A stretch of DNA of 46,361 nt from Vulcanimicrobiota bacterium. GTDB taxonomy: Bacteria > Vulcanimicrobiota > Vulcanimicrobiia > Vulcanimicrobiales > Vulcanimicrobiaceae. The notes under the pieces are model-generated. The model was not told the DNA's origin, did not search any database, and saw only the letters and a program-made list of their open reading frames with translations. A program made the translations under genes and the position numbers. The stretch lies in the NCBI GenBank assembly GCA_003135555.1, contig PLCF01000058.1, forward strand, positions 27,433-73,793, given 5' to 3'. Within the stretch, counting starts at the first letter, position 1, and each line of letters begins with the position of its first letter. This document shows positions 1 to 46,361 of this stretch, one piece after another.

Positions 1-116
1 GCGCCGTTGGGGCCGAGCAAGCCGAAGACCGATCCGCTCGGAATGTCGATCGAGACGTCCTCGATCGCGGTGAAGGTCCCGTAGCGCTTGGTCAAGTGCT
101 CGATCGAGATGCTCAT
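1..116 (-). CDS. ABC transporter ATP-binding protein, N-terminal part (runs off window; YtrB-like)
   Basis: Manual translation MSISIEHLTKRYGTFTAIEDVSIDIPSGSVFGLLGPNGA reaches the start of Walker A. The ATG overlaps the TGA of the upstream GntR gene (ATGA). Confidence 0.9.
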   Translation of the reverse strand, partial: MSISIEHLTKRYGTFTAIEDVSIDIPSGSVFGLLGPNG

Positions 117-511
117 GTTTCCTCCGGAAACCACCGTGCCAGCGCTGCTTCGAACAGGGTTCTGACCTGCGGCGAGGTCAAGCCGACCGATTTGGCCTCG
201 CGCACCGCGAGCAATAACGCCTTGGCCGCGACGTCGCTCACGGCGGCGCGGGGGAAGGCCGTCGTGCCGTCGTCGCGCACGAACGAACCCCGCCCGACCG
301 CGGTCTCGATCACCTCGTCGCGCTCGAGCTCGCGGTACGCTCGCGCCACCGTGTTCGGATTGATCGTCAGGTCCAGGGCGAGCTGCTTCACGGTGGGCAG
401 CTGCTCGCCGGCGGCGAGCACCCCGAGGGCTACGGAGCGCTTGATCTGGTCGATGATCTGCAGGTAGAGCGGGACCCCGCTGCGGGGATCCACCGTAAAG
501 ACCGCCGGCAC
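113..511 (-). CDS. GntR family regulator, YtrA subfamily
   Basis: 132 aa. PLYLQII...GEQLPTVKQLALDLTINPNTVARAYRELE...GRGSFV winged HTH with a short C-domain, coupled to an ABC ATPase. Confidence 0.92.
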   Translation of the reverse strand: MPAVFTVDPRSGVPLYLQIIDQIKRSVALGVLAAGEQLPTVKQLALDLTINPNTVARAYRELERDEVIETAVGRGSFVRDDGTTAFPRAAVSDVAAKALLLAVREAKSVGLTSPQVRTLFEAALARWFPEET

Positions 512-522
512 CGCCAGCCTCC

Positions 523-573
523 GTATTGAGCTAGTACACTAGTACAATAGCATACTCGCTATGGCCCGTCCAG
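523..573 (-). promoter_or_regulatory. Sigma70-type promoter with overlapping putative YtrA operator
   Basis: Minus strand TGGACG-17 nt-TATTGT with TGn extension, running into TGTACTAGTGTACTAGCTCAATAC (tandem TGTACTAG, YtrA-like TGTAyTA half sites). Confidence 0.55.
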
Positions 574-606
574 ATCGGGGCCAGCGGTGCCGCGCGCCAC
601 CCTCGG

Positions 607-1608
607 CTATCCCCGGGCGGCGACGATCATGTCGTAGAGCTGCTTCCCGTTGGGCAGCACGTCCTCGAACTTCTTGTAGACGTCCTTGGTCGCGCGTTTC
701 CAATCACGCAGGTCGGGCTTGATCACCTCGATCCCGGCCTTGGACATGTTCGCGATGCCGGCTTTGTAGTCGGCCGCGTACACCTGGTGATTGTAGGGCG
801 TCGCGAGCTTGCCCGCGGCGGTGAACGCGTCTTTGGTCGCGGCGTCGAGACCGTCCCAGAATGTCTTGCCGGCGTACATCCCGGCCGGTAGATAGTGGAC
901 GTGCGTGAGGTGGTAGTACTTACAGAGCTCGGCGAATTTGTCCGTGAAGAACTGGTCGGGCGACGTGTCGGCGCCGTCGACGACCTTCTCTTTGAGCGCC
1001 AGGTACAGCTGCCCGTACGGCATCGGTGTCGGATTCGCGCCGAGCGCGCGGTACGCTTCGACGTATCCGGGCGACTGAATGATGCGCAGCTTCATCCCTT
1101 GCAGGTCGGCGAGGCTGCGTACGGGTTTCGAGGTGGTGAAGATGTTGCGTTCTTGAACGGAACCCCAGCCCAGCGAGATCAGACCCCCGTCTCTTGCGAT
1201 GATGTCGGCAAACGTCTGTCCGACCTTGCCCGCCATTACGCGATTGCCTTGTTCGATGCTATCGAACAGGAACGGCGAGGAGAAGACCTCGAGCGACTTC
1301 ACCGTCGCTTCGAGCGCGGGCTGCGAGGTGATCAGCATGTCTTGCGTGCCGGCCCGCACCGCCTGAATCATTTGGATCTCGCCGCCGAGCTGCGACTGGT
1401 TGTAGATCTGCAGCTCGTAGCGGCCGTTGGTGTTCTTGGCGACCGCCTCCGAGAAGCGCTCGCACCACTTTTGATACTCGCTGGTGGGTGCCAGGGTGTG
1501 GCCGATGCGCACCTTGGTGCTGTCGGCACGCGCCGCCGTCGGCAGGAGGGTCGCGGCCGCCGCGGCCGCTCCCGTCAGTCGGACCATGTCCCGGCGTGTC
1601 ATGACCAT
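607..1608 (-). CDS. dctP: TRAP transporter substrate-binding protein DctP, Tat signal
   Basis: Start at 1608 or 1602. TRRDMVRL twin-arginine signal, NQSQLGGE, DLQGMKLRI, ALGANPTPMPYGQLYLAL...VVDGAD motifs. Confidence 0.9.
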   Translation of the reverse strand: MVMTRRDMVRLTGAAAAAATLLPTAARADSTKVRIGHTLAPTSEYQKWCERFSEAVAKNTNGRYELQIYNQSQLGGEIQMIQAVRAGTQDMLITSQPALEATVKSLEVFSSPFLFDSIEQGNRVMAGKVGQTFADIIARDGGLISLGWGSVQERNIFTTSKPVRSLADLQGMKLRIIQSPGYVEAYRALGANPTPMPYGQLYLALKEKVVDGADTSPDQFFTDKFAELCKYYHLTHVHYLPAGMYAGKTFWDGLDAATKDAFTAAGKLATPYNHQVYAADYKAGIANMSKAGIEVIKPDLRDWKRATKDVYKKFEDVLPNGKQLYDMIVAARG

Positions 1609-1632
1609 GCCTGGAGTCCCCCAATCCTGAAA

Positions 1633-1645
1633 ACATCGGATGTCT
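1633..1645. promoter_or_regulatory. Putative GntR/FadR operator 1
   Basis: Palindrome ACATC-G-GATGT between divergent dctP and gntR. Confidence 0.65.
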
Positions 1646-1727
1646 CCGCGCCAAATGGCCGGAGAGGGTCGTGGCGAAACTATAGTCCATGGCAACGGAG
1701 GAGTCAATGGCGTTCCCCTCCAAGGCG

Positions 1728-1740
1728 AGACATCCGATGA
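1728..1740. promoter_or_regulatory. Putative GntR/FadR operator 2
   Basis: AGACATCCGATG is the exact reverse complement of 1634-1645 and overlaps the ATG at 1737. Confidence 0.6.
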
Positions 1741-2501
1741 ATGCGGCGAAACGCCTCGGGGAGCTGCCTGCCCGGAAGAGCCCCGTTCCGGAGCGGCTCA
1801 CCGACGTAGCCATCGCGCGGGTCAAAGAGATGATCACCAGCGGCAAGCTCGTTCCGGGTCAACGGCTGCCGCGCGAACAAGACTTGGCGCGCGAGTTGGG
1901 GCTGTCGAGAAACTCGCTGCGCGAAGCCGTCCGCGCGTTGACCCTGATCAAGGTCCTCGAGGTGCGTCAGGGCGACGGCACCTACGTCACCAGCCTCGAA
2001 CCGCGTCTGCTCTTCGATGCCGTCGCATTCGTGACGCACCTCTTGCGCGATCATCAGATGCTCGAGGTGTGGGAAGTCCGGCGGCTGCTGGAACCGGCGG
2101 CGACGGCGCTGGCGGCGGCGCGCATGACCGCCGCGGACCACCGCGAGCTGGCCGACCGCATCGAACGCTTTCGGATTGCAACGACGGCCGACGACGTCAT
2201 GTCGGCGGACGTCGAGTTTCACCGGTTCATCTACCACTGCGCAGGCAACTCGATGCTGGAGTCGGTGCTCGAGACGCTGTCGCTGCAAACGTTGCAGGTC
2301 CGGGCTTGGCGCAAGGCCACCGACGAGCGCCATCGCCAAGCAGCGCTCGCGGAACACACCCAAATCTACCGCGCGATCCTGGCGCGCGATCCAGAGCTGG
2401 CGCGCGCGGCCTCGGCGATGCACGTCGCCGAAGGAGAGTCGTGGCTGCGCGATTCGGCAGCGCCGTTGCCGGCGGTCGACGGCGGCACGTTGATGTCGTG
2501 A
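1737..2501 (+). CDS. GntR family regulator, FadR subfamily (FCD domain)
   Basis: PGQRLPREQDLARELGLSRNSLREAV...RQGDGTYV HTH; DVEFHRFI...GNSML...EHTQIYRAI FCD domain. Alternative starts at 1689 and 1707. Confidence 0.9.
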   Translation: MNAAKRLGELPARKSPVPERLTDVAIARVKEMITSGKLVPGQRLPREQDLARELGLSRNSLREAVRALTLIKVLEVRQGDGTYVTSLEPRLLFDAVAFVTHLLRDHQMLEVWEVRRLLEPAATALAAARMTAADHRELADRIERFRIATTADDVMSADVEFHRFIYHCAGNSMLESVLETLSLQTLQVRAWRKATDERHRQAALAEHTQIYRAILARDPELARAASAMHVAEGESWLRDSAAPLPAVDGGTLMS

Positions 2502-2962
2502 GGCTCGACGGCGCGATCACGGCGGTGAATCGGCTCGCGCTCGCGGTGGCCAGCGTGTTCCTGGTCCTCATCTTCGTCGTGGCGGCGTTGGGCGTGGTCT
2601 TCCGCTACGTCATCCAACACTCGCTACCGTGGTCCGACGAGACCGCGGCCTACCTGTTCATCTGGCTGGTGTTTCTGGGCGCGGCCTCGGAGATTCGCAA
2701 TAACGGCCATCCCGCCGTCCACTTTGTCGTCGACCGTCTGCCGCCGGGGGCGCGGCGATTCGCCGGCGCGGTGGCGAACTTGGCGATCGCGATCTGGGGC
2801 GGCGTGTTGCTGGTCTATGGGATCAAGGCGGTCATCCTCGAGGCGCCCGAGAGCTGGTCATCCGTGCCGGCGATCTCGCTGCAAATTCCGTATGCAGCGA
2901 TCCCGCTGGGAGGCGCGCTCATCATCGTCTTCGCGCTGGGCAGGGCGGTGACGCGCCGGTGA
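2498..2962 (+). CDS. dctQ: TRAP transporter small permease DctQ
   Basis: GTG overlaps the gntR stop; 154 aa with 4 TM; VVFRYV...WSDETAAYLFIWLVFLGA...H motif. Confidence 0.9.
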   Translation: MRLDGAITAVNRLALAVASVFLVLIFVVAALGVVFRYVIQHSLPWSDETAAYLFIWLVFLGAASEIRNNGHPAVHFVVDRLPPGARRFAGAVANLAIAIWGGVLLVYGIKAVILEAPESWSSVPAISLQIPYAAIPLGGALIIVFALGRAVTRR

Positions 2963-4242
2963 GCTGGCTGATCTGGCTGCCGATCATCGTCGCGATCGTG
3001 TTGCTCTTGCTCGGCGTGCCGGTGTCGGTGGCGCTGGGCGTCGGCGCGGCGCTCGCGCTGTGGCAATCGCATACCTCGCTGGTGCTGGTCCCGCAGCAGC
3101 TCTTCAACGGGCTCAACTCGACGGTGTTGCTGGCGATCCCGTTCTACATGTACACCGGCGCCGTCATGGAGCGCAGCGGGCTCGCCGACCGTCTGATCGA
3201 TCTCGCCAAGGCCCTCGTCGGCTCGTTCCGCGGCGGTTTGGGGATGGTCGACGTCGTCGCCAGCATGTTCTTCGCCGACATCTCCGGTTCCGCGACCGCC
3301 GACACGGCGGCGATCGGATCGGTGATGATGCCGGGCCTGCGAAGAGCCGGTTACAGCGGCCCGTACTCGGCCGCGCTGCAATCGGCATCCGGTTCGCTGG
3401 GCTTGCTTTTCCCGCCGTCGATCAGTCAGATCGTCTACGCCTACGTCGCGCAGATCTCGCCGGCCAAGCTCTTCGCGGCGTCGCTGATCCCCGGATTGAT
3501 GGTCGCGTTCTCGTTCATGGTCGTGAACTATCTCTCGGCCCTGCGGTTCAACTACCCGCGCGGCGACCCGTTCTCGTTCGCGCGGCTCGGGCTGGCGCTG
3601 CGCCATTCCTTTTGGGCGCTGCTCGCGCCGCTGTTGATTCTGGGCGGCATCTTCTCGGGGATCGTCACGCCGACCGAGGCGGGCGTCGTGGCCGGCGCCT
3701 ACGTCACGCTGGTCGGCTTCGTCGTCTACCGGGGGTTGACGCTGCGGGCCATGCCGGGGATCCTGATCAAAACGATTCAGAATACGGCGCGAGTGATGTT
3801 TCTCTTGGGATCGGCGCTGATCTTGGGCCAGTATCTCATTCGCGAACAAGTCCCGCAGCTGCTCGCCGCGCACCTCGCCGGCGTAGCGCACAACCCGCTC
3901 TTGCTGCTGTTGCTCGTAAACCTGATCCTGTTGGCAGCGCATACCGTGCTCGAGACGATCGCCAGCATCATCGTGATCGTACCGGTGCTGTTGCCGCTGT
4001 TCGGCGTGGCCGGGATCGACCTGGTGTATTTCGGCATCATCTTGCTGGTCAACTCGGCGATCGGCATCAACTTCCCGCCGGTCGGCTTCTGCCTCTACAT
4101 CGGCGCGAGCATCGCCGAAGTGCCTTTGGAAGCCGCGGCGCGCGCGATACTGCCCTTCATCGCGATGCTGGTCATCGATCTCATCCTGGTGACGCTGCTC
4201 CCGCGGCTCTCGCTGTGGCTGCCGTCGATCATCCATCAATAG
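2959..4242 (+). CDS. dctM: TRAP transporter large permease DctM
   Basis: 427 aa hydrophobic; LLAIPF, ISGSATADTAAIG, PPSI, TPTEAG, PPVGFCLY motifs. Confidence 0.93.
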   Translation: MSWLIWLPIIVAIVLLLLGVPVSVALGVGAALALWQSHTSLVLVPQQLFNGLNSTVLLAIPFYMYTGAVMERSGLADRLIDLAKALVGSFRGGLGMVDVVASMFFADISGSATADTAAIGSVMMPGLRRAGYSGPYSAALQSASGSLGLLFPPSISQIVYAYVAQISPAKLFAASLIPGLMVAFSFMVVNYLSALRFNYPRGDPFSFARLGLALRHSFWALLAPLLILGGIFSGIVTPTEAGVVAGAYVTLVGFVVYRGLTLRAMPGILIKTIQNTARVMFLLGSALILGQYLIREQVPQLLAAHLAGVAHNPLLLLLLVNLILLAAHTVLETIASIIVIVPVLLPLFGVAGIDLVYFGIILLVNSAIGINFPPVGFCLYIGASIAEVPLEAAARAILPFIAMLVIDLILVTLLPRLSLWLPSIIHQ

Positions 4243-4388
4243 GCCGGCAACCGTAGCGAGATAGGGGCCGGTTCGGCCGCCGGTCCCCGGCACGCGCAAA
4301 ATCGGGGTAAAATGGGCCGGGCGTCGTATCGGTCGGGGGTGAGTGCGACCGCGACACGAGCAGCCGGTACGGGCAGGACCCGGGCCAA

Positions 4389-4820
4389 GTGAGAGCACCG
4401 GCGCTCCACCCCGTCGGTCTGTACGAGGTTTTCGATCTCGAACGGATCGTCGACTACGCCGGCACGCTCTACGTGGGCGAGCTGGCGCAGCGAGGGACCG
4501 GCGGATTCGATCGCGTGTGCTTCATCGCGGGGGTGCCGGAAGGCGCATCGCGGGGCGGCCACGCGCACAAAGACCAGGCGGAATATATCGTCTGCGTTCA
4601 GGGCAGCGTCGAGGTGCGCCTCGAAGCGCGCGGTGACGTCGCGCTCGTCGCACTGACCCGCCCGGGACGCACGCTCTACGTCCCGCCGGGCTACTGGCGC
4701 GACCTGTTCAACTTCTCGTCCGACGCCGTGCTGGCGGTGCTCGCGGCGCATCCGTTCGACGAGAACGATTACATCCGCGACCGCAGAGCGTTCTCGCGCT
4801 GGGAGGCTGCCGCGCGGTGA
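4389..4820 (+). CDS. FdtA/QdtA-family cupin, dTDP-4-keto-6-deoxyhexose 3,4-ketoisomerase
   Basis: RGGHAH catalytic motif, LYVPPGYWR, AVLAVLA..FDENDYIRD. Confidence 0.85.
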   Translation: MRAPALHPVGLYEVFDLERIVDYAGTLYVGELAQRGTGGFDRVCFIAGVPEGASRGGHAHKDQAEYIVCVQGSVEVRLEARGDVALVALTRPGRTLYVPPGYWRDLFNFSSDAVLAVLAAHPFDENDYIRDRRAFSRWEAAAR

Positions 4821-5965
4821 TCCCGGTCCGCTACGTCAACTTCCAACGCTTCAGCGCACGTTACGGCGACGAGCTCCATGCAGTGTTCGCGCGTTTTCTC
4901 GAATCCGGCACCTACAGCGGTGGCCCGGAGGTCGGCGAGTTCGAGCACGCCTTTGCGCAGTATTGCGGAACGCGGTTTGCCGTCGGGGTCGCCAACGGAC
5001 TCGAAGCGCTCGAGCTGACGCTGCGCGCCTGGCGCGTGGGCCCCGGCGATGAGGTGATCGTCCCGGCCAATACGGCGGTGCAGACGGCACTCGCCGTCGT
5101 GCATACCGGCGCGCGGGTGGTGCTCGCCGACGTCGAGCCCGATACCGGTCTCCTCGATCTTGCGGCCGTCGAGGCCGCGCTCACGCCGGCGACGCGCGCG
5201 ATCGTGCCGGTGCATCTCTACGGACATCCGGTCGACATGGAGCCGCTGCGTGCCGTGGCGACCCGCGCGCGAGTGCGGGTGCTTGAAGATGCTGCTCACG
5301 CGCACGGAGCGCGATATCGCGGCCGCCGGTGCGGCGGTTTGGCCGACGCCGCGGCGTTCAGCTTCTATCCGACCAAGAATTTGGGCGCGTTCGGCGATGC
5401 CGGTTGCGTGACCACCGACGATGCCGCGCTGGCCGACGAGTTGCGCCTGCTGCGCGCGTGCGGACTGACCGCCGGTTACCGGCACGAGCGGCTGGGCTAC
5501 ACCAGCCGGCTCGATCCGTTGCAAGCGGCGCTGCTGCGCTGGAAGCTCGCCCATCTCGACGCGTGGAACGACCGCCGCCGCGAGCTTGCGGCGACCTATC
5601 GGGCCGAGCTCGCCGGAACCCCCGGGTTGATCGTGCCGGCCGTCCGGCCGTGGGCGGAGCCCGTTTGGTATGCGTTCCCGGCGCGCGTGCAGCACGGGCT
5701 GCGCGACGACCTGGCGCGGGCGCTGCTCGAAGACGGCATCGAGACCAACGTGCACTATCGGCTGCCGGTCCATCTGCAGCCGTGCTTCGCCGGCCAGCCG
5801 TGGCATCGCGGTGACTTTCCGGTCAGCGAGCTGCGTGCGGAATCGCTGCTGAGCCTCCCGCTCGATCCGTTCCACACCGCCGACGAGATCGGCCGCACGA
5901 TCGCGGCGGTGCGCCGCACGATGGACCGGCTGTGCGCAGGCTCGCAGGCGGTCAGTCTGACGTGA
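4817..5965 (+). CDS. DegT/DnrJ/EryC1/StrS aminotransferase (FdtB-like)
   Basis: VANGLEAL, PVHLYGHP, EDAAHAHG, and SFYPTKNLGAFGDAG carrying the PLP lysine. Confidence 0.93.
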   Translation: MIPVRYVNFQRFSARYGDELHAVFARFLESGTYSGGPEVGEFEHAFAQYCGTRFAVGVANGLEALELTLRAWRVGPGDEVIVPANTAVQTALAVVHTGARVVLADVEPDTGLLDLAAVEAALTPATRAIVPVHLYGHPVDMEPLRAVATRARVRVLEDAAHAHGARYRGRRCGGLADAAAFSFYPTKNLGAFGDAGCVTTDDAALADELRLLRACGLTAGYRHERLGYTSRLDPLQAALLRWKLAHLDAWNDRRRELAATYRAELAGTPGLIVPAVRPWAEPVWYAFPARVQHGLRDDLARALLEDGIETNVHYRLPVHLQPCFAGQPWHRGDFPVSELRAESLLSLPLDPFHTADEIGRTIAAVRRTMDRLCAGSQAVSLT

Positions 5966-6597
5966 CGAGCATCGTCCTGTTCGGCGTGGGCTCGTCGATC
6001 GTCGTCGAGTACGAGGAAAGCTGCCGACGATTGGGCTACCCCGTCGCGGCGGTGAAGAACCGGCCGGGGCCGGGGTATTTCGGCGACCTCGAGCGGCTCG
6101 TCGACGTCGGGGCGATTCCGCCGGCGGTCCTGAGCGCGCCCTGCCTGTGCCCGATGTTCACGCCGCGGCATCGCTTCACCGCGCACGAAGAAGCGCTCGC
6201 GGCGGGCTTTGGCTTCGCCGGCGCCCTGCTCGATCCGACGGCGATCGTGGCGAGCTCGTCGACCTTCGGCGCCGGCAGCTTTGTCAATGCCGGCTGCGTC
6301 GTGGGCGCAAAGACGATCGTGGCGGAGCACGTCGTGATCAATCGCGGCGCCGCGATCGGGCACCATGTCGAGATCGCGGCGTTCGCCTCGGTCGGGCCGG
6401 GCGTCGTGGTCGGCGGACACGTCACGATCGCGACGGGTGTGCTGATCGGGGCCGGCGCAGTGCTGCTTCCCAACGTTCACGTCGGCGCGCGCGCCGTCGT
6501 CGGCGCCGGTTCGGTCGTCGTCGCCGACGTGCCGGCCGGCGCGACGGTGCTCGGCAACCCGGCTCGGATCGTCGAGCCCGCGGTCGGACGCGTCTGA
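5962..6597 (+). CDS. NeuD/PglD-like sugar acetyltransferase (hexapeptide repeat)
   Basis: GTG coupled to the upstream stop; hexapeptide repeats, INRGAAIGHH, VGAGSVVVADVP...GNPAR. Confidence 0.85.
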   Translation: MTSIVLFGVGSSIVVEYEESCRRLGYPVAAVKNRPGPGYFGDLERLVDVGAIPPAVLSAPCLCPMFTPRHRFTAHEEALAAGFGFAGALLDPTAIVASSSTFGAGSFVNAGCVVGAKTIVAEHVVINRGAAIGHHVEIAAFASVGPGVVVGGHVTIATGVLIGAGAVLLPNVHVGARAVVGAGSVVVADVPAGATVLGNPARIVEPAVGRV

Positions 6598-6599
6598 AC

Positions 6600-7619
6600 G
6601 TGTCGTTGCCGCTGCCCATCGTCTCGGTCGTCATCAAGGCGTACAACCACGAAGCCTTCGTCGGGCAAGCGATCCGCAGCGTGCTCCGGCAGTCGATGCA
6701 ACACTTCGAGATCGTGGTGGTCGACGACGGTTCTACCGACGCAACCCCGCAGATCATCGCAGGCTTCGCCGACCGCCGTATTCGCTACGAGCGCTTCGGG
6801 CGCAATCGCGGAGTGGTCGCGGCGATGAACGCGGTGGTGCGGCGCGCCCGCGGCGAGTTCGTCGCAATCCTCAATTCGGATGATTTTGCCCTGCCGTTGC
6901 GGTTGGAAAAGCAAGTCCGGTTCCTAGGCGACCACCCGAACGTCGCCGCGGTCTTCAGCGTCCCGCTGCAGGTCGGTGACTTGGGAGAAACGGTCGCCGG
7001 GCACGGAACGCTGTTCGCGATTCCGTTCGCGCACGCCAACCCGACGCGCGCGCAGTGGCTGCGCCATTTCTTCTTGCACGGAAATTGTCTGTGTGCGCCG
7101 TCCGCGATGATCCGACGGACGATTCTCATCGAGCTGGGTCCGGACAACCGACGCCTGACGTTGCTGCACGACCTCGAGCGCTGGATCCGGCTGTTGGAGC
7201 GGCACGAGATCCACGTGATGGCCGAGCCGCTCACGGCCTTTCGGGTGCGGGCGAACCGTCAGAACGCGAGCGCGCCGCGTGACGAGACGCGCCTGCGCGA
7301 TACCTTCGAGGCGTTCGAGATCTTCAAACGCTACCGCGACTACGCGCCGGAGTTCTTGCGCGAGATCTTCGCCGAAGACATCGCGACTCACGGAATCGAC
7401 GCCAGCCGTCCGAACGGCGTGCTCTTGGCCGAGGTCGCGCTGCGCGGATCGATGGGCTGGCATCCGGCGTTCGCGCTCGACAGCCTGTTCGCCGCGGCCT
7501 GCGACGAGGCCGACTACCGGCGGCTGCGCGAGCTCGCGGGCAGCGTCAACGCGTTTCGGATCCCCCTTTTCGGCGCAGCGGTCGCCCGGATCGCGGAAAC
7601 GCCGGAGGTCGTTTCGTAG
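6600..7619 (+). CDS. Glycosyltransferase family 2
   Basis: VSVVIKAYNHE, VVVDDGSTD, RGEFVAILNSDD, D..RWIRL. Likely GTG start at 6600. Confidence 0.9.
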   Translation: MSLPLPIVSVVIKAYNHEAFVGQAIRSVLRQSMQHFEIVVVDDGSTDATPQIIAGFADRRIRYERFGRNRGVVAAMNAVVRRARGEFVAILNSDDFALPLRLEKQVRFLGDHPNVAAVFSVPLQVGDLGETVAGHGTLFAIPFAHANPTRAQWLRHFFLHGNCLCAPSAMIRRTILIELGPDNRRLTLLHDLERWIRLLERHEIHVMAEPLTAFRVRANRQNASAPRDETRLRDTFEAFEIFKRYRDYAPEFLREIFAEDIATHGIDASRPNGVLLAEVALRGSMGWHPAFALDSLFAAACDEADYRRLRELAGSVNAFRIPLFGAAVARIAETPEVVS

Positions 7620-7749
7620 CGCGTTGACCCGGCTCGTCCAGGACCGATTGCAGCGCCGAGACGATCGTCTTGCTTCGTTTCCGCCATTAGCGTCGGCTGG
7701 CCGGCGCAGTCGGGCTTGCTGGCGCGCAGCAACGGTCAGAGCTATAAGG

Positions 7750-8223
7750 TCAACACCGTCTACCGCGCCTTAGCATCGGCGCTGGTCGTGGTCCCGACGC
7801 CGGTCGCAACGCCAGCCGCACTCGCAAAACGAGCAGCGCGTCGTTGAGCGCGCTCTGCTGCGCGCCGGCGACCGGCTTGAAGAGGATTCGAGCGAAGCCG
7901 ACCGCGCCGGGATCGTTCGGGCTTGGCGTCCAGGAGTGCACGCCGACGGCGCCGCTGTGCACGTAGTAGAGAATCGTGTTGGCCGCGCAGCCGGGATAGT
8001 CGTGCTTGCCGCTAGTGGTGGTGACGTGAACGGGCGGGACGGTCTGCGGCAGGACGTCGTGATTGCTCGAGAAGGACGGCGCGCTGCCAAGGCCCTGCAC
8101 GTAGTAGGAGAAGACGAGCGGAGCGTGCGGGAAGTTCTGCGCCATGAGCGGCGCGACGCGCTCGTAATGGGTGAGAATCGCGCGCTGCTGCGGTGCAGTG
8201 GCGCGAGAAGATGCGTGGTTCAC
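7750..8223 (-). pseudogene. Truncated, divergent LigD polymerase-domain (AEP)-like ORF
   Basis: HYERVAPLMAQNFPHAPLV..., ILYYVHSGAVGVHSWTP..NDP..., ALLVLRVRL follow the N-half of LigD PolDom by recall. The catalytic DxD is absent and the ORF ends at 157 aa. Confidence 0.55.
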
Positions 8224-8356
8224 CCGAAACCGTCCCTCATGGAAATCGTGGCTGATGGCAAAGGGTAGCTAGGGAGGGGTTGGTTCCTGCCGAAGCACGC
8301 ACCCGGTCACGGCGGCATGCCAGACAGATGGCACACGCCTCACTTACGGTGATCGG

Positions 8357-9106
8357 GTGTATACTGGAGGTGCAGATGAGCGACAGTCAGAGTCAGCCCC
8401 GGCCGCCAGCGCCGGCGCCCCCGCCGCCTCCTCCCCCGACCGCGGCGGACATGATCAAGGACCTTCGGGAGAGCGACCCGCTCCGCGGGATTCGGCGTTA
8501 GGCCGAGCCCCGGACCCGGGGAAATACACGCTTGCGGATGAGCCGCTCAGCGTCGACGCGGATATCGACTGGCGGTATCTCTACGGCTTGGTCCTCGAGC
8601 GAACCGAGCGCGAAGAAGACCGCGGAAAAACGCTTGACTCTAAAGTAACGACGCTGTTGGGTGGCGTCGTTGCGTTTATCGGTTTCTCGTTTCGTGTGAA
8701 TGCATCGGTCTGGAGTGCGGGCGCCGCGCTACTGTATTTCATACCGCTCGCAGTCCTTTTCGACGCGCTGTTGACGAAGCGCGGCAAACGAGCACCAACG
8801 GCAGAGTCGCTCACGAAGTATTTTCCAGCGTACCCTGTATCCACGCTAAAGGAAAGCGTCGACGCGATGCTCATCGCCGACGCAGCAAATGAGAGGATCA
8901 ATGACCGGAAAGCCGTGCGCGTTGATATTGCCGCGATCATGACCGGCATCGTGACGATAGTCGTGCTCATCACTCAATTCGCCCTGGCATTGGAGCCCGC
9001 AAATGTCCAAACCGGGTCACCTCAAGCAAAAGCCGCCCGTGTCCCCGTCGCAGCAGGACACGGCGGAGCGTCCCGAGGCCAGCCGCATGGTCCAAATCAT
9101 CCGTAA
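8357..9106 (+). CDS. 3-TM membrane protein resembling Pycsar-type (PycTM/DUF5706-like) effectors; start uncertain
   Basis: R..TLDSKVTTLLG before TM1, TM2 VWSAGAALLYFIPLAVLF, INDRKA before TM3 IAAIMTGIVTIVVLITQF. The only upstream in-frame starts are GTG 8357 and TTG 8588. Confidence 0.7.
   Translation: MYTGGADERQSESAPAASAGAPAASSPDRGGHDQGPSGERPAPRDSALGRAPDPGKYTLADEPLSVDADIDWRYLYGLVLERTEREEDRGKTLDSKVTTLLGGVVAFIGFSFRVNASVWSAGAALLYFIPLAVLFDALLTKRGKRAPTAESLTKYFPAYPVSTLKESVDAMLIADAANERINDRKAVRVDIAAIMTGIVTIVVLITQFALALEPANVQTGSPQAKAARVPVAAGHGGASRGQPHGPNHP
8376..8501 (+). CDS. 41-aa proline-rich small protein
   Basis: GGAGG 5 nt before the ATG; MSDSQSQPRPPAPAPPPPPPPTAADMIKDLRESDPLRGIRR. Confidence 0.65.
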   Translation: MSDSQSQPRPPAPAPPPPPPPTAADMIKDLRESDPLRGIRR

Positions 9107-9221
9107 GAGCGGCGAGGCCCCAGAGTCAAGCGACATCGCGGGGCATACAAAAGTGCGGATCCCGCGAGCGGTACGTCCTAGCCGCGCGGCGCTGCCATCG
9201 GTAGGGCAAAACGGGGATTGA
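9003..9221 (+). CDS. 72-aa small protein overlapping the 3' end of the TM gene
   Basis: GGAG 7 nt before the ATG; shares motif PEASRMVQIIRKS with the upstream peptide (PTAADMIKDLRES). Confidence 0.55.
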   Translation: MSKPGHLKQKPPVSPSQQDTAERPEASRMVQIIRKSGEAPESSDIAGHTKVRIPRAVRPSRAALPSVGQNGD

Positions 9222-9300
9222 AGGGGTATCCTGGCTTAAGAAACTCGCTGGACGGTTCTCGCGGATCATCCTGCCTTCGTTTGCCATCCGGAAGAAGGTT

Positions 9301-9633
9301 GCGGAGACTCGTTATACTTATACGGTTCTCGTTGACGACAACTTCCATTACACCGACGAGTCGGAACGGTACACGTTCGGCACGTTCCCGAGCCTTGAAG
9401 CAGCGATCGAGGCCTGCAGGCACATTGTGGACGATTTTCTAGAAGAGAGCTGCAAAGGGGTCCAGCCTTCAAGTGACGCGCTGTACGAGCACTATGTGGC
9501 GTTCGGGCCCGATCCGTTCATCGTGACCGACGACCCATACCTTCGACCGGTGCCATTTTCAGCGTGGACATACGCGCGAGAACAGTGCTTCCGGAGGTTC
9601 GGAAATCCGGAAACGCCGGAATCCAGGTCTTAG
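9301..9633 (+). CDS. Conserved hypothetical protein lacking a canonical start (possible pseudogene)
   Basis: Frame open 9205-9633: YTVLVDDNFHYTDESERYTFGTF...AAIEACRHIVDDFL...FGPDPFIV...FSAWTYARE. First ATG/GTG/TTG is at 9427. Confidence 0.6.
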   Translation, partial: AETRYTYTVLVDDNFHYTDESERYTFGTFPSLEAAIEACRHIVDDFLEESCKGVQPSSDALYEHYVAFGPDPFIVTDDPYLRPVPFSAWTYAREQCFRRFGNPETPESRS

Positions 9634-9682
9634 CCCGTATTCGCCAGTCTGAAAACTGGAGAAAATACCTCCGGATAAATAG

Positions 9683-10105
9683 CTACCGCCAGCGGTCGCC
9701 CGGCGTGGTCACGTACGTCTTCCAGAGGTATCCCCACGGAAGCACGAGCGGCACGATCACGACGCCCAGGAAGATGCCTGAGAACGAATCGGCGATGTCG
9801 GGATCCAGCGTGTGGCCCAGGTACGGGGGAAGCCACGCTGCGAGCACCCAGATGAGCTTCCACGTGAATTCGAAGATCAGCAGCGGCATCATCCTGACCG
9901 GATACCGCATGCCGAGGAGACAGAGCAGCGTAAGCGCGCCAAAGAAGCTCATCCCGACACCATGCCAGAAATCCCACGGCCGCGTGTGATGCAGGATCGC
10001 CGGCCACGTTCGCGAGCCCTATGCCAAACCAATCAGGAGATACGAAGCCCTGAGCACGTAGAGCCGATAAAGCGGAAGCTCCGGCCTGGATTGCATCTGG
10101 ACCAT
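9683..10105 (-). pseudogene. Conserved 4-TM membrane protein with in-frame amber stop
   Basis: MVQMQSRPELPLYRLYVLRASYLLIGLA*GSRTWPAILHHTRPW...GMRYPVRMMPLLIFEFTWKLIW...PWGY; TAG at 10021-10019. Confidence 0.75.
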
Positions 10106-10530
10106 GCCGTACCTACGGCGTCATTTGCCGACATGTTTCATTTAAATTGAATACAGAAGGGGTTCTGAGTATCCGATGAACACCGACCCCGACACCCTCC
10201 CAGTGGAGGGGCGAACGTTGGTTTTCCCTGGTCTCGTGCGCACGAAGCGGCAGTCGCGGCTCGTTAGTGCTTTGCAAGCATCAACACGTCGCGCGTGAGA
10301 ATCTGGCTCTCCGGCAATGAGTTCATCGAGCGATACCAACAACGCGGGGGCTCCAGCGTAGCCGCCCTCATTCGTGCGCCTGCCGACAAGACTGTGGACA
10401 GGCGCGGCCGAATGCAAAAAAGCTGCGCCAGACCCCGGTTTTCGCTGGTAACCCGGCGCGGGGTTGGAACTGATCAAGGGGGTCGGCGGCCGTTCGCGGA
10501 GTCGTTCCCTCGAGCCGCGAAGCTGGCGCC

Positions 10531-12822
10531 ATGGCTCTCCCGGGGGTGATTGTCGCGGCCGCTGCTTCGTGCGCGCTGTCGGGCGGGGTGCGCGGAGCGG
10601 ACGGGACGCCGGTTCGAGCACATGTCGTTGCGACCGGCGCCGCGACGCGGGCGGCCGACACCGACCCGCAGGGACGGTTCACCCTCGAGCTACCGTGCGG
10701 TGCCGCGCGGGTGAGTATTGCTGCGCCGGGGTACGCGTCGGCGGACGTCGACGTCGTGGCCACGGGGGCGAATCGCGTCGACGTGACCCTCGAGCCCATT
10801 GGGGGCGGGCGGCTGCGGGAGATCGGGCGCGTGACCGTCGACGGCCGGCTCGCGGTGTCGCACAGCACGGTGCCGTCGCGGACGATCACGCGCGGCGATC
10901 TCGACGCGATGGGGTTCGATCGCGTCGTGCAGGCGCTGGCTCTCGTACCGTCGCTGACGCTGACGCGGCCGGACGGCGGCGCGACCGGAGCGACGACCGT
11001 CGTCTCGTTGCGCGGTCCCGATCCGTCCGAGACGCGGATCGCGCTCGACGGTCAGCCGCTCAACGACACCAACACCGGCGACTTCGATCTGGCGACCCTG
11101 CCGACGAGCCTGCTATCGGCGATCGATGTGAGCGAGGGACTCGGTCCGCAGGACTCGCGCGGCGCAGACACCATCGGCGGCGAGATCAACCTGATCTCAT
11201 TGCGCCCGACGGCGCGACCGGCGCGTGCGCTGCGGTTCAGCTTGGGTTCGAACGGATCGTCGACGGTGGAAGCGAACGCGACGGGGCGCATCGGCCGGCT
11301 CGGCTACGCGCTCGCGCTGGCCGACCAGCAGCGTCAGGGCTTCGTGCACGACTATCCCGTGACGATAGATACGATGAACGCACTCGGCGTGCCGACCCGG
11401 TTGGGCTCGTCGTTCGCGGCGCGCAGCGCGCTGGCCAACGTCACCTACGATTTCTCGCCGCGCTCGACGCTGCGCGTACGCGCGCTGACGCTCAATGACG
11501 TCCGCGACGAGAGTGCGTCGCAGACGGCGCCGATCGATGCCGCGAACGACCGTCTTGGCGGGCAATTTGTCGGCAGCGGCCCGGAGACGGCGTCGCACAG
11601 CCTGCGCGCGACGCTGGCGAGCCTGAGCCTTCCGCTCGGTGCGGGGACGCTGGTCGCGAGCGCCGCGTTCTCCAGCTCGACACGGGCCGTCGCGCGGAGC
11701 CTCGTTACCGGCGACCCCGGCACGCCCTACGACCCGTCGCTCATCGACAAGCTGGGGTCGACGACGTTCGAGTGGACGCATGCAACGGCATCGTCGTCGG
11801 TGGCGATCGGTGCGCAGACGCGGGCCGAATCGCTGGCGTCGCCCGATCAATTCAACGTCCCGGCGCTGCGCGAGTACGCCTCGCAAGCGTGGGTGCGCGC
11901 GAGTGGCCGGCTCGCGCCGCACGTCCTCGTCGGCGCGAGCGTCGTCGACTCGGTCTGGTCGACGTTCCCGGCCAGCCTTGACGGACGGGCCGGCGTCGCG
12001 GTCGACGGAGTAGCCGGCGGGACGCTGCGCTTTGCGGTCGGCACTGGCTTTCGCGCGCCGTTGCTGGCCGAGAAGTTCGTCTTTCCGTTTGCTGCGCTGG
12101 TGCCCGATGGGAACTGCGTCGCGCCCAACGGCAACGCCGACGAACGTGCCGAGCACGCCACGGAGTACGAGGTCGGGTATGGGCACCGCTTCGGTTCGAC
12201 CACCGCCGATCTCACGCTGTACCGCACCAACCTGCGCGATCCGATCGAGAACTTCTATCCGTTCGGCAAGACCTGCAACACGCCCGGGCTGGCCGAGGTC
12301 GAAGCACAGTCGTTTCCGGTGAACGTGGGCAACGTCGTCTATCGCGGCGGCGCGTTGCGCGTGGCGCATCGGTTCGGGCCGGGCTACTGGACCGCGAGCG
12401 CCGAGTACGCGGTGAACGCGGCGTACCCGACGAGCCTGCCGGAGTTCGTCTCGGCGGCGAACCCGACGTCGGGCTCGTTCCTCGTGCCGGGGCAGCAGTT
12501 TGTTGGGATCCCCCTGCAGCAGTACGCGCTCGACGTCCGCTACGCGCGGCGGGGAACGCACGGCGCGCTCGCGGTCGCGGGAAAGAGCGCGAACAACGAG
12601 CTCCGGCAGGGCCGCTTCGCAACGCTCGACGCCGCGTTCGGGCGCACGTGGGGCAACATCGACGTCACCGTGGCCGGCACGAACTTGACTAGCGCGGTCA
12701 GCGGGCGGTTTACGCAGTTGGGCCAGGGCGTCATGATCGGCGCGGGGCCGAAAGGGCTCCAGCCGACCGACGCGCTGGTCCTAGAGCCGGCCGCCGTGCG
12801 GATCATCCTGACGGTGCGCTAG
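10531..12822 (+). CDS. TonB-dependent receptor with N-terminal carboxypeptidase-regulatory-like domain
   Basis: TDPQGRFTL..APGY N-domain; plug VSLRG...IALDGQPLND...IDVSEG...GADTIGGEINL; GTGFRAP, E.ATEYEVG, GTNLT barrel motifs. Confidence 0.88.
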   Translation: MALPGVIVAAAASCALSGGVRGADGTPVRAHVVATGAATRAADTDPQGRFTLELPCGAARVSIAAPGYASADVDVVATGANRVDVTLEPIGGGRLREIGRVTVDGRLAVSHSTVPSRTITRGDLDAMGFDRVVQALALVPSLTLTRPDGGATGATTVVSLRGPDPSETRIALDGQPLNDTNTGDFDLATLPTSLLSAIDVSEGLGPQDSRGADTIGGEINLISLRPTARPARALRFSLGSNGSSTVEANATGRIGRLGYALALADQQRQGFVHDYPVTIDTMNALGVPTRLGSSFAARSALANVTYDFSPRSTLRVRALTLNDVRDESASQTAPIDAANDRLGGQFVGSGPETASHSLRATLASLSLPLGAGTLVASAAFSSSTRAVARSLVTGDPGTPYDPSLIDKLGSTTFEWTHATASSSVAIGAQTRAESLASPDQFNVPALREYASQAWVRASGRLAPHVLVGASVVDSVWSTFPASLDGRAGVAVDGVAGGTLRFAVGTGFRAPLLAEKFVFPFAALVPDGNCVAPNGNADERAEHATEYEVGYGHRFGSTTADLTLYRTNLRDPIENFYPFGKTCNTPGLAEVEAQSFPVNVGNVVYRGGALRVAHRFGPGYWTASAEYAVNAAYPTSLPEFVSAANPTSGSFLVPGQQFVGIPLQQYALDVRYARRGTHGALAVAGKSANNELRQGRFATLDAAFGRTWGNIDVTVAGTNLTSAVSGRFTQLGQGVMIGAGPKGLQPTDALVLEPAAVRIILTVR

Positions 12823-12826
12823 GCCC

Positions 12827-13309
12827 TCACTCTTCGCCGTCGTAGTAGTCGACGTTTTCGGAACGAATGATGCGCCGCGCGGGGACTTGCACCGTCCACT
12901 TCTTGCTGTCCGGAAAATAGTCGGCCTCGTCGATCGGATTGTCGGCGACGACGTAGACGACCAAGTCCGCGGCGCTGTCGTTGATGAGCGCGTGCGGCTC
13001 GCCGGGCAAGAAGATGAACGCATCGCCGGTTGCGAGGGGTGCCATACCGTCGGCGTGCCGGACGATGCCGGTCCCGGAGATCACGTGATAGAACTCCCAC
13101 TGCGCGCCGTGGGAGTGGTACGGGTAGGGCGTCTTACCGGGCGGTATGCGCAGGATCTCGACGTCGAACGGGTGCCGCTCGTTGAGGTCGGTCGATTTCG
13201 GCTTGCGTCCGAGCGCCTCGGAGATCTGCTTGCCCGCCCCCGCGAATTTTCCGCGCGGCGAGGTCCAGGTGATCTCAGGGACGTCGTTGGTGTTGACCTT
13301 GCGCAGCAT
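12827..13309 (-). CDS. Cupin domain protein
   Basis: IPPGKTPYPYHSHGAQWEFYHVISG...GDAFIFLPGEPHALIN; ATG at 13309. Confidence 0.85.
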   Translation of the reverse strand: MLRKVNTNDVPEITWTSPRGKFAGAGKQISEALGRKPKSTDLNERHPFDVEILRIPPGKTPYPYHSHGAQWEFYHVISGTGIVRHADGMAPLATGDAFIFLPGEPHALINDSAADLVVYVVADNPIDEADYFPDSKKWTVQVPARRIIRSENVDYYDGEE

Positions 13310-13350
13310 CGTCCGGGAATACGACAGACCAGGCGCCCGGACTTGCCGAG

Positions 13351-14820
13351 TCAGTCGTCGTCGGGGGGTGAGGTGTCGTTCATGACGGCCGCGGTTAGGA
13401 CCGATGGATCGACCGCGATCGCGGTGAAGCTGCGCGGCGGTTTGCTCAGATCGAAGAATCCCGTCAAGTCGCTCGTCGACCGGCTGTCCGCGAAGTTCAG
13501 CGCACCTTCCGCAATGCCGTAGTTGTGCTCGATAAAGCGCACGATGCTGCCGAAGTCGTGGTGCGCGTTGTTGATGTAGTTGCGCGGAGTGTACGCTGAA
13601 ACGACGATGAGCGGCACCCGGAAGCCGTACTGGTAGTCGCCTTGCGGTTGGGGCAGGAACGTCGGCGCGACGTGATCGTACCAGCCTCCCCAGTCGTCCC
13701 ACGTGATGAAAATGGCCGTGTCGTCCCAATAGCCTTGGCCGTTGTCGCACGTGGTGCTCTTGCCGATGGCGTTGACGATCGAGGCGACCCAGGCCGGGCC
13801 GCCGTTGCCGCTTTTCAGACCGGCATGATCGGAGTACCGAGCGGCCGGGATCACCCAGCTGACCGAACGCAGGTTGCACGACGCGATGTCGCTCAGGACG
13901 TCGGGAGGGTGGAAGTCGAGATGATCGGTCCAGGCGGGCCCGGAGCACGTACCGCCCGGAGCCGTCGCCATGCAGAGATGCTTGATGGAATTGGGCGCCG
14001 TCCAAATGCTGCCCGGATTGGGCGTGTAGTACCGCCACGTCACCGATGGGTCGAACAGATCGACCAGCGTCTGGTGCTCGAAGCAGGGAAAGATCGGGTT
14101 GATCCGGCCGCCCGGGTGGATCACGAATGACTGCGTGTTCGCCGGCGCGGCGCACCCCGCGGTCTTGTTGAATCCGCCCACACCGCCGGTCCCGACCAGG
14201 TTCTCGGAGTCGAAGATCCCGGCGGCGTCATCGCTCGCGCTCGGCGCCGACGTTCCCCCGAACAGGAATTGGTGGGCGGGATAGCTCGGTCCCTGATTGG
14301 TTTGGAACATCGCGTTCGCCCAACCGTATCGCGTCGCGAGTTCCAGATACGGCTTGAGGGTACCGTTGGAGTAGGTGACGTAGCGCCACTGCGCGTCCGC
14401 CGGGCACTGATTGCAGCCCGATCGGCCGTCCATCTTGCAGGTCGTCGTCCCCGGCGTCAGGTCGCACTGCGCGAGAAAGCCGCTGTGCGCGTGATTCAAG
14501 TCCACCGTGTGGGCGAGCGTTACCGGTGTCGGCGCAATCGTGCTGCCGGGTGCGTACTTGTCGAGCCACGCGCTGGTCTGGATGTCGTACTGCGCCGGGC
14601 CCGGCGTGGTGCTGCAGCGGCTTGGAGCGCCGAACGGCGGCGCGCACAAGCCTTGGAAGAGATTGTCCGGGGTGCGATTCTCCTGGACGATGACGATGAC
14701 GTGCTTGAAGCTTGCCCCGGCGGCGCGGGCGGGCACCGATCCGATTCGCGTCGCGGCGGCGACGAGCAGAGCCGAGACGGACAGCGCCGTGAAGATCGCG
14801 GCGACGCGCAGCGTGGACAT
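13351..14820 (-). CDS. Secreted phosphoesterase (phospholipase C/AcpA family)
   Basis: Signal peptide; KHVIVIVQENRTPDN, GPSYPAH, SDH, ITWDDWGGWYDHV, GFRVPLIVVS. GGAGG RBS before ATG 14820. Confidence 0.9.
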   Translation of the reverse strand: MSTLRVAAIFTALSVSALLVAAATRIGSVPARAAGASFKHVIVIVQENRTPDNLFQGLCAPPFGAPSRCSTTPGPAQYDIQTSAWLDKYAPGSTIAPTPVTLAHTVDLNHAHSGFLAQCDLTPGTTTCKMDGRSGCNQCPADAQWRYVTYSNGTLKPYLELATRYGWANAMFQTNQGPSYPAHQFLFGGTSAPSASDDAAGIFDSENLVGTGGVGGFNKTAGCAAPANTQSFVIHPGGRINPIFPCFEHQTLVDLFDPSVTWRYYTPNPGSIWTAPNSIKHLCMATAPGGTCSGPAWTDHLDFHPPDVLSDIASCNLRSVSWVIPAARYSDHAGLKSGNGGPAWVASIVNAIGKSTTCDNGQGYWDDTAIFITWDDWGGWYDHVAPTFLPQPQGDYQYGFRVPLIVVSAYTPRNYINNAHHDFGSIVRFIEHNYGIAEGALNFADSRSTSDLTGFFDLSKPPRSFTAIAVDPSVLTAAVMNDTSPPDDD

Positions 14821-14922
14821 CCTCAATCCTCCGTTCGAATGCGTAGCAAGCCAAGCTCTCGCGTGCTGCTTACTCCTCTATTCTGAGAGATTGCTGGGAC
14901 CGAGGCGCCGAGCCGCGGTGAG

Positions 14923-14951
14923 GTGACAATGCGGGGGGCTCATGGTAAAGT
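14923..14951 (+). promoter_or_regulatory. Sigma70-type promoter of rplK-rplA
   Basis: GTGACA-17 nt-TAAAGT with TGn extension. Confidence 0.7.
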
Positions 14952-15019
14952 AGGGCGTTGCGCCCGGGGTTCCGGGCCGCGCTCGGCTGCTCACCCCGGC
15001 GGCCGGCGCGTTCACTCGC

Positions 15020-15106
15020 GGGGGAGATGGATTCGGCCCGCTTTGCGGTCCGAATCCGGTGCTGGTCCGCTTTGCGGCCCTAGCACTGCAGCATCGAAAG
15101 GACACC
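15020..15106 (+). ncRNA. Structured rplK leader (putative L1-binding element) with twin hairpins
   Basis: GGGAG followed by two hairpins each capped by CCGC-UUU-GCGG (15029-15057 and 15059-15086), then GAAAGGA RBS. Confidence 0.45.
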
Positions 15107-15535
15107 ATGGCAAAAAGAGTCGTCGGGAAGATCGGTCTCGCTCTTCCCGCCGGGAAGGCGACCCCTGCGCCTCCCGTCGGTCCGGCGTTGGGCCCCTATT
15201 CGCTCAACATCATGGACTTCTGCAAGCAGTACAACGACCGGACCAAAGCCCAAGAAGGCTTCATCATCCCGGTCGAGATCACGGTCTTCGAAGACCGCAC
15301 CTTCACGTTCATCACCAAGACTCCGCCGGCGTCGTTCTTGATCAAACGCGCGCTCGGGCTCGAGTCGGGATCGAAAGAGCCCAACCGCAACAAGGTTGGG
15401 AAGCTGACGCAAGATCAGGTGCGCGAGATCGCTCAGGCCAAGATGCCCGATCTCAATGCCAACGACATCGATGCCGCGATGAAGATCGTCGCCGGCACCG
15501 CACGCTCGATGGGCGTCGAAGTGGGGAACGGCTGA
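15107..15535 (+). CDS. rplK: 50S ribosomal protein L11
   Basis: [15 protein letters not shown]...NIMDFCK..N.RT...[23 protein letters not shown]...GTARSMG. Confidence 0.99.
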
Positions 15536-16242
15536 TGCGCGAGCACGGCAAGCGTTTCAAGACCTTGGCAACGTCGTTCGACCGCGATCGGCTCTACGAT
15601 CCGCTCGAGGCGACGCAGATCGTCAAACGCAACGCGAACGCGAAGTTCAACGAGACGATCGAGATTCACATCAAGCTGGGCGTCGATCCCAAGAAGTCCG
15701 ATCAGAACGTACGCGGTACGGTGAACCTGCCGCACGGCACGGGGCGCACGGTGCGCGTGATCGCGTTCGCACGCGGCGACGCGGCCAAGGCCGCGCAGGA
15801 AGCCGGCGCCGACGTCGTCGGCGACGCCGACCTCATCGAGCGCGTCAAAGGCGGCTTCGCCGACTTCGACGTGGCGGTCGCGACCCCCGACATGATGCCG
15901 GCGATCGGCAAAGAGCTGGGGCGCATCCTGGCGCAGAAGATGCCCAACCCCAAGGCCGGCACGGTGTCGCCGAACATCGGCAACGCGGTGCGCGACATCA
16001 AAGCCGGTAAGGTCGAGTACCGCCTCGACAAGACTGGGATCATCCACACGATCGTCGGCAAAGCGTCGTTCGAGGAGAAGCAGATCACCGAGAACCTCGG
16101 CGTGCTGCTCGACGCGATCGTGCGCGCCAAGCCGTCGGCGGCGAAGGGCACGTACCTGCGCTCGATCACCCTCACGTCGACGATGGGCGTCGGCGTCAAG
16201 GTCGATCCGACCCGCGTGCGCGCCACCGCCAGCACGGCCTAG
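15535..16242 (+). CDS. rplA: 50S ribosomal protein L1
   Basis: [31 protein letters not shown]...MPNPKAGTV...[18 protein letters not shown] coupling to rplK. Confidence 0.99.
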
Positions 16243-16250
16243 TACGTAGA

Positions 16251-16285
16251 CGCCGGCCCGCACCCGGGCCGGCGCTGGGCGTTTT
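16251..16285 (+). terminator. Hairpin after rplA (possible terminator)
   Basis: 10-bp stem CGCCGGCCCG/CGGGCCGGCG with a short T run 7 nt downstream. Confidence 0.5.
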
Positions 16286-16343
16286 CCTAGGCGGGTGTGC
16301 GACGGTGAGTGAAGCCGGGTGTCTTCTGCGGCCGAGGTGAGCG

Positions 16344-17246
16344 ATGAACGACGGTATGGTGGAGATCGCCGGTGGCGAGTTTCTCATGGGATCGGTATCG
16401 TTCTATCCTGAGGAGCGACCGGTACGGCGGCGGCGCGTCGATGGGTTTCGCATCGACCGGCACCACGTGACGAACGACGAGTTCGCGCGGTTCGTCGCGG
16501 CGACCGGCTATGTGACGGTCGCGGAGCGCCCGCTCCAACTCGGCGCTGTGCCGGGCGCGCCGGTGGAGGCGTATCCGGCCGGCTCGCTCGTGTTCCGCCC
16601 GACCGCTGGTCCGGTAGACCTCGGCGACTCGCGTACCTGGTGGGTGTACGTTCCGGGCGCGCAGTGGCGGCATCCGCAGGGGCCCGACAGCTCGCTGGAC
16701 GGGCTGGGCGAGCACCCCGTGGTACACGTCGCGTACGAAGATGCCCAAGCGTATGCAGACTGGGCGGGGAAGGCGCTGCCGACCGAAGCGGAGTGGGAGT
16801 TTGCGGCGCGCGGCGGCCTCGAGGAGAAGCATTTTACCTGGGGTGACGAGCTCGAGCCGAACGGAACGATCATGGCGAATACGTGGCAGGGCGAGTTTCC
16901 GTGGCAGAACACGAAGCGCGACGGGTTCGAGCGCACATCGCCCGCCGGCGCGTTTCCGCCCAACGGGTACGGGCTCTACGATATGGCGGGCAACGCGTGG
17001 GAATGGACGTGTGACTGGTATCGCGCGGACACCGATGCTCCGCCGGTGAGCCCGTGTTGTTCGCCGCCCGACGAAAGCTACGATGCGAGCTCGCCGGAGA
17101 TTCGCATCCCGCGAAAAGTGCTCAAGGGCGGGTCACACTTGTGCGCGCCGAACTACTGCCTGCGCTTTCGACCGGCGGCGCGGATGCCGCAGATGATCGA
17201 CACCGGAATGAGCCACTTGGGCTTTCGTTGCGTACGGCGCGGCTAG
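16344..17246 (+). CDS. Formylglycine-generating enzyme (SUMF1/FGE) family protein
   Basis: F.MGS..YPEERP, HPVVHV, LPTEAEWEFAARGG, NGYGLYDMAGNAWEW, KGGSHLCAPNYCLRFRPAAR, HLGFRC. Confidence 0.92.
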   Translation: MNDGMVEIAGGEFLMGSVSFYPEERPVRRRRVDGFRIDRHHVTNDEFARFVAATGYVTVAERPLQLGAVPGAPVEAYPAGSLVFRPTAGPVDLGDSRTWWVYVPGAQWRHPQGPDSSLDGLGEHPVVHVAYEDAQAYADWAGKALPTEAEWEFAARGGLEEKHFTWGDELEPNGTIMANTWQGEFPWQNTKRDGFERTSPAGAFPPNGYGLYDMAGNAWEWTCDWYRADTDAPPVSPCCSPPDESYDASSPEIRIPRKVLKGGSHLCAPNYCLRFRPAARMPQMIDTGMSHLGFRCVRRG

Positions 17247-17250
17247 TGTG

Positions 17251-18183
17251 CTAGTGCCGCGACGAGGCCAGTACTGAGATCGCCTGCATCACGATCCCGA
17301 CGCGGCCGCCGCGCGGCGTGCACGAATCGCGCGGGACCCCGATGATCGGCCCGACGGCGCCGCCGAGCGTTCCGCCTCCCGGGATCCGTTCATTCCAAAT
17401 TCCGCCGGGGTTGGTGGGCGGAGTCTTCACGCCGCCGCCCGACCCGGGATCGGGCGCGCCGCCGGCGGTCGCCGTGGTCGTCGCCGGTTCGGTGCTCGAA
17501 GCCGTCGCGGTTTCGGTTGCCGTCGCGGGCTCGCTACGCGGGCGCGTGCGCGGAGCCGGTTCGGCGGCCGTCGCGGTATTCGATCGCGCATGCGATATGG
17601 GGTGGGTCGCCTCCCAGGCCGTGAGCTGTTCGGCTGCGGTCTGCGGTGCGGCCGCCGGCGCTCGCAGCGGCGCCGGCTGAGCTGCGTGGGCGTGGACCTG
17701 CGCACGTAAGGGCGCAGCTTGGTGCGCCGGTGCCGCGTGCGTTGCGGGGAGCGGCGCCGCATGGTAGACGACCACCGGCGCGCTCGCGGCGTGCGCAACC
17801 GGCACGTTTACGGCGTGCGCAACCGGCGCGCTTGCGTGGCTCGGTAGCGCGTGCGGCGTGCGGTGGCGCGCCACGGGCGGTGCGTGCCGGATCGGAAGCG
17901 CCGCGCCGGCCGCGGAATGCGCGGCGCTCGGTGCTGCAGCGTGTCCGCGCGAGTTATCGTAGACGAAGTAACCGGCGGCGATCGATACCGCAGCCGTCAC
18001 GGCGAGCAGTGCGGTGCCGAAACGGCGCGTCGTCCAGGCCAGAATCTCGCGTTGCGTTCGTGGCGGCTCCGGCGCGAAAAGCGCAGGATTGTCGCGTATC
18101 AGCAGTTCGGCGAGGAACGGATCCTCGAGCGAAGCGAGACGCTCGTCGAGAGTGTCCGGTTTGGAGGGTAGCTCAACTAGCAT
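17251..18183 (-). CDS. Hypothetical Ala/Pro/Thr-rich membrane-anchored protein
   Basis: Single TM (ALLAVTAAVSIAAGYFVY) followed by a long low-complexity tail; fills the gap between neighbouring genes. Confidence 0.65.
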   Translation of the reverse strand: MLVELPSKPDTLDERLASLEDPFLAELLIRDNPALFAPEPPRTQREILAWTTRRFGTALLAVTAAVSIAAGYFVYDNSRGHAAAPSAAHSAAGAALPIRHAPPVARHRTPHALPSHASAPVAHAVNVPVAHAASAPVVVYHAAPLPATHAAPAHQAAPLRAQVHAHAAQPAPLRAPAAAPQTAAEQLTAWEATHPISHARSNTATAAEPAPRTRPRSEPATATETATASSTEPATTTATAGGAPDPGSGGGVKTPPTNPGGIWNERIPGGGTLGGAVGPIIGVPRDSCTPRGGRVGIVMQAISVLASSRH

Positions 18184-18223
18184 GTCGGGCCTCGTCTTCG
18201 CGCGGCGCTGTTTTGGTGCAACG

Positions 18224-18535
18224 CTACGGAGTCACGCTGAGACTCCGCTGGGGATTCGGCTTACCTTCATCGTCGATGAAATGCAAGTGGTCGGCGCGGC
18301 GCAAGATGACCATGCGTTTGGTCGCCGGCGTGCGTTCGAAGAGCGCGTACATTCCGGCCAGGGGCAGCGAGACGTCGTCCTCGGCCACCAGGTACAACAC
18401 GGGTACGTCGCGCGTCCAACCGAAGGTGAGGCGCACCCGCAGAATCCCCGGTTTGGATTGCGAGGCTCCGGCCGGCGCGAGCGCTGCCACGGCGCGAATT
18501 CGCGGCTCTTCGGCAGTTGCGGCGAGCGCCGTCAC
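18224..18535 (-). pseudogene. C-terminal fragment of an alpha/beta hydrolase
   Basis: TALAATAEEPRIRAVAALAP...VPVLYLVAEDD...ADHLHF retains the acid and His; the GxSxG nucleophile and N-terminus are missing. Confidence 0.6.
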
Positions 18536-18624
18536 CCGTCGTGAGTATCGACCGTTCTTTTCGGCGCCCGCGTCTCCGATGGATCGAGAGGGTGGGGGCC
18601 GAATTGCTCCCACGGGGGTAGTGC

Positions 18625-19584
18625 ATGTTTCATCGTTCGCTGGTCGTCGTTGCTCTGGCCACCCTGGTATCCGCGTGCGGCGGCGGCGGCGCGACGTCGT
18701 CGCAAACGTCGTTCGCGACGCCCACTCCTACCCCGGTTCCGACCTCGACCCCGTTTGCGGGACCGCAGTATCTCTACGTCGCGAAAACCTCGCCGCCCAG
18801 CGGCATCATGCAGTACGCGCTCCCGTTGACCGCGAGCTCGATGCCGAACTTCACGCTGCCGTTCGACAATGTCAGGTCCCTGGCGTTCGACGCGAGCGGA
18901 GACCTGGCGGCCGCCGACTCGACGGGGCACGTAAAGTTCTTCCCGCCGCCGCTGTCCGCGACGAGCACGCCGGCGGTGTCGTTCAACACCGGCACCGGCT
19001 TCGCCGGTATTGCGGCATTCAACGGTGCGGGCGACTTGTTCGTCACGGCCGCGAACGGGGTGAACGTGTTCGCGCACCCCTTCACGAGTGCGAGCACCCC
19101 GTCGGCGTTCATTACCGCGCCGTCGATCAGGTCGTCGTTCGCGCTCGCGTTCGACGCGGCACAAAACCTGTACGTCGCGGCCGACACGGGCAAGATGAGC
19201 CTGTTGGTTTTCGCCCCGCCGTACTCGGGAACACCGGTCATCACGCCGGGAGTCGACGTCGTCACGCCCTACGAGAGCATCGCTGTCAGCGCGAATCAGG
19301 TGATCGCACCGGCCTTGCACCTGCCGGGAAGGGTCGACGTGTACGGCTTGCCGCTCACGGCGGCGAGCACGCCGAACGCCGGGATCGAAAGCGGTTCCGG
19401 AGGCATCAACGGGCCGAACTCGGTCGCGCTCGATGCGGCCGGCAATCTCTACGTCATGAACACCGGCAATGGGTCGGTGACGGTGTACTCGCTGCCGATC
19501 CCAACCGGAGGTGGTCTGCCGACGGTCACCCTGCAGATGCCCGCCGGAACCTTCAACTTCTGGGGGATCGCGGTCGGGAGGTGA
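18625..19584 (+). CDS. Lipoprotein with NHL/beta-propeller-like repeats
   Basis: Lipobox LVSAC-GGGG, PT linker, repeats SLAFDASGDL / AFNGAGDLFV / LAFDAAQNLYV / VALDAAGNLYV. Confidence 0.8.
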   Translation: MFHRSLVVVALATLVSACGGGGATSSQTSFATPTPTPVPTSTPFAGPQYLYVAKTSPPSGIMQYALPLTASSMPNFTLPFDNVRSLAFDASGDLAAADSTGHVKFFPPPLSATSTPAVSFNTGTGFAGIAAFNGAGDLFVTAANGVNVFAHPFTSASTPSAFITAPSIRSSFALAFDAAQNLYVAADTGKMSLLVFAPPYSGTPVITPGVDVVTPYESIAVSANQVIAPALHLPGRVDVYGLPLTAASTPNAGIESGSGGINGPNSVALDAAGNLYVMNTGNGSVTVYSLPIPTGGGLPTVTLQMPAGTFNFWGIAVGR

Positions 19585-19696
19585 GCGGGGGCTGAGCCGG
19601 CGACGGCGGCCGGCCCAGGAAGGGTGGGCCCACGGGGCGGTGGAAGTCCGAATTCCTTAGGTCACACCGCGCAAGCGTCTGATTGGAGTGGATCGT

Positions 19697-20461
19697 ATGC
19701 GTGTGAAGTCATTCTTGCTCGTCGCAGCTCTGGCCGCGTTGAGCGCCTCGCCGGCTCTGGCGCAGAACGCGGCGCCGCCCGGGAATGCACCGCCGGCGGT
19801 CCGGCCGCCGGCCATGGACGCCGCCTATCCGTTGGGCACCGCGTATCGCGACATCGGGCGGGCCGAACAGGCCGGCGCGACGGGTCATTACATCGACGCC
19901 GCGCGGTCGCACTACCGCGCCGGGATCGACCGGTACGGGCGCAACGACGACGCCGGTGCGGCGGCCGAGGCCCGCGCCGCGTCCGACCTCGCGCGCGTCG
20001 CGCTCGACGAGCGGCCGGCGCCCGATCGCAGCGGGCCCAAGGACGTCCCGGCCCCACCCTCGCCACGGCCGATGCCGGGTGGGTCGCACGACGGCGGCGC
20101 TCCGGGCGCCATGGTGCACGTCCGGAGCGCGATGCCACGCATCGAGGGGATGCCGTTCTTCTCGTTCGGCGGCGACGGAGCGCTCATGGGGATGCGCCGG
20201 GGCGGCTACGACGCGACGCGGCTGGCTGAGATCTTGAAGGTCGAGACGGGTGCCGAAGCGCGGCAGCTCGCGCAGGGCGCGGTCGACGCGAACGGTGCGG
20301 CCCAGCGTGCCGCGTTGGCGGGCAACGTGAGCGAAGCGGCGCGCCAGACGCGCATCAGCGACGACTTGGCCGCCGCCGTGCGCGACATCGCCGCGATCAA
20401 TCATCCGGAGCTGCGCAACGGGACGCGGATGCTCCGCATCGAGCGCAGCATGTCGATGTAA
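19697..20461 (+). CDS. Hypothetical secreted helical protein
   Basis: GGAG RBS; Sec signal ending ALA-Q; Ala-rich helices. Confidence 0.7.
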   Translation: MRVKSFLLVAALAALSASPALAQNAAPPGNAPPAVRPPAMDAAYPLGTAYRDIGRAEQAGATGHYIDAARSHYRAGIDRYGRNDDAGAAAEARAASDLARVALDERPAPDRSGPKDVPAPPSPRPMPGGSHDGGAPGAMVHVRSAMPRIEGMPFFSFGGDGALMGMRRGGYDATRLAEILKVETGAEARQLAQGAVDANGAAQRAALAGNVSEAARQTRISDDLAAAVRDIAAINHPELRNGTRMLRIERSMSM

Positions 20462-20468
20462 TCGGTCC

Positions 20469-20502
20469 ATCCCGAGCTCCGTCGAGGGTGACGGGGCTCG
20501 GG
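20469..20502. repeat. REP-like element forming a 13-bp hairpin upstream of the lig operon
   Basis: CCCGAGCTCCGTC-gagggt-GACGGGGCTCGGG; the left part resembles the reverse complement of 28055-28075. Confidence 0.45.
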
Positions 20503-20530
20503 GGCGCGATTGGGGAAGCTCGGGCCCCCT

Positions 20531-21238
20531 ATGGGCGGGATCGTGGTTCGGAAGATTGAGCGCTCGCCGGCAGCGCAGCTCGCGCCGTTGGCCGAGCGCG
20601 GCGTCGCGACCGTTCACGAGGCGCTGGGCCGCACCGGCTTGATGGCCGCGTACATGCGACCCATCTACCCGGGCGCATCGATCGCCGGCAACGCCGTGAC
20701 CGTCACCGTCGCGCCGGGCGACAATACGATGATCCACGTCGTGGTCGAGCTGTGCCAGGCCGGCGACGTCGTGGTCGTCGTCCCCACCTCGCCCTGCGAG
20801 GACGGATACTTCGGCGACCTCTTCGGCGGTGCGCTCAAGGCGCGCGGCGTGCTCGGTGTCGTCATCGAAGCCGGTTGCCGCGACATTCGCACGCTCAAGG
20901 AGATGGTGTTTCCGGTGTGGTCCAAGGCCGTGTTCGCGCAGGGCACGGTCAAGGAAACGCTCGGCGACATCAACCTGCCGCTGGTGTGCGCCGGGCGCAG
21001 GGTCGAGCCCGGCGATGCGATCGTCGCCGACGACGACGGCGTTTTGGTGGTCCCGCGCGCCCGCATCGTCGAGGCGCTTGACGCCTCGCGCGCCCGCATC
21101 GACAAAGAAGCGACGAACCGGCGCCGCTTCGCCGCCGGTGAAGTCGGTTTGGACGTCTACGGCATGCGCGAGAAGTTGGCGGGCAAGGGCCTCGCCTACT
21201 ACGACGATGCAGCCGCGCTCGACGGTGTTCGCCGGTGA
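20531..21238 (+). CDS. ligK: 4-carboxy-4-hydroxy-2-oxoadipate (CHA/HMG) aldolase
   Basis: GVATVHEA.GR.GLM..YMRPIY, PGDN.MIHV.VE.C, GYFGDL, RD, AQGTVKETLG, ADDDGV. Confidence 0.93.
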   Translation: MGGIVVRKIERSPAAQLAPLAERGVATVHEALGRTGLMAAYMRPIYPGASIAGNAVTVTVAPGDNTMIHVVVELCQAGDVVVVVPTSPCEDGYFGDLFGGALKARGVLGVVIEAGCRDIRTLKEMVFPVWSKAVFAQGTVKETLGDINLPLVCAGRRVEPGDAIVADDDGVLVVPRARIVEALDASRARIDKEATNRRRFAAGEVGLDVYGMREKLAGKGLAYYDDAAALDGVRR

Positions 21239-22335
21239 TGCAGACCGCGATTGCGTGCACGCTCATGCGCGGCGGAACGTCCAAAGGTCCGTTCTTTCTG
21301 GCCTCCGACTTGCCGGCGGACGCCGCGCAACGCGACCGCGTGCTGCTGGCGCTCATGGGCTCGCCGGACGCGCGCCAGATCGACGGCCTGGGCGGCGCGG
21401 ACTCGCTCACCAGTAAGGTCGCGGTCGTCGGCCCGCCCAGCCGTCCCGATGCCGACGTCGACTACCTCTTCTTGCAGGTCGTCGTCAACGAGCCGCGCGT
21501 CGATACATCGCAGAACTGCGGCAACATGCTCGCCGGGATCGGGCCCTTCGCGATCGAGAACGGGCTCGTCGCCGCGACTGCAGACGTGACGCAGGTGCGG
21601 ATCCACATGGTCAACACGGCGAGCATCGCGGTCGCGCACGTGCAGACGCCGGGTGGCCGGGTCCGTTACGACGGCGAGGCGCGCATCGACGGGGTTCCCG
21701 GTACCGCCGCACCGATCGTGATCGATTTCCTCGACATCGCGGGCTCGAGCACCGGCGGCGCGCTGCTGCCCACCGGCAACCCACGCGATGTGGTCGAGGG
21801 GATCGACGCCACGTTGATCGACAACGGCATGCCGGTCGTTGTGATGCGCGCCTCGGATTTTGGCAAGACCGGGCGCGAATCGCCGGCCGAGCTCGAAGCC
21901 GACGCCGCGCTCAAGGCCCAGGTTGAGAAGGTGCGTCTGGCCGCCGGGCGGCTCATGAACTTGGGTGACGTCACCAAGAAGACCGTGCCGAAGATGTGTC
22001 TGGTATCGCCACCGTCCAACGGCGGCGCGGTATCGACGCGCAACTTCATCCCGCACACCGTGCACAAGGCGATCGGCGTCTTCGGCGCCGTCAGCGTGGC
22101 GACGGCGTGCGCGTACCCCGGGACCGTTGCCGCCGACGTCGCCGCCGGCGGCGCGCTGCTGGGCGAGCGCAGCCTGGAGATCGAGCACCCGACGGGGTTC
22201 TTCACCGTCGAGCTGCGCCTGGTGAACGACAACGGCAAGCCGCGCGTCGAGCGCGCCGCGCTGCTGCGCACGGCCCGCGTGCTCATGGCCGGCGAGGTCT
22301 TCGTCCCGGGCACGGTCTGGGACGGGCAACGGTGA
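21238..22335 (+). CDS. ligU: 4-oxalomesaconate tautomerase (PrpF family)
   Basis: MRGGTSKG, GSPDARQIDGLGGA.SLTSKVA, QNCGN, IDNGMP, VPKM, EHPTG, RTAR. Confidence 0.92.
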   Translation: MQTAIACTLMRGGTSKGPFFLASDLPADAAQRDRVLLALMGSPDARQIDGLGGADSLTSKVAVVGPPSRPDADVDYLFLQVVVNEPRVDTSQNCGNMLAGIGPFAIENGLVAATADVTQVRIHMVNTASIAVAHVQTPGGRVRYDGEARIDGVPGTAAPIVIDFLDIAGSSTGGALLPTGNPRDVVEGIDATLIDNGMPVVVMRASDFGKTGRESPAELEADAALKAQVEKVRLAAGRLMNLGDVTKKTVPKMCLVSPPSNGGAVSTRNFIPHTVHKAIGVFGAVSVATACAYPGTVAADVAAGGALLGERSLEIEHPTGFFTVELRLVNDNGKPRVERAALLRTARVLMAGEVFVPGTVWDGQR

Positions 22336-23351
22336 TCATCGACTGTCACGGGCACTACACGACGGCGCCGAGCCCGCTCCAAGCGTTCCGCGATCGCCAG
22401 ATCGCCGCGCTCGACGGGTCGGCGGCCGCGCCGTCGCCGGACGACATCCGGATCAGCGACGACCAGATCCGCGAGAGCCTGGAGAACGCCCAGCTCAAGC
22501 TGCAGCGCGAACGCGGCACCGACCTCACGATCTTCTCGCCGCGGGCCTCGGCGATGGCGCACCATGTGGGTACCGAGCAGACCAGCTTGGCCTGGTCGCG
22601 GGCATGCAACGACCTCATCGCGCGCGTCTGCACGCTCTACCCCGAGAAGTTCGCCGGGGTCTGTCAACTGCCGCAATCGCCGGGCGTCCCGCCCGCCAAC
22701 AGCGTCCTCGAGCTGGAGCGGTGCGTCAACGAGTTGGGCTTCATCGGCTGCAATCTCAATCCCGACCCGTCGGGCGGACACTGGGACGGCCCGCCGCTCA
22801 CCGACCGCCACTGGTACCCACTCTACGAGAAGATGGTCGAGCTCGACGTGCCGGCGATGGTTCACGTCAGCTCGTCGTGCAACCCGAACTTCCACGCGAC
22901 CGGCGCGCACTACATCAACGCCGACACGACCGCGTTCATGCAGTTTCTCACCTCCGACCTGTTCCGTGATTTCCCGGCGCTGCGCTTCGTCATCCCGCAC
23001 GGCGGCGGCGCCGTGCCGTACCACTGGGGGCGCTATCGCGGCCTCGCGCAGGACATGCGCAAGCCGCCACTCGACGAGCTGCTTCTGAACAACGTCTTCT
23101 TCGACACCTGCGTGTACCATCTGCCGGGGATCGAGCTGTTGCTCAAGGTGATCCCGGCCCGGAACATCCTGTTCGGCTCGGAGATGGTCGGCGCGGTGCG
23201 CGGGATCGATCCGCAGACCGGACACTCCTACGACGACACCAAACGTTACCTCGACGCGCTGCCGCTGGGCGCCGAGGTTCGACAGCAGATCTTCGAGGCC
23301 AACGCCGTGCGCGTGTATCCGCGCCTCGCGGCCAAACTCGCCGGAAGGTAA
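22332..23351 (+). CDS. ligJ: 4-oxalomesaconate hydratase
   Basis: IIDCHGHYTTAP, IFSPRASAMAHH, LPQSPG, NPDPSGG, HYINADTT, PHGGGAVPYHWGR, SEMVGAVRG. Confidence 0.95.
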   Translation: MIIDCHGHYTTAPSPLQAFRDRQIAALDGSAAAPSPDDIRISDDQIRESLENAQLKLQRERGTDLTIFSPRASAMAHHVGTEQTSLAWSRACNDLIARVCTLYPEKFAGVCQLPQSPGVPPANSVLELERCVNELGFIGCNLNPDPSGGHWDGPPLTDRHWYPLYEKMVELDVPAMVHVSSSCNPNFHATGAHYINADTTAFMQFLTSDLFRDFPALRFVIPHGGGAVPYHWGRYRGLAQDMRKPPLDELLLNNVFFDTCVYHLPGIELLLKVIPARNILFGSEMVGAVRGIDPQTGHSYDDTKRYLDALPLGAEVRQQIFEANAVRVYPRLAAKLAGR

Positions 23352-23354
23352 CCG

Positions 23355-24229
23355 TTGGACGCCGACTACCGCCCGTTTCACCCCAACCCGTCGAAGCCGC
23401 GGTACGTCCCGCCGCCGGGCGCCGTCGACGCGCACTGCCACGTGTTCGGGCCGGCCGCCACGTTTGCGTACGCCCCCGAACGCAAATATACGCCGTGCGA
23501 TGCACCCAAGGAGGCGTTGTTCGAGCTGCGCGACTTCTTGGGCTTCGAGCGCAACGTGATCGTGCAAGCGAGCTGCCACGGCCGTGACAACGCCGCGCTC
23601 GTCGACGCGCTCGGCGCAGCGAACGGGAGAGCCAAGGGTGTCGCCGTCGTGCGGCCCGACATCGGCGACGACGAGCTCGCGGCACTCGACGCGGCCGGCG
23701 TGCGCGCCGTGCGCTTCAACTTCGTCAAACGGCTGGTCGACGCGACGCCGCGCGAGAACTACCTGCGGATCGCCGACAAGATCGCCCCGCTGGGCTGGCA
23801 CATCGTCGTGTATTTCGAGGCGCCCGATTTGGAGTCGTTGACGCCCTTCATCACCTCGCTGCCGGGGACGATCGTGGTCGATCACATGGGCCGGCCCGAC
23901 ATCGCCAAGGGCGTCGCGCACCCGGACTTCGGCCGCTTCGTGCAGCTCCTCGCCGACCACGACAACATCTGGAGCAAGGTGAGCTGCCCGGAGCGGCTCA
24001 CCGTGGCCGGGCCGCCCTACGACGATGTCGTGCCGTTCGCGCGAACGCTGGTCGAACGGTTTCCCGACCGCGTGCTGTGGGGTACGGATTGGCCGCACCC
24101 CAACATGACGTGGATCGTCCCCGACGACGGCGAGCTCGTCGACGTGATCCCACGTATCGCGCCGACGCCCGCGCTGCAGCAGGCGCTCCTCGTCGACAAT
24201 CCCAACCGTCTGTACTGGTCCGCGCAACG

Positions 24230-24233
<4 letters not shown>
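23355..24233 (+). CDS. ligI: 2-pyrone-4,6-dicarboxylate hydrolase
   Basis: GAVDAHCHVFGP, ERKYTPCDA, VQASCHG.DN, RFNFVKRLVD, DHMGRP, WGTDWPHPN. Confidence 0.95.
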
Positions 24234-26415
<2,182 letters not shown>

Positions 26416-26419
<4 letters not shown>

Positions 26420-27198
26420 CCGTGATCGCGGTGCTCGGCCTGGGTGAGGCCGGTTCGCTCATCGCGCGCGATCTCGCGCGCGGCGGCGCGGCCGTGCGCG
26501 GCTGGGACCCCGAGCCGCACGGCGATCTGAGCGGTATTCCGTTCGCCCCCAACTTTGCCGCGGCGGTCGAGGGAGCCGACGTCGTGCTGTCGGTCAACTG
26601 GGCCAGCGTCGCGCTCGACGTCGCGCGCGAGGCGCTGCCGCTGCTGCGGCGCGGCTGCGTGTACGCCGACCTCAACACCGCCGGGCCCAGCCTCAAGCTC
26701 CAGCTCGCGGCGATCGTCGCGCCCAGCGGCGCAGCGTTCGTCGACATTGCGATGATGACGCCCGTCCCGCCGCTGGGGATTCGCGTGCCGATGTTCCTTT
26801 CCGGCGCCGGATCGAACGCGCTCGCGGAGGTGCTGCGCCCGTTCGGGACGCCGATCGAGATCGTGGGGGCGCAGCCCGGTGAGGCTGCGGCGCGCAAGCT
26901 CACCCGCTCGGTGTTTTTCAAAGGGATGTCGGCGGCGGTGTGTGAGGCGCTCGAAGCGGCCCGCGCGGCGGGCGTCGAGGAATGGCTGCGCGGCGACATC
27001 GCAGCGACGTTCAGCGCCGCCGACGCGACCTTGCTCGACCGCATCATCGACGGTACGCACAAGCATGCGAAACGGCGCGCCCACGAGATGCGCGATGCTG
27101 CGAACCTGCTCGACGAGCTCGCGGTACGCGCGCCGATCACCCGCGCGACGGTGGAGTCGCTCGAACGGCTCGTTGCCGACCGTCAGGTGTCGCGGTAG
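26416..27198 (+). CDS. NAD(P)-dependent oxidoreductase (6PGDH-like, DUF1932-type C-terminus)
   Basis: GLGEAG, YADLNT..P..K, KLTRSVFFKG, HAKRRAHEM; translationally coupled to ligC. Confidence 0.85.
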
Positions 27199-27944
27199 AC
27201 GCGCTTGAGCAGACCGGTTCGGACGAACGCGAACTGGGCCGCCGAACGTTCGGCCGGCGAATCCGGTGCGGTCTTGAACACGGCGCGCCCGGTGCCGCGC
27301 TGGTGTGCGATTCCAAGTCGCGCTGCCAGCAGCGCGCGGTGGACTCCGCGGCCCCGAAAGCCCGGCAACACCGCGGCCGAGTAGAGCAGCGCGGTGTCGC
27401 TGGTGATCCCCAGCGCGGCCGCCCCGGCGTCGTTCCCATCGACGGTCGCGATCACCAGCGCATGCGCTGCGGCGGCGTTCACCGCGGCCGTGCGGAGCAG
27501 CAGCCCGGAATCGGCGAGGGTATCGGCGGCGGCGCGCGCGACGAGGTCGGCCCAGCGCGCGCGGTCGGTCGTCGTGCGGACGGGGATTCCGCCCGGCGCG
27601 GCCGGCGGACCGATCGTGGCTTCCAGCCCGGCCAAGGTGGGGCCGAACTCGGCGTATCCACGCGCGCTCAAGAGGGCCGCATCGCGTTCTAGGACGCTTG
27701 CTTCGACCTCGAACCGGGCCGGTGCGCCGCGCGCCGCGTAGAAGCTCTCGGCGACGGTGAGGTCGTCGTCGCGGAGCGGCCGCGCCGAGCCGGCGCCGAC
27801 CGCATAGTCGATCAACGTTCCGGCGACGAAGAGCGCGTAGCCGCCGGCGACAGCGACCGCTCCGTCGCCCGCGGTGGCCGCCTCGACGTTGCGGTTCCGT
27901 AGGAAGGCGGCCCAGAAAGCCGCCTCGGCCGTACCGGCGCTCAT
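27183..27944 (-). CDS. GNAT family N-acetyltransferase
   Basis: C-terminal AAVLPGFRGRGVHRALL acetyl-CoA motif A; ATG at 27944. Confidence 0.8.
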   Translation of the reverse strand: MSAGTAEAAFWAAFLRNRNVEAATAGDGAVAVAGGYALFVAGTLIDYAVGAGSARPLRDDDLTVAESFYAARGAPARFEVEASVLERDAALLSARGYAEFGPTLAGLEATIGPPAAPGGIPVRTTTDRARWADLVARAAADTLADSGLLLRTAAVNAAAAHALVIATVDGNDAGAAALGITSDTALLYSAAVLPGFRGRGVHRALLAARLGIAHQRGTGRAVFKTAPDSPAERSAAQFAFVRTGLLKRVYRDT

Positions 27945-27946
27945 CG

Positions 27947-27976
27947 TTGACGGCCTGCCATGCCGCGTGATATAAG
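27947..27976 (+). promoter_or_regulatory. Sigma70-type promoter of rplJ-rplL
   Basis: TTGACG-18 nt-TATAAG with TGn extension, immediately before the L10 leader. Confidence 0.7.
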
Positions 27977-27986
27977 GTGCTTTGGC

Positions 27987-28053
27987 TCCAATGACCGCAG
28001 GTCGACCTCCGGGTCGATAATGTGTGCTCCCACGAACACACGCCTGCCGAGGA
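27987..28053 (+). ncRNA. Ribosomal protein L10 leader
   Basis: UCC-AAUGAC-C-GCAGG...UAAU...CCUGC-CGA-GGA matches the kink-turn core of the L10 leader and lies upstream of rplJ. Confidence 0.85.
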
Positions 28054-28054
28054 C

Positions 28055-28090
28055 GTCCTTCGACAAGCTCAGGACAGGCTGGAATGACGG
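28055..28090 (-). repeat. CGTC-type REP-like element within the rplJ leader
   Basis: Minus strand CCGTCATTCC-AGC-CTGTCCTGAGCTTGTCGAAGGAC with an internal GTCCT/AGGAC stem; resembles dispersed palindromic repeats by recall. Confidence 0.55.
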
Positions 28091-28121
28091 CAACGTCGCC
28101 GGCTCGTCGAGAGAGAAGGAG

Positions 28122-28156
28122 ACGCCTCGCCCCTGTCGGCGGAGGCGTTTTTGTTT
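28122..28156 (+). terminator. Intrinsic terminator/attenuator upstream of rplJ
   Basis: ACGCCTC-GCC...GGC-G-GAGGCGT stem followed by TTTTGTTT, 17 nt before the ATG. Confidence 0.75.
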
Positions 28157-28173
28157 CCCTCCCGGAGCACACG

Positions 28174-28722
28174 ATGCCGACCGCGAAAAAAGAAGCGACG
28201 ATCGACGAACTCCGCGAGAAGATCGCGAGCGCGAAGAATCTGTTCTTCACCAACTACCAAGGTCTGACGGTCGGGGAGATCTCGAAGCTTCGCAACGAGC
28301 TCCGCAAGGACGGCAGCAGCACCTACGGGGTGGTGAAGAACACGCTCTTCAGGCGCGCGGCGAGCAAAGAGCTTGCCGCGCAACTCGACGCGGTCCTCGC
28401 AGGGCCGACCGGCGTCGTCTTCGCCGGCGACGATCCCGTCGCGCCGGCCAAGGCCCTCAAGACGTTCTCGGACGCGACCAAGAAGGTCGACGTCAAGGCC
28501 GCCTACATCGACGGCAAGCTCGTCGATGCGGCACAAGTTCAAGCGCTCGCCGCGCTTCCACCCAAACAAGAGCTGCTCGCGAGACTCGTCGGGTCGCTCA
28601 AGAGCCCGTTGTACGGCCTCGTCATGGTCCTCAGCGGCAACCAGAGCGGCCTCGTCCGCGTCCTCAACGCGATCCGCGAGCAAAAAAGCGCGGATCGGCC
28701 CGCTACCGCACAGGAGTCCTAA
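28174..28722 (+). CDS. rplJ: 50S ribosomal protein L10
   Basis: NYQGLTV..I..LR..LR, VVKNTL..RA, L.GPT, LA.LPPKQELLA; GGAG RBS. Confidence 0.98.
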   Translation: MPTAKKEATIDELREKIASAKNLFFTNYQGLTVGEISKLRNELRKDGSSTYGVVKNTLFRRAASKELAAQLDAVLAGPTGVVFAGDDPVAPAKALKTFSDATKKVDVKAAYIDGKLVDAAQVQALAALPPKQELLARLVGSLKSPLYGLVMVLSGNQSGLVRVLNAIREQKSADRPATAQES

Positions 28723-28728
28723 GTCATC

Positions 28729-29097
28729 ATGGCAGTCGCCGAACTCATCGATCAGATCGACAAACTCACCGTCCTCGAGCTCAACGACCTCGTCAAGCAG
28801 CTCGAAGAGAAGTACGGCGTGAGCGCCGCCGCGCCGGTCGCGGCCGCCGCACCCGCTGCTGCTGCGGCAGCCCCGGCCGCGGAGAAGACCGAATTCGACG
28901 TCGTCCTCGAAGAGGCGGGCGCCGAGAAGATCAAGGTCATCAAGGCGGTTCGCGAAGTCACCTCGCTCGGGCTGACCGAGGCGAAGGCCTTCGTCGAGAG
29001 CGCCCCCAAGGCGGTCAAGGAAGGCATCCCCAAAGACGAAGCCGAGGCCATCGCCAAGAAGCTGCAAGAAGCCGGCGCCAAGGTCAGCGTCAAGTAA
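28729..29097 (+). CDS. rplL: 50S ribosomal protein L7/L12
   Basis: [50 protein letters not shown]. Confidence 0.99.
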
Positions 29098-29893
29098 CCG
29101 CAGCTGCGAGAAAGCGCAGCAGCGCCCGGTTGAGCGCGGTGGGCTGCTCGACGTTGAGGATGTGCGCGGCGTCGTCGAGGACCAGTAGCTCGGAGCCGTC
29201 AATCGCCGCATGCAGCTCCGCGCTCAATGCGGGCGGCGTAGACGGGTCGGCGGCGCCCGCGACAATCAAGGTGCGGCAGGCGATGCGGGCGTCGTCTTCA
29301 CGCAAATCGGCATCGCGGACCGCCGAGCCGCAGGCGATGTAACCCTCCGCCGGCGTGCGCAGCAGCATCGTGGAGAAGCCGGCGATGACATCGAGCCGCT
29401 GCTCGTGCGTCGCGCGGGTGAACCAGCGCCCCATGACCGCATCGACGATTCCGCCGAGGCCCTCGCGCTCGACGGTCGCGAGGCGTTCCTGCCACACTGC
29501 TGCGCTCCCGACGCGGCTGCCGGTCGCACACAGGACCAGCGCTTCGACGCGCTGCGGGTAGGCCGCGGCGAAGCGCTGCCCGACCATCCCGCCGATCGAC
29601 AGCCCGACGAAGCGGACGCGCTCGATGGCCAGTTCGTCGAGCAGCGCGGCGACGTCGTCGGCGAGCGTCTCGATGCGCGCGGCGCCGGGCTCCCCCGGCG
29701 GGCTGCACTCGGTCAGGCCGTGCCCGCGCATGTCGTAGCGCAGTACCCGGAACGTCGCGGCGAGCGGGCCGACTTGGTCGTCCCACATCTGCTTTCCGGT
29801 TCCGAGCGAGTTGGCCAGGATCACGACCGGCGCGTCGGCGGGGCCGGTCACGTCGTAGTGCACCGTGATCCCGCGGGCGCGAATGAACGGCAC
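29090..29893 (-). CDS. pcaD: 3-oxoadipate enol-lactonase-like alpha/beta hydrolase
   Basis: NSLGT...[18 protein letters not shown] nucleophile, [24 protein letters not shown]. Confidence 0.85.
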
Positions 29894-29976
29894 GTCGCTC
29901 TCCTCTCGGGGCTGCTTCGGCCGGAGGTGTTATCCAAGGAGCAAGAACGGGCCCGCCCCGAGACAAACCTAGGGCG

Positions 29977-30780
29977 GTGGCGATTTCCGTGGGGCAGGAC
30001 GCGCGGGCCGGCGCGGGCGTGGCGGCGTACGTGCCCGGCTTGCTGTTCGCGTTGGGGGTCGCGGTCGCGGTCGAGGTCCTGGCCCGGCAGGGCCTGCTCT
30101 CCAGCTACGTCGCGCCGCCGAGCACGGTCGCCGTCGCGCTGTTCGCCGGGTTGCGCAACGGCGAGATCACCTCGCAGGTCGGCGTCACGCTGCTGGCGTT
30201 CGCCGAAGGGTTGGCCCTGGCGACCGTCTTGGCGATCGTGATCGGCGTGCTCATGGGGGCAGTCCCGGTCGTCTACGACGCGCTGCGCGTCGTGGTCGAG
30301 TTTCTGCGCCCGGTACCGTCGGTGGCGATGATCCCGCTGGCGATCCTGTTTCTCGGTCTGGGCGGTCCGATGCGCGTGGCGGTGATCACCTACGCCGCGT
30401 TCTGGCCGCTGCTCATCAGCACGTTCTACGGCGTGCGCGCGGTCGATCCGGTGTCGCTCGACACGGCGCGCAACTTCGGGGTCTCGGAGTTCGCCATGCT
30501 GTACCGCGTCACGCTGCCGTCGGCGCTGGCGAACATTTCGACGGGGCTGCGAGTGAGCGCGTCGATCGCGCTGGTCGTCACGGTTACCACCGAGTTGATC
30601 GCGGGCAACAGCGGGATCGGCTTCTACGTCTCGCAGATGGAACAGGCAAACCGCCTCCCGCCGATGTACGCCGGCATCCTGCTGACCGGGATTTTGGGCT
30701 ATCTCGTCAACGCGCTGTTCTTCACGCTGGAGCGCAAGGTCGTCTTCTGGGCGCCCGCCAGCCGCGAGGCGGTGCGGTGA
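29977..30780 (+). CDS. ABC transporter permease (NitT/TauT/SsuC family)
   Basis: VAPPS, EFLRPVPSVAMIP, EAA-like DTARNFG, LPSAL..I.TGLR. Confidence 0.9.
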   Translation: MAISVGQDARAGAGVAAYVPGLLFALGVAVAVEVLARQGLLSSYVAPPSTVAVALFAGLRNGEITSQVGVTLLAFAEGLALATVLAIVIGVLMGAVPVVYDALRVVVEFLRPVPSVAMIPLAILFLGLGGPMRVAVITYAAFWPLLISTFYGVRAVDPVSLDTARNFGVSEFAMLYRVTLPSALANISTGLRVSASIALVVTVTTELIAGNSGIGFYVSQMEQANRLPPMYAGILLTGILGYLVNALFFTLERKVVFWAPASREAVR

Positions 30781-31541
30781 AGGTGCGGCGCACCGCGCTG
30801 GGGATCGCGACGGTCGTCGTGCTGCTCGCGGCGTGGGAGTTGTCGGCGCGCCTCAACAAGACGGTCTACGTTCCGCCGGTGACGGCCATCGCCGCGACGT
30901 TCGTGCACGAATGGGTCTCGGCGCAGTTCCGGGATCAAGCGCTCCCGAGCTTGTTGCGAATGTTCGCCGGCTACGCGATCGCGTCGACCTGCGGTGTCGC
31001 CGTCGGGGTGGTGATCGGCGCGTATCGCCCGCTCTACCGCCTCGTCGACCCTGTGCTGCAGTTCTTGCGGGCGATCCCGCCCACGGCGATCATCCCCGTC
31101 GGGATCCTGCTCATCGGGATCGGCGATACGATGAAGATCCTGGTGATCGCGTTCGGAGCGTTCTGGCCGATTTTGGTGAACTCGGTCGACGGCGCGCGCA
31201 GTGTGCCGCAAGAGCGCTTGGACACCGCGCGGATCTTCGGCCTGAGCCGGTCAAGCACGCTGCTCACCGTCATCTTTCCCTCGGCGCTGCCGGGCGTGTT
31301 CGCCGGGCTGCGCACCGGGCTCTCGATCGCGTTCATCATGATCGTGGTCTCGGAGATGATCGGCAGTACCAACGGGCTGGGCTACTACATCCTCCAAGCG
31401 CAACGAACGTTCGCCATCCCGGAGATGTACGGGGGCATCGTCCTGCTCGCCATCCTGGGCTACTGCCTCAACGCCGGCTTCGTGGCCGTCGAGCACCGCA
31501 TTCTGGCTTGGCACCACGGCCAGTCCGCGCGCACGGTTTAG
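30777..31541 (+). CDS. ABC transporter permease (NitT/TauT/SsuC family)
   Basis: QFLRAIPP, WPILVNS.DG, DTARIFG, VSEMIGSTNGLG. Confidence 0.9.
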   Translation: MKVRRTALGIATVVVLLAAWELSARLNKTVYVPPVTAIAATFVHEWVSAQFRDQALPSLLRMFAGYAIASTCGVAVGVVIGAYRPLYRLVDPVLQFLRAIPPTAIIPVGILLIGIGDTMKILVIAFGAFWPILVNSVDGARSVPQERLDTARIFGLSRSSTLLTVIFPSALPGVFAGLRTGLSIAFIMIVVSEMIGSTNGLGYYILQAQRTFAIPEMYGGIVLLAILGYCLNAGFVAVEHRILAWHHGQSARTV

Positions 31542-31560
31542 GCGCGACGAGGCCATTGGA

Positions 31561-32358
31561 ATGAACGCAGGAACCAGGGTGCTGCTCGACGTCTGCGGGC
31601 TGCAAAAGCGCTACGACTCGAGCGGCGTGGTCGCGATCGAGAGCATCACGCTCGACGTCAAAGAGCGCGAGTTCGTGTCGATCGTCGGTCCGTCGGGCTG
31701 CGGCAAGACCACGTTGCTCAAGACGATCTGCGGGCTGCTGCGCCCGACGGCCGGAAGCGTGACCCTCGACGGCAAGCTCGTGACGACGCCGCCGCCCGAG
31801 ATGGTCCTGGTGTTCCAGGACTATGCGCGCTCGCTGTTTCCGTGGCTCACCGTCGCGGGGAACGTGCGGTTCCCGCTCAAGAAGAAGAACCTGGCCGGCG
31901 CCGAGAGCACCCGCGCCGTGGGCGCAGCGCTCGCCGCCGTCGGACTCGACCGGTTCGCCAAACAGTATCCCTGGCAGCTCTCGGGCGGGATGCAGCAGCG
32001 CGTCGCGATCGCTCGTGCGGTCGCGTTCCGGCCCGAGATCCTGCTGCTCGACGAACCGTTCGCTTCGGTCGATGCGCTCACGCGCGCGGAACTCGAGGAC
32101 CTGACCTTGCGCTTGCGCGACGAGTTCGGGATCACGATGCTGCTGGTGACGCACGACATCGACGAGGCCGTGTACCTGAGCGATCGCGTGTTCGTCCTGT
32201 CGCCGCCGCCGTCGGTGGTCGTGCGCGAGTTCGCGATCCCGTTGGGCGGCGCGCGCGATCAGGAGACGACGCGCAGCGACCCGCGCTTTCTGAGCCTGCG
32301 CAACGAGATCCACCATCTGATCGGCCGACCGCTGCCCGCCGCCGAGGCCGTCCCGTGA
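31561..32358 (+). CDS. ABC transporter ATP-binding protein (NitT/TauT family)
   Basis: GPSGCGKT, VFQ, LSGGMQQR, LLLDEPF, VTHDIDEA. Confidence 0.95.
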   Translation: MNAGTRVLLDVCGLQKRYDSSGVVAIESITLDVKEREFVSIVGPSGCGKTTLLKTICGLLRPTAGSVTLDGKLVTTPPPEMVLVFQDYARSLFPWLTVAGNVRFPLKKKNLAGAESTRAVGAALAAVGLDRFAKQYPWQLSGGMQQRVAIARAVAFRPEILLLDEPFASVDALTRAELEDLTLRLRDEFGITMLLVTHDIDEAVYLSDRVFVLSPPPSVVVREFAIPLGGARDQETTRSDPRFLSLRNEIHHLIGRPLPAAEAVP

Positions 32359-33452
32359 CCTCGCGCGCCGCCGTGCACGTTGCGGCCAAGCGCACCGAGA
32401 TTCGCGAGCTGCCGCTGCCGCTGCTCGCGTCCGACGCCGGCCTGCTGCGCGTAGTCGCCGCCGGCGTCTGCGGCAGCGACATCGCGTACTATGCGGACGG
32501 CAGCGTCGGGCCGCGGATTCTGGGTCACGAGAACGTGGGCGTCGTCGAGCAGCTCGGCGCGCTCGCTCGCGAGCGCTGGGGCGTGCGCGAAGGCGACCTC
32601 GTGGCGCTCGAGGAGTATCTGCCGTGCGGTCACTGCGCCGATTGCCGCGCCGGCGAGTACCGCTCGTGCTTGCAGACCGACAACACGCGCGCCGGCGCAC
32701 TGCGCTACGGCACGACCGGGATCGACGTCCCACCCGCGCTGTGGGGCGGTTACAGCCAATATCAGTACCTGCACCCGCGTGCGGTGCTGCATCGCGTCCC
32801 CGCCGGGGTCTCGGCGCGGCTCGCGGCGATGGCCCTGCCGCTGAGCAATGGCTTTCAATGGGCCTACCTCGACGGCGGCGCGGGTCCCGGCCAGACCGTC
32901 GTCGTGCAAGGTCCGGGTCAGCAAGGTTTGGCCTGCGTCGTGGCGGCGAAAGCGGCCGGCGCAAAGACCGTCATCGTCACCGGGCTCGCGCGTGACGAAA
33001 CGCGGCTCGCCGTTGCCAAGCGGCTGGGTGCCGACCACTGCGTCGCCGTCGACCGTGACTCGCTGCCCGATCTCGTCGCCGAGGTTACCGGCGGCACGCT
33101 GGCCGACCTGGTGATCGACGTGTCGTCGGGAGGCGCGACCACGGTCGTCAACGGCGGGCTCGAGCTGCTGCGCAAACGGGGAACGCTGCTCGTCGCCGCG
33201 CACAAGCACGCCGCGCTCGACGGGTTCGCGATCGACGCCGTCATCCGTGGGCAGATCACGCTGCGCGGCGTGCGCGGCCACAGCTTTCGGGCCGTCGAGA
33301 TGGCGCTGAATCTGATGGCGCAACACGACGTCGACCTCAATGCGATGGCGACCCACGAATTCGCCCTCGACGACGTCGATCGCGCGTTGCGGCTGGTCGG
33401 CGGCGAGCGCGGCGACGGGGCGATCCACGTGAGCATCGCACCGTGGAGTTGA
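32355..33452 (+). CDS. Zinc-dependent alcohol dehydrogenase (MDR family)
   Basis: GVCGSD, ILGHE..G, structural Zn site CGHCADC...C, GPGQQG. Confidence 0.88.
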   Translation: MTSRAAVHVAAKRTEIRELPLPLLASDAGLLRVVAAGVCGSDIAYYADGSVGPRILGHENVGVVEQLGALARERWGVREGDLVALEEYLPCGHCADCRAGEYRSCLQTDNTRAGALRYGTTGIDVPPALWGGYSQYQYLHPRAVLHRVPAGVSARLAAMALPLSNGFQWAYLDGGAGPGQTVVVQGPGQQGLACVVAAKAAGAKTVIVTGLARDETRLAVAKRLGADHCVAVDRDSLPDLVAEVTGGTLADLVIDVSSGGATTVVNGGLELLRKRGTLLVAAHKHAALDGFAIDAVIRGQITLRGVRGHSFRAVEMALNLMAQHDVDLNAMATHEFALDDVDRALRLVGGERGDGAIHVSIAPWS

Positions 33453-33459
33453 GGAGCGC

Positions 33460-34347
33460 ATGCGTCTAGCCTCGTTTACCGTCGCCGGCAACGCCGCGTT
33501 CGGCGCGGTCGCGGACGACGGCCGTTCCGTCCTCGATCTGACCGGCACCGGCGGCGCGCTCGATCTCGAAGCGTTCGTCGCCCTGGGGCGGGCCGGGATC
33601 GCGCGGGCGCACGAGCTCCGAGCCGCCGGAACGGGAACGTCGCTCGCGCTCGACGACGTGACGCCGGCGGCGCCCTTTCCGCGACCGGCCCGTACGATCA
33701 TGTGCGTGGGAAAGAACTACCGCGACCACGCCGCAGAATTCCACGGCAGCGGTTTCGATGCGACGGCCGGCGCGAGCGCGATTCCCGACGTGCCGATCAT
33801 CTTCGTCAAGCACCCGTCGGCGGTGATAGCCACCGGAGCGCCGATCGTCTCCTCCAACGATCCCACCGCGACGGTCGACTACGAAGGCGAGCTGGCGCTG
33901 ATCGTCGGGGAACCGGCCTGGCGCGTCGGGTCCGCCGATGCGATGCGGCACGTGTACGGCTACACGATCCTCAACGACGTCACGTCGCGGGCGCTCCAGA
34001 GCAAGCACAAGCAGTGGTTCGTCGGGAAGAGCGTCGCCACGTTCTGCCCAATGGGGCCCTACCTGGTGACCGCCGACGAGGTTCCCGATGTGCGAGCGCT
34101 GCGCTTGCGCACGTTCGTCAACGACGAGCTGCGCCAAGACGCCACCGTCGCCGATCTCATCTTCGACATCCCGACGCTCGTCGCGACGCTCTCGGCGACG
34201 ACGCGCTTGGAATGCGGCGACATCATCGCGACCGGCACGCCCGCCGGGGTGGGTATTGGATTTAGCCCGCCGAAGTATCTGCGCCCCGGCGACCGCGTCC
34301 GGGTCGCAATCGATGGATTGGGAGAGCTCGTCAACCCGGTCACCTAA
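33460..34347 (+). CDS. Fumarylacetoacetate hydrolase family protein
   Basis: CVGKNY.DHA.E, PIIFVK, DYEGEL, GYTILNDVT.R, GKS..TF.PMGP, GDIIATGTPAGVG. Confidence 0.93.
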   Translation: MRLASFTVAGNAAFGAVADDGRSVLDLTGTGGALDLEAFVALGRAGIARAHELRAAGTGTSLALDDVTPAAPFPRPARTIMCVGKNYRDHAAEFHGSGFDATAGASAIPDVPIIFVKHPSAVIATGAPIVSSNDPTATVDYEGELALIVGEPAWRVGSADAMRHVYGYTILNDVTSRALQSKHKQWFVGKSVATFCPMGPYLVTADEVPDVRALRLRTFVNDELRQDATVADLIFDIPTLVATLSATTRLECGDIIATGTPAGVGIGFSPPKYLRPGDRVRVAIDGLGELVNPVT

Positions 34348-34365
34348 CGTTGCAAGGAGTTCGTC

Positions 34366-35316
34366 ATGGGCCACCCCGTTTCGCGGCGTACCGCGCTCGC
34401 CGCCGTCGCCGGATCGCTCCTGGTTCCCCGCGTGGCCTTCGCGCAGCAGCGGGTCACCACGATCACGGCTGCCGGGCTGCCCGAAGACTCGGCGACGCCG
34501 GTGCTCTACGCGATCGCGAGCGGTGCGTTCAAGCGCGCCGGACTCGACGTAGCGCTGCAGGCCCAGCGCAGCGGGCCGGCCGTCGCCAGCGGGATCGCCG
34601 GCGGTGCATATCAGATCGGCAAGATGAGCCTCACGCCGCTCATCGACGCGCACGGGCGCGGGATCCCGTTCGTCATCGTCGCACCGGGCGGGCTCTCCAC
34701 CGCGGCCAACCCGATCGCGGGGCTGATGGTGCGCGTCGACTCGCCGATCAAGACCGCCGCGGACCTCAACGGTAAAACGATCGCCGTTGGCGCGCTCAGC
34801 GACATCTTCACCTTGGCGATGCGAGCGTGGATGCAGAAGAACGGCGGGGACCCGAGCTCGCTCAAGCTCGTCGAGATTCCGATCAGCGCGATCGGCGAGG
34901 CGATCGACAAGGAACGCGTCGCCGCCGGATCGGCGAACGAGCCGATCCTGGGCGCGGCGGTCGCGGGCGGCAAAGTGCGCATCTTGGCCCGCACCTTCGA
35001 TGCGATCGCTGCGCGCTTCATGTTCACCGCCTGGGTAGCCAACCGCGCGTACGCGGAGCAGAACCGCGCCGCCGTAGAGAGCTTCGCGCGGGTCGTGCGC
35101 GACGCGGCGGCCTACGTCAACGCGCACCACGCCGAGACCGTCGACGAGATCGCCAAGTTCACCGGGATCGATCCGGCGATCGTGAAGCGAATGGCGCGTA
35201 CCGAGGCTGCGACCGGTGTGGAGGCGGGGCTGATCCAGCCGGTGATCGACGCAGCCGCGCACTTCAAGGACATCCCGGCACGGTTCGAGGCACGCGAGCT
35301 CATCTGGACGGGGTGA
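34366..35316 (+). CDS. ABC substrate-binding protein (SsuA/THI5-like), Tat signal
   Basis: AAGGAG RBS; SRRTALAA signal; F...GLDV.L, SPIKTAADLNGKTIAV. Confidence 0.85.
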   Translation: MGHPVSRRTALAAVAGSLLVPRVAFAQQRVTTITAAGLPEDSATPVLYAIASGAFKRAGLDVALQAQRSGPAVASGIAGGAYQIGKMSLTPLIDAHGRGIPFVIVAPGGLSTAANPIAGLMVRVDSPIKTAADLNGKTIAVGALSDIFTLAMRAWMQKNGGDPSSLKLVEIPISAIGEAIDKERVAAGSANEPILGAAVAGGKVRILARTFDAIAARFMFTAWVANRAYAEQNRAAVESFARVVRDAAAYVNAHHAETVDEIAKFTGIDPAIVKRMARTEAATGVEAGLIQPVIDAAAHFKDIPARFEARELIWTG

Positions 35317-36797
35317 CGCTCCACTTCGGCGAGGTCGTTCGCGACGCGGACGCGCTGCGCGAGCGCGCACTCCGGCTCGCCGGAGGCCTCCGGGAATTGG
35401 GCCTGCGCGAAGGCGACGTGATCGCCGTGCTGTTGCGCAACGATCCCGTGTATGCCGACGTGATCGGAGCCTGTCGCATCGCCGGCATCTACTACTGTCC
35501 GCTGAATTGGCATTTCACGCCCAGCGAGCTCGGCTTCATCCTCGAGGACAGCGGCGCGCGCGCCGTCGTCGGCCACGGCGACCTCCTCGCGGCGGCGGCG
35601 GATGCGTTGCCGCGCGCTGCCGCGGTGCTCGCGGCCGGCGCGCCGGCGGGGTTCATCGACTACGAGCCCTGGCTGCGCGCGCAGACGGAGTACGACGGGC
35701 CGGCGGCCTCCCCGCGCGGCCACATGTGCTACACCTCGGGCACGACCGGCCGGCCCAAGGGCGTGCGCCGCGTCCCCGTGCCGCTCGCGGAGCTGCCGCT
35801 GCAGCAGGCGGCGGCGCGCGAGGTCGCGCGTGTCGCATACGGGATCGAGGACGGCTGCCGCATGCTGCTTTCGGCACCGCTCTATCACAGCGCACCCGCG
35901 TCGATCGCCCAGCATACGCTGCTCTACGGCGAACGTCTCGTGCTGGCGTCTCGCTTCGACGCGGAACAGACCCTGGCGCTGATCGAGCGGCATCGTGCCG
36001 ACGTCGCATACTTGACGCCGACGATGTACGTGCGGATGCTGCGGTTGCCGCCGGCGGTGTGGGCGCGCTACGACGTCTCCTCGTTGCGCTTCGTCGCGTC
36101 GACGGGTGCACCGTGCGCGCCGGAGGTGAAGCGCGCCATCATCGCGCGGCTCGGGCCCGTGGTGCACGAGACGTACGCGGCGACCGAGGCCGGACTGATC
36201 ACGCTGGCCACGCCGGCCGACGCGCTGGCCCGGCCCGGCACCGCCGGCCGGCCGATCGGCGACGCGCAGGTGCGCATCTTCGACGCGTCCGGCGAGCCGT
36301 GCGCGGCGGGCGAGGTCGGCACGATCTACTGCCGTCAGCCGGCGTATCCCGACTTCGTGTACCACAACCTTCCCGCGGCGCGCCCGGCGATCGAGCGCGC
36401 GGGGCTGGTCACGATGGGCGACGTCGGCTACCTCGATCCGGACGGCTATCTGTTCGTCTGCGATCGGGCCGCCGACATGGTGCTCTCGGGCGGGGTCAAC
36501 ATTTATCCGGCCGAGATCGAACACGTGCTGCTGCGGTTGCCCGGCGTGCTCGACTGCGCGGTGATCGGGCTGCCGGACCCGGAGTACGGCGAGCGGCTTC
36601 ACGCGGTGGTGCAGCCCGAACCGGGTGCGGTGCTCGATTTCGACCGGCTCGCCGCGGAGCTGCGGCGCGAGCTCGCGGGGTTCAAGGTGCCGCGAACGTA
36701 CACGCTCTCGGAGGCGCTGCCGCGTGACGACAACGGAAAGATCGCCAAGCACCTGCTGCGGGAGATCTACGCCGGCCGCGTCGAGCCGGGAGCATGA
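35313..36797 (+). CDS. Acyl-CoA synthetase / AMP-binding enzyme
   Basis: YTSGTTGRPKG, PLYH, YAATE, GDVGYLDPDGYLF..DR, SGGVNIYPAEIE, GK. Confidence 0.92.
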   Translation: MTLHFGEVVRDADALRERALRLAGGLRELGLREGDVIAVLLRNDPVYADVIGACRIAGIYYCPLNWHFTPSELGFILEDSGARAVVGHGDLLAAAADALPRAAAVLAAGAPAGFIDYEPWLRAQTEYDGPAASPRGHMCYTSGTTGRPKGVRRVPVPLAELPLQQAAAREVARVAYGIEDGCRMLLSAPLYHSAPASIAQHTLLYGERLVLASRFDAEQTLALIERHRADVAYLTPTMYVRMLRLPPAVWARYDVSSLRFVASTGAPCAPEVKRAIIARLGPVVHETYAATEAGLITLATPADALARPGTAGRPIGDAQVRIFDASGEPCAAGEVGTIYCRQPAYPDFVYHNLPAARPAIERAGLVTMGDVGYLDPDGYLFVCDRAADMVLSGGVNIYPAEIEHVLLRLPGVLDCAVIGLPDPEYGERLHAVVQPEPGAVLDFDRLAAELRRELAGFKVPRTYTLSEALPRDDNGKIAKHLLREIYAGRVEPGA

Positions 36798-37420
36798 GCA
36801 GGTCGACGCGGTCGAGGCCCCTGCAAAATCGGGTGACGCCGTTCGGCGAGCTCGTCGCCGTGCGCGGACGCGGTCTGCTGATGGGAAACCGGGGCGTTCT
36901 GCATGACGGCGAGCGCCGAATCGTCCGCCCGTGGCAGGTCCGGCGCTGGATCGCCTGCCTCACCGATTTCCGCGGCCGCTACCGCGCGGTCATGCAGCCG
37001 CGCCGGTATACCGAGCTGTTCTTTCTCGACGAAGCGACGGCGTTCGCGGCGGGACATCGGCCCTGCGCGGAATGCCGCCATGCCGACTACCGGCGCTTTC
37101 GGGGACTGTGGGAGGCGCGTTACGGCGCACCGGCGAGCGCCGACGCGATGGACCGCGTGTTGCACGCCGAGCGTCTCGAGGGCCGGCAAAAACGCACCCA
37201 CGCGGCGCGGTTCGCCGGGCTGCCCGACGGCGCGTATGTTGCGCTCGAGGGCACGGCGTGGCTCGTGTGCCGCGGCGAGCTGCACGCGTGGGGCGACGCC
37301 GGCTATGCGCGGCGGCGCCGACGACCGCGCAACGGCGACGCCGACGTGCTCACCCCGCCCTCGATCGTCGCGCTGCTGGCCGCAGGCCTGCCGGTGGCCG
37401 TGCATCCGAGCGCGGGGTAG
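36794..37420 (+). CDS. Conserved hypothetical protein with Ada-like GHRPCxxC motif
   Basis: LQNRVTPFG, MGNRG.LH, WIAC, YTELFFLDEATAFAAGHRPCAECR, VLTP; ATGA-coupled to the upstream gene. Confidence 0.8.
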   Translation: MSRSTRSRPLQNRVTPFGELVAVRGRGLLMGNRGVLHDGERRIVRPWQVRRWIACLTDFRGRYRAVMQPRRYTELFFLDEATAFAAGHRPCAECRHADYRRFRGLWEARYGAPASADAMDRVLHAERLEGRQKRTHAARFAGLPDGAYVALEGTAWLVCRGELHAWGDAGYARRRRRPRNGDADVLTPPSIVALLAAGLPVAVHPSAG

Positions 37421-37486
37421 GAGGGACGTGCTGCTCGAAGCGCCCCAAGCTCCAGGTACTGACAAACGAGCGGAAGGGGACGTCCG

Positions 37487-38503
37487 ATGACTCTTTCTCG
37501 GAAGCGGTTGCTGGCGATCGGCGCCGGCGCGGGGGCCTTCGCGTCGGTGAGCGTGCTGCGGTGGCCCGGTGACGCCGCGCAGTATTCCTACAAGCTCGCC
37601 AACGATCAGACGCCGACGCACCCGATGAACGTCCACACCGCCGAGGCGATCAAACGCATCGCGGAGGCCTCGGGCGGCCAGCTCGAGGTCAAGGTGTTCC
37701 CCAGCAGCGTCCTCGGCTCGGATCCGCAGATGCTCGCGCAGCTGCGGTCCGGCGCGCTCGACCTCGTCCAAATGGGCAACAACATCATGGGATCGGTGAT
37801 CCCCGCCGCCGCGCTGCTGAGCGTGCCGTTCGCGTTCAAGAGCGCCCAACAGTATCAAACCGCCGCCAACGGTCCGCTGGGCGCCTACATCGGCAGCGCC
37901 GCTGCGAAGATCGGCCTGCGCAAGTTCGACGCGTCGTTCTACGGCGGCTTCTTCGAGGTCCAGAACCGCGTCCGGCCCATCAACGTACCGGCCGACTTCA
38001 AGGGCCTCAAGATCCGTGTCCCGCCCGGGCCCATCGACGTCGGCACGTTCAAGGCCTTCGATGCGTCACCGACGGTGATTACGCTGGCGGAAGTCTACAC
38101 GTCGCTGCAAACCCACGTGATCGACGGCATCGAGGTGCCGCTGCCGACGGTGCGCAACTTCAAGTTCTACGAACAAGTGAAGTACTGCTCGCTGACCCAT
38201 CACAGCGGCCTCTCGTACCTGCTGTTCGCGAACGCCGATGCGTGGCAGCGCCTACCCAAGAACCTGCAAGAGGTCCTCGACCGAGAGCTCGGCGCCGCAG
38301 GGGCCGCCGCGTCGAAGTCGATGGTGGCGCAGGAAGGCAGCGTCGAAGCGGAGCTCGTCGCGGACGGGATGGTGTTCAATCGGCCGGTGCTGGAGCCGTT
38401 CAGCCAAGTGATCCGCGCGTCGGGGCTGTACGGCCAGTTGCGCGATCAGTATGACGCCAAAGCGTGGGAGCTCCTCGAAAAGACGACCGGCAAGCTCGTG
38501 TAG
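37487..38503 (+). CDS. dctP: TRAP substrate-binding protein DctP (no adjacent permease)
   Basis: FPSSVLGSD..ML.QLRSG, DFKGLKIRVP, EVYTSLQT..IDG.E, FYE..KY. Confidence 0.9.
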   Translation: MTLSRKRLLAIGAGAGAFASVSVLRWPGDAAQYSYKLANDQTPTHPMNVHTAEAIKRIAEASGGQLEVKVFPSSVLGSDPQMLAQLRSGALDLVQMGNNIMGSVIPAAALLSVPFAFKSAQQYQTAANGPLGAYIGSAAAKIGLRKFDASFYGGFFEVQNRVRPINVPADFKGLKIRVPPGPIDVGTFKAFDASPTVITLAEVYTSLQTHVIDGIEVPLPTVRNFKFYEQVKYCSLTHHSGLSYLLFANADAWQRLPKNLQEVLDRELGAAGAAASKSMVAQEGSVEAELVADGMVFNRPVLEPFSQVIRASGLYGQLRDQYDAKAWELLEKTTGKLV

Positions 38504-38507
38504 CGCG

Positions 38508-39089
38508 TCAGCGCAGCCGCTTCATGCTCAGGATGCGGATCGGCGGCTCGAGCGACTGGCCTTTGGCCGGCGAGCGCTGGATGCGCCGCACCACGTCGGC
38601 GCCGCGCACGACCCGGCCGAACGCCGCGTAGCCCGCACCGGTCGGACCGCCGCCGTCGAGGAAGCGGTTGTCCCCGATGCAGATGAAAAACTCCGTGGAG
38701 GCGGAGTTCGGGTCGGCGGTGCGCGCCATCGAGATCGCGCCGTCAACGTTGTGCAACCCGGTCTTGCCGGTCGGTTCGAGCGGGATCGGGTGGATCATCG
38801 GGTTGGCGGTTTGCGGGTTGAGCCCGCCCTGGATGACCTCGATCTTGGACTGCGGTTCGCTCGCGCGGCGGACCGTGCGATAGAAGCTGGTCCCGTTGTA
38901 GGTGGCCAGATCGACGTAGTGCAGAAAGTTCTGCGCCGTGAGCGGCGCGTGTGCGGTGTCGAGACGAACCACGATCGTCCCCGCCGAGGTGGCGATCGCG
39001 ACGTCGACCGGCGCGCCGCCGCGGGCTGCTGCGGCGAGCGCGAGCGAGAGGCTTGCAAGCACCGCGAGCTTCGTCACCATGCCGGTCAT
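38508..39089 (-). CDS. Cyclophilin-type peptidyl-prolyl cis-trans isomerase (exported)
   Basis: AP.T..NFL.YV, FYR, IQGG, GAISMAR, SA..EFFI, GYAAFGRVV.G; signal peptide. Confidence 0.9.
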   Translation of the reverse strand: MTGMVTKLAVLASLSLALAAAARGGAPVDVAIATSAGTIVVRLDTAHAPLTAQNFLHYVDLATYNGTSFYRTVRRASEPQSKIEVIQGGLNPQTANPMIHPIPLEPTGKTGLHNVDGAISMARTADPNSASTEFFICIGDNRFLDGGGPTGAGYAAFGRVVRGADVVRRIQRSPAKGQSLEPPIRILSMKRLR

Positions 39090-40330
39090 CGCGCCATCGT
39101 TCGCGCCGGGGGACGGCGATCATGCCATGCCGTCACGCGCTGGTAGGTCCGGCCCAGCTCGAAGACGGCCGGCAACGCGCCGGCGCAGCCGATGATCTGC
39201 ATCCCCAGCGGCATCCCGTGCGGGCCGAAGCCGATCGGCACCGCCGCGACGGGCAGCCCGAAGATGCTCGCGGGCGTGACCAGCGGGATCGTGTCGTCGC
39301 GGAAGTTCTTGGGGGCGGGAGCGACGGGCGCTTCGGTTCCCGTCGCGGGCGCCAGGGCGGCGTCGTATCCGGCGGTCGCCGCGTTCCACGATTCGCGCGC
39401 GCGCGCCGCGGTCGCACGCGCGTCGAGTTCGTCGGCCGCACCCACGGCCAGCGCGTGCGCGACGCGCGCCCGAACGTCCTCGCCGTAGTCGGCGCTGTGC
39501 TGCGCGAACAGCGGTGCGTGCACCCGGGCCGCTGCGCGTTGTTGCACGACGGCGACCGCGGGCACGAGCGCATCGTCCCACCAGGTGACGTCGTCGACGC
39601 GGATCCCCGCCTCGCACAAGGCGGCGATCGCGGCGTCGAGTGCGGCGCCGACGGCGGGATCGACGCGTTCCCACGCTCCGCCACGCAAGCGGCATACGCG
39701 CCGCACGAGCGTGGCGGGCACGGTGGAACCGGCGAGGACCTCGTAGACGCGGCGCACGCTCGCGAGGTCGCGCGCGAACGGCCCGACCGTGTCGAGGCCG
39801 AGCGCGAGCGGAAAGATGCCGTCGAGCGGCAGCGCTCCGGTTGCCGGACGCAATCCGCTGATCCCGTTGAGCGCGGCTGGGATACGAATCGAGCCCAGCG
39901 TGTCGGTGCCCAGCGCGATGTCGGCCAGGTCCGCTGCGACGGCGGCCCCGGACCCGCCGCTCGAGCCGCCCACGATGCGGGCGGTGTCCCAGGGGTTGGC
40001 GGTGCGCCCGAAGTGCGGGTTCTCGGTGGTGACGCCCCAGGCGAACTCGTGCGTGTTCGTCTTCCCGATCACCAGCGCGCCGGCGGCGCGCAGCGCGGCG
40101 ACGACGGGCGCGTCGCGCTGCGGGTCGCGGCGGTAGAACGACGACCCGGCGCGCGTCGGCAGGCCGGCGACGTCGATGATGTCCTTGACGGCGAGGGTTT
40201 GGCCGTGCAACGGCCCGCGCGCGCCCGGCGCGAGCGCGTCGAGGCGCGCGGCCTCGCGCAGTACGGTATCTTCGTCGAGCGCGACGTAGCAGCGCAACTG
40301 CGCGTCCACGTCGCGAACGCGCGCCAGCAA
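39086..40330 (-). CDS. Amidase signature family protein
   Basis: GPLHG...AVKD, GKTNTHEFA, NPWD, GGSSGGS, GTDTLGSIRIPA; start uncertain (TTG, no RBS). Confidence 0.88.
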   Translation of the reverse strand: MLARVRDVDAQLRCYVALDEDTVLREAARLDALAPGARGPLHGQTLAVKDIIDVAGLPTRAGSSFYRRDPQRDAPVVAALRAAGALVIGKTNTHEFAWGVTTENPHFGRTANPWDTARIVGGSSGGSGAAVAADLADIALGTDTLGSIRIPAALNGISGLRPATGALPLDGIFPLALGLDTVGPFARDLASVRRVYEVLAGSTVPATLVRRVCRLRGGAWERVDPAVGAALDAAIAALCEAGIRVDDVTWWDDALVPAVAVVQQRAAARVHAPLFAQHSADYGEDVRARVAHALAVGAADELDARATAARARESWNAATAGYDAALAPATGTEAPVAPAPKNFRDDTIPLVTPASIFGLPVAAVPIGFGPHGMPLGMQIIGCAGALPAVFELGRTYQRVTAWHDRRPPARTMAR

Positions 40331-40361
40331 GCTGCGCGCGCGTTCGACGACGTTCGCGTCG

Positions 40362-41348
40362 TTAGTTGGAGTCGCGGTCGCGGCGGTCGTCCCCGTCGCC
40401 GGTCGCGATGCGGACCTCGAACTGCGGGTGGTTCACGGTCCAGCATCCGGGAGCCGTGTCGAGCCGGAAACTGCTCGTCGCCGTTGGGACGCAGTATTGG
40501 GACGGCTGAGCGAAGTTGTCGAAAACGCCGTTGGGGTCGATCGGGCTGCCGACCGGGCCGCCGGTGCCGTCGGCGCTGATGTTGAGCGAGTCGTAGCCGC
40601 AGCCGCCGGACGACGTGTAGCATGGGGCCGATTGACCGATCGGGCTAGGGCCGTAGTGGCTCGTATTATAGACCAAGCTGACGATGGTCTGGGCCGGGAG
40701 GGTCGCCCGTGGCGCGCTGAAGTTGAAGACGATGATGTTGGCCAGCCCGTGAACGCACGCGGCATCGACCTTGCTGAAGAACGTCTGGCCGTCCGGACAT
40801 TTCACGTGATCCGACGACGGGCGATAGGGGATGTTGAACGTCTTCGTCTGCGTGGCGAGCAGCGCACCGACGTGCGTGGCGTTCGTGCTGCTGTACGCGT
40901 ACACGTTGACGGTGAAGGGGACCGGGAACGTCGGGTTTCCGATCGTGACGCAGTCGCTCGAGAACCAGTGACCGCTCTGACAGCCCCACGAGCTCAGGAC
41001 GTACCGGACCCGCTGCAACTTGCCGGTGTGCGTCAGGTTGACCCCGTCGCCGAACTCCGTCAAGGTCGTGGCCTCGAAGCCCACGCTGGCGACCGCTTTG
41101 AGGGGCTTGGGGATGCTGCCGTACACGACGGTGCCGACGCCGTCGTCGCCGTCGCCGGTGTCGGCGTTGTTAGCGCTGTTAGTGTCCGACGCGACGGCGC
41201 GGGTCGAAAGCGAGGCCGGATTGAGGCCGGTGGCGCCGGTAGGAACCGCCTGCCCGCTGCCGCTGCCGCCGGCGCAAGCGCTGATCGCGCCGGCCGCGCA
41301 GAGCGCAAGCAGCGTGCGGAGAGTTTGTAAGGTACGGACAGTCTGCAT
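40362..41348 (-). CDS. Hypothetical Cys-rich lipoprotein
   Basis: AAGGA RBS; lipobox AISAC-AGG; beta-rich body with 8 Cys. Confidence 0.75.
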   Translation of the reverse strand: MQTVRTLQTLRTLLALCAAGAISACAGGSGSGQAVPTGATGLNPASLSTRAVASDTNSANNADTGDGDDGVGTVVYGSIPKPLKAVASVGFEATTLTEFGDGVNLTHTGKLQRVRYVLSSWGCQSGHWFSSDCVTIGNPTFPVPFTVNVYAYSSTNATHVGALLATQTKTFNIPYRPSSDHVKCPDGQTFFSKVDAACVHGLANIIVFNFSAPRATLPAQTIVSLVYNTSHYGPSPIGQSAPCYTSSGGCGYDSLNISADGTGGPVGSPIDPNGVFDNFAQPSQYCVPTATSSFRLDTAPGCWTVNHPQFEVRIATGDGDDRRDRDSN

Positions 41349-41436
41349 TCGGAGGTCCTTTTCGGCGCACGCGTTCGGGCCGTGGAAGTAAGCAGGGACA
41401 TGGAGGGGCCGCCTGTGAAGGCGGCCCACCCAACCC

Positions 41437-41465
41437 ACGTTAGCGTCTTGCGCGGCCGCGGTCAA
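41437..41465 (-). promoter_or_regulatory. Sigma70-type promoter of the lipoprotein gene
   Basis: TTGACC-17 nt-TAACGT on the minus strand, followed by a 9-bp 5' hairpin at 41406-41427. Confidence 0.6.
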
Positions 41466-41512
41466 CTACGCTGTCAGGGAGTTTTCCATCGTGTCGCGGG
41501 CGCCGGCGCGGT

Positions 41513-43597
41513 TTACCAGATCTGGCAGCGGTCCTTGCGCACCATCTTGTCGCTCGCGGCACACCCGAACGCCGCCTGGAACTCGGGCATGTTCGAGAGC
41601 GTCCCGATGACGCGGAACTTCTCGACGGGGTGCTCGTTGGTCGCCGCGATTTGGCGCACGAAGCCCTCGGTTGCGATCGAGCGCCAGACCTGCGCGTAGG
41701 CGAGGAAGAAGCGCTGTTCGGGCGTGTAGCCGTCGAGCGATGCATGGGCCTTGGCCTGGGGTGTCCGCTCGAACGCGCGGTAGGCGATCGTCAGGCCGCC
41801 CAGATCGGCGATCGCTTCGCCTTGCACGAGGCGGCCGTTCTCATGTGCGCCCGGCGCCGGTTCGAACGCGTCGAACTCGTCGACGATGCACTGCGCGCGC
41901 GTCTTGAACGCCGCCGCGTCGGCCGGCGTCCACCAGTCGGTCAGGTTGCCTCGTCCGTCGAATTGGCGTCCTTGATCGTCGAAACCGTGGGTCATCTCGT
42001 GACCGATCACGGCGCCGATCGCGCCGTAGTTGACCGCATCGTCGGCCGCCGCGTTGAAGAACGGCGGCCCGAGGATTCCGGCCGGAAAGACGATCTCGTT
42101 GTTGGACGGATTGTAGTAGGCGTTCACCGTCGGCGGCGACATGTTCCAGCGGCCGCGATCGGTCGCCGTCCCGATCCGTGCGATCGTCCGAGCAGCGCCC
42201 CAGCGCCGCACCGCCAGCACGTCGGATGCATAGGGCGCATTCTCCAGCCGCAGCGCCGAGTAGTCGTCCCACCGGTCGGGATACCCGATCTTCTTGGTGA
42301 ACGCGGCGAGCTTCTCGACCGCACGCGTCTTCGTCTGCGGGCTCATCCACGCGAGCGTGCCGATGTCGTCGTGCAGCGTTGCGATGAGATTATCGACGAG
42401 CTCGAGCGCGCGCTTCTTGGCCGCGGGCGGAAACGCCGCGGCGACGTAGGCTTTTCCGAGCGGGTCGCGCAGCGCCGCATCGGTTGCGGCGGTGCAGCGT
42501 TGCCAGCGCGGTAGCTGCTCCTTCACCCCGAGCAGCACGCCGCTGCGGAAGGCGTGGGAAGCGGTTTCGAAGCGCTGGGGCAGCGTTCCCGAGAACGAGT
42601 CCGCGACGTGGAAGCGCAAGTACGATTTCCACACCTCGAGCGGCGTCGTCGCGAGCGCTTCGTCGTAGGCGCTCAGGTACGACGGTACCGAAACGTTGAC
42701 GGTCTCGAACGGCGGCGCCGCGTAGCTGGCGAAGACCGTCTGCCACGGGATGTGCGGCGCGAGCTTCGCCAAGCCGGCGACCGGCGTCGGATTGTAGGTC
42801 TTGTACGGATCGCGCAAGTCGGCGCGCTTGGGCGTCGCTTTCGCGAGCGCGGTCTCCAGGGCGATCACCCCGTCCGCTTCGCGTTGCGCCGACCCCGCAG
42901 CGTCGCCGAGGTTTTGCAACTGCGCCGCGACATACTCGCGGTACGCGCTGCGGATTCCGGCGGCGCGCTCACCTTCGTTGAAGTAGTAGTCGCGGTCGGG
43001 CAGGCCGAGGCCGCCGAACGACAGGCTGGCGATTTGGCGGCTGGAGTTCTTCGTGTCGGCGCGCGAGGAGAGCGGGATGCCGCCGTACGCCCCGTCACGC
43101 TGCAGCGCTGCGATCGCTCCGGCCAGCGACGCTACGTCGTGGGCGGCGGCGATCGTGCCCAGCAGCGGCGCGATCGGGGTGGTGCCGGCCTTCTCGATCG
43201 CGTCGGTATCCATGCACGCGCGGTAGAACGAGCCGAGCTTTTGGACGTCGCTGCCGGCGGGCGCGCCGGTGGCCTGCGCGTCCGCCTCGAGGATCGTGTG
43301 CAGCTCGTCGCGATTGCGCTGCGCCAGCTCGTCGAAGCCGCCCCAGCGCGGACGGCCCGTCGGAAGCGCGTGCGTCTTGATCCAGCCGCCGGTCGCAAAC
43401 TGGTAAAAGTCGTCGCAGGCCTTGCAGGTCGGGTCGAAATTCGCGGGATCGATCGCCGGTCCGGCGGCACCGGCCGACGCGGCGGCGCGTGCCGTTGCGG
43501 CGAGGTTCGGCAACGACGTCGCGAGCAGGGCCACGAAGGCGGCGGCGCCGAGCGCGCGCACCGCGAGACGAGCGGGGTTGATCACCAGATTTGACAC
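41513..43597 (-). CDS. M13 family metallopeptidase (neprilysin/PepO-like), copy 1
   Basis: C.DFYQFA.GGW, LGLPDRDYY, KIGYPD, VNAYY, NEIVFPAGIL, GHEMTHGFDDQG, GEAIADLGG, C.IW. Start at 43597 or 43585. Confidence 0.95.
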   Translation of the reverse strand: MSNLVINPARLAVRALGAAAFVALLATSLPNLAATARAAASAGAAGPAIDPANFDPTCKACDDFYQFATGGWIKTHALPTGRPRWGGFDELAQRNRDELHTILEADAQATGAPAGSDVQKLGSFYRACMDTDAIEKAGTTPIAPLLGTIAAAHDVASLAGAIAALQRDGAYGGIPLSSRADTKNSSRQIASLSFGGLGLPDRDYYFNEGERAAGIRSAYREYVAAQLQNLGDAAGSAQREADGVIALETALAKATPKRADLRDPYKTYNPTPVAGLAKLAPHIPWQTVFASYAAPPFETVNVSVPSYLSAYDEALATTPLEVWKSYLRFHVADSFSGTLPQRFETASHAFRSGVLLGVKEQLPRWQRCTAATDAALRDPLGKAYVAAAFPPAAKKRALELVDNLIATLHDDIGTLAWMSPQTKTRAVEKLAAFTKKIGYPDRWDDYSALRLENAPYASDVLAVRRWGAARTIARIGTATDRGRWNMSPPTVNAYYNPSNNEIVFPAGILGPPFFNAAADDAVNYGAIGAVIGHEMTHGFDDQGRQFDGRGNLTDWWTPADAAAFKTRAQCIVDEFDAFEPAPGAHENGRLVQGEAIADLGGLTIAYRAFERTPQAKAHASLDGYTPEQRFFLAYAQVWRSIATEGFVRQIAATNEHPVEKFRVIGTLSNMPEFQAAFGCAASDKMVRKDRCQIW

Positions 43598-45657
43598 CGA
43601 TCCTTACGTACCATGGGGGTGCTCGCCGCGCACTGGAACGCCGCCGCAAACTCGGGCATGTTGGAAAGCGTTCCGATCACCCGCAAACGGTCGTTCGCGT
43701 GCGAGTCTTGGACTGCGAGCCGGCGGGTGTAGTCCTCGGTCTGGATCGAGCGCCAAACCTGCGCGTAGGCCAAGAAGAACCGCTGCTCGGGCGTGTAGCC
43801 GCCGATCCGTTGGTGGGCCTGGTACTCGCGCGTGCGCTGGAACGCTTTGAAGGCGATCGTCGTACCCCCGAGATCGGCGATCGCCTCGCCCGCCACGAGT
43901 TTCCCGTTCATGTGCAAGCCCGGGAGCGATTCGAGCGCCTCGTACTCGGTGACGATGCATTGCGCGCGAGCGTCGAACGCCGTGCCGTCCTGCGGGGTCC
44001 ACCACTCGGCCAGATTGCCGTGCGCGTCGAAGAGCCGGCCTTTGTCGTCGAACGCATGCGTCATCTCGTGGCCGATCACGGCGCCGATCGCGCCGTAGTT
44101 CACCGCGTCGTCCGCGGCGGCGTTGAAGAACGGCGGCTCGAGGATACCGGCGGGAAACACGATCTCGTTGTTGGCCGGATCGTAGTACGCGTTCACGGTT
44201 GCCGTGCTCATGCCCCACAGCGTGCGGTCGGTAGCCTTTCCGATTCGCGCCATGTCGCGGGCGTGGTTCCAGGCGCGAACGCGCTGCACGAGCGCGGCGT
44301 ACGGCGCGTCTGCGGAGATCGGCAACGACGCATAGTCGACCCACGCATCCGGGTACCCGATCTTCTTGGCCATGGCGGCGAGCTTTGCTTGCGCGTGCGC
44401 TTTGGTTTGGGGCCCCATCCAGGTCAGCTGAGCGATGTCGTCGCGTAGGACCGCCTGCAGGTTGGCGACGAGGTCGCTCGCGCGGCGCTTCGCCGCGGGC
44501 GGGAAGTTGCGCGCGACGTACGCCTTTCCCAGCGGCGTGCGCAGCGAGCTGTCGGCGGTAGAGGCGCAGCGCTGCCAGCGCGGGAGCTGCTCGGTCACGC
44601 CGAAGAGGACCCCGCTGCGGAAGTGGAAGCTCGCGTCGGCGAACCGTTGCGGGAGCGAACTGCCGTAGGAGTCGATGATGTGAAAGCGCAGAAAGGCTTG
44701 CCACGTCGCGGGCGGCAGCTGCGCGAGCTGCGCGTCGTACGCGCTCACGTAGGCGGGGATGCCGACGTCGACGATCTCGAACCGCGGCGCGCCGACTTGG
44801 TCGAAGAACGCACGCCACGGAACGTGCGAGCCGAGCGCGGGCAGATCCGCGAGCTTGGTCGGATGGTACGTCGCCTTGGGATCGCGCAGCTCCACGCGGG
44901 TCGGCGTCGCTTTTGCCAGCGCGGTTTCGAGCTCGAGGATGGCCGCGGACTCACGCGCAGCAGCCGGTGCGTCGTCGCCCAGGTTGCGCAACTGCGTGGC
45001 GACGTAGTCGCGGTAGGCGGCGCGGATCTTTAGGGTACGCTCGTCATCCTTGAGGTAGTAGTCGCGATCGGGCAGCCCCACGCCGCCCATGCCGATCCCG
45101 GCGATGGTCGTCGAGGAGTCGACGGTGTCGGGGGTCGACTCGAACTCCATCCCCGAGTTGACGCCTTGCGTCTGCAGTTTCGCGACCTCAAGGGCGATCG
45201 CGGAGACGCTCCGGGCGGCCGCGACGTCGCGCAGCAGCGGGTCGATCGGCGCGGTTCCGGCCCGTTCGATCGCCGCGGTATCCATGCAGCTGCGGTAGAA
45301 CGTGCCGAGTTGCTGGGCGTCGCTGCCGGCCGGCGCGTCGCCGATCTTGGCGGCGTCCTCGAGGATCGCGTGAAGCGCGTCGCGATTGCGCTGCGCCAGC
45401 TCGTCAAAACCACCCCAGCTCGGATGGCCCGCCGGGATCGCGTGTGTCTTGCGCCAGCCGCCCGTGGCGAAGGCGTAGAAGTCGTCGCAGGCTTTGCAGG
45501 TTGGGTCGACATCGGCCGGGTCGAGCGCGGGCGCGGCGAAGCCTGCCGGCGCGCCCTGCGCGCGCGCGCCGGCGGCCCACGGGGGCAACGTGATCGCGAT
45601 CAGCGCGGTGAGCGCCGCTGCGCCGGCCATGCGGACGGCAAAGCGGATGGGGTGCAC
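43582..45657 (-). CDS. M13 family metallopeptidase, copy 2
   Basis: Same motif set (GHEMTHAFDD, GEAIADLGG); GGAG before GTG 45657; signal peptide. Confidence 0.95.
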   Translation of the reverse strand: MHPIRFAVRMAGAAALTALIAITLPPWAAGARAQGAPAGFAAPALDPADVDPTCKACDDFYAFATGGWRKTHAIPAGHPSWGGFDELAQRNRDALHAILEDAAKIGDAPAGSDAQQLGTFYRSCMDTAAIERAGTAPIDPLLRDVAAARSVSAIALEVAKLQTQGVNSGMEFESTPDTVDSSTTIAGIGMGGVGLPDRDYYLKDDERTLKIRAAYRDYVATQLRNLGDDAPAAARESAAILELETALAKATPTRVELRDPKATYHPTKLADLPALGSHVPWRAFFDQVGAPRFEIVDVGIPAYVSAYDAQLAQLPPATWQAFLRFHIIDSYGSSLPQRFADASFHFRSGVLFGVTEQLPRWQRCASTADSSLRTPLGKAYVARNFPPAAKRRASDLVANLQAVLRDDIAQLTWMGPQTKAHAQAKLAAMAKKIGYPDAWVDYASLPISADAPYAALVQRVRAWNHARDMARIGKATDRTLWGMSTATVNAYYDPANNEIVFPAGILEPPFFNAAADDAVNYGAIGAVIGHEMTHAFDDKGRLFDAHGNLAEWWTPQDGTAFDARAQCIVTEYEALESLPGLHMNGKLVAGEAIADLGGTTIAFKAFQRTREYQAHQRIGGYTPEQRFFLAYAQVWRSIQTEDYTRRLAVQDSHANDRLRVIGTLSNMPEFAAAFQCAASTPMVRKDRCQIW

Positions 45658-45765
45658 AGGAGCGGTCTCCGAAAGAAATAGGAACACCCGGCGAAACGTC
45701 CCGGGCTTTCACGTCGCCGGGGGTTCGGCCTCCCGAACCCAGGAGGCGTCAGCCGGCGCGGGCGG

Positions 45766-46361
45766 TCAGAACTTGTAGCCTGACCCCGGCGGGAACATCC
45801 CCTTGGGCTTGCGGACCGGCTTGTAGGCCGTACTTCGGGCGGCCGATGCGGCGACCGCGCGCGGCGACTGGCCCAGCGGCGTGGCGTTCGCGACGCTCGA
45901 GGAGTACCGGCCGAACAGCGTCGGGTTGGCTGCGAACTCGCGACGTAGGTCGTCGATGCGGTGCTGGTCGGTCGGGTGGTCGGAGAGCATCTCCATGCTG
46001 CCCCCGGTGTCGGCCTTTTCGAACTGTTGGAAGAGCCAGACCATGCCCCACGGGTTGGACCCGGCCTCAGCGCAGGTTTCGGCGCCCTTGCGGTCAGCCG
46101 CGCTCTCCACGTCGCGCGAGAAGGTCATCGTCTGCAAGGAGAAGCCGATGTTGGCAGCCGTGTCGACCGCCCGCTGAGCGCGTCCGCCGGTCGCCAGGTT
46201 CACCAGCAGGTCGCCGATGGTATAGGCGGTGGCAGTTTTCTGCTGCTTCTGGTAGAGGTGCAGGACGTCGTGATGGATGTCGTGCGACGTCTCGTGGCAC
46301 AGGACGCCGGCGAGCTCTTCGCGGTTCTGCACGAACTTCATCAGCGAGTCGGTGACGTAGA
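45766..46361 (-). CDS. M48 family metallopeptidase (5' end outside window)
   Basis: YVTDSLM...ELAGVLCHETSH (HExxH), FSR..E..AD..G, LSDHP....RI. Confidence 0.88.
   Translation of the reverse strand, partial: YVTDSLMKFVQNREELAGVLCHETSHDIHHDVLHLYQKQQKTATAYTIGDLLVNLATGGRAQRAVDTAANIGFSLQTMTFSRDVESAADRKGAETCAEAGSNPWGMVWLFQQFEKADTGGSMEMLSDHPTDQHRIDDLRREFAANPTLFGRYSSSVANATPLGQSPRAVAASAARSTAYKPVRKPKGMFPPGSGYKF

Follow-up and report, generated by a model that had tools for sequence, protein, structure and literature searches.

The locus described here raises a simple question: when two small proline-rich reading frames overlap the ends of a membrane-protein gene in another frame, are they genes in their own right, and what could they be doing beside the membrane protein? 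The stretch of DNA analysed (the window) comprises 46,361 nucleotides of contig PLCF01000058.1 from a Vulcanimicrobiota bacterium, and all features discussed lie on its forward (+) strand. The gene for a protein with three transmembrane helices (3-TM; the TM0 frame) spans 8357..9106 and encodes 249 aa from GTG 8357 to TAA 9104-9106. The first small ORF, ORF A (sORF1; 8376..8501), encodes a proline-rich peptide of 41 aa from ATG 8376 to a TAG stop at 8499-8501, contains a run of 7 prolines and is preceded by the Shine-Dalgarno sequence GGAGG at 8366..8370, 5 nt before the ATG. The second, ORF B (sORF2; 9003..9221), encodes 72 aa from ATG 9003 to TGA 9219-9221, has a GGAG at 8992..8995, 7 nt before its ATG as read from the window sequence, covers the C-terminal tail of the TM protein and runs 115 nt past the TM stop. 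Both are in the +1 frame relative to the TM gene. A preliminary description of the window had listed these two ORFs with their ribosome-binding sites and common frame, together with a motif placed at 8436-8474 in ORF A and at 9072-9110 in ORF B, and all of these are found in the sequence at exactly those positions. On balance we lean towards reading the locus as a compact, conserved module in which one or two proline-rich peptides, read in the +1 frame across the ends of the 3-TM gene, would act as partner or regulator of the 3-TM protein.

The conserved core of the TM gene, delimited by homologue comparison to about 8525-9010, gave an AF2 model with a pLDDT of 91.9 and three long hydrophobic helices. 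These lie at about 8645-8692, 8708-8773 and 8927-8992, limits that derive from the model and the sequence and not from a TM predictor. The tails that are overlapped by the small ORFs (N-tail, 8357-8509; C-tail, 9008-9103) are low-complexity, as had been noted, and are predicted to be disordered (pLDDT below 50 for residues 1-51 and 218-241). A D-x-K motif before TM1 and a lysine before TM3 had also been noticed, and both hold across the TM family, which has no exception at D94 and hardly any at K96 and K185.

Several lines of comparison indicate that ORF A is a real small gene, conserved and linked to this TM gene. Its ATG, its Shine-Dalgarno sequence and the motif [DEQ][MF]I.D....DP[LF]R.[IFL]R[RHF]-stop are present in 20/20 near loci, all of which carry an SD-like GGAG, GAGG or AGGA 4-16 nt 5' of the small-ORF ATG. 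Conservation is confined to the C-terminal half, which reads DMIKDLRESDPLRGIRR and is followed by the TAG stop. Against an HMM built without the window copy, ORF A scored an E-value of 1.1e-14 and ranked first of the 781 segments of the window. In a database of 5.8 billion proteins, 25 called small proteins match the ORF A family at E<=0.01 (best 7.5e-14), and these called relatives reach 78% identity (P0089). Over the last 18 codons in 17 loci, pairwise differences fall at ORF A codon positions 1, 2 and 3 in the proportion 1204/957/1400. In the same comparison, synonymous codon differences amount to 444/1855 in the ORF A frame, 57/1866 in the TM frame and 342/1924 in the third frame. Judged by this substitution pattern, the ORF A frame is under purifying selection. 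The HMM, the codon-position counts and the database relatives uphold the preliminary reading of ORF A as a selected gene. That description further expected gene callers to miss the peptides; yet the 25 relatives of ORF A are already called in public data, and the annotation of the genome itself includes a 60-aa protein called in the frame of ORF B.

How the TM protein is started bears on how the two genes are arranged. GTG 8357 precedes the ATG of ORF A by 19 nt, and a GTG occupies this position in 17/20 loci, the exceptions being L008, L011 and L037. In the seven near loci for which in-frame starts were listed, canonical starts other than this GTG do not keep a constant place ahead of the conserved core, and in the window the next canonical start of the TM frame after 8357 is TTG 8584. 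Across the small ORF the TM frame has no stop codon in any of the 20 loci, which places the start of the TM protein at GTG 8357. Under synonymous resampling of ORF A the probability that the TM frame stays open was 0.17-0.74 per locus and about 1e-7 jointly, the joint value being overstated given that the loci are mutually related. Comparison of the loci shows the TM frame over ORF A to be held open only, with no protein-level constraint, so that the N-tail is a spacer. By the same comparison, in the clade of the window the TM frame has been extended upstream to the GTG, which leaves ORF A wholly nested in the TM gene, in its +1 frame as read from the sequence. The preliminary description saw a mere overlap of ends here; the conserved GTG places ORF A inside the TM gene.

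The sequence just upstream of this GTG has a further regularity. A -10-like hexamer, TACGGT, lies at 8345..8350, 6 nt before GTG 8357, and is a putative promoter of a leaderless mRNA. A NANNNT hexamer is separated from the GTG by 6 nt in 15/17 of the loci that have this GTG and by 7 nt in the other 2/17, the background frequency being 0.028. When the first RTG of 1389 long ORFs of this genome was inspected, TANNNT-N6-RTG occurred 27 times, as against about 5 at other spacings. A strict sigma-70 scan of 8150-9750 gave no promoter. The hexamer 6 nt before a conserved GTG suggests that the TM gene may start leaderless at GTG 8357.

The pairing of the two genes extends well beyond the near clade. 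In the 8 distant loci inspected (26-31% TM identity), a proline-rich ORF ending ..[ST]VQV.LREG.PPPR.. stands upstream of the TM gene, in varying frames; in L013 and L021 it was recognised by eye only (HMM E 5.3 and 0.34). The ORF A HMM also matched 5/8 loci that had been left out of its building, at E<0.01. Scans of genome contigs gave only one locus and of metagenome contigs only three. Comparison across the distant loci shows ORF A as an ancestral companion of the TM family, which in distant relatives is a separate upstream cistron. The pairing recurs in all relatives examined, and the two genes therefore almost certainly work together.

In several genomes the module sits in stable, syntenic housekeeping surroundings (folD/hydrolase, cystathionine synthase/EamA), which is not typical of defence islands. 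A small gene downstream (9205..9633), with no canonical start before GTG 9427, lies outside the module and was not found in 300 other genomes of the family; contigs of other sequencing runs join it at 9241 with a different upstream sequence. Two DNA runs showed no differences to the window over 8250-9296. In two runs labelled RNA-Seq, the contigs cover only this downstream gene and a proline-codon repeat.

The standing of ORF B is less settled, and we give an even chance to the view that only ORF A is functional, ORF B being a non-functional, alternative-frame shadow of the disordered TM C-tail and the intergenic DNA whose likeness to ORF A arose by chance. The 13-residue match between the two peptides has 5 identities and a BLOSUM62 score of 27, which was reached by 393/2000 shuffles of both peptides, so the shared motif of the preliminary description is, as a pairwise match, at chance level. 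Any significance of the likeness can come only from comparison with other loci. Three profiles of the ORF A family gave E-values of 0.37 and 0.98 for ORF B or, with the third, left it outside the top 8. In the two closest relatives with DNA the ORF B motif is degraded (RNGSRRD in L003, RDGGNRG in L029); ORF B is absent from most loci, and most loci do not have any TM C-tail. A sORF2 profile search of 348 genomes of the family returned G000 and G121 plus one weak match. In the database of 5.8 billion proteins the only match was the 60-aa call of the genome itself, but overlapped ORFs are rarely called by gene callers, and this absence is weak evidence.

Against the view of a shadow stands L015, a distant paralogue from the same genus whose TM core is 29% identical to that of the window. 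It has a second small ORF with the same position, frame, MSK start and RKSGE block as ORF B. Both open with ATGTCCAAA, and the block RMVQIIRKSGEAPES of ORF B has its counterpart in SVLQPVRKSGEVPRS; between these two, 4 changes are synonymous when read in the frame of ORF B, and none is in either of the other frames. A 15-nt block, CCGTAAGAGCGGCGA (9101..9115), lies across the TM stop codon and is identical in L015. Conservation thus runs past the TM stop, which the TM frame cannot explain. The blastp comparison of ORF B with the L015 ORF gave E 0.32, and nothing with composition correction, which fits a shadow; however, the second small ORFs of L015 and L016 match an HMM built from sORF1 only, at 1e-5 and 5e-5. 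In addition, 11 close homologue proteins end in [HR]P-stop, where the ORF B frame would read an aliphatic residue or threonine followed by RK. ORF B is, from these comparisons, most likely a diverged second copy of the ORF A peptide gene that would have been kept in a few lineages. Of the paired peptides first proposed, the part concerning ORF A stands, whereas ORF B did not prove to be a member by the HMM but has a clearly related second ORF in one distant paralogue.

For a module of membrane protein and peptide, the following scheme can be proposed. The mRNA would start at or next to GTG 8357; ribosomes would begin the TM protein at the 5' GUG in leaderless fashion and the peptide at the AUG at +20, guided by its Shine-Dalgarno sequence, and the two starts may compete on one 5' end. 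The peptide could then be devoted to a membrane-perturbing effector, as its partner or regulator, in place of the Pycsar cyclase, with labile inhibition or gating as the possible logic of the module. A co-fold of the TM core with ORF A, a check that the preliminary description had suggested, passed weakly: the score was 0.34 and that of the best control 0.00, with a partner pLDDT of at least 59 and at least 95% of contacts agreeing between runs. The mark used is reached by 116/157 solved complexes and 2/215 mismatches, and scores up to 0.60 are more often wrong than right. A bolder version, which we regard as improbable, is that this cyclase-less relative of Pycsar pores is governed by its overlapped peptides and not by a nucleotide signal. 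Competition between the leaderless GUG and the SD-led AUG, 19 nt apart, would make the ratio of pore to peptide report the state of translation initiation, and the pore would open on a shift to leaderless initiation, or once the labile peptide is lost in a cell that is stressed or attacked by phage.

The ORF A product would accordingly serve the membrane effector as a partner peptide or as a regulator of its translation, and several features of ORF A suit a leader acting in cis no less than a partner acting in trans. On the former account, ORF A is a leader or arrest peptide with no role in trans, in which polyproline stalling and termination at a conserved TAG next to where the TM core begins tune TM output; we hold this to be unlikely, if still deserving of weight. 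Only the C-terminal ~18 residues of ORF A are conserved, and the N-terminal proline tract differs in length. In the near clade only 0-8 codons separate its stop from the conserved TM core that follows, and distant TM starts overlap or closely follow the stop (TAGTG in L017, TTG at +10 in L013, TTG at +23 in L027). The stop is TAG in 16/20 loci against 33% genome-wide, and PPP runs need EF-P. However, in the clade of the window the peptide ORF begins only after the start of the TM frame, and therefore the classical coupling of an upstream leader cannot apply there. In L015 and L016 the second small ORFs, at the 3' end, have no same-strand gene after them, and the co-fold result, weak as it is, also speaks for a partner.

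It is very improbable that ribosomes join ORF A and the TM core into one protein by a conserved, programmed -1 frameshift where ORF A stops. The strong Shine-Dalgarno sequence and the ATG do belong to ORF A, the TM frame of the window does lack a canonical start as far as TTG 8584, shortly before the core the TM frame invariably has a YTA codon overlapping the ORF A stop, and some gene calls of distant homologues show a LRAIRR-like string in frame with the core. However, the shift site has no slippery heptamer (X XXY YYZ), and P-site re-pairing is impossible at last codons as varied as CGT, TTC, ACC, CAC and TTT. A late shift needs no open TM frame across the whole of ORF A either, yet this frame is open in 20/20 loci and the GTG at -19 is conserved. 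The model was dropped on account of the missing slippery site and the open TM frame. An in-frame fusion, considered for the LRAIRR string of P0045, was likewise set aside, the string being a shadow of the small ORF in another frame. The view that ORF A is spurious, an alternative frame that happens to be open in a GC-rich, disordered N-tail, with only the 249-aa TM frame coding, can be given hardly any credence: many assemblies do call a long TM frame starting MYTGG.DER, but the conserved residues and the synonymous variation sit in the ORF A frame and not in the TM frame, and neither the HMM match nor the called relatives would be expected of such an ORF.

Among known systems, the module of 3-TM protein and peptide is nearest to PycTM, the transmembrane effector of the antiphage system Pycsar (PF18967; PADLOC PDLC02363 and PDLC02364), with which it shares a small 3-TM protein and a cytosolic N-terminal helix bearing D-x-K before TM1. 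The PADLOC PycTM models match 25/35 and 15/35 members of the TM family, with a best E of 2.3e-7, although these matches are individually weak and cover only about positions 20-80 of the profiles. In the ESM Atlas, the nearest clusters carry PF18967 PycTM, with a score of 0.93. On the other side, the window protein itself has no match at E<=1 in Pfam or PADLOC, the PycTM models included, and PF18967 matches 0/35 family members at E<=1. A PycTM HMM run on the genome gave only one match of E 0.78, at another place. Foldseek against the PDB returned no match at E<=0.001, a sequence profile found nothing in the PDB, and a search of NCBIfam gave nothing meaningful. A wide structure search retrieved generic long-helix bundles only, at Z<=10, which is below what is meaningful for helical proteins. 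The Pycsar-type layout first proposed is thus retained as a likeness of the family, without a match for the window protein, and we take the TM protein to be only remotely PycTM-like. The absence of an adjacent cyclase, also remarked on at the outset, was confirmed among the neighbours in the window and the 63 flank ORFs of 24 loci; the 7 Guanylate_cyc matches of the genome are all on other contigs. In contrast to PycTM of Pycsar, the TM locus has no adjacent cyclase, and its conserved neighbour is the proline-rich small ORF instead.

In a preprint, PycTM is assigned to the pJV1-SpdB3 family of 3TM proteins, and the related PucTM is stated to form a hexameric channel (bioRxiv 10.64898/2026.08.12.744502). 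Through that assignment, and at the level of the family, the TM protein also resembles SpdB3 of the Streptomyces conjugative plasmids pJV1 and pSVH1, a 3TM family that occurs without a cyclase as well. Expression of SpdB3 is reported to be highly toxic to E. coli (PMC4447253), which would be indirect evidence for a toxin-antitoxin or abortive-infection pair, among the functions first proposed for the locus. Unlike SpdB3, the TM locus has no plasmid-transfer genes (traB, other spd) nearby. A small-protein family that had been unannotated is now linked to PycTM/SpdB3-like effectors, otherwise known as driven by cyclic nucleotides, and the link suggests that such effectors may have another route of control.

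With respect to translation, work on mycobacteria reports that a 5' GTG supports leaderless translation (PMC4633059), and the -10 hexamer 6 nt before the GTG is alike in the leaderless 5' RTG mRNAs of Actinobacteria. Those mRNAs differ from the transcript proposed here, whose 5' end would also bear, 19 nt further on and in another frame, a second start led by a Shine-Dalgarno sequence. This likely dual start, leaderless plus SD-led on a single 5' end, would occur in Vulcanimicrobiota/Eremiobacterota, whose rules of gene expression are largely unexplored.

The nesting itself has a familiar counterpart. The Rz/Rz1 pair of phage lambda consists of a membrane-protein gene and, wholly contained in it in the +1 frame, the gene for a small proline-rich protein; both genes are expressed. 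ORF A is likewise small, proline-rich and nested in the +1 frame of a membrane-protein gene; it differs from Rz1 in having neither a lipobox nor a signal peptide. A further difference concerns the stretch of host gene under the overlap, which in the TM gene is an unconstrained spacer and not functional sequence. The locus thus offers a clean and comparatively supported case of bacterial dual coding, in which one frame is selected for its protein and the other for openness alone.

The three-transmembrane (TM) frame and the two overlapping small ORFs of the preliminary description are all present in the sequence precisely as claimed. The TM frame, TM0, runs on the plus strand from a GTG at 8357 to a TAA at 9104-9106 and encodes 249 aa. 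ORF A (8376-8501, plus strand, 41 aa, GGAGG 5 nt ahead of its ATG) and ORF B (9003-9221, plus strand, 72 aa, GGAG 7 nt ahead of its ATG) both lie in frame TM0+1. The window has about 70% G+C overall, with a dip to 57-60% over about 8450-10400 that suggests acquired DNA; this stretch contains the module, a truncated gene (9205-9633) and an 89-aa hydrophobic minus-strand ORF (9683-9952).

On comparative sequence evidence, ORF A is a real gene. All 20 near loci, those of the window's clade (45-100% TM identity), have a TM0+1 ORF that starts with ATG, encodes 37-62 aa and is served by an SD-like sequence. The N-terminal half of these peptides is proline-rich and variable, and the C-terminal half is conserved, with [DEQ][MF]I.D....DP[LF]R.[IFL]R[RHF] followed by the stop. 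In the 17 loci with the standard C-terminus, pairwise differences peak at ORF A codon position 3 (1400) and are fewest at position 2 (957), and the synonymous share of differing codons is 24% for the frame of ORF A, against 3% for TM0 and 18% for the remaining frame. Moreover, an HMM built without the window's copy ranks ORF A first of 781 stop-to-stop window segments (E 1.1e-14), and among 5.8 billion proteins 25 called small proteins match the profile of the family, sORF1 (best E 7.5e-14), one of them 78% identical to ORF A and one, from an Eremiobacteraeota MAG, named merely hypothetical protein. Throughout the near clade, the TAG of the small ORF overlaps a YTA codon of the TM frame, a rare leucine codon. 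In one related locus (L037, contig C246 of genome G405) the usual small-ORF stop is lost, the peptide is 20 codons longer, and the -19 position is GCG, not GTG, with a GTG standing 3 nt further upstream; this copy may be decaying or rewired.

Judged by its conservation, the partnership of the small ORF with the TM gene is ancestral. A proline-rich ORF stands upstream of distant TM homologues (26-31% identity) as well, with the C-terminal motif ..PPPPPTPQSVQV.LREG.PPPR.., and intermediates (..EEMIRPVRENDILRRFRH, ..GDSMRVPFREGADVPKGR) bridge the near and distant versions. An HMM of six distant peptides ranks ORF A first of the 781 window segments (E 0.013). At 31 of 34 distinct loci an HMM match (E<0.01) shares the strand of the TM gene and lies no further downstream than its start, 25 of these having built the HMM and one being a duplicate; among eight loci independent of the HMM five match, L013 and L021 have the motif by eye only, and L018 is without upstream sequence. 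Relative to the TM gene, the distant small ORFs occupy frame +0, +1 or +2, and are therefore separate cistrons. Relative to the small-ORF stop, the distant TM start is found as TAGTG in L017, as TTG at +10 in L013 and +23 in L027, and in L015 only as CTG at +15; in L016 and L019 no TM start follows the stop, and TM0 stays open a long way upstream.

The comparisons thus establish co-conservation, nesting and a selection pattern in both frames, from which we infer that the peptide is the dedicated partner or regulator of the TM protein. A partner acting in trans is favored by the position of the peptide ORF downstream of the TM start in the window's clade, and by the 3' small-ORF copies, which precede no gene. 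That the small ORF is instead a cis-acting leader of the TM gene seems rather unlikely, even though conservation is limited to the C-terminal 18 residues, the end of the small ORF adjoins the start of the TM core, and its stop codon is TAG in 16 of 20 near and five of seven distant loci, as opposed to 33% of the genome's long ORFs. In the passages found by full-text searches for PycTM/Pycsar and SpdB3/pJV1, neither a proline-rich small-ORF partner nor such an overlap is mentioned.

The arrangement raises the question of where TM0 is entered. The only other canonical in-frame start is TTG 8584, where the annotation of the window's own genome begins the protein (P0001, 172 aa); since this start would remove YTLADEPL..VDWRYLY, a segment kept in all relatives, the point where translation enters TM0 must lie ahead of 8525. 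A -1 frameshift at the ORF A stop, weighed against an upstream start, would account for that stop always falling on a TM0 YTA codon just before the conserved core, but was rejected because the last ORF A codons vary (CGT, TTC, ACC, CAC, TTT) and offer no slippery site. A start upstream of ORF A demands that TM0 stay open across the whole of it, and indeed all 20 of the loci are free of a TM0 stop there. When each ORF A is resampled synonymously, the -1 frame stays open only 17-74% of the time, with joint probabilities of 1e-7 (genome codon usage) and 1e-13 (TM-core usage), both overstated as the loci are related. In 17 of the 20 loci a GTG stands exactly 19 nt ahead of the ORF A start codon, preceded by a hexamer whose second base is A and whose last is T (TACGGT in the window, CATGAT in many other loci; background frequency 0.028) at 6 nt in 15 loci and 7 nt in two. 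Among 1389 long ORFs of the window's genome, TANNNT-N6-RTG is found at the first RTG 27 times versus about five for other spacings, a roughly five-fold enrichment which hints at leaderless genes as a common trait of the organism. A strict sigma-70 scan around the module found no promoter. In mycobacteria, a 5' ATG or GTG is described as necessary and sufficient for leaderless translation (Shell et al. 2015, PMC4633059), and the window's GTG likewise would sit at the mRNA 5' end. The open frame, the kept GTG, the -10-like hexamer, its genome-wide enrichment and the mycobacterial precedent together argue for a leaderless mRNA whose first nucleotides would be the putative start GUG 8357. The TM protein would be read from this 5' end, across an unconstrained spacer of about 50 residues, and the peptide from the SD-led AUG at +20. 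Directly 3' of the GTG, by the SD (8360-8365 and equivalents), TATACT (or TACACT, TATAGT) is kept in most near loci; this may represent another -10-like element or belong to the ribosome-binding region.

Whether ORF B is a functional second copy is a matter of roughly even odds. The motif that it was said to share with ORF A does not hold up as evidence by itself, a 13-mer match as good being reached in 393 of 2000 shuffles, and its scores against the small-ORF HMMs are at noise level (E 0.37 and 0.98). The C-tail is missing from most loci, the ORF B motif reads RNGSRRD (L003) and RDGGNRG (L029) in the two closest relatives with DNA, and profile searches of 348 family genomes and the 5.8-billion-protein database found no further copies. 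On the other hand, an unbiased HMM scan of all loci showed that L015 (E 1e-5) and L016 (E 5e-5) each have a further small-ORF match where the TM gene ends. Both matches share the strand of the TM gene, lie in frame +1 and are as far from the TM start as ORF B is. The genome that carries L015 belongs to the same genus, but the TM cores of L015 and the window are just 29% identical; the second ORF of L015 opens with ATGTCCAAA (MSK), as does ORF B, and carries SVLQPVRKSGEVPRS, the ORF B counterpart being RMVQIIRKSGEAPES. L015 and the window share an identical 15-nt block that spans the TM stop codon, and conservation runs on beyond that stop. Over 16 codons, the ORF B frame has four identical, four synonymous and eight non-synonymous (four conservative), versus 0 synonymous changes in the other two frames. 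Eleven close homologue proteins share a conserved [HR]P-stop ending, which in the ORF B frame would read aliphatic/Thr then RK, and the window's own annotation has a 60-aa gene call in this frame. The TM tail of L003 (genome G099) has a TGA at ~1987, directly after TM3, yet the following tail sequence is still conserved with relatives; a +1-frame ATG begins 5 nt ahead of this TGA.

The neighbors of the module in the window are a glycosyltransferase, a TonB-dependent receptor and a minus-strand ORF of 157 aa (7750-8223), probably a LigD primase-polymerase fragment judging by a sub-threshold match (E 7e-5, 23 bits against a cut-off of 27.4) to only the first 98 of 254 profile positions. The downstream small gene (9205-9633, plus strand, ..YTYTVLVDDNFHYTDESERYTF..) has no ATG, GTG or TTG before 9427, and a search of 300 other family genomes did not find it. 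Two other runs gave contigs that align to it only from 9237/9241 on, one differing upstream of 9241, where its sequence has an ATG; the window copy thus looks 5'-truncated at a recombination joint. Flanks of 24 related loci sort into a few syntenic housekeeping contexts: folD with an alpha/beta hydrolase and redoxin; a Cys/Met PLP enzyme with EamA and a molybdopterin oxidoreductase; and AbiEii with a 2Fe-2S thioredoxin-like protein. In G099, the closest genome relative, the module has just upstream of it an AbiEii-type nucleotidyltransferase toxin gene (L003 99-869, minus strand; Pfam E 6.6e-16). As the preliminary description had stated, and unlike in Pycsar, no cyclase adjoins the TM gene, either among the window neighbors or among the 63 flank ORFs of the 24 loci; the genome has seven class III cyclase domains, every one on another contig.

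Near homologues of the TM protein number 22, and clustering at 50% gives 59 representatives; the gene is carried by 20 of 401 phylum genomes searched, all within one family, and by 13 of 44 genomes of the genus, some with two or three copies. The core is modeled confidently (pLDDT 91.9) as a long N-terminal helix into TM1, TM2, a loop containing a short helix, and a further long helix into TM3; in the 249-aa frame, the first 51 and last ~30 residues have pLDDT <50 and no secondary structure. Structure searches with the protein returned nothing specific. PycTM has been placed in the pJV1-SpdB3 family of 3TM proteins, and the related PucTM described as a hexameric channel (bioRxiv 10.64898/2026.08.12.744502); expression of SpdB3 is reported as highly toxic to E. 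coli (Thoma et al. 2015, PMC4447253). The proposed PycTM likeness is supported in part. Pfam PF18967 matches 0 of 35 diverse family members at E<=1, and the window's protein matches no Pfam, NCBIfam or PADLOC model. The two PycTM models of PADLOC match 25 and 15 of the 35 (best E 2.3e-7), always over the D-x-K/TM1-TM2 part of the profile, and the closest ESM Atlas clusters are PycTM-bearing (score 0.93; 209/256 features; 17/30 hits). We therefore read the window's protein as a remote PycTM/SpdB3-like 3TM protein outside the curated PycTM family.
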